NCBI GenBank assembly: GCA_964057225.1
Contig: OZ059894.1
Coordinates: 6,696,001 to 6,760,000 of the forward strand
DNA: 64,000 nt
Direction: 5' to 3'
Origin: Auanema rhodensis
Lineage: Eukaryota > Animalia > Nematoda
Position numbers and translations under genes: made by a program. Position 1 is the first letter of the stretch; each line of letters opens with the position of its first letter. The notes under the pieces were generated by a model. That model had not been told where the DNA came from, did not search any database, and saw nothing but the letters and a program-made list of their open reading frames with translations. This document shows positions 1 through 64,000 of the stretch, piece after piece.

Positions 1-2487
1 TCAGTATATCAGATGATGTGGCTGGAGCAACATTTATGGCCGCTGGCGGATCAGCACCGGAATTCTTTACATCACTTTTCGGAGTTTTCATAACTCAAAA
101 TAATGTGGGAATAGGAACAATTGTTGGTCAGTTTGTTTAATTTATATAAATTGCGGATGTCCACAAATCTATTTTTAAGGCAGTGCTACTTTCAATATTC
201 TATGTGTTCTTGCATTTTGTGCACTGTTTTCACGAAAAGTACTTCATTTAACATGGTGGCCATTATTCAGGTTTTATAAAAATTGAAGAAAAATTTGATA
301 TACTCCATTTTAAGAGATATGGCCTTTTATTATGTGGCTCTGATATTTCTCGTTATATTTTTTTCGGATGAACAAATTTCGTGGCATGAGGCACTTTGCA
401 TGTTCTTCATTTATATCTTCTATGGCGTATTCATGAAATACAATTCTCAATTGGAATTATTAGTCAAAAGTTTTTTAACATCCAACTCTGTTCAAGAAAC
501 ATCCGAGGTTAATTTGATTTTGAATTCAAATATATCTTTGAAAAAAAAAGAAAATTAATACGCGTTTTTGCATATGAATCTAGAAAAATACTGAGGGCTT
601 GAAAACTTTTCAGAATAATTTTAATCGGGAACCACGTCGATCTATTCCACTGATTCATGGAGGTGGTGCTCAACTTAGAAATGGATTAGCTCAGATGGTA
701 ATTCATGATGAGATGGAAACTGGTAATGTATTAATGTATTTCCTTTTTAAGAAATCTTTAAGAGAAACAAAACAAAAAACATTTTTTCTTCTCAAAACCT
801 TTTTCAGATTTATTAATATGTTTTGCAAAATATAATTTTTATTTTTTATTTCAGAAGGTTCTGTATCTCATCGAAGTCAACCATCAACCATCAATATAAT
901 ACAAGTAAAGCCTGCAGAAGAAAAAATGTTCACGCACACTAACAGTACGTTATTTTGTGATTTTCTGTGTTTTTTAATAATAGGAGCACGGTTAAAAATT
1001 TATTAAAACTATTTTTTTATATATTTCCATTGCAGCTACTGTTTCAACGATTAGTGGATCTTCAGTTAGTCGAAATAATAACAAGATAGCTCCAGTTCAG
1101 GTTGAAACGTTTATAAATTATTTATTTATATATTTCTGATGACTTTTTCTTATGCAGAGGTCTCGACACTTTCTACGAACTAATAAAAAAATCTGAGAGA
1201 GAACTTAAAAAAATAAAAAAATTGGATACAAGTATGAGTAATAAACATTATATGAGGATTTTGAATGATGCAACCGCTAAAGGCGTTTTCTGCAAAACGA
1301 ATGAAATATGAATTAACGTGAACATGTATGATGCTAATTTACATATACATGCAAAACTACGTGTACACATGCATAAGAATGTTGATCAACATATTATTTC
1401 AGATTCTTGAAAATGCTGCAAGTAATGGTCGACTAACGGTAACTACTAACTGGTAATTACATCAATTTATTTTTTTTTATTTTCAGAAAACACAAACTAA
1501 TGGACATTCAAGCGTTCACGTACCTCCATTAGAAATGGATAAGGTTTTTCGTTCAAAAAAAACACAAATCTAATACATAGAATTTTCAGTTGTCAATGTC
1601 ATCTAGGGAAGAACAACCTCTGGATTTATCTTGGCCAGATACGACATTAAAAAGAATTATATATCTTGGATTATTGCCAATTATGTTACCATTAGCTTGT
1701 ACACTTCCTGATGTTAGAAAACCGGTATAACTGACTTTTAAACTACAAATGTGTGATTTATCTTAGAGTCTACATCGCTTCTTTATTTTTACATTTGTTG
1801 GCTCAATAGTTTGGATTGCACTTTTCTCATATCTGATGGTGTGGTGGGCAAACACAATCGGAGAAACATTTGCTATTCCAACTGAGGTAATGAAACCTTG
1901 AAGTTAATCTAGTCAGCAATGACTTTTTAGATAATGGGATTAACTATCTTAGCAGCTGGAACTAGTATTCCAGATTTAATCACTAGGTTAAGCTAAATAT
2001 ATCAAAACGTGTTATAACTCCTAGTTTTTTGTAGCGTGATTGTGGCTCGTAAGGGTCTGGGTGATATGGCAGTATCGAGTTCAATTGGTAGCAATCTGTT
2101 TGATATTTGCGTCGGGTGAGAGTTGTGTTGATGTTTCAAATATTAGTTAAAGATTCAGACTTCCAATACCTTGGATGTTATTTTTCCTTGTTGGCCTTAT
2201 CCGGGGAGCTGATCCACTTCCAACAAGTATATATTATACCTAAAATTAATATAATTCAAGTAAATCTTACAGTTCCCGTAGTATCAAATGGTCTGATCTG
2301 TAGTGTTGGACTATTATTCATAATGCTACTTGTTCTTGTTCTATGTATAGCACTATCAAAATGGAAAATGGATAAGTATTTTGGTTTAACTATGATTGTT
2401 TCATATTTATTATTTTGTGTTATTTCTATATTCCTTGAAACTGGATCACTACAATGTCCGTTACGAGTTTTCTCTCTTTGTGAATAA
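1..2487 (+). CDS. K+-dependent Na+/Ca2+ exchanger (NCKX/SLC24; ncx-4/ncx-5-like), multi-exon, 5' end outside window
   Basis: Spliced translation gives the alpha-1 repeat [39 protein letters not shown] and the alpha-2 repeat [50 protein letters not shown]. Stop TAA at 2485-2487. Confidence 0.95.
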
Positions 2488-2998
2488 TTTTCTTAGTTTA
2501 ACCTTAATATCAAATATGAACTAAAATTTTCCTAATATTTATGATTCAAATAAAAAATACATTTTATTGTCTATATTGATATATTTAATAAATATATCTC
2601 AATTAATTAATTCCTTTTTAATCTTAAATTATAGCCACGATGGGCTTTACCAAAAAAAAACATTTGCAATCGAGGTCAAAATCATAAGTACGTACAATGA
2701 CTCAGAAGGTTTATTGTTTAAAAAAAATAAAATGCCCGACTAGAATTGCATTGTTTCATCCTTGATGATGGTGCGTCGACTGGAATGAATCGGAACCTAT
2801 TCTGTATGAAGACCTTTTTGGGTCATCGGGAGTGTTTCTATATTGAAAGGATATAAGATTAGCCACAAGCAATTCAAATCTTTTCTTCCTTATTTCTTCG
2901 AATTTTATTATTGTCAAAGGTTCTTCTGATTTTCTATTATAAACATTTAATTTCAGTTCATCTACTTATTCGGGTACACCTCGCATGGACTCAATACG

Positions 2999-4597
2999 AT
3001 GAAAAAATATTTTCGATATCTAGTCATATTAAATCTTGTAATTCTTCTCAGTTTGTGTAGTATTTATATTGGTAATTCACCAACTACATTCTCCAATATT
3101 GTACCTGCTCAAGCTCGTCTTGTCTTGAGGCCGAACCCAGTTCTTTATGGGCGAATCACGGTAAACAAACCTTCAATGTACTTTTTGATCTTTTTTTCCA
3201 CAGAATTTCTCTAATGATCCACTTTTTGATTCTAATCTAGCTATTGTAGAAGTTTTAACAGAGAGTAAAAAGATAGACAACTACAGGTACTTATTGAAAT
3301 TTCTAAGACTTTCCATATGTTATCTAAGAACTGCTATCGGATCTGTACAATGTTACGCTGCGATGAAAGGACATTTCATGTATTTGCTTGATCTGGAACA
3401 CTACAAGCCTTATTGTGGTCATCATAAAGATGTAAGACACTCTAGAAATATACTTGAAAACTCAACCAGAACTTTACAAACGCTTCTTTAGTTCTACTAT
3501 CGAAGACATTGTGCGATTCATCACTTGATGGAAACACGACTTCATGATTGGTACGTGTTCATTGACTCTGATATGGAAGTTGTTAACGAGAAAAGGTAAA
3601 AGAAAAGTACACCAAGCAGTATATCTCATTAAGTATTATTGCTTAAGATCTTTTTCGGAGTTTATCGATTCTAAATATGATGTTTTGCTCTATGATCGCT
3701 TCTGGAACTGGGAAATTATGGCTGGTAACGAATTCACGAAGAAGAAAAAAAAACTTTTTTTGCAGGATCATATATCGTGAAAGGTAGCGATTTCGGGAGG
3801 AAGTTTGTTAAAGGATTTGCTGATTTCGAATTCGAACATCCTAACTCGCATCACGGAACTGATAACGGGGCTATTCAAGTTTGATCTCATACCATCTGAG
3901 CTATATATAAATCTGAATAATTATAGGCATACGTAGCTGAAACTGTGTTTAACGGTAGGAAGGAAATTGATGATTGCTGGAAGATTTGGGAAAAATCGAA
4001 AGGATGGGATGATGTCTTCGTTCATGAATGGTGTGTTCGAAAGCACTTAGGATCCCAAGAAGATTTTGGAAAAATAAAAATATTTAAAAAAGTTTGAACA
4101 AAAATGCGAGTTTCTTTCATTTTTATATAATGCTCAGGGTACAGCTTGGGCTCGAGATGGTGAGCTTACAGGTGGTAAGTGGAGTCCAGATTTTGATTTC
4201 ATCTTACATGGTCGAAAAGAGAAAAAGAAGAAGGATTTTAATCCAAAGAAGTACTTAAAGCAGAAGTATTCGTGTATAATTAATATTTCAGGAACGAATA
4301 TTGGTATGATGTTAGATACAAGCCATTAAATCTTACAGATTGCTCATTATCTAGAGCTACATGGTATAATCGACCAGAGATGATTATAAGCAAGTATGTT
4401 TCGAATCAAAATATCATGTAAAATTATGAATTATCCATTTTAGAGAAAAGATTCAACAAACATTGCATAATCGAGCTAAAGGAATAGTGCCTAACTTGAA
4501 AACTGTTTTCAAGAGAACAAATAGAACGTTGGACTTGAATGTAAATGATACTATGATTCAGGAAGTTTTAGGAAGATTTTCAAACTATACATATTAA
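2999..4597 (+). CDS. Nematode DUF273-family nucleotide-diphospho-sugar transferase (type II membrane glycosyltransferase)
   Basis: N-terminal TM anchor. Spliced motifs TAIGSVQCYA, YRRHCAI, FIDSDM (DxD), YDRFWNWEIMAGSYIVK, HGTDNGAIQ, WARDG..WSPDFDFILHG. Confidence 0.85.
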
Positions 4598-4941
4598 TAA
4601 AATAAAATACAATGAAGAAATACGTGTATAATCAGTAGGGCTACCAGATTATTGTACTTCACTTGAACACATGATGTGATTACGTTGTAACTGTTTGTAC
4701 CTATTAGTTTTAATAACTTGAAGTATTATAATTGAACAAAATGCATATACAATTAATAAAAAACGTCTAAAGAATAAGTAGATGCATCATCAACCGCTCT
4801 AGGCATCCAGTTTTAGAAAAATAAATTTTTTTGAATACATTTTTCATTTTCAATTATATATTTCATCTTTCAGAATTAAAAAAACTGTTATTAGTTCAAT
4901 TTTATTTTGCCAATATAAATCTATATTAAATATTAATAATT

Positions 4942-7886
4942 TTATAAAGAATTTGTTGACATCACCATGTCGAGCCAATTATCACTTTCACCAAATGAAA
5001 TTGGGAAAGGTTGTGAAATAGTTTGTGAATTAGTTTGTGCGGTAGGCATCGAAGATTCCGATAACATAAAATTTGGTATATTGGCTCGTAAAGGAGAGGC
5101 TGGTACCGAAGAGTTCGGTGAAGACGGTGATGGTGAAGGTGGGGCAGTAGAATTAGCCGTCTTAGAAAGTGTAGGGTCTATCTTAAGGGGGGTCATAAAT
5201 GGTGTTGCAAGCTCTGTTGTGGATGATGTTGCATGTGGCGCTATTGTAAGTGGCCTTAAGGCGGCTTGAGGTGTGGCAGAAGGAGTAGGATAAGGTGTTG
5301 GCTCAAACGCAGTTGGTGAGGGAGAGGATGGAATAGGAGATAGGGCGACAAGTTTTTTCCTAGGAGATTCAACTTTGATTCTATTTTGATGAGAACTTTG
5401 AAAGTTCCAATCAATCGATTCATTATACTCATCGCACCAGCCTCTTTTTTTAACTCGTCGGACCTTTGTCTAAAAATGAATTGTAAATTCTATAAACTCA
5501 ACGAAAATTTACTTGAGCTTGTTGTTCCACTGGCCCTATTCTTGATTTTATTTTTCTCGTTAAAGCTTCAGCAACTCCTCCAGATTTTGATAACGTAATT
5601 AGTGAACTGCAATACTTCACACAATATAATATATTTATTTAGTGCAACACAACCATTCATCTGATAGAGTCATTTGCCGAAAAGCTATAATATCCTTAAG
5701 ACTATCAGATAATCCACTTTCGTTAGCAGATCGACGGAACAAATCAATCAACTCAGGCGATCGTACCTATAACAATTCATTTTGAAAAAAAAACTAAATT
5801 AATGTCTTCATACCCAACGTTGAAGCTTTTGTGGAGGATGCCAATCAGGATCAATTTTTCTAATAACCTAGAAAGCGAATAATGTATACTATATAAATGA
5901 AAAACAACATACTTCTATGAACGTTTCAACTAAAAGAGTATTACTAACTGAAGGATATCGGAGAGAATTCTCCCAACTTTGGCACGCTAGTTTCTCATAG
6001 CAATTAATAAGAACTCGGAGCTTTTCTTGAAACATTAATAAATCATATGGCAAAAGCCATTGGTATTTTACCTTTGGCTTTAAGTTGTATTTCCACATGA
6101 TTAAAAAGAAATTTTTCTCTTTGCGACATCATTTCTGTAATTTTTGTATAGTAAGGGTGACCAGTTAAACTGAAATTTTCCAAACTATCTATAACGCCAT
6201 GTTTTAACAGCCTGAAATCAAGAGTAGTTTTCTTTTTGATTTATACGCTCACTTTTTCCCTAGTTTAGTTTGATTAATATAACGAACAGCTAAAATATTA
6301 GCTTCGTCATCTACACATTTCTTTAATTTCCTAAGAAAGATTAAAAATATTTCTAATGACTTGTTTAACCGCGGCATAGCCTATAATAGTATTACAAGAT
6401 TAATTTTCAAATATGAAAAAACCTCATTGCATGCAAAACTCCAAGCTAGGTGTTCCTCAATTCCTTTTTCAATCTGGTTATTATAAATATCTAAGAGAGA
6501 TTTGAATAAGCGGTTCCTAAAAGTTCCTTTTTGATTTCTCGTCACAGAAAAGCGGTTGCATGTTTGCTAATCGCACGACAATCCGTTTATATATATAAGC
6601 CTCACCAGGAGCTCCTAAGATTGCTTTCATTCAAAGCTCCAAATGATGGTATAAGAGGAGCAAAGTTGAATTTCGACATCATTTTTTCTACAGTCTCAGG
6701 AGAGCTTGTGATCGCAGTAGCAAAAGATGATTCAGAATACCCTAGAGCTGTTGATACAGCAACTATAACAATAATTATTTTTTTAACCGTAGAAACAATA
6801 TTCTTACTGTAAAACCTATATAAATGATCTTTCTGTACAGTACGCTCTTGGAGCAATTGAGGATTAATAAGTGCATCCTAAACAAGTAATTGAATTTTTA
6901 TAAGAAAGAAAAAATCATACATCACGATTAAAACCTAATTTATTCAATGTTGCAGTGCGTTCTCTCAATATATTCGATAATCGTATGAAAGGGATTTTAA
7001 GCTCAAGGGCAATATTATTTATGCTTTCCCCTTTCGATTTCAACCTAAAATTGAAAAACATGTTAACGTATACGGTAGTAAAATGATACTAACGAGAAGG
7101 CAAGCAAAACTTCTTCATCACTTAACGGAGTTGGTAATCCAATATAATGTGGATCCATTATCAAAAGCATACGGTTTCTTACTTGTCTAGCTGTGCGCTG
7201 CTCTAATTTTCTACCTGAAGACAATGGCAATATGGCAATAGTGCTCAATAACTTAAAAACTCACAAACAGCAGGCCACATCCGCAACTTTATCATATGAA
7301 TCATTTCTTTCCGTAACCGTCTCTAGAAATTCAGATTATTAAATACTAGTGTGAAAAAATATGAATACTTTAGAAGATGCTGAAAATCCAGGCATAAATC
7401 CAGCATATTGTCGTCCGTCTTCATACGCAAAGCCATTTTTTTTTGCAAATCGTTTCCAATTTTTACGTATACGATCATCTTCCTCTGCTGTGAACGGCAG
7501 CTTCTCCTCCACTTTTATTCCTATAATATGATATTAATCAGCGACCCAACATCATATTAAACCGTGCTCAATTAGCCGATCCTTATGATCTTGATAAAGC
7601 TTTCCTATGGTTACGTGATGGAACAGATCTCCTTCTGGAGAAAGTATTCCTTCTTCGGGAAGAACAATTTCAAAATAATTAGTCGATGTATTAGGTTCCT
7701 CGGTACATCGGTCTACATCTCCTATTAAAGTATCGCCTATCATATGCTCGTCAGCAGTACGGACTTCGCGGTTAGCTTCAATCGTTTCTACTATCCTACG
7801 TATCTTTTCCATCTCTCTACAACTGAATAAAAACAAGGTAAACTCCACTATATCAGAGGTATTTTAAGCAATAACTCATTTTCCAT
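4942..7886 (-). CDS. TTF1/Reb1/DMTF1-like Myb-associated domain protein, paralog A, with Pro/Ser/Thr-rich C-terminal tail
   Basis: Spliced: LIEHG-IKVEEKLPFTAEEDDRIRKNWKRF ... MWPAVCRKLEQRTARQVRNRMLLIMDP, resembling the TTF1/Reb1 Myb-associated region. Start ATG at 7886 is inferred; the terminal exon contains ORF 4942..5196. Confidence 0.6.
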
Positions 7887-8386
7887 GTTCATCACCTTTT
7901 ATGCAAGATTTATTTAACTGATCAAAATACTTAACAAAACTAAATCAAATGAAAAACTTCGACAACGGCACTCTTGATTACAGTACGAATAAGTTCTGAA
8001 TGTACTACCTGAAAGATATAAATAGAAAACGTGGTAAAAGTTAACTAACAATTTCTAATTCTTTTCTGAAGAACCAGATGTTATATTTCAGACTGTTCTG
8101 GTAGAAAAGCCTGAAAAATTAGCAGCTTCCCAATCACTTAAACCTTTCAGCTTGCACATATTTTCTAAAAAATAAACCAACTATAGCATAACTATAACAT
8201 TCAAAATTGAAACAATAAAGTCACAAAACTGTTGTACAAAACTTTTAATTAAACTTCTCTAACAGTAAGGCAACAACGAATTTCACAATTCAAAATAAAC
8301 CAGATCAATATTTTTTAAAATTGAGCAAAACAAGTATAATGTAAACGCTTGAGCGATAAGTGATAAAGGTATTATAATTGATTAGT

Positions 8387-10447
8387 TTAATCCTCCTCAT
8401 CAACGTCCATTTGATTCTTCCCCTTGTCCAACTCCTTTTGAACTATTTCATATAATTCGCGATCTTTCTCAGTTTCAACCTTTGATTGTTTGAAATAATG
8501 TAAATCTTTAGCCTTTGTCTTGAACATGATTAAAAGTATAATTTCAAAATTCGGCAAAAACTTACATATTTACTCCAGAACAAAGGTGGAGAACTATCTG
8601 GAAAAACGGAAGCTGCATATTCTAATATGCATTCTATTAGTAAATTTCTATACACTCGGGGAAGATTCTTCTCAACTCTCTAAAATAAATTAGATGCAAC
8701 TTTCTGTAGACAAAAAAAACTTTTTTAGGCATATTGTACTTTTCCATATCTATATCGAGGTACCGAATGAGGATTTGGAGGCAATCTTAAACAATCTCGT
8801 ATTCAAACTTCATATCAAAAAACGTACCTTTCTTGGTAAAAGGAGCAGAATGTTTCTCTGTAATACGGTGCAAAACTAATAGATATGTACCAGTTTTTGC
8901 AAATATGTAGTTCCATTCACTGTTTTTGCCAGTCTTAAATCCGTATACGCCTTCTTCTTGCATTCTAAACATTAGTACTTGAACCAAAACAATAATATAT
9001 TTTTAATTTTATAAACAGTACCGTCGTCGAACATCAAATACGTTGCAGAAGGAAGTAAGCTTGAAAGCAGCGGGAGAGCGGTCATCCTCATCGTGCCATT
9101 CTTCCAAAAGAATTTTTGCGAAAGTTTGAAACTGTAAAAGTGATATTCGCGGCAAGCGCAGAAGCACCTGAAGCAAAAGCATATCATAATCAGCAAGGGA
9201 ACTCTTACCTTTTTGTACGCTTTCTTCCAAACCTTGTCTTCAGGGTATTTTCCCTTATACTTTTGGCATCTTTCTACCAAAAGTTTCGTTATGTAATTCC
9301 TAAGAAAGTACCCATTTACTCAAACGCAACCAAATTCCCACCAAGAATTTTCACAAGCAGATTCAGATTTCTTCATAATTTCGGATAGCTTTGGATATGG
9401 AATGAAAATGGCGTTGAGTTGACTGCTTTCCCCTTCTAAGCAGAGCTTTTTAATCGTCTGTGAAAAACGTTAATAACAATAGAAATTTACTAGTTAACAA
9501 AACCTGCAATGAATCTTCTCCGAGTACTTTAACCACAGAGTCTGAAATTTTTTAAATTAAACTTCGCAATACTTCAAACCATACTAAAAAACTTTTCAAG
9601 TTCTGTGGAGTCCAGTAACTCATACATAGAATTATATCTGTATAAAACATTTTTTGCTTCTGTTAAAGTTAACCCGGATTTCTTAAATAAGTAAATCTAA
9701 GCAATACTTAAAATCTTAATTACCTTGGCTATTTTTGGCCATTCCAAGCCAGCATGGAACATTCGAATAACTAGATTAGCTTGTTCATTTGATATTTTAG
9801 CTGATCCTTTTCTTAAACAGTTATATTAAAACATTAATCACTAGAGAAAAGGAACTTTGCATATAAAATCTCGCGACTACCATTCATAATTGCCGGATCA
9901 AATATACGTTGAATTCTTCGGGCTATCTGCATAGCACAACGATGCTCTAATCCTTTTCCTAATATTGCGTTTTACATTACATTTTACCCTTATCGTTTGT
10001 ACCTATTTCTGCCCAAAAGCCGATTTCCCTTAACCTTTTTCTTCTTTCAGGGCACATTGCCTGGTTCTGAACAAATAAAATGCAAGCAAGTTTCAAATAT
10101 ATCCTCACTTTTATTCCAATATGACCAAAATATTCTATCTCCTCCTCAACCAAGTTGTTATTCTTTGCAATTCTGCGCCAATTTTCTCGAAGCAGTTCAT
10201 CTTCTTCTTTGTTGAAATGCCCGCTTTTATAAATAATACCTAAAATTATCGCAACTTAATAGGTTTGATATAAAATAAAACCATTTTCTTTTAAATATTT
10301 GATATTCTCAGGAGTCAAAGGTTGTCTTTCCGCCTGAATGATGAAATGATATAGTATTTGTGATTATTGAAACATTACATGATGAAAGGGAATACCATAG
10401 CTGTTATATATACCTTCTCGTGGATTTTCTATAATTTTCGGGCCCAT
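8387..10447 (-). CDS. TTF1/Reb1/DMTF1-like Myb-associated domain protein, paralog B
   Basis: TTCAG|ATG start. Spliced: YLKENGIIYKSGHFNKEEDELLRENWRRI ... FWAEIGKGLEHRCAMQIARRIQRIFDP. Ends QMDVDEED*. Confidence 0.65.
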
Positions 10448-10593
10448 CTGAATAAACTTTAGAGATGACAGAAAATCTCTTCAGATACGAAAAATGAAAT
10501 TACACTATTTCAGATCAGATACATTTAATTCAAAATATTATTTAAAAGTTCCAAATATCTTTTATTACCCGCAAATCACTATAATTTAAAATA

Positions 10594-11214
10594 TTAAAAC
10601 ATCATTTTTCTAATGGTAGCTATAAAAATAAAAATAACGTTGAACAAAGATACAGGAACTGCGTCGTAATCTGAACGAATTCATATTATCAGGTTTCTAG
10701 ACAAGCATTTAAGATTACCGCATCTTTCACACGCGGATGTATCAGAGAAAGGAATCCGTAAGAAGAAGTTGAATGGCCAGAAATAATTAGAAGATATACA
10801 AAAAGCCTGAAAATGAAAGTTACACAATATATTTAAATATAAAATTACTTGTATCCCAGACACTAAATATAAAACAACAAATCCAACAGCTTGCAGTATA
10901 GTTCGGACTGTTAGTGCTAACTTCATATTTGAACCGTTTCCATTTTGGGAAGCTACTGAAAATTATACAATTAAGGCTGCATTGCTGCATAAGTTTCACA
11001 TTCAGTCTCCAATTGGCTCTTCACTTTGTTCAAAACTCTTTCAGTTTTAAAATATGCAGCAAACTCCGAAGTTGGTGATATCTTCAGAAAGAATATAAAT
11101 ATTAATGTTTGTTTTTCGAATAAATACCTTATTTAAGTTATTTTGAAGTTCTTTGACTTCGGCAGTAAGTCGTATAACTTCAGGAGATTGTTTTTTTGCT
11201 TGTTTAGCTTTTAC
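10594..11214 (-). CDS. wrb-1: GET1/WRB tail-anchored protein insertion receptor (5' exon(s) unresolved, probably up to ~11480)
   Basis: Coiled coil EVIRLTAEVKELQNNLNKISPTSEFAAYFKTERVLNKVK matches the Get1/CHD5-like motif (cf. ISxxDEFARYARLERKINK). It is followed by a TM segment, FWPFNFFLRIP, and a final TM ..VPVSLFNVIFIFIATIRKMMF*. Confidence 0.75.
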
Positions 11215-11850
11215 CTGTAATACAAATAAAATTTCAAAGCATTAACAGTATGTTTATATTGTTCAATTTGTTCAAGTTCATATCAAAACTATCGTATATA
11301 CAAACATCATTGGAAGTTTAAACAAAGAGGAACAATTAAATTCAGTGAAAACAGATAAACTGAGAAAAGTGCATTGCTTCCAGATTATATATATAGAATC
11401 GAACCAACACGTAATTTACTTTTCTAATTATAATAAACTTCACTAACCGTCTCAACTGAAAAGTTCTGAATTTGTTTCATAAAAATAATGAATAAAACCG
11501 CAGCGGTAGTTGTAATTATTTCCCATAGTAAGGGAAGTCCTATGGGACCCAAAAGCACGGTTTCTTGCACCGTGCACATTCTGAAATGATTGAAACAATT
11601 TATTCAATTAATTTTTAATGATGTTTATATGTTAATATACAAAACTATATAGACGTTTAATCTAAGCATGGAAACTCGTTTTAAATTTTCTAGGTACAGG
11701 AAACACGTTGCGTATTTAACGTACACTAATTTAAAAATATTTTATTCTTTTTCTCAGTATTTCCTTAGGTAGTGAAATTTTTGAAGTAGTACCCTTATGT
11801 GTTAGTAATAAATATATTTAAAGATTGGTTTTCAGTTCTTACTTACAGAA

Positions 11851-14149
11851 ATGCATAATGATAGCGAAGTAGATAAATACATTGTATATAACTTCAATAA
11901 AAGTAATTCTTCTGTCGATAAAATTCCTATTCCAATACCTCTGCCTGAATATGTTGAAGTTGATGAATTTGTTGCCAAAGTTGGAGCTCTGGATGGATTA
12001 ACTGATTTCGATGTCAAAGGTATATATTTGATTTATAAAATTTATGCTACATCAATTTTCTAGGTGTATCTCAAAACATAAATAAACTGGTTCTAGAGGA
12101 AATAGTAAAGTATAATGATGAGAGAGACGATAAACTAATAGAAGAAGCTCTTTCATCTAGTAGTTTATCTTTCAGTGAATTTTATTCATCCAAGGTAACT
12201 TTCTTTTTTATAGCTTATGTAGAATGCCCTTTTTATAGGTCAATGATACTAATACTAACTCTAAAGTTCCCTTTGCTGATCAATTCAACTGTATTATGCA
12301 TAATTCTCCATGTGATCATCTAACTTTACTAATTAGAAAGGAAATAGCTATGGCATCTGAAGTTGGTTCAGTTTACAATGGCCATGGTGGATCTATATAA
12401 TAGATTTTATGTTGGCCTGTTGTCGTCGCTATTTTTCTTGATATATATTTTGTTTAAGATGTCGCACTTATTGCGAGCAAGAACCTGGGAAGTTGAGCAG
12501 CTGACGAAGGAGTGCGAAAGTCTGCTGGGATCTTCTGAATCAAATGACATGCATCCCCACCAGCTCAGCAAATTAAACGAAAAACTGCGGGTTAGCATCA
12601 AGGCCTTTATATCAAATAAAATAATTTATTCAGCAAGTTCACGGGTCGTATTCATGTCAAATTGAAGCTCTTGCTGAGCAACAACGAAAGCAATACAAAA
12701 CGATGGTGGAAGCTGTTTATCAAGGTATATAGTCTTCTGTTTTTAAAAAAAGCTCATGTTTTTTTCTAGCCAAAGGGTCTGTTCTTAAACTTCCAGAAGA
12801 AATAGGTAGTGATTTGAGTGATCTGACTTCATCATCATATTCGTAAGTTTGTGTTGTATTTTTGACTTCAATATTATATTTTGGTGCTTCTCAACCAGTA
12901 GTTGCGGGAATTTATGAAAGTTTCACTATATACATAGGTATAGCTTTAGTTTCTATATGATTTTTTTATCATATTTTAGGGGCCCAGCTGAAGTCAATGC
13001 ATAATGTTAGAATTGTCACCGCCCCCGATCTTGTGTCTTTGGTTTCGCATCAAAAGGTTTCTACATAAACTTTATTCTGTAAATTATTTTTAATATTTTC
13101 GATTGACGATATAGGCGGAAGATTACAAATGGCAATGTCATTATACGGGCGTTCACTCACAGCTGCTGTGCTACTAGTTCCAAAAGACCCCATGTATCAT
13201 GTTAATATGCAATCCGGTATTTGAAAATAGAGTAATATATTTCATATTTTGTATATTTAGAGTTTTTCAAGGCATGCGAGCGTACCACAGAGTTGCATTT
13301 CGAACCTTTAGCTATCCAGCTTCGGAAAATTGCTGAGTCGGTATGATTTAACAAGTGCTGTTCTTTGTATATTTCTGTACTTTAGACGAGAGATGCCAAC
13401 ATCTGGAGAGAAGGTAATGCAGCACTAGTTTCTGAGAGTGATTGCCCTCCTGTAGCTAATACCAGAACAGACTCTTCTCTAGCTGTTGGGGATGTGTACA
13501 TAACAAAGCATTCTAATCTGAGGCAAGCACAGGTTAGATGTTGTTTCTGTTACATGTGTGCATATTTCTGATTCTTTAGATAATTTTCCATTTGGTGGTT
13601 GATGAACAGCTACAGTCTACTGAAATATCAAGCAGGTATATGTGTCCTTTCGAGCAATGGTAATTTTTTTTAAAGGCACTTGTGTTTCAATGGTCTACGT
13701 AATTTGATTAGATTAACATCAAAGTTAGGCATAACATCACTTTTCCTTCCTCTTCTTCTGATAGATAAACCTTCTGAGGTATAATAGTGTACCTGAAAGT
13801 TTTAATATCCAATTACTGCATAGACTTCAACTGTTACATGGTGTATTAGGCGAGCTGAAATGGTATACAAATGTGTCAAAGGCTACTTAATGGAGGTTGG
13901 CATTGTTGTCCAAGTCTTGTAACTTCAGTAGCTTTGTTGTTTAGGTTTGTGGATCAGCTTGTGGAGGCTCTTCAGCTCCAGTTCCACATTACAACATTAA
14001 TTTTGTTCTTCCTTCCGGGTTATCATCTTCTATATATGAGCAGGTACATCTAGCTTCCTTACCGTATTCATAGAATTGAACAACAGATTCTTGCCATGCT
14101 ACCAACAATATTTCATCTCGTGCCCAATGTAACTGCTGCTGATGATTGA
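11851..14149 (+). CDS. C12orf4/FERRY3 homolog (DUF2362)
   Basis: Spliced motifs [78 protein letters not shown]. Stop TGA at 14147-14149. Confidence 0.9.
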
Positions 14150-28299: not shown

Positions 28300-31200
28300 C
28301 ATTTTTATTTTTTGCGTTGTCCTGTGATTTGTTTTATTATTTCAAGAAATAAATAATGAATTGGTTCTCCATTTTGTCACTTTATTCCTTCGAAATATAA
28401 CTAATACATTCATCTGAATACAATACATAAGGCAGTCACATATAACTTTGGGATGTTGAAAGCAAATAATTCAAATGAGATTTCATTAAAATTATAAAAG
28501 AAGTGCTATGTGATGTCGAATGACCTAGTCGATTACCTATTACGAAAGACAATCAGAGATGGAGCCAACATGTGAATAACTAGAAATGGTACAGCAAGTA
28601 CTCCGAAGAGGTTCGTGAAGACGAGAGAATTGGGAGCATGAGAGAGAGAGATTGTCTAAATGAAGGAAGAAAGGAAGAAAAATGTTTTTTTTTTGTCAAT
28701 TTACAAAGAATATATGCTTAGGTCGGATCTGAATATGAAGCCGTCCGCTCCACCCAACAGGATTCGTCAATTGTTCTTTTTGGGGAACAGCTTTGCCGAC
28801 ACTTTGAGGTTTTGATTAGGTAAAAAAAAGGAGAAGAACACCTAGATCATTGAACCTACGAAGTTACTTGAGACATGTTGACGTTGAAACATTTAGTTTG
28901 ATGATCGCCTGCAGCGTCATTCATGAACTATATAGTGTCTTCGACTACAAGCACTCAAAGTGCATTCGTTTTGTTCAAGTTTTCCGGTGAACCCATTGCC
29001 ATGATTGAATGAGTCGGCAAAGCATATCCCCTATCGAACCTGAAATTTTGACGATCCCGTCCATTGCGGTACCCGTTTGCGCCGGGGAACGGACGGCAGC
29101 AAATTCTATTGTCCTGTTATGGAATTTCAGTTTGAAGGCAATCAAGAAAGATTTTGGAATTTTTGTGAATCCATATTTAAAAAAAAAGAAAGAAGAGCTG
29201 GAAAACAATAATTTTCGAGAAAATGTGAAGTGGAGAAGTCAGAAAGGGAGAGAGAAAAAGTGGAAGAGTCGAGGTGAAGGAGAGAGGATATGGAAAAGTC
29301 CAGTTAAAGTATCAGTTTGGTACAACTTAACTCGTAACTGTCCTGAGCTCACGAATCCTCAAGCCTCCACTATACATCATCGGGGTACATTCATCATTTC
29401 TGGACAGTTAAAAAAATTAATTAGATAACGCAAGCAAACTTAGAGAAAAAAGGATGCGGTGGGACAGGTATTAAGACATGTGGGAGGGGGATGAAAGACG
29501 AAGAAGGGCCCAATTAGTGATTATTTGATAATCTGAGATTGCATAATGGAACCAGCATCTGGAACCACGTGACGTCCACAATGAAGATTGCTTTTCAAAG
29601 TTTACGAAATCCGTATGAGAATGATGTTGCACGAAGTAACATAAGCTGATCCTGGACATTTGTGCAGCTGAGAAGAAAGCAGCTTGTGAGTTGCTGTTCG
29701 ACCGTTCTTGTATCTCTCTTCAGATGATGCTGGTAGAGGAGTTGGCAGCCGTTTCTAGTTAAATGGGTTGACAAGGAAGAAGACAGGATTCCGTTCGGAA
29801 CGGAGCGGTCTTACGGAGCGCCACGACACAAGGCAGGACAGCTCCGCAGACATGTTGTTGAAAAATAAAAATCACAGAAACTGCTGCCGAAAGCGTTTGG
29901 AAAACGCACTACACAGAACGACGACACATGTGATATCACGAGGATGGCATGTTTGTGACATTCACGTACGTGAGATCAAACAGATCAACCTCAGATGGTC
30001 ACGTGCGGTGTTGCGTACACAGCAGGTTTGCTGGTGCTGAACCTGAAATATGATAAGAATTATATCAATAGGCATGAAATGATAGATCAAAACCATAAAT
30101 AGATAATGAAATGTCTCCTTACTCACCGATTTTCCTGTTTATAAAGCTCGCTTGAATAAGCATCTTGATGGATGTAAATTAAGCAAAATTTCAAGAATCC
30201 GAAGTTCATGTGGGCTAACAGATGTTGGAACGATCTGGAGCTTGCACAGGTGGCACACAGCAGGACCCGAAGTTGAGATGAGCTGGCTAAGTTGTCGTTA
30301 CATCTGCAAACAAGTGGGATAAATGAAGAGTTAAAACATGAAAGTTGCGCATATAGAACGATGAGTAAACGATAAGTAAGATGAGAGCAAAAGGAAAAAG
30401 GAGAGTTGAGGCAAAAGACAAAAAAGTTTGAAGAGAATGCAGTTCAGCCGCATACGAAAATGAGGAAAAAACGAAGATGGAAAACTAAGAGGAGAGTAAA
30501 ATAGATGAGACAAGCAAAAAAAGAAAGAGTAAACAAACAACAAAAACATATAGAAAGGAAATGAGGAGGGAACGAACAAACATGATAGAAATAGAGAAAA
30601 ACGATAGTAAACGAAAATGAACAAAAAGAAAATGGGATGTACTGGGCTATCTGTAAATGAGATGCCAATGCTTGCTGCTATGAACAGAACAGAAGAACAA
30701 TAGTCTAGAAAACAATATTACTTACATCCTTAAGGTTGTTCGAAGGGAAGATCAGGAAGGAAAATTCGTTGTGATATAAGCTCTGATCAACAGTTAAGAC
30801 GAATTGATAGATGGATGAAACGAATAGAAAAGCGGCAATCAGTTCAAATAGGATAGAAATATGAAGAAAAAGAAAGAGAAAAAGAAGGATAAGAAGGAGA
30901 TGATGCAGAAGAAACAAGCAAGAATATAAAGAGCTAGTTGTGACAATCTCTTGGTCAACTATTTGGAAAAACAAATAGTTTTATGTGTTTGAAAACGAAA
31001 AAATAACAAACGAATAATCAAAATAAATTTTTTTCAGGCAGAAATATGGAGAAATGGATTATTGAAATGAGGACATTTCTCAAAAGAACCGAATTGATGA
31101 AAAAATTCAATGTATATGTGTGTACTTTCAGAGTGAAAACATGACGTGCACAGAAAAAAAGTTTAAAGAAGGTACAAAATGATTCTTTCTTTTTTCATTA

Positions 31201-32237
31201 GATTCAACATTTAGCAATATAAAAATTTTGATTCCAATAAAGACGGGTTCAGTCTAATACGAACATGCAAGTCGACACAACATGGGGCTACCGAAAAGCT
31301 AGATGAACACAACAGATGACCAACAGCACAGTCTCTGCTTGAAGACGACAAAGCGGAACCGCAGCAAGGAAATCTTTGACAAGCTTCAGGAATAGAGGTT
31401 TGAAGGCATGCAGCACTCAGTTGTCATAGTCGTTGTAGTGTGGTTGTATGTATCAGGGGGTGGAGAAGACGACAACTACCGTCGTCGACGACAACAACAA
31501 CAAGCTAAAGAGGAGGGAGAAAGATGAAAACAGACGAAGAAAAAAAGAAAAAGAGAGAGGTGGAAATAGAGGGAAAGAAGGAAAGAGAAAGGAAACGACG
31601 GAGAGAGAGACACATAAATGTCGTTTTGTTGGCTGAGCTCATGAAGCTGTAGTTCTTTTTCTTTCTCTCCCAGCCCTCTATTTCTACCCAATTTCTTTGT
31701 GTCCCTCATCGTATCCTGATGCTTTTTTCTGACTATGTTTTGCATCTTTTTTTTTTACTTTTTCTGGCTTTCTTGCTTTCTGCAGTAGCGAACAAACAAA
31801 AATAATAGCCGGTGGCAGCGGGCTAGACTATACTTTCGACCAACTACTTAAACGATATGAATCAGGATGAAGCCAAAAAGAACGAAAATAGAAAAAAATA
31901 GTAATATTGAAAGCTTGACTAAGAGCGATGACCTATGATCATACTATTATATAGATCGAACAATCAGAAAGCTGATGGTTGTACGAACTATATTGAAGAA
32001 AGAGAGGGTGGAGTGAGTAGAAGACAAATTCAGACGGTGAGGAGATAGTTGAAAAATGATGTCAGAGAACAGGTAATATGAATAGAGAATCAGAGAATCA
32101 GACACAGGTCTTCAGTAGCCTCCCGATAGAACCGGTTTTTCTGAAGTGACAACTATGCAACACATAGACGCACTGTTGACAACCAGAAGGCTCACCGATT
32201 CCGATTCTGATGCATATAATGATGTTAGATTAGCTAA
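28300..32237 (-). ncRNA. Candidate spliced, structured long non-coding (or small-ORF) transcript
   Basis: Strong splice signals define exons 32237-32196, 30303-30127 (TTTGCAG|..|GTGAGT) and 30042-> (TATTTCAG|). GC-elevated hairpin-rich 3' part; minus-strand AATAAA at ~28304-28386; no recognisable protein. Confidence 0.4.
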
Positions 32238-34272
32238 CTGGATAAATAGTTAGAATGGATCAGAAAAGCCGGCCAAAATAGCAATCTGTGTACAATCCAA
32301 AGACTAAGGTCAATCAGATGAAAATCTAAACATATGAGCATATACATGAAATTCTATAATTCTTTCGGCATTGTTTCGATTTCACTACAAATGTCATGAC
32401 GACGACAGCAATGGTGACATCAACAGAAGACAAAGAGTCTCACTGCTTTAGACCCTCAACGGATCAAGAAAAATAGAAGAAAACGACGTAAACAAGATTA
32501 CAAACAAACAAATACATTCCAACTAGATAGTTTGACTAGTCAGGGTTAGATTCAAGATTCAAGACTACATGAATAATTTGGAAAATCATGTTTTCTCCGT
32601 CACAGGAAATGTGAAGCTCTCTAGAGGAGAACCATCTATAGCTTCCGATGTATGTACTTTCTCTCACTCTGCCTCTTTCTGCTTCCATCACGTGCTTCAA
32701 GAGTATAAAATGGGAAATAGAGGAAAGACTATGAGAGAACAACGGCAGAGAAATCAAGAGAGAATCGAGCAAATTGGAAAATACCTGAGCATAACAAGAT
32801 TCAAGCTAGATAATTTTAAAAACAGATTTCTATAGTCAGAGCAATCAGCTGATTTATGTACGGATATACATATATTTTTTATAAATAATAAATATAAATA
32901 CAAATATACATATAAATATAAATATACAAATACGTATATATTTATATATATCAATATATAAAAAGGAAGGAGTAAACGATAACGAGGTGAAGAAAATGAA
33001 ACTGAACCTCAATGGTGAGGGACCATCAAATCGGAATTGTGTAGGCGTAAAAATGAGTCAGCTGTGTGGAGTGTTGAACATTTCGGTCAAAGGACACGTA
33101 CAAGATAATTGTCAGCATGTGGCTTTTGGCTAGACTTACAACATATTTAAGATAAATATGTTTGGAAGATTAAGTAGAAAGTGCTTCATGATAACCATTA
33201 TAAAAGAAGATGTGGCAATATAAAAAGAGGTGAAGCTAAAGTCGTCTTATAAGGTAATGCAAATGTGGAAAGGTTTTTGTAGCCGTTATAGTAGCTATTC
33301 ATCAATGAACAGGTCTTCCGCGGGTCATATGACAGGAAAACATGTGGGTTTTCACGAGCGAACAAGCTAGAACCAAACCCTCGCTGAAGCTGTGGTATGG
33401 TTAAGGCCATAGTAATATATGTGAATAAAGCTGGAACCATGAATTAAAATGTATTCGCACGAAAGATGCATGTGGTTCTGGTTTCAAACTGAATATGGCT
33501 GACGACGTAATTGCCGGAGGGCAAGTTCGAGAGTAAGTGCGCAATCGTCGTCCTCTTTCATTGATTTCAGTATAGAAGCCAACAGGCTTTAGGTCTTACC
33601 CCCTCTTCCTCTCTTTGCTATTCCCTCTCTTACTATCTCTTTCCCTCTCTTCATTTCTCTCTCTTTCTCTTCTTGGTTGTAGTAATTGACAAGAAAGAGA
33701 GGGAAAATGCAAATGAGAGTTGAATGACAATCACGAAATGGGAGAGCCGAGACCAACATAGAAGGATAGAGTATGCGAGAGAAAACTTCTAATGTAGAGA
33801 GAGTATGTACTAGCTCAGACATCAGTATAGGCGGGTCTTTCTCTGCTTTGGCGACCATCCAAGAAACATCGATTGCAAACTGACCACATAGCCTCCAGCT
33901 ATACGAATATTGACAGCCATTGAGAGAAACCTGATGAGTTCATTGAGAGTGTGAGAGATTCAGACAGCTGGATGACGATTAGGACGCTATGCGTGAGAGC
34001 GAATAGAAGATAATATTGCGCAGGAAGAGAAGAAAAGAGATGTAAGCAGATGGTCAGAATATAAGGGAGCGAGATCGAGAACTATGTCCCTAAGAGAGAA
34101 ACAGGCGATGAAAGAACAAATAGACTTTAAAAGGAGTCGAGAGATAGATGGGACAATGAAGAAGTGGAAGAGAATGTTGAGAATAAGAGAAGAGAGAATA
34201 TGTGAGAAGCTCCCTCTAGGCCAATTGAACTTCCTGGCCAAGTGCCAATTTCCCTTCAGCGTTAAACGTTGA

Positions 34273-34288
34273 TGACGTCAATATATAA
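34273..34288. promoter_or_regulatory. Perfect CRE palindrome TGACGTCA next to a TATATAA
   Basis: GATGACGTCAATATATAAC read directly from the sequence. Confidence 0.4.
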
Positions 34289-37200
34289 CATAAACAAGAA
34301 CGAAATAATAAAAAGTTGAATATTCTATGATCTTTTGATCTAATAATAGGAGCTAATTTTCAGTAGTTTACTATAGAAAGAGAATATTTTAGAAAGAATA
34401 GGATTGAATTATAACAAGCCCAAAGGTCAGCTGGCCTTAAGAACTTAATTTAATAATTCATTTTATGTGCGTATGGATCGGCATGAATTACTTGAAAATT
34501 AATGGAAATGACTAGGAACAAGAGTGCAACATAGTTAATCATCGAAAATGTAAAGAGCATGATGTAATCAGATACGATTAACGACACCAGTGAACTACTA
34601 CATATAAAACATTTGAGATGATTTAACATTAGAGTTTTAGTTAAAAAAAGAAAATTATATGATGCAAGATTTTTATTTAAAAAATCAATATATACTGTAT
34701 ATTCATATATATTTATGTAAAATATACTTCAGTATATTGTATTAATCTAAATATATATAGTTATTGCTATATAATTAATGGACAGTTTAGATTTCTCTAA
34801 CAAATTATGTGGATAATGGAAGCACACATAAACAATTATCTGAATGAACCAGCTTCCATGCGTATGGTTTTGACGGCTGGTAGCTTAGCGGTGTCTGATC
34901 CAGGTGGTTAGGATATATTTCGCTTCACAGAATATAATAGGAAATAATTCGCAGTTTCCACTGAATCAATACGAATGATCTGAAGAAAACAGACACCTTC
35001 GTTGTGATATCTATACGTACATAGATATACATATACGCCGAAATCTCAGTAGAAGATTCATTGAGAGAAGGATCAATAGGATTTAAAAAAAAGCTTTAGT
35101 GTATGATGTGAGGGAGAGATGGAGTAAGGAGCTAGACGAGGCAGATCCAAAAAAAGCCAGCTCGAGTCGGTTTGTGGGTGTTTTTCGTTTGACAACCCTA
35201 GTAGTATAACGATTGAAAAGCCGGAAAAAGAGAGCTCATTCAACTATAGCTGGTCAGCAGAAAGACTATGGAAATACTAGTTAAACCTGATTTCGTTGGC
35301 TGTAAGTAATCAATTCAGTGGATTGGACAAGCTGAAATAGAACCAAATAAACGTAGAAAAGGACAGAAAGGGGATAATAGTATAGAAATTATAAAGATGG
35401 AATTAAGAGTGCAAGAAGACTAAGTTATACGTTGTCTTTGTTTTCTATAAACCTTTCTCATCCTTCTTCAATCGATGTTTTGTTTCTAATCAAAAAGACA
35501 TGGCTATCATCTTTCCTTTTTTTCATTGTATTATTCATTTTGATAAAAATATTGCAGCTAAATGCGCTGGAATTTATGTTAAATTTTACTCAGATGAGGG
35601 AGAAATTGCAAATAAAAAGATAAACTTGCTTAAGAACATGACTGCCTAAAAGAACTAAATTCATGACAAAACATCGGACTGCTCAATAAACTTTAAGAAA
35701 TCTCACCAACCAGCTGTGCATGAAGGATATGCTGAGGTAGACAAGAAGTAGCAGAGAAAGGACACGCCTTAAGTGCCCTTTCCTATCTGTCCTTCATTCT
35801 CTCGATCTCCTCTCTCTATCGTTCTGCTTCTCATTCTCCACAAAGCTTATCCTATATCTATCATTTTCTGCTTCTCTATCTTTTTCTATTTTTATTTCTA
35901 TTCCTTCTTCATAACTATTATTACTAGTAATTGGTACGAGAGGAACTGGACACTATGTACGTCGTACTCTCGATGAGCTTCCATTTCAAAGTGATTCGCA
36001 CTTTTCGTTTTGGAACCACGAACTTTACGAATACAAAATGAAAAAGAAAGAAGTAAGAAAAGAAAATGAAAAATGAGAACAAACGGAAATCAGAGAGGGC
36101 AAAAGAGAAGACAGGATAGATAAAAAGAAGAGGCAAGACCAACTCTCAAAATTTAGAAGAATGAAATTTTTAATTCCAAGTTTTTTTCTTTCTTTCTATG
36201 ACTCTCTCAAAGCTGATGAGCTTTCTGCTTTCCTTTCTTCTCTTATATTTTCTCTTGGTCTCTCTTCTTATATCCCATCTGGCAGCAAGCCAACAAGTAC
36301 CCGCCTGCTCGTTTGCCCTTTGGCCATTTTAGAACCGATGACTGATGGTCGCCCTTTCAGGACGTAAGTCCAGGGATAGAAAGCGTCAAAAGCATCAAAT
36401 GAAGACGTAGAATAGTCTAATCTTTCGATTGGGCTCAAACCTCGAATTTCTTTGAAGCAGAAACAGCAGAATAAGAAATGAGAGATTAAGAGGTCACAGG
36501 AATGGAGATCATAGTCAAGCCGCATCTCAAAGCTGATGCTTCCTTTCAAGTAGACTTTATCAATATATATATATATATATAATTAAATAATTGATAAAAT
36601 CATGAGTGATGCGGGAGCAAGTGGAAAAGATGATGATTGTCACGTGAACGAAGCAATGTTGACTTACTGCATCACATACAACGTCTTCTATTTGTTTGCT
36701 AAAAGCTCCAAATGTAAAAAAAGATGAAAACGAGAGCGGTAGAAGAAGAATTCATTAAAGAGATATCAGAGAAAAAACAAAAAGGAATACTAAAGAAATG
36801 CAAAGAAGCTAATACGAAGTAACGTCAGAATGTTTTGAGCTTACTAAACTTCGATTTTTTTACTAAGTAAATCGGCACGAGTATTAATAAATAATAACAA
36901 TACGATAAAAGAAAATAGAATTCTTTCGTAAGTTATCGTCTTATAAATCCATAAACATCATATGTAGCTTAAACTCTTCATAATTTGAAGACATATGGCA
37001 CGAAAAAGCTTAAGATCACGCGAATGGGAAGGAAATAGAGAATTCAGAATACTAGAAGAGTAAAGAAAACGTAATACGTAGTATCACATATGTAACTAAA
37101 CGATTTCAATGAAAACAAATCTTTTCTCAAAACTCAACAAGAAGTGAAAAAAACGCATTGTAGTCTTGATAATACCAATGAGAATTATAGAAAAAGGTAG

Positions 37201-40200
37201 CTTCTCAGTGTTGATTGACATCTATGTAGCTTGGTGGAATTGAAAACAAAATATATAAAAAGCGTTTCATAAAGAGGCTATGGCTTCTGCACTTCTTCGA
37301 TTGTGGATGCCAGTTCGCTGTACTATGATGGATAGAACGAGAATGGAAAAATATAGTCCATGTGATGGTGATTGTTTGATCATTAGTCGTTATATGGACA
37401 TAGCACACAAAGATTAATCCTCGTGAGTTTTGATACAGAATACTTCATGTTCTCTCATTATTCTGTTTTCTCTCTGATTTTATAATGAGAGCTCAATGAC
37501 GGCGTCTATACTATTTCTGACTTTCAGAATACTGAACAATGTCTGACCGGAGATAAGCTGCTCTCCGTTGACGATACAAGGATTCTAATGATGAGTGTGG
37601 AAAAAGTAGTCTGAAAACACAATGATAATGTCTATCGAAATGAACTAAAACAAACTGAGTAGGGAGAATTGCAGGAAAATTTCGGAGCAAGGGCAAAGAA
37701 TGCAATATAAAGATGTTTGAGCCAAGAACAAAAGACGAATGTGGTAAAAGGTCGAAAGACTGTAGCAAAGTGTATGAAGAGCAACACAACATACGAGCAG
37801 CTCTTTACTCGTCGATGTATAACGTGCGTGTGCTGACGTCGTGACGGCGTAGAAGTGAAAAGACAAACACTGGACGAGAAAATGGTAAAGAAGGTTAGAA
37901 AGAGATAAACGAACGGCTTATGAATGAGACGAAAAGAAGTAGAGAAGGACGGCCAAGAAGAGACTAGGTATATTGAGAGATGATGCAATCATTAACGATG
38001 GTCTTAATCTAAGCTGAGTATAGTAGATGCACGGAAGAGATGTTACCGCAACAACTTTACGTAAGTTTCAAGAGATCTCGAACATTGAAAATTGCGTTTT
38101 TATAACGAACAGTACAGATTTCTGTTTTTGCAAACTAATAGAGGTTATTTTAGTTCAAATTAATCATTATCTTCAACGCTCTGTCCAGTCGATGGTAAGC
38201 TTAAGATGAATATGGGCAAAAGCTCGACGCCTAGCAACGGTGGATTATCATATCCAGGATGATACAGTTTAGGTGGCAGGTGCTGTTCTCAAAAGGATTA
38301 AAAAAGGAAACAGACAATATATAAAAACATATAAGTAAGCATTATCCGCTACTAAAATCAAATAGAATTATGATTATGATTTTAGAAAATATGAAAGATG
38401 TGTCTGACAGCAAATGTGCCAAAGGAAAAGACGAACGATAGTAGAAATTTGGCTTAGATCAATTTTTTATTAGCTATCATCAAGTATAATACAAACCGAA
38501 TAGAATACAAAGTACAGATCAATGATATATAAATTTTTTTGTATTTCCCTTAGGCTATTTTTAGATGAATATAAAGTAAATTCATAGGAAAACATGCCTT
38601 GAGATTGCATGAATATCAAATAGCATAGAGATTAAGAAAGAGAACAAAGGGGTAACAACAATTATTTGCCTCTCCATTCCAGGGTTTTCGTATATGATCT
38701 GATGCATTCTCTTCTTCTGTATCATTATGTGCAAATAGAAACATAACAATGGAAAGAGAAATAAAGAGAGAGGAGTATAGATAGTGAGAAAGTGGGGGTG
38801 GAAGGGAAAAGTTTAAAACGAGGAGAATTGAGAGGAAAATGAGAAGATTTAGCACATGCAAAACGAGTATACATCCGGACTGTCAAAGCAAGCTACATTC
38901 GGCCGACACGTATACAACTCCTCCCCATTCTCCTCAATTCGGTTTTGGTGATATCATTTCTGAAGCTAATAGACACCATAAAGCTTCGCGAAACATTGGT
39001 ACCTTAGATAAGATTGCCAGACATAAAAACATACATTTGAATGTTTGAGATAATATATGGCTAATATTTTTTTTCAATCAAGATGTATTCATACCCAAAC
39101 CTGGTTAAAAATGGTCACACGAGTACAGACAGAGGTCAAAATGGACGGAAAGAAAAAGAAAAGTTGAAGAAAATAGAAAAGAATTTTCTTTAAAACCTGA
39201 TAAATGACTTAATGACATTGATGTCGATGGCATTTAGAGTATCATCAGGTGATGATTCTTTAGGCTATTGCTTCTGATTGATAGGAACAATAATCATCAA
39301 ACAACAGATCAAGTGAAATGTATACTATACTTTAGATGATCGAACATTTAACAGTTTACCAAAGAAAGTATGTAGATTTCAAAACAAATAGGATCTGTCA
39401 TAAATTTGATTTGTTTTTAATTGAATGAAAACTAGGATATTATACAATTAACTTTTTTTAAATCGTACATTATCCAACATATTTGACAAAAGTACATTCG
39501 TGATTATGTACATGATATATAATAGTGAATAGTGAAAAAGGGAAATAATTCTCACAAACTGAGAAACGAGAAAATGAATGTGACAAGAGACAGGACGAGG
39601 AAAATAATAGAGAGGAAGGGAATATGCAAGATTGAAAGAAAGAGAGAGAAGCGACCTATGCACTTTGAAATGATACGAACTCTATATAACGTCATCCTCA
39701 TCATCGCTGGTCTATTACGAGAATAAACTTGTTCATTCTTTTTAGTGAAATTGAGGATTGAATGATGAAGTACGATACTATTAGACAATAATAGAAACGC
39801 TTGCAGTAGTCGTGGTTAGAGGCATATTGGAAATCTCTCAGATAATGAACAGTAGTGAATTGGAAGAGAGGATATGATATGGATAAATGGGGAGAAAAGG
39901 TGCAACATATGGAAATGGAAGAGAAATTCAAATAGAAACTCACAACAACGGAGGATTAGATGGTGAAAGAACAAAGCGATAGCTGAATAACAGAACATAG
40001 TCAATCAGTTTGACCTGAATCCGGATTGAACTCATCGAAAGCGAAATAAAGGGAGAAGGATGGCGAAGTGAAATCGGGGTCAGAATGAAAGTGGAATTCC
40101 TCAAATGCATACGAACATAAGCAATACGTTTGTATTGTAACGACATGAAAGAAAGTTCAAGGTAGAAAGGGAAACTTCCAAAAGGCTGTCTCGTATTTTA

Positions 40201-43200
40201 TGCTGAGAGAAAAAAATTAGCGCTGACTTTTCGGCATTTTTCTCGACTAGTTGTCAGTCAAATGTGAAACGATGGAGTTGGTTTAAGCAGGAGGAAACAA
40301 ATTACATTTCAATTTTGAATGAATATTTCAATGAAGAAGAGTGATAAACTATAATCAGCAGATTGACAGCCAGTCATTGTTGGTTGTAAAGAAAGGGATA
40401 TTAATGTATTGGCATAGTGTACATAACATTATGGAATTGTCTACTAGAAGCAATTACATTAGAACTTTTGAGCAGAGAGATAAATCATAGGATAATGTCT
40501 TACCTTTGATACGTATATCTTTAGAGATTAACGATTTATATTCATTGATCCATAAAATTGTGAAGTTCAATCGACTCTAAAGCCAGACAATTGGGCAGGT
40601 GTAATTCAAACAAATGTAATATCGATGATATTTGATATTTAGGTGGATGCTAGTGTTCATTTGAATATATGACATTCCTATTAACCATATTGTTGAACAA
40701 TATTAATAATCATCTTTGGGTTGTCAAGTGTTGAAAAGATACGTTCAATATGTGCAGGTTGAATAGAATAATTGTTCATAAGCATTGATCAAATTCTTTT
40801 CTAATTGCAATACTAATAATAGTTCGAATGATTAATAATACTCACACAGAACACCGACTATTAATATGCTAATTTAAGCAACATTCTTCACATGTGACGC
40901 CTTGCGTTTGACGCAGCCCACGTGTACTACTGCGTCATCATTTTAAACTGAGCACGCTGAAAGAACGGTTGGATTGTAAATCATTATCAAATAAATTCGA
41001 TTTCTTTCCATTTTCCTGTGAGAAAAACAGACGTATGGATCATAGAGAATGGGGAACTTTAATTAATCAAAAAAAAAGTTTTTTTTTTCTCTCGATCAAA
41101 AGCGCTAATCAAAGACAAATATAGCTGAATGGAAAAATATCGTAACAATCTTTGTAGAATGATAAGCATTGCAAACGATACGAGATACTACCGACTCATC
41201 AATTTCAGACGAAATACTTGTGCGACTTGCGAGAATCCTACGGTAAATAGTTCCGAAGTAGATAAGATGTGAATATGTAATCAGGGCAGATTAAGTGCAA
41301 ATGATCTTAGAGCCGAAAATGAACAGTATTATTGAACAGAAATGAAAAAGAAAATTCCACGGGACAATAATATTCATAGATTCGTATCATTTCTGTTTTA
41401 CAATCTTATTCAGATTCAAATAGAAGATGAACAGAACTATAATATAAACTGTACAGTATTAATTCTAAAGTTTCATTCTTCTTTTACGTTCAAAAACGGA
41501 AGGAAATCGTATTAAATAGAGCAATTGTGGTATTATTGTCATTACACGTTGAATACAGGATGAGAGGTAAAAGTATAAAAGTTATGTCGTCCGACGTTAG
41601 AAGATGGAAGAATGATGATGCAAGACGAGGCGAGGGAAGGAAAGCAATGAACAGATGTTTTGTAAACTGTTTACTAACACCAAGATTTTGAAAAAAAATC
41701 TATTTTATTACCTCTAATAGCATACATTGTGAATGTATAGTAGTAATAACAACTATAATTAATCATAAAACTATCAGAAAGTGATATTCGTCTTATTTCT
41801 TGGAGGCAGATGGTCAAAATCCATTGTGGCACAGAGAATGAAGTTGATTGATCAGATGGTTCTCTTCATGCTTGGCTACGGATATAAGGGTAATGGCTTA
41901 AAGTATCCCATCTAGAACAATCAATAATTGCTATAAACTGGATAATATTTCAACTGATGAAACGAGGAATGTACAAATGAAATTGAAAACAACTCGTACT
42001 ACTCAAGAAAGAAAACTGAGGAAAAGAAACGAAATTCAAACAGCATCGTCAAAAGCATTTTATCAGAGATTATATGATTTCATATCCACAGAGAAAAATA
42101 GTCCTTATTACTTATTTTATCAAATAAGACAAATTATAAAACTGAAAAGTATGCAATATCGAAAAAGATATATCACGTTCTGCGTTACTTATCTTTATAA
42201 AAAATCGTGGAAAAGCGGCAAAAGTGCAACATAAGAACGTTAAAACTCTCTCGGTTGACCTGAGCCGACCTCTACTGCCAGTTTAAGGTCCTCGAATGAG
42301 CGTTGTTGTTGACCACTACTGACCATTCGCCTGGTACTACCATTTCTCCTAGCCATTCTGTGCCCTCTGCTGTGTCCACGATGCATCGCTGTCTCGACCT
42401 CGTCTGTCCGAGACTTTTGTTTGTGAACAGTCTCTGTTACTCTTGGACACTCTTTCTATCTTTCTCTTTATTCAACCTCTTGTAATATCTCCTAAGTCTG
42501 GCTAGATATTAGACTTAGATTGTTAAATTGTCTGGACTCTCTATGTTTGTTATTATCTGTAATGCAGATCGGCATCGCGTTCTCTCGTACTCCCTGGAAT
42601 ATATGCACATGGACACGACGTTCGATTTCAGCTGGTCCTTGTTTAGGTCATCGAAAGACAATTGACTGTCACTTTCTAGAGTATTTTGTCATCTTTATAA
42701 TTCGTTTTGATCTATCTTTATCTTATATTCGCTGTAACCGTATCTCCGACAATCAAAGAGAATATTCAATACGAATAGTTTTTTATTAGAACCGAAACCT
42801 ATACTCTACATCTTTGAACAGTAAAGAGTCTGAATTTAAAAAAATTAATTTTAAACCGGAATTATATTACAATACAATTTCTTTTTTAAAATAGTTTGAT
42901 TTTTCAATTTGAAACTCAAATACCTGAAAAAGAATAAAATGGATGATATCACTATAGTGACACTTATTTCAAAAAATGAATATAGAAGCGTTGTTGGAAA
43001 AAAATGTATATAATAAATATTAATTCAGTTAGTAAGAAAATAAACAGGAGAAAAATATTTAGACATAATTGAATGAAATAATTATGATCAGCTTATATTT
43101 AAAAAAGGTTTCAAAGCATTTATATGTTGCAAAATTACTTTCAGATATAAAATAAAACATTTTAAAATGTATTAGTTTAAACTGATGAAATCATATTACT

Positions 43201-44157
43201 ATAATCACATATATTTTCCTGATAACAATGATAACTGTTCTTCCAATCGAGTTGAGTTGAATTAAAATTTTCAACGATTTGGAAATTTATCAACATTTTT
43301 GTTTGATTACAAATATTAGTATTTCGATAGCCTAGTCCTAAACTTTTAAAATAAATATTGTAAATTTGTTTTCTTTTTTAGGGAAAATAAGAAACTAATC
43401 ATCATAATTCAATGCGTCATAGTACTAAAATAAATCTTTTTCTATAAAATTATATAGAAATTTTCATGAAAGAGAAGATTAATTTGAATAATCCGATTTT
43501 CAACATTTTATTTAAGGCTCTCAATGTACAATTGTGTTGGCGTTTGAGTTGAATCCAACCAAATTTGCTATTCACTATATTATAAACATATTTCTTGTCT
43601 TAGATGTACTACATACCTACTCGTCTAACATCTACGAAAAATTATGAAAGAGCCATTTTCTAGAAGACAATTCATCAAATATTCTTTAATGACTAATCAT
43701 CTGTTAAAAAGTTCTATTTTTCCGTTAAACAAATATAACCAGTGCAGCAAGTAATGAAATTAGAACTTCCCGTCCCTGCCCGTCTCATATTCCTACAGTC
43801 AATCTGCAGCTCAAAAATCTCGAACTGCCTTCACGACACAGTAGTTTCTAAATAGCTTTGCTTGTTAAAAAGATTATTATCTTCTCCGGTAAAGACGAAC
43901 TCGGTTGAGGTTGACCCTCGCCCCCGCACAAACAAATACATATAAGCCAGAAAGAAGAAGCCGGCTACCAAATGATCGTTTAACCATCTTCATTTTCATT
44001 TGTACCAGCTGCCTAGCAATAATTTAATTTTCTTTTATTTTTCGTAACTATATATTTAATTAAGCAAAATTCACAGAAAATGTATTGTTCCTCGTTTCAT
44101 ACTCATGTCTTGAAAAGTTGTTATGTTGGTCCCTGCACATTTATTTTACTTTCAGTA

Positions 44158-44707
44158 ATGGATCGTCGTATTCGCTTCGGACCACCATTTTCTCCTTTAA
44201 TGAACTTCGGAACTCGCTTTTTCGACGATTTCGATTTTGACCGTCCATTCCCTCGTCCATATTGGACTGATCATAGCATGTTGACTGCTCATAAAATTGG
44301 AGAAGCTCAAGATGTAAATTTTTAATCTTTGGAAACAACATAATTCACTTTGCTCAAGGTTGTTGATAATGAACAAGAATACACTGTCTCTGTTGATGTC
44401 TCGCAGTTTGAACCAGAAGAATTGAAAGTTAACATTGTTGATGAAAAACTTGTTATCGAAGGAAAGCATGAGGAAAAGAGTGATAAATATGGAACGGTAG
44501 GCTATCCAACATACACCAAAGCTCATAAAATAGTAAAATATTAAGGTTGAGCGCCACTTTGTTCGCAAGTATCAGCTTCCACCATATGTAAAAGCAGAAG
44601 AAATCAAAAGCGACCTCAGTAAGGAAGGAGTTTTGACTGTCCGTTACGATAAGAAGCCTGATCAACAACCTCGCACAATTCCTATTAAGATTGCACCCAA
44701 ACAGTAA
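44158..44707 (+). CDS. hsp-17: Small heat-shock protein HSP-17 (alpha-crystallin domain), 3 exons
   Basis: MDRRIRFGPPFSP..FFDDFDFDR..RPYWTDHSMLTAHKIG..VSVDVSQFEPEELKVNIVD..IEGKHEEKSDKYGTVERHFVRKY..GVLTV..PRTIPI, close to C. elegans HSP-17. TATA-like TATAAG at ~43941. Confidence 0.93.
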
Positions 44708-44805
44708 ATTATAATAAATATTTTTCTTAAATCATTGTGCTGGATAGTAGTAAATCCAAAGTATATGAAAAAAATAAATAGATGCTTATGAAAAATAACT
44801 CGTTT

Positions 44806-47800
44806 CTATGATATTATGTTTTCCGGAGCTTTTTCATTGGGAGCCAACAATTTCAAAATTTGAACAAAGTCAGCTCTTGCTTTAGGGTCCTCGAATAAAG
44901 AAGAAATATATGTTTTGTCATTCTTTAACTCACCTTCACAAAGCAATGATTCATGACTGTTTGAACAATTTCAGGTGAATCTTCCGGCGCTAGCATAGGA
45001 GGTGTTTGTGAAATAATTTTCGCCTATATGTCCAAGCAAAACATATCATATTATTTTGCTTTGTACCTTTGCCTCTGCATTGGATAAAGTAGGAAAGGGA
45101 TCGGATTTACACCTGTTGTATATTTCCCAAACCAGTACTCCGTAACTCCAAACATCAGTTTTAGTCGAAAAAATTCCCTGAACACTTACTGAAAATAATA
45201 TGCTGGAAAAAATAGACATACCGAAATGAAACATTCTGGTGCCAACCATTTAACAGGTACTGATTTAATTTGCCTTAGCTTTAACTCGTTTTTTCCACTA
45301 ATTGAAAGCCCGAAGTCCCCGATTTTCAATTCATTGTTAATACCTAGTAAACAGTTTCGGGCAGCTAAATCACGATGAATCACCTTAATTATTCAGTTTA
45401 ATAATCAGAATACAATTAAAATGAAGGTCCCACTTTGCATAGCGACAAATAACACATTCCTCGACAAGCGTCCAACATAAACTTGAATAACTCGTCAGCA
45501 GAGCATTCATATTTAGAAAAATAACCCTATAAATACAATAGGCTGATTTTTAATTCGAAATAGAATAACCTGTAGAGAACCACCAGGTGCTAACTCCAAT
45601 ATAATCATAATGGGCTCTTCCTGTGGTGCAATACCATAAAGACGAACTATATTCGGATGACAAAAACGTTTCATCAGTTTTGCTTCCTGAAATCATATCA
45701 CTATGCGCAAGCATAGCTTTTCATGAAAAACCTGAATAAATTTTTTAATTTCTCTCCTACTAACTTTCCCTTTAATTTTTTTAACAGCAACATTAATAGT
45801 TTCAGATTCTGATTTTCTAAACCGACCCACATAAACTTCACCAAAAGCTCCTCCTGGTAAATGTATTTTCTTTGTCTGGATAACAAAGTAAAACTCGAAC
45901 CTCCAAGTTTTTTGAATAATTCTATATTATCATGTAATATATAATAATCTGGTCTTGCAATTCCCTTTTTCAGTACGACCTCAGCATGACCCAGAGGTTT
46001 AGCTTCCGCTATAAGATGGTTAAGTAATTCATCCAAAACATCAGCTGGTAATTAGAAATATATTTTGAGCTACACTGTCATAACATACCACTCAACCCAT
46101 TCAAGTGCCATTGTAGATTATGATAACGTAAGGGAAAATGTTGAACTTCTATCTTTGTGTGAATTGATAAGCAATAGATTGACATCTTATTCTTTTTTGT
46201 TCTACGCACTAGGAAATCTCCCTCTATCTGCAATCATTTTCATTGTATATTTTTTGATGTTCTTCGGCAGAAAAACTTAGAAAACCGTTAACAATTCTTC
46301 GCAATCACAGCGCGGCATCATTCCGTGATACCAGGGAAAATCGCATAAAGCTGCTCCAATCATCTGAAGCATGTCAATAAGATTTTTAGTTGCTCAACTA
46401 ATAGTTTTAAGACTTTTTTCACATAAATAAGAGTAATTTAGCCATTTCTTCAGCTTCCAAATAATATTGAAACATTCTTATCAGTACTTGCGAATAATTT
46501 TTGATATAAATACTACACAAGTACAGATATAGAAATAGCAAAAAGCGAAAATAACCCTCTTCACTATTTTAATTTTCTTTTTCTACGAAACATCATTTTA
46601 TCACTAATGATTTATTCTCGTATTATTTTGCCAGTGAACGCACTTCCTGAGAACATCGAACTAACCTCTATTACAAATTCATTGCCATCTTTAGATTGCA
46701 CATCATCTAATGGTTGAAATACAGTTCCTGTTTGAAGTTGACATTCACTCTAAACAATCTGGATCATAATTCCAACGTCTTTACTTATTGAAATTTTAAA
46801 TATTTCGGAGTTATACATGTACTTTTTGGCAGAAGCGAATTTGACTGATTTGTAATTTCTCTTTCTCTCTCAAAAAAAGACAGAAGAACAGGCCCTATCT
46901 CCCGATTAATCACTTATCCGACCATCACATGACACTCGTAAGTTGCCCGATAAGACTACAACAAATGTAAAAAAAAATCATTTATCCCATTTTTTTTTTC
47001 ATTTCTCTGCTTAAGTCGTAATTTTATATGAAACTTATTTTATTTTATTATGTAAAACTTAAATTAATTGAAAGGAAGATTTCGTGTGGAAAGAAAAATC
47101 ATAACATTAAGTAACAAATATGTGCCATAGTTTTAGTCACTTTTCATAGAATGAGGGCAATGTCATTTTAAATTGTTCGACTATATCTTCTAGCAGAGTA
47201 CATAAGAATTATTTCTAAAATTTGATTGGCATTCTTTCTACCAATTTGAAAAAAATGGGCATAGTGCATGAATTTTTCATTAAAATTAAAGGAAAATATG
47301 TTTTTAGTATTATCATTGTAGTCCGCACTAAATAACTCTATGTTTAGAGTATAATACAAATGATAACGACTTGCGGGCTTATATTAGCATCACATCTCAA
47401 TTACAATTAACAGGCATGTCATTACAATTTGAAAAGAGACCAGCAGAACTGTCGGCCCAGAACACAAGTCGACATGGGCTGTTAGACACCCCCCAGGGTC
47501 AAGTTGGGTGGTGCCACCATCGCTACTTTCCTTCTTCCCATCTCTTAGTTCTTTTCAATTGGTTCCTTCAATGAACGAGCAACAAATGAAATGGACAATT
47601 GGTCTTCAATCGAACGATGTCTCACTCCATTCTTGTATTTCAATTATTATCCGACTGCTTTTAATTTGTTTTAATTTTTACAACAAAAAAAGCTTGATAT
47701 TATCTAGTCTACATATCAAATATTCTATAGATTATTACTGATTTTAATCAATCACCCTTATCATAGCATCTATACCAAGAATGTATCTATATCTATCTAT

Positions 47801-48012
47801 ATATATTTTATATCAAAATGAAAATAAACTAACTAATGACATACTACTGATTTCCGTAACCTTTGAGTAGTGGAACATGTATTGCTTGGGCTATTACTCA
47901 TTTTTGGAACTGAAGAACTTCTATAAACGACCGATCCAAGTGCATCCTCGTTTTCACTTCCTTTTCTCTTGCAATTGCTCTTGTTTTTGTTTATATCTTG
48001 CTCTTTACTCAT
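44806..48012 (-). CDS. Fer/SPE-8-like non-receptor tyrosine kinase (SH2 + kinase)
   Basis: SH2 [16 protein letters not shown]; kinase [41 protein letters not shown]. Phase-consistent N-terminal exons 48012-47861, 46868-46823 and 46749-46666 are inferred; the core from 46363 is secure. Confidence 0.88.
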
Positions 48013-48176
48013 TGTTTAAAAAACGGTGTGGAACGTCTAAGATCATATTGCGCATGGTTTAAAACAATTGTTTTCGTTATTTAACTTACTTTTTTAAAAC
48101 TTTATATTTGTCAAACAGAACCAACACAGCCGTTTCTTACGGCTAAAACTAGCCAATTGTTTTTCACGCGAGCATC

Positions 48177-48233
48177 CCACGTCCACGTACCTCACGTCAA
48201 TATTACGTGTTTACCAGAAAGCGCGCTCAAATG
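48177..48233. promoter_or_regulatory. Bidirectional promoter core with clustered ACGT-core sites and a GCGCGCTC motif
   Basis: CCACGTCC, CCACGTAC, TCACGTCA, TTACGTGT and AAGCGCGCTCAAATG lie between the divergent kinase and CEPT starts. Confidence 0.45.
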
Positions 48234-48446
48234 CTATTCAGCTGACCTGTGATCAATAGGACAGACCTTGACGACTGCACTTTACATAGTCATGTCTTCT
48301 TCTTAGCTTGTTGCATTTACGTATTAAAGCTTTTCCTTTTCTTCTTTGTTTGGTATTACTTAAGAGTTGTTCTTATTCTCTTCTAATTGTATAATAAATT
48401 GATGAATAATTCAGACCTTCCGAAATTAAAGCTAGCAGTTAGTGAA

Positions 48447-50099
48447 ATGGTGGTGAGTACGCGGTCCTCCGCAGCCCGTCAGGAAAAGGAGGAGAAGTGT
48501 GATTCATTCGTTTTAATTTTTTTCATATTTTGTTTTTAAGATATGTTTATGAACCACGCCAAAAGGTTGCTCTTCGCGATTTTGTCGGCTTCAAGTACAT
48601 AGACCAATACTTAGAAGTATGCTAGATTTTGATCTTTTTCAATAACATGTTTGTTTAGTATGATTGCTTAATGACACCAGACGAATTACGGCGTCTAAGT
48701 GCCCACAAATATTCTGCAGTTGATACATCATGGCTTGATGAGTTATGTATGAAAAGGTTCTGGGATACAGTTGTTGAATATTATCCACTATGGCTTGCAC
48801 CCAACTTAATTACTTTGATAGGTGAACTTTGCATTGTTGTCTTGTAGTATTCAATGCTTATTCTCTGTTCAGGACTAATTGTTAATTTACTGACTGTTTT
48901 GATACTCACCTATTTCTGCCCAACCGCTACAGAAGTTGCCCCATCTTGGGCTTACATGCTCGCTGCTCTTGGATTGTTTATGTATCAGACACTTGATGCT
49001 ACTGGTAATTGTTTTCAAGTTTTGATGTATATAGTGTTGTTATTTCAGATGGCAAACAATCCAGAAGAACTGGAACTTCTTCCCCATTGGGTGAGCTTTT
49101 TGATCACGGATGCGATTCAATTTCTCAGGTTTTTAATTTACCCTTTATTTGAAACATGAGCTATTAACAGGTTTTTGTGACTCTTAACGTGTGTTATGCT
49201 TTGCAACTTGGAGAGTTGAGAAACAGTGCTTGGCTAGTATGTGTTCTCTCTCTGTCTCTTTTTTACTGTGCTCATTGGAGCACATATTGTACTGGAAAGT
49301 TGAAATTTTCACGATTTGATGTTACGGAGGCTCAAATGACGGTTATTTCTATGCTTATGTGCACTGGTATTTTTGGGCCAAGTCTTTGGAAAATTGGTTG
49401 GTGACTCATCATTAAACCCTTTATTTTGTCTTCTTGCAGGCTTCTTTGGACTTGAGTTAAGACATTTGGTAATCATTTCATCGCTCCTAGGCACCATATA
49501 TCAAGGAGGAGGATATTTGTATACTATTATGACTGGAGGTGTCGGCAAGAACGGATCAACAGGTTTTTTAAAATTTTGAATTTGTAAGATTTTATGTCTA
49601 AAACTTATAGTTGCTGGAACATCAGTTTTGTTCCCAGTTTGTCCCCTTCTTGCTGTGGTTGTTCCATTTTGTATGATATATAGCAAATCAAACAGTGGTG
49701 TGTTTCAAGAGAATTTTACTCTCTTCGTCTTGTTCTTTGGAGCTGTTGCCACAAAGGTAAACTTTAAAAATTTTAGAAATTTGAGATATTCAAAATTTAG
49801 GCTACGAACAGATTGATTGTTGCTCATATGAGCCGTAGTGAACTTTTTATTTGGGACTGGATTTATTTAGCTCCCATCGCTTTAATACTTAACCAGTAAG
49901 TTCAACAGATACATTACATTGTTACATTATATTGTCTAGGTACTATGACTTTATCTTTGCCGAACAAACTCTTCTGAACGTTTGTTCTATTTATGCTTAC
50001 GTTTCTTTATTGATTTACTGCTGGGTCATCACAAGACAGATTTGCGAGCATATGGGAATCCGTTGTTTTAAAATTACTCCATTAATCAAACCTCAGTAA
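48447..50099 (+). CDS. Choline/ethanolamine phosphotransferase (CEPT1 family; cept-2-like by recalled synteny)
   Basis: [22 protein letters not shown]-alcohol motif [54 protein letters not shown]. Confidence 0.95.
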
Positions 50100-50566
50100 T
50101 TGCTGCTTGAGTAGACTTCTATGTTTATATGCTTCTATTTTCAATATTATTGTCCTTCATAAGAACAACCCAGTTTTAGAACTCTGAAACGTTGTGGATA
50201 TAATGCCTTAGCTATTCCTTCTTTCACTTCAATGTATTCAGTCATTTAGTCATTTTATTGTATTTTCTCGAATAGGGTGCAGTATTTCCTTTTTGATGTT
50301 TGTGTGAGCATGGAATACGATTATAAGTATAACTATGGACTTATTTTTAGTGTCGTTTAGTTATTGTTAATTTTGATGGTTATTTAGATTTTGTATGTAT
50401 TATATGTCATGGATGCTTGGGCTACTTGCTTAAGCAATTAATATATGTTGTGTCAACTCGCAATTATTTTACTCTAATTTTTGCTCGGTTATGGCCAGTA
50501 TTATCATCAGATTTTCTAATCAATCTAACCCTTTACCTTTTTTTTTTTTTTTTGATATTTGTTGGC

Positions 50567-52192
50567 ATGAGTTCTGATACATCGCTTAATTTACTTCGAT
50601 GCGCTTATGTATTGCCCAAAAAGGGAAGGAATTGTCGGATGCTTGTAAAAGCCGGAAATAAATATTGTGGCGAACATGCTATTCACGATGCTGTTAATGA
50701 GGTGCAGATTATACCCTGCTCTTTTCTTTGAGTTATGTTGTTGTAGGATAGAATACCCTGTCCAAATGATCCCAAACATTCCGTCACGAAATCCCAATTA
50801 GCAGGCCATTTGAAAGTGTAAGAATCGATTTTTTGCCTAGGGTTATAAAAGGAAAAAATTCAGATGTAATTCCCGTTTACCTGACGAGCCATGGATAAAA
50901 GAAGGTTTCAACTGTGTTAAAGGAGAAACCCGTTATGATGCAAAAATAGATAGAAGACCTACAACAGTACAATATATTTCCGCTTTAAATAGTAAATTCT
51001 AGTTTAGGAAGAATTATCAGCTATCATTAGTAAGATTGATAAATGCTATGATGCGATAATGTCGGAAGTTGAAGAGTCCTACTTAAGAATTCCTGAAATA
51101 GTTGATTATCTCGCTAAAAATACTGAATTAAACGAGAAAAATAAGAAGCACCTCATTCAAATAGAATCTATTATAGGTTCTCGTATATATTCAATATTTA
51201 TACATTTTGTAACATTTCTAGGGCATTTAACAGAGAATAAACTGCTGACAAATAATGAAAACAATTGCTTATTCGAATTAGGGGCGGGCAAGGTATAAAC
51301 ATTAAAAAAATTATTTCTTTTAATTTATAATTTTATCTTTTAGGCTCAGTTATCATATTGGATGGCTAAAGTTTCGCCTAAAAGCAGATACTTATTAATG
51401 GATCGTAGCGGAGCCCGCAATAAATTTGACAACAAAGCGATACATGTACCAAGTTTGATTTTTGCATTCTACTCTAATTATATGATGTGATTTCAGGAAG
51501 ATCCCAATTTGAATATGCAGCGTGTGCGGTGTTCTGTGGAGCATCTTGATCTATCAGCAGTTGATCTTTTAAAAGTAGGGACGATGTGTTGTAAATCAAT
51601 ATATATCCTAATGTTTAGGGAGCTTCATCTCTCTCTGCCGTTTGTAAGCATTTCTGTGGAAGTGCTACGGATGCCGGTATTCGTTGTCTAATAAACGGAG
51701 TAAAAAATGGATTGCCGTTAGACGGCTTCGTCTTGGTTCCATGTTGCCATCATAAGAGTCGATTAATCGAAGTACGTGACATATTGTGTATTTCGGTCCC
51801 ATACGAATTTTTTAGTACTGTGGCCAAGACTTTTTTAACGAGTGGAATATTGCGACCGAAGGAGATTATGCTGCATTGAGACATGTTGCATCATGGGCTA
51901 ATTGCGGTTTCAGTGAGGTTTGTTCTCCCTTTAATTTTTAAAATTTGAATGAAACATTTAGAATGACGAAAGCGAAGATGTTGCTAGTGCTAAAAAAGCT
52001 AAGATAGAGAACATTATTGAAGAACCGAAATGGACCCCAAATTGGAAATTAAATGAGGGTCGTAAGGCAAAAATTTTATTTGAGATCGGCAGAGCAAGGT
52101 ACATTAGCGGTGCTGGTTTCAAAACGAAAGTGATGAAATATACCAATTATGATGTTTCGCCAGAAAATTTGTTGATCCTTGCTACGTTGTGA
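50567..52192 (+). CDS. TRMT13: tRNA:m4X 2'-O-methyltransferase TRM13
   Basis: CCCH finger CAYVLPKKGRNCRM..YCGEH, CHHC finger RIPCPNDPKHSV..HLKVCN, FELGAGKAQLS, CKHFCGSATD, PCCHH, VSPENLLI. Confidence 0.93.
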
Positions 52193-52336
52193 TTGTATTG
52201 TTTATTTAAATGTTATAGTATTAATTGTTCAGTTAAAGACTGTTCGTATATTCTGTGATCTGATACCAAACGACGTTATTCGAAGTTTATATTTATAATA
52301 GTTTCTAAAAATAATTATAGTCATCAAATTTCTAGA

Positions 52337-53102
52337 ATGAAACTTCTGTCCAGATCCGCTCAAATTTTCTCTAATGCCTGCAGGTTTGCTTCTAACAGAC
52401 CTAAGGTTTTCTTTGATGTGAACATTGGAGACAAGCCAGCAGGAAAAATTACTATTGAAGTGAGTTATTTTCTTGGTTCAATCAACTTATTGTTATTACT
52501 TTTAGTTGTACAAGGATGTTGTGCCCAAGACTGCTGAGAACTTCAGAGCTCTTTGTACCGGAGAAAAGGGAAAGGGAAAGAGTGGTGTTCCTCTTCACTT
52601 CAAGGGATCTCACTTTCATAGAATTATTCCTGAGTTCATGATTCAAGGAGGAGATTTCACTCTTGGTGATGGGCGAGGAGGCGAGTCCATCTACGGACAT
52701 AAGTTTGAGGTTTTCATTGAATCTCATTTCTAAACATTACATCTTGTATTAAGGATGAGAACTTCAACCTCCCACACTCCGGAGTTGGCTGTGTTTCTAT
52801 GGCAAATGCAGGACCAAACACTAATGGATCTCAATTCTTTATTTGTACCGCTGATACTCCATGGTAGTTTGTTTCTTTAAGCAATATTTATTCAAATATA
52901 TTTTAAGGTTGAATGGTGCTCACGTTGTTTTTGGTCAAGTTACTGAAGGTCTCTCAATTGTCAAGCAGGTTCTTTTATCCAGCGTTGTATTTAAACATTC
53001 AATATCTTGTTCCAGATCGAGGCTCAAGGATCCCGTTCTGGTAGACCAAAAGAAAGAGTTTCCATTGTTGATTGTGGAGAAATTAAAGAAGACTCCGAAT
53101 AG
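52337..53102 (+). CDS. cyn-1: Mitochondrial cyclophilin (CypD/PPIF-type peptidyl-prolyl isomerase)
   Basis: Mitochondrial presequence [19 protein letters not shown], then [66 protein letters not shown]. Confidence 0.95.
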
Positions 53103-53231
53103 TCCTTTACGTTGTCGAGTTTTTTTGTTTATTTCTAGATCTTTTAGGAATTTTTTGTTACAAGTTAAAAATTTGTTGAAATTATAAAGTTATTGTCTTT
53201 AGTTTTGAAAAATTGTGCATCTCATACAGGA

Positions 53232-54025
53232 CTAGAAAACAGTTTTTATTTTATCACATAGGTTACAGCTTTTAGGACAAAGTTTTATCATAAGTTTATG
53301 ATAGGATTTGTTATTGCATAGTCCAAGTTTTTCCTCACAATCGTAGGCTCGATTCAAACATAGCTAAAACTTAAATATATTTCTGAGTACCTAACTAGCT
53401 CACCTTTTCTGTTGTGTTCTCTGTTGGTACCTGATTGCGTATAAGACCAACCAGTTCCTGTAGGGTTATACCACCAGCTTCTAACTCTTTCAACGTCGTT
53501 CTTCCACGTACTGGAATTTGAGAAGATGTATGTGAATTTATAGCTAAAATTAACATATTTTATTCCTTATATGTATTTTGTTAAGAGGCTTGGAAGTTAC
53601 CACATCAGGCTCCGAATAATCCTCTTCATTTGAACAAAAACCACATGTTAATGCACATCTTAAATTCAAAATTATCAGAAATCTCATTTTCAAACTCACT
53701 GTTTTGTCATCATTCTTTTATATGATGTTCTTTTGCAAAGATGACGTCTCTCTTCACAATCACTGGCTTGATCTACACATTTACTTGGGTTGCGAAAAGA
53801 ACCTGGTGTTTCAGATTCTAAATCTGTTGTACGGACACAGACATTGCATGTTTTTGGGCATTGTTTTTCCATCAATTTCTTTTCAACTTCATTTTCACTG
53901 TGGCATAGATTTTCTCTTTTTTGACAGTCTCGAGAAAAATTTTGACAATGAGATGAAGGAATATTCGAGTCGGAATGAACTCTTTGTATGGCAATTGATA
54001 AAATGAAAATTTGTACGAAGATCAT
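53232..54025 (-). CDS. Secreted protein with three ShKT (SXC) domains
   Basis: Signal peptide; CQNFSRDC..LC..MEKQCPKTCNVC; CVDQASDC..LC..MTKQCALTCGFC; CLNRAYDC..LC..MIKLCPKSCNLC. Confidence 0.9.
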
Positions 54026-54639
54026 AAGCCAGGCGTTTAAACAAAGTTAATTTTTGTGCTGAGCAAAAACAGAAAACTGAGAGTAGTTCAGTGCACTGGT
54101 CAAAGAGCAGTTCAGTGAACAGACTGAACCTGTTAAAATAAAATTCGGTATAGTGTTCTCATTTGTTGACCAAGTCTATATAATAACTCGACACGTTCAC
54201 ACATAATAATGGCTGAACAACGTGCGACTTGAAGTGAACTGATTCAATCTTATGCACGTTTTCCCCAACTGACAGTACATGTTTATCTATTGAAAATATC
54301 CTTTTCTTGAGTTCTTATAGATTATTAACCAGGACCGTTACATACGTTAAGCAACACGAGTACAATTTAAACACAAATATATGAATCAGTTTTAATATAT
54401 TTATAATATTTTGGTTTATAAATTTATAATATGCTTTATAATTTTTATAATATGTACAACATATTCATGCTATTTATTACTTAATAATATAATATCACAA
54501 TTAATCACACCATACATACTGTTACTACTAAAGATGAATGCGCGCTCTATTGTAAACATTTGCTCTTTTCTGAACTGAAGTTACTTATTTTCAATAAGTG
54601 TTGCTTTAAATTATATTTTAACTTCTATATATTTATTTA

Positions 54640-55586
54640 ATGGCAACAACAGAACCACCAGTTAAACGTAAGAGAAAAGGAATATTCGATGATGATCTTG
54701 ATCCTACCAGATTTGATGACTTTACCGGTGATTTAGTCTGAAGAAATTGGAAGTAAATTATTTAGTTTAGACTTTACCTATGTTCCTCGAGGAAAATGTC
54801 ACGTATGTGGAAGTTGTGACAATGGTCGATTCAAAATACCAAGTATGTTGAATGTCGGGTCTTAGCACATGATAGTTTGCAGAATGTAGGAGCACTAGAA
54901 CAACTATGATCGTACAATTAAAGCTTCCAAAACAGTTTGAGAATGAATTGATCAATAGAAATAATGTAAGTATGATTGTGATTTAATTTATGGATTGGAT
55001 ATGTATTTCATATTTAAAATGAATTCGCTATTCTATTTCTAGGTTCAACTATGCAGTTTACATTTTCCTAAATCAGCGTTTATGATCGTTAAAGGCAAAA
55101 AAATACTGTATGATAGACGCGTCGTTTTGGTAAAGATGTGAAGCTTTAAATTATCTTAAACCATTTCGTTTAAGCCTTATAAATTGTCAGATCGGCTAGA
55201 CAGTGTTGCAAGTTCTAGTACTGCTGATGTGTTAACCGAAGAAGGTCTAGACGATGATGAGGTTTGTGATTTGAACAGCGCTAACCTGAACGATGTTTTC
55301 AGATAGAATCAGGTGAATCTCCAATAGCTAGTTATGCTTGTGTTATATGTGATAACAATAGCCCAATCAACAAAATGAAAGTAGATTTTTAAAATATATA
55401 GAAATATGTGATATTTGTGAGTTTCAGGTATTGCCAGTAAAAGCTAAACCTCGATTTGACTCACTCCAGAAACTGTGCATTCCCCACAACTTCTATTGGG
55501 ACATTATGATAGCACCTAATCCTATGATTTGCAATACACATCTACCTCAGGAAAATCCTTCAAAAACGGATAATAATAATGAATAA
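54640..55586 (+). CDS. THAP-like / LIN-15-type C2CH zinc-finger protein with two domains
   Basis: NLS PVKRKRK. Domain 1 KCHVCG...RFKIP...VQLCSLHF; domain 2 ACVICD...PMICNTHL. Seven short exons in consistent phase. Confidence 0.6.
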
Positions 55587-56210
55587 GTTGTTTTACATTA
55601 TACTATTTTACTATTACGATCGTTCATTTTCACCTTCGCATTGTTTTTATTTTGTCTCAATTTGTATATTACCTCTGTTCAAAATATGTTATATTATCAT
55701 CTTCTTAAATTTTTATTTTTTAGTCGTGTACAGAGAATATAGGTCTGGAAATGTTTCAAGATTTGTTTTCAAAAACAAGAAAATAAATACTGAACTTACC
55801 CTCGCACCACTCATTTTCTTATTTTGCTTGAAATTGTTTTGAATGTTAATTCCTTACCAATGTTTATTATTTCTATAATATTAACTACAAAACATTTGAT
55901 TGAAGATTGTAAATTTTTATTTTTTTTACAAATTTCACATTTACTATTTAAAGTAAGTATTTATAACATGCATAAGTAGGAGAGCTATTTTTTTAAATTA
56001 GAAGATATATTTTCTAGACACAACCGCTCTGCACAAAATAAAATAGAAAATATATTCAAATGAAAATGAGGTAATATAAATGATATCAATCAGCATATGG
56101 AATCGCAAAGTTCTAAATTAATGAAAATTATATATCACATAAGACTTAAGTCTAAAGAAAAACAATTATTATTTGTAGATCAATACTACGGTACAAGTCA
56201 TATAAGTACT

Positions 56211-57109
56211 TCACCGCCTGACAAGTTGAACAGTTTGCATCATTGGAATATTATTATAAGCTAAAGTCTGTTGTAATGTCTCTCTTTGATACGCTTGTTC
56301 TTTTGAAGTTTTATCTCGTTGTCTTCTGTTCTTAAACCAGTTCGAAATCTACAAAGAAATTTAATTATTTAAAAAATGTATTTTTATTACCTGAACTATC
56401 TTCAATTCGGTTACACGCGATATTTCTTTCTTTTGCTCAAGGGTAGGGTAAGGGTTATGCTGGTAGAAATCACGAAGTCTCTATAAACAATAAAATTGAT
56501 AAAATAATATTGCAGTTATAATAAACCTTTCGGCTATTTTCTTTGAAAGAATAAACAGTTTCCTGACCATCCCAAATACTGGCTGGTGGAGGATATTTTC
56601 TTCGAAGACGATATTTTTCAACAGGGCCGAGTTCTTTGCCACGTTTTACTGCATTCTGAAATGAAAAAATAGAAAACTTTAAAAATACAGGTCTTACTTC
56701 TCTGTATCGTCCTTGATACCAGAGCTCTTGTAATTCTTTGAAATATTCTTCTTCAAACCTTGTTTTGGAAATCATTTCAAACATCATATCGAATTTTCCC
56801 ATATATAAAAGAGTATATATATAAGCTAAAAACAATTTATGTATGAAATATATTTAAATAATAAAGCTTACAGATCAGCACAGGTTGAGAAGCATACACA
56901 GGATTCACAAGAGGATTATTGATATTATCAGAAAAAAGTTTGGTTAAAGCATCGCCATCTTCGGCTTTATAAAGTGCTGTACATAGAGCATCCAACTAAA
57001 ATAAATACATATATTTTATAAAATAATAATTATATATTAAAAAAGCAGAGAGAGAAGCTTTTGTGACAGCCGAACTAACCTGCTCACGGGAATATTGGGA
57101 AACAGACAT
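56211..57109 (-). CDS. unc-39: SIX4/5-class homeobox transcription factor
   Basis: SIX domain ..LQELWYQGRYRE..KRGKELGPVEKYRLRRKYPPP; homeodomain IWDGQETVYSFKENSR..YPTLEQKKEISRVTELKIVQISNWFKNRRQRDK. The ETVY tetrapeptide and KIVQISNWF fit UNC-39. Confidence 0.88.
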
Positions 57110-59534
57110 AGTGTACTCTTCTGTAAACTCAGACGATAATATGCTGTTGGCAAGGTAATACTTTGGTTTCTACTGACAAGGTGGAGCTGTTACCGAATTA
57201 TGTAGGCGGGGCTTATTTGGTCCAGCTACTGACTTAATGAATGACACAAGAGGAGTTTGAGGATACTGTAGCTTCAGGCAGACGCAGCTGTTGGTGGGGG
57301 CAGGAGGCTCCTAATTGGTGCTGAAACGGCTTCAAATGTCAAATGGATATATGAGAAGAAGCACATATTCTAATAATTAGGCTGTTGTATATGCTCTTCA
57401 AAATAGAAATATTTTGGGTTGCAAATGCCTAGTCTCAGTATTATAGAACAGAATATTCGGGGTCAGGTGCTCTAAAGAAGAGATCTAATCCCCGTTTATA
57501 AGTTGAAAGAGAAACCAAAACAGATTTATAAAATTCATTTGCATAATAGAATCTAAAGATGATAATTGAGAATCATGAATAAACGTGATCCTTAGAGTTC
57601 AAGTACTTGACGCTTCTTCTATTCTTACCAAATCATACAATTATGCTCGTTTGATTAAAGACAAATATATGCTTTGAAGCTGATTGTTGTACAGTTATAC
57701 AATGGTTGGCAGTAAGTAAGAAAACTTGTATGAACGTCATCTGGTGTCGTGCTTGCTCATAAGATGCCACAGGGAGATAGTGTCCAGTTTGACACCTGTA
57801 CTAATAACCTGAGCAATTAAGAAGTTTGGAGCTAAAACATACCCAGATGCTGGAAAGTAGCTGGATGGATTAAACAAGTGAAATTGATTGTTATCTATGC
57901 CACCTACTAGGTGAGTTAGTTCAATTACTATAATATCAACAGGTGTTGATTAAATTGAAAACAAATCTTGTCCATCTGTTATCTTCTCATTCACAGTTCT
58001 AATCTAAGTTATATCAGAGATGCTTGCTAATTCAATAGAAATCGAGAAATCACAATATTTCTCTCAATTTCTGTAGATTCCTAACTAAGCCTTATTAACA
58101 AAAAACATTACCGGGTCTGTCGGCACACATCAACGGCATGAACTTGTCCCGATTAACAAATTCAATTGACAAAACTTTTGTCAACTAGTGAAAATCCTTT
58201 AATTGTTTTTCTTTTTCTCTTTTCAGTAAGAACAACCGAGCCACTTATTGCTCTTTGCGGATAGGGGATTACGGTATGAAACTCTACCTAACAGCCCTAC
58301 GGGACGTCTGGAGCTCCAGGTCAACCTGAAGCAATTAGCTCATGAGGATAAGGAGCAACATGAACACAATGAATTCTGCATTCGAGCTGGTTTATACATA
58401 TCGAATGTGTGAATTATATATTACCTCCACAAACATACTAATTTACACTTGCGAATTTTGAAAATATTGAAAATGGAGCTATGATTTGATGAGGTCAAAG
58501 TTCCGGATATTTTATTAGATAAAAAAAATTTATTTTGGAGACATAGTTACTAAAATATATCTGAATATTTTAAAATTCACTTTCAAATATCAAAATACAA
58601 ATATATAATTAACTGTAAACAACTAACAAAATTAAATTAAATGAACATTATTATAGAGATAGTGCCCAAATATGAGATTAAGGTAAGTCCTAAATGCCAC
58701 ATGGTTTTTCCATATTGTGCTATATCCTTTAAGCACTTGACCAACGCTATGTATGGCAACATACGTTCCAGCTCAACAGGATTACTGTAGTCAGGATAAA
58801 AGACACCGCCAAGAGTCAACCGATTAGCCACCTAGGTGTGCAATTCGAGATCGGCACCTATTGTCTCTAAGCATAATGACGGAAAAAAGGACCATTTAAA
58901 ACTAAGAAGGTACAAGTAGTTCTATAGGAAATCCGGTCAAAAACATTTTCAAGATTGTATATTGCTAATAAATCAAAATATTCATCAGATTTTCTATTAT
59001 TAATATAAATTTGGATAGGCATTTAATACGATATATTGATATGAAGAGTCATTATTATTCAAATCACACTATAAAATTAAAATATATGACTGGCTAATAG
59101 TGACTAAGAGTAAGTTATAGGAAGATGGTGAAAGCTCAAATGTGGTTGTGGAACTTCTGAGTCTAATACCCCTATCATGTATATAATTTCATTTGAATAA
59201 CATTATATTGAAAGTTTTTATTTTTCTATTTTTTGAAATAAAAATGAAAAATTAACATCATAATTAACATACAAACACATTCATATAATAACAGATTGAA
59301 ATGTAATGTATATGATTAATTGATTTGAAAATAAAATCTCTCTCAAAACGAATCTGTATAACTTATGCTCATATAGTTACTGAAAAATGATACGTACGCG
59401 TAATACCAATAATTATAATTATTCAGGTTTTTGTGGATGTTGCAAAGAATTATCTAAGATCTGTGTATAACATTCAAAATATATTTGCAACATTCATAAT
59501 TGGCTCATAATGTTTTTGAATATTGAAAATCTTT

Positions 59535-61872
59535 TCATATTACTTCAGCCGGTGGACATGGAATCATTAGATTCTGATATGCAAGGTTTTGATATTTTGC
59601 TTCAAGTTTTTCTACTCGCTTCTTTTGCCATGAGCAAATGCAGAGATGGAACAGCGGGAATTCTTGTAGTAACTGAGTTCTATAAAAAAATTTTTTTTTG
59701 ATAAAAAGTTGAAGAAGAGGAATGATTTTCTTATTTTCAATTACAAACCTAAAACTTGGGCTGCATAATAGATATACAAACAGTCGAAGCAAACTGTTAA
59801 CAGCAACCAATATGCTTACAGCATCAGTAGCCAATGTATAGAATGTTGTACTGAAATTAAAAATTATAAATGCTTCATCAGGTTAGCTGTAGAATAGTTG
59901 ATTCTATACCTGCTTCCATCTTCGTGAAACAATAATGTATTGTTTGTGAATATGTTTTCCATAACTGAGATGAAGAGTGACAAAGATGAGCAGCAGAGAT
60001 AGGTTGTGGCAATACTGACCATAGTCCAGGTGGCACATCGAAGCTCATCTCGTCGCTTTTTAGAGGATGACATAGATTCTAAATATATTTACAATATCTC
60101 CAAAAATCGATGGCTAGTTGATCAACCATATCGTTTTCTCAACTTTTTACTTTTAATCTGGTTTTTATTCGGTTGAACCAAATATGTAAGATGTTTATAC
60201 TGTTTTCTAAATTCATCCGCAACCCCCTTCTCTCGATGCTCCAAAGTTTCAGTTGTTTATAAAGCGAATAGTGGAAAGAGACAGCGAAAATAACAAGATT
60301 CTTAATGGAAATATAGAAAATAAATATACATCATGATAACTACAGATAGTTGAAAGTTGGGAAAACAGTATAGTTGAAATAAAAATAAAAATGAAAAAAA
60401 CAGTTTCTATATCTACCTTTGCGAATTAACTCAGAAACTTTAGGCATGTCGATAAATGTGGTTACTGCCCAGCCGATACCTCTCAGTTTCCTTTTTGTAA
60501 CTGCTACAATGGAGATGTTCAACAGCAGAAGAATCGCAAACGGAACGAAGATATGTAGAACGGTCATAACATAGAAGTTGAATAGTTGGTAATGCTCCCA
60601 GCCAGCTAATAGCGCTATGTAATCATAACTCTGAAATATGATTATGCAACAGTTTCGCTAAGTATATCCATCAGAATGAATATATCCGGTAAAGATTTAT
60701 TGCTAAAATTACCATGTATTTTGGACAATCAGGTCGATAGGTTATATAATATTCGAAGAAGGCAGGAAGGCGGAGGAAGAATACGACGAAAAGAACAACT
60801 CCAATTGTGGTATATCTGCCATTTTCGCTGAAAATAGGTTTTATTATTTAAGTTATAACTATATGAACATTAATGAAGTATTAAATAACATTGAGATTAG
60901 CTTAATCAGAATGACACGTGCCATGTCACGTAAAAGCACGTGAACTTGTCATAATTATTTTCATAAAATATCTAGGAGCGGTTGCGTTTTTTGTTTTTAG
61001 CAAAGAATTCAAGTTCTGCGAACAAAACACTATTGTTGTTCGTATTCAATTTAATAATCTTCATACTTAACAATCATCGTAGACTATTACGGAAATATTG
61101 GATGATCAAATCGCCTGAGGGAATGTGATTGAGGGTGTAGTGTATGAGACACCCAATAATTGAAATGAATACGAAGAAAACATTGTTTTGTTAAAAAAAT
61201 GTTATTATGAAGTGGCACAACTTACGTTATCAGAAAATCAAGAGACGAAATTTCAGCTACAACTATGAAACGTTCTATTGTAGCACAAAGAATGATGTAA
61301 GTCGAAGCGAATTGAACTACAATTGTAAATTGTGATTATTCAATTATCAAAAAACGTTTGAAAATAAATGAGGAAGTAAATCATATTTCGTACCTAATCG
61401 ACTTGTTCCGAACAGAAACATTGCGTATACATGCCACAAATGATAAAGCATTTCATTCTCATGATATATAGCTAAAGCATCAACTGTGAAAAATGGAATA
61501 TATAGCAAATCCATTAACATATCTGAAATTTTTTCATTAAATTCAAATATACTCATCTATTCTTGAAGAGAAAAAACCCTTTCAAGGATTAATAATGAGA
61601 AAGTTTGCAAACCTAAGACTGCCAAAACCAACAGATACAAAGTAGGGGATTTACGAGATCTTGTCTTTGAGAATAATTTCTGAAAAAATGTTTTCAGAGT
61701 AATATAATTTTTTTAGACAAATTGAAGATTATTCAATACTGACCAATAGGAAAAAGTTACAGATGACCCCAGCTACTGCTATCGGAGTTCCGACATAGAC
61801 GATCAGCGCATATCTCGTAAAATCATATGATTCATTGCGTGAGCATGTGGATTCCAGCTCAGATTCGGTCAT
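59535..61872 (-). CDS. Class A GPCR, FMRFamide-peptide-receptor-like (frpr family)
   Basis: Seven hydrophobic segments: GTPIAVAGVICN, PTLYLLVLAVLD, STYIILCATIERF, FVPFAILLLLN, ATWTMVSIATTYLCC, LVAVNSLLRLFVYLLCSPSFR. The 3' end could include one more exon. Confidence 0.88.
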
Positions 61873-63222
61873 TGCTTAATTTGAAAAAAATATAATATTT
61901 TGAATCCATTTTTAATATTTTTAAGAAGTAAATTCATAAATAAATGATGAGACCAAACGGTACAGGTAATATTCAATTCAGTTTCAAATCAAATAGTATG
62001 GAAGGTAGGAAAGGACAGAATTGTTTTTGAGGAGCATCATATGAGTTTTTTTAGTGAGAAACAATATACCTCTCAAGAAATAGAAACAACAAAAAACATC
62101 AGAATGTAATTTAATAAGTTGCTCTTTGAATAAGCAACAATCTGAGCAAAAACAGGAGTATGCAAAACTATGTGTAGATATGGATGTATGATGGGATGAA
62201 GAGGCTGCATGCAGGAAATAAAAACATTGAGACGCAGCCTAGTGCAATAAAGGAAAGAAACAGCCATATACAGAAAAGGAAAATAAAAGGAGAAATAACG
62301 GGAAAAAAGAACTGAAAATGTAATTTGAAGAGCAGCTTTGAAGATGTTTCCACTGTGAAGGACTAGCCTTCAGGCATCAAACAATTGATTAAACATTTTA
62401 TTTTCAGTATTCGAAAACTTAAAACGACCTTCAAAAGGAGCAATGCTTGATGGAGGAAGTAAACATAATGCAATCATAACTGTTGTTGTTGAATAAAGAG
62501 AAAAGGAACAGAGTAGAAACTGATCATAACCATCTTATTAGAAATAATATAATGAAAATGAGATAGCTCAACCAATCATCACATCTGCGTGAAATGAAAT
62601 GATTGAAAACTGCTGTTGACAGAATCCACTTGAAACATGAATATGATAGCATAATATGCTAACGAAACATGAAAAATACCGAAATACCGTTAAATTAAGA
62701 TCATAATAACTTTTATTTTTTAGTTGGAAGATGCCGGAATTACAAATGAAATTGATAAGATATAATAACAAATACATATATCATATAGTTTCGAAAAATA
62801 TTCCAGCTATATAACCATATTTGAAACAGAAATGTTAAGAAAGTTGTGATGTTTTATAAAAATATCTTTCTTTTTTTGAAATTAGATCAAATATTAGATT
62901 TACATCTATAATAAACATTTCCTATTCATCTGCTGAGTCTGAATCAGTAAGTATATGAAACAGTAAGAAGGTAATACATATACAGTACATGATGATACAA
63001 ATAAAAAAAAAATGTTGTTATTACATGGCTTTTGATTCGAAAAATGGTTGATACCAGTCAAAATCATTATAATATCTTATATATATATATATACATATTA
63101 TATATATAAAGAGAGAATATATTCATTATTTGCTTAAACATTGTCGTCTCCATTTCAGAAAAATAATTGGAATTAAATCTGATCTGTCTATATCTCTGTC
63201 TTTTTGTCTTTTTTCTTCCTCC

Positions 63223-63227
<5 letters not shown>

Positions 63228-63260
<33 letters not shown>
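63228..63260. repeat. (CT)n microsatellite
   Basis: About 16 uninterrupted CT units. Confidence 0.95.
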
Positions 63261-63262
<2 letters not shown>

Positions 63263-63852
63263 AATATCCACCTAGAGAGATATACATATAGAATCATTGA
63301 ATCTACCTTTTGTAGCTATAAGAAGAAACATAACAATGATAAATGTATGGATAAAGAGGAAAAGACTTTGAATATTTTTGTCGTTTGATAAGAATATGTT
63401 TGAGATAATGACATTTTGTATATAATGGATTTGTTCTTGTTTTTTGAACAAAAAACTAATGTGACGTCTAGTCAGGAAGATATTGTGTCTGATCAAAAAA
63501 TGGCTATCTACGTATTATACAAACTACAAAATCTCAAATATACTACGAAACAAGGTATAATGGAGCACTACATCGTCTGAGAATCTATACTCGTATGAAT
63601 GAATAAATTTAAAACTCAAACTTGTTTATAATTCTATTACCTATTCCACGTGAAGTCAAGTTATTCTTCATAAAAATGATTTTTTTATGAAGAAAATATA
63701 AAAAGAAAAATTAGATATGCCTGGTTGAATGATATAGTCAAGTAAGAGAAAAGAGAAATAAGGAAGTTCGAGCTTTTTCGAGAACAGAAGGAACAAATGG
63801 ACATGCTGAAAATGGATAAGTGTGCATTAGTTCTCATAAAACATAATCTATC

Positions 63853-63878
63853 ATCAATATCAATATCAATATCAATAT
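63853..63878. repeat. (ATCAAT)n short tandem repeat
   Basis: About 4 copies of a 6-mer. Confidence 0.8.
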
Positions 63879-64000
63879 ATCAGGAAGATTCAAGCAAAAT
63901 TGGATATTATATTCAACACCCCACAACATAATCGAACGACAGCTGTTATTCTCAAGGTGATGAGCATTGGAGAAACTATCAAGCTGTCCGTAGTGTTGGC

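What the first reader, a model, noticed from the sequence alone, without database searches (positions are those of the whole stretch)
29870..29889. miR-2/43/250-family site with TDMD-trigger-like architecture in the candidate lncRNA
Seen: the + strand reads AATCACAG-AA-ACT-GCTGCCG, so the minus-strand transcript carries CGGCAGCAGUUUCUGUGAUU. Recalled C. elegans sequences: miR-43 UAUCACAG-UUU-ACUU-GCUGUCGC and miR-250 AAUCACAG-UC-AACUG-UUGGCA. Against either, the site gives perfect seed pairing (2-8), an unpaired centre (about 9-11) and about 9-10 further 3' pairs including one G:U. This is the established geometry of target-directed miRNA degradation triggers (ZSWIM8/EBAX-1 pathway), and miR-43 is a reported EBAX-1-sensitive miRNA. 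Inference: this locus may be an undescribed non-coding trigger or sponge for a miR-2-family miRNA. Caveats: the match was found post hoc, and this species' miRNA 3' sequences are unknown.
Basis: partly seen in the sequence, partly recalled or inferred. Interest (0 to 1): 0.8.

Follow-up and report, generated by a model that had tools for sequence, protein, structure and literature searches.

The report
Probable chance miR-43-like pairing site
A 20-base stretch in a gene-poor part of a nematode genome would pair well with the C. elegans microRNA miR-43, in the way RNAs that trigger microRNA destruction do. Matches this good are expected by chance, and I could not show that the site is expressed, conserved or matched by this species' own microRNA.

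Summary
The string is at 29870-29889 exactly as reported. Read on the minus strand it pairs with C. elegans miR-43 (sequence verified in PMC3105410): seed 2-8, an unpaired centre, then 10 further pairs with one G:U and one bulged base (-22.3 kcal/mol). It is by far the best of the eight miR-2-family seed matches in the window.

miR-43 is strongly EBAX-1-sensitive, its 3' region is needed, and no trigger has been validated (PMC11648932).

The statistics are weak. About 1% of shuffled miR-43 tails pair as well at this site. About 2.4% of random pseudo-miRNAs find an equal site somewhere in the window. That implies several such sites per window for a whole nematode miRNA set, and about 0.1 for the four-member miR-2 family.

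None of the decisive tests could be run:
- This species' own miR-43 sequence.
- Conservation in related genomes.

The host is a 16-kb interval with no protein or Rfam match. Its minus-strand splice signals are no more than chance gives.

Best reading: a fortuitous match (about 0.8). An ordinary miRNA site is about 0.13 and a true degradation trigger about 0.04. The scan has not reported this site before on other DNA.

The parts
29870..29889 (-). The reported 20-nt site; the minus-strand RNA would read CGGCAGCAGUUUCUGUGAUU
   Evidence: Sequence read; duplex with verified cel-miR-43 is -22.3 kcal/mol
29871..29877 (-). 7mer-m8 match (CUGUGAU) to the miR-2-family seed AUCACAG. The base opposite miRNA nt 1 (29870) is U, so this is not an 8mer-A1 site
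   Evidence: one of 8 such matches in the window on both strands
29880..29889 (-). Part that would pair with cel-miR-43 nt 12-13 and 15-22: 10 pairs, one G:U at 29887, U14 of the miRNA bulged. The longest pure Watson-Crick run is 5
   Evidence: 3' pairing energy -13.4 kcal/mol. Predicted local accessibility of this part is at the 15th percentile of the putative exon
28365..30042 (-). Putative (inferred, not shown) minus-strand terminal exon. It is richer in GC (about 40-54%) than its surroundings and starts after UUUCAG at 30048-30043. AAUAAA lies at 28386-28381; the 3' end is a guess
   Evidence: No read evidence. The site lies 153 nt into this exon
30043..30126 (-). Putative 84-nt intron, GUGAGU...UUUCAG
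   Evidence: The same pattern is expected 0.46 times by chance in this 16-kb strand (P = 0.34), so it is weak evidence
30127..30303 (-). Putative upstream exon, preceded by the acceptor UUUGCAG at 30310-30304
   Evidence: Its open frame (58 aa) has no relative among 1.84 billion representative proteins and no Pfam match

Best explanation
The 20-mer is a fortuitous match. It is one of the roughly eight miR-2-family seed heptamers that any 64-kb window of this composition contains. It happens to sit next to a GC-rich run (GCUGCCG) that complements the GC-rich 3' half of C. elegans miR-43. It lies in unannotatable, apparently non-coding DNA of a rhabditid nematode. Nothing shows that it is transcribed on the minus strand, bound by an Argonaute-miRNA complex, or under selection. 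On this reading it does nothing.
For: Chance rates:
- 1.0% of shuffled miR-43 tails pair as well at this very site. The flank is GC-rich and so prone to stable pairing.
- 2.4% of random pseudo-miRNAs find an equal or better seed-plus-3' site in this window. That gives about 4-6 such sites per window for 150-250 miRNAs and about 0.1 for the four miR-2-family members.
- By my arithmetic, 8 seed sites per 64 kb times 0.3-1% gives roughly 20-75 equally good miR-43 sites in a 60-Mb somatic genome.

The match was found post hoc, against another species' miRNA.

The host transcript is not established:
- The consensus-intron pattern is expected 0.46 times by chance.
- No Rfam family matches.
- The nearby hairpins are not significant on the minus strand (z = -0.05 and -0.24).
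- No ORF at the locus has a relative or a domain.
- The 3'-pairing part of the site is predicted less accessible than most of the putative exon (15th percentile).
Against: - For miR-43 specifically the site is nominally unusual (about 0.025 per window) and far better than the other seven seed sites.
- miR-43 is exactly the nematode miRNA whose EBAX-1 sensitivity needs its 3' region and whose trigger is unknown.
- The site sits in a GC-rich, exon-like block just after a consensus short intron.
- Four runs labelled 'RNA?' hold about 35% of the sampled words of 27501-33500, which could reflect transcription.
Confidence: 0.8

Rival explanations
1. It is an ordinary miR-2-family binding site. A minus-strand polyadenylated transcript (a lncRNA, or the 3'UTR of a tiny unrecognised ORF ending near 29993) is expressed. 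Its 7mer-m8 site, with 3' supplementary pairing, is bound by miR-2-family complexes. The site then acts as a conventional target or weak sponge and has no effect on miRNA stability.
For: - A perfect 7mer-m8 match to a seed conserved throughout protostomes (established knowledge).
- Plausible minus-strand exon-intron signals and AAUAAA downstream.
- About 35% of the sampled words of the surrounding 6 kb occur in four 'RNA?' runs.
Against: - A heptamer occurs about once per 16 kb per strand by chance.
- Neither strand nor expression is shown.
- The 0.35 share is also what a 20-Mb contig set from a roughly 60-Mb genome would give anywhere (my inference and the genome size).
- The splice pattern is not significant.
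- No conservation data.
Confidence: 0.13
2. It is a true target-directed miRNA degradation trigger. A minus-strand non-coding RNA presents this site to the species' miR-43 orthologue. Seed plus extended 3' pairing puts Argonaute in the conformation, or proximity, recognised by EBAX-1/ZSWIM8. Argonaute is then ubiquitinated and the miRNA decays.
For: - Measured against cel-miR-43 the geometry fits the published features: seed, an unpaired centre covering nt 9-10, and 3' pairing starting at nt 12 and reaching nt 22 of 23.
- In C. elegans miR-43 rises 5.5- to 7.2-fold without EBAX-1 and loses most of that sensitivity when nt 9-23 are replaced. miR-250 and miR-797 are also sensitive, and no trigger is validated.
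- A nematode lncRNA trigger has a precedent in tts-2.
- An unchecked scan note reports a miR-43/44 cluster in this genome.
Against: - The native miR-43 3' sequence is unknown, and miR-2-family 3' halves diverge even within C. elegans.
- Only 5 contiguous Watson-Crick 3' pairs (8 counting a G:U), whereas 12 of 13 validated triggers have at least 6 contiguous pairs.
- By my estimate tens of equally good sites exist genome-wide by chance.
- The only proposed miR-43 trigger candidate is in the emb-9 3'UTR, and no collagen gene is here.
- The one validated nematode trigger works by seed alone.
- No expression or conservation evidence.
Confidence: 0.04
3. The + strand, not the minus strand, is the functional one. 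Either the string is a miR-2-family miRNA gene (mature AAUCACAGAAACUGCUGCCG...), or it lies at the poly(A) site of a + strand transcript (AAUAAA at 29862-29867).
For: - The + strand string starts like a miR-250-type mature miRNA.
- AATAAA lies just upstream on the + strand.
- The + strand is purine-rich over 28-42 kb.
Against: - No pre-miRNA-like hairpin contains the string on either strand (z = +0.47 and -0.24; branched weak folds).
- No Rfam miRNA hit here even at E up to 10.
- The upstream + strand ORFs have no relatives or domains.
Confidence: 0.03

Closest known systems
Candidate miR-43 site in the emb-9 3'UTR of C. elegans (Stubna, Shukla and Bartel, RNA 2025, PMC11648932)
   Same: The same miRNA, and the same idea: a site with extended complementarity to the miR-43 3' region, proposed to explain its EBAX-1 sensitivity. 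Neither site has been validated.
   Different: The emb-9 site lies in the 3'UTR of a highly expressed collagen IV mRNA of C. elegans. The present site lies in an interval with no recognisable gene, in another species whose miR-43 sequence is unknown.
tts-2 lncRNA, trigger for decay of miR-35-42 in C. elegans (Grimme et al. 2025, PMC12324485)
   Same: A nematode non-coding RNA acting through EBAX-1. It shows that lncRNA triggers exist in this phylum.
   Different: tts-2 works through seed pairing alone. It was found by chimeric eCLIP, tested by deletion, and its site is conserved. Here the argument rests on 3' pairing, and nothing has been shown experimentally.
Canonical TDMD sites: Cyrano/miR-7, Nrep-libra/miR-29b, HSUR1 and m169/miR-27a (review PMC10899785)
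   Same: Seed pairing, a central unpaired loop covering nt 9-10, and 3' pairing beginning at nt 12-13 and running to the miRNA end.
   Different: Validated sites nearly all have at least 6 contiguous 3' pairs (Cyrano has 14) and are conserved. This one has 5 Watson-Crick pairs in a row (8 with a G:U, 10 across a bulge) against a foreign species' miRNA, and its conservation is unknown.
Ordinary 7mer-m8 miRNA target site with 3' supplementary pairing
   Same: A heptamer match to miRNA nt 2-8 plus pairing in the nt 12-17 region.
   Different: Supplementary pairing is usually 3-5 bp, and here it is longer. There is no evidence that the site is in an expressed 3'UTR.

Membership tests
TDMD trigger site (ZSWIM8/EBAX-1 pathway) | Pairing to the miRNA seed | tested here: met
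   CUGUGAU at 29877-29871 (minus) matches nt 2-8 of the miR-2-family seed. It is a 7mer-m8 site, with U rather than A opposite nt 1.
TDMD trigger site (ZSWIM8/EBAX-1 pathway) | An unpaired centre that breaks pairing at nt 9-10 (3-11 unpaired nt in validated triggers) | tested here: met
   Against cel-miR-43, nt 9-11 are unpaired opposite two target bases. This was met only against the C. elegans sequence.
TDMD trigger site (ZSWIM8/EBAX-1 pathway) | Extended 3' pairing: at least 6 contiguous bp in 12 of 13 validated triggers | tested here: inconclusive
   Against cel-miR-43: 5 contiguous Watson-Crick pairs (nt 15-19), 8 counting the G:U at nt 20, and 10 across the U14 bulge. The 3' energy is -13.4 kcal/mol.
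TDMD trigger site (ZSWIM8/EBAX-1 pathway) | A cognate miRNA with that 3' sequence exists in the same organism | not testable with these tools
   No small-RNA data for the presumed species in the paper library.
TDMD trigger site (ZSWIM8/EBAX-1 pathway) | The trigger RNA is expressed on the strand carrying the site | tested here: inconclusive
TDMD trigger site (ZSWIM8/EBAX-1 pathway) | The site is conserved in related species | not testable with these tools
   No nematode genome collection is available. The exact 20-mer occurs in 4 metagenome contigs with unrelated flanks, which are chance hits.
TDMD trigger site (ZSWIM8/EBAX-1 pathway) | The miRNA guide strand rises when the site or EBAX-1 is removed | not testable with these tools
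   This needs an experiment. It is known only for cel-miR-43 in ebax-1 mutants, not for any site.
miR-2-family miRNA gene (+ strand reading) | The mature sequence lies in the arm of a stable hairpin precursor of about 60-100 nt | tested here: not met
   Folds around the string are weak and branched (z = +0.47 on +, -0.24 on -). No Rfam miRNA family hits here.
   There are consensus GUGAGU...UUUCAG (84 nt) and UUUGCAG signals and a downstream AAUAAA. The pattern is expected 0.46 times by chance. No ORF has relatives or domains. No reads were laid.

The most novel reading that the evidence does not exclude
A spliced minus-strand non-coding RNA at about 28.4-30.3 kb is the trigger that directs EBAX-1-dependent decay of this nematode's miR-43 orthologue through seed plus extended 3' pairing. 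That would be the first nematode trigger of the conventional 3'-pairing type, and it would point to the missing miR-43 trigger class predicted by Stubna et al. 2025.
Probability: 0.04. Interest if true: 0.7.

Novelty: not a real feature. Interest (0 to 1): 0.2.

Why it matters
The miR-43 trigger is a live open question in nematodes. miR-43 is the clearest case of 3'-region-dependent EBAX-1 sensitivity, yet no trigger RNA has been validated (PMC11648932). The only validated nematode trigger, tts-2, works by seed pairing alone (PMC12324485). A real lncRNA site with this geometry would show that conventional TDMD exists in nematodes.

The evidence here does not lift this site above the tens of equally good chance matches expected per genome. 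Its practical value is as one entry in a candidate list, to be filtered by expression, native miRNA sequence and conservation.

Tried and rejected
- **Reads.** Local scripts that scanned the whole window ran on the closed machine only.
- **Transcript contigs through called ORFs.** The look-up of encoding contigs found nothing for the 139-aa + ORF.
- **Homology of local ORFs.**
  - Nothing for the 90-aa + ORF that covers the site.
  - Nothing for the 139-aa + ORF.
  - Nothing for the 58-aa putative exon peptide among 1.84 billion representatives.
  - Pfam gave only sub-threshold noise.
- **Conservation.** The exact 20-mer in metagenome contigs gave 4 hits with unrelated flanks and 38-59% GC, so they are chance.
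- **Rfam.** Only the tRNA passed at gathering threshold. At E up to 10 on 28200-32000 nothing fell at the site.
- **miRNA-gene reading of the + strand.** Rejected, because there is no hairpin.
- **'Array of GC-rich hairpins' at 29790-30040.** The whole-region z-scores are -1.8 (minus) and -2.3 (plus). The roughly 100-nt hairpin at 29915-30020 has z = -0.05 on the minus strand and -2.1 on the plus strand. This is not convincing.
- **Repeat or transposon origin of 29400-30100.** The stretch is unique within the window.
- **Verifying the recalled miR-250 sequence.** Not found in the library. No supplements are held for PMC11648932.
- **Native or related miR-43 sequences.** No Auanema miRNA paper. 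The H. contortus miR-43 paper prints no sequence. The scan's note on a miR-43/44 cluster gives only a title. Look-ups by short sequence or by sequence words were not accepted.
- **Kingston et al. 2022.** Not held.

Full report
**1. The observation.** The + strand at 29870-29889 reads AATCACAGAAACTGCTGCCG. A minus-strand RNA would therefore carry CGGCAGCAGUUUCUGUGAUU.

RNAduplex and cofold give one structure for miR-43 against the minus-strand site:
- nt 2-8 pair with 29871-29877
- nt 9-11 face two unpaired target bases
- nt 12-13 pair
- U14 bulges
- nt 15-22 pair, with one G:U at nt 20
- nt 23 is unpaired
- the energy is -22.3 kcal/mol

The recalled miR-250 sequence gives -22.5 kcal/mol, but I could not verify that sequence.

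**2. Is it more than chance?** The window has eight 7mer-m8 matches to this seed on both strands. This one has a 3' pairing energy of -13.4 kcal/mol, and the others reach -5.7 at best.

The controls give these rates:

| Control | Fraction reaching -13.4 kcal/mol |
|---|---|
| Random 22-mers from the window | 0.3% |
| Shuffled miR-43 tails, at this site (GC-rich flank) | 1.0% |
| Shuffled miR-43 tails, at any of the eight sites | 2.7% |
| Fully shuffled pseudo-miRNAs with at least one such site in the window | 2.4% |

The match is therefore nominally unusual for miR-43 alone, at about 0.025 per window. For the four miR-2-family members the expectation is about 0.1. For a repertoire of 150-250 miRNAs it is 4-6 sites per window.

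By my arithmetic, eight seed sites per 64 kb times 0.3-1% gives roughly 20-75 equally good miR-43 sites in a 60-Mb genome. The match was found post hoc, in one of hundreds of windows read in this genome.

**3. What surrounds it.** The window is AT-rich (about 33% GC) intron-bearing nematode DNA. It carries:
- exons of a Na/Ca exchanger, a TRM13 zinc-finger protein, a ShK protein and a SIX homeobox protein
- a three-exon small heat-shock gene at 44158-44704
- a tRNA-Leu at 27989-28072

An unchecked follow-up note of this scan attributes the genome to Auanema rhodense. A 2026 preprint describes that genome as 180 Mb in the germline and 60 Mb in the soma. I did not test the attribution.

Between 28100 and 43900 no stop-to-stop ORF looks like a protein:
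- Ten of them have no Pfam match above noise.
- The two + strand ORFs at the locus have no relatives.
- Rfam finds nothing at the site even at E up to 10.
- The stretch 29400-30100 is unique within the window.

**4. The proposed host transcript.** On the minus strand the site lies 153 nt into a block of raised GC content (about 40-54%, 28500-30050). That block follows a consensus UUUCAG acceptor at 30048-30043. Upstream are an 84-nt GUGAGU...UUUCAG intron (30126-30043) and a 177-nt putative exon (30303-30127) behind a UUUGCAG acceptor. AAUAAA follows at 28386.

The same donor-to-acceptor pattern is expected 0.46 times in this strand by chance (P = 0.34).

The only frame open across the junction ends at about 29993. 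Its 58-aa exon peptide has no relative among 1.84 billion representatives. If the RNA exists, the site is therefore in a lncRNA or in the 3'UTR of an unrecognisable small ORF.

**5. Expression.** Four 'RNA?' runs hold 0.34-0.36 of the sampled words of 27501-33500. That could reflect about 2 kb of transcript. It is also what any region would show if a run's contigs of about 20 Mb covered a third of a 60-Mb genome (my inference).

Strand and position of any expression remain unknown.

**6. Structure.**
- The string is not in a pre-miRNA-like hairpin on either strand. This rejects the reading that it is itself a miR-2-family gene.
- The neighbouring 'hairpin array' is not significant on the minus strand (z = -1.8 for the whole region; z = -0.05 for 29915-30020).
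- In a sliding-window fold of the putative exon, the seed match has average accessibility. The 3'-pairing part is at the 15th percentile.

**7. Literature.**
- Stubna, Shukla and Bartel (PMC11648932) report that miR-43 rises 5.5- to 7.2-fold without EBAX-1. Replacing nt 9-23 cuts this to 1.7- to 2.4-fold. miR-250 and miR-797 are also sensitive. Triggers are unidentified, and a site in the emb-9 3'UTR is offered as a candidate.
- Grimme et al. (PMC12324485) show that the lncRNA tts-2 triggers decay of miR-35-42 by seed pairing alone. Their paper does not mention miR-43.
- The review PMC10899785 gives the defining architecture: seed pairing; 3-11 unpaired central nt; at least 6 contiguous 3' pairs in 12 of 13 validated triggers; and 3' pairing often starting at nt 12-13. 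It also notes that hundreds of such sites are predicted per mammalian genome.

Against cel-miR-43 the present site meets the first two features. It is borderline on the third: 5 Watson-Crick pairs in a row, 8 with a G:U, and 10 across a bulge.

**8. What could not be tested.**
- The native miR-2-family sequences. No Auanema small-RNA paper is in the library. The scan's note of a duplicated miR-43/44 cluster gives no sequence. miR-2-family 3' halves diverge even within C. elegans.
- Conservation. Only chance 20-mer hits turned up in metagenomes.

**9. Verdict.**
- The interpretation cannot be decided with these tools.
- Given the chance rates, the foreign miRNA used for the match, and the unproven host transcript, the most likely explanation is a fortuitous match (about 0.8).
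- An ordinary miR-2-family site in an expressed RNA is about 0.13.
- A true TDMD trigger is about 0.04.
- A + strand function is about 0.03.
- Nothing like this site was reported before by the scan on other DNA.

Noticed in passing
window:27989-28072 (-): tRNA-Leu(AAG) gene just downstream of the putative minus-strand unit (Rfam 56.8 bits; ARAGORN). Places 27995-28039 inside it tripped the reads tool's filter, so they were not sent to any search tool afterwards.
   Followed up: no
window:31520-31730: A fold-back of about 190 nt that pairs a GA-rich arm with a CU-rich arm (minus strand MFE -60.7 kcal/mol, z = -3.5; no shuffle folds as well). It gives sub-threshold Rfam hits to long plant MIR precursors (MIR408, 30.9 bits against a gathering score of 64), which probably just reflects a long low-complexity hairpin.
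   Followed up: partly
window:28000-42000: Strong, sustained strand asymmetry. The + strand is purine-rich (GC skew +0.11 to +0.22, AT skew up to +0.26) across about 14 kb with no recognisable gene. The minus strand is correspondingly rich in C/T low-complexity runs.
   Followed up: no
window:44158-44704 (+): A three-exon small heat-shock protein gene (Hsp20/alpha-crystallin, Pfam E = 1e-10 for each of exons 2 and 3) that bounds the gene-free interval.
   Followed up: partly
window:29915-30020 (+): A hairpin of about 100 nt that is moderately stable on the + strand only (-35.3 kcal/mol, z = -2.1; minus strand z = -0.05). It lies at the start of the putative minus-strand terminal exon and has no Rfam match.
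   Followed up: partly
window:283-2487 (+) and 56470-56835 (-): Na/Ca-exchanger exons and a SIX-class homeobox exon lie about 54 kb apart. From memory, ncx-2 and ceh-33/34 are close neighbours in C. elegans, so this may be conserved linkage with a much expanded spacer. I did not test this.
   Followed up: no
window:26289-26603 (-): A (CT)n/(GA)n microsatellite, seen as a run of SLSLSL in an ORF translation.
   Followed up: no
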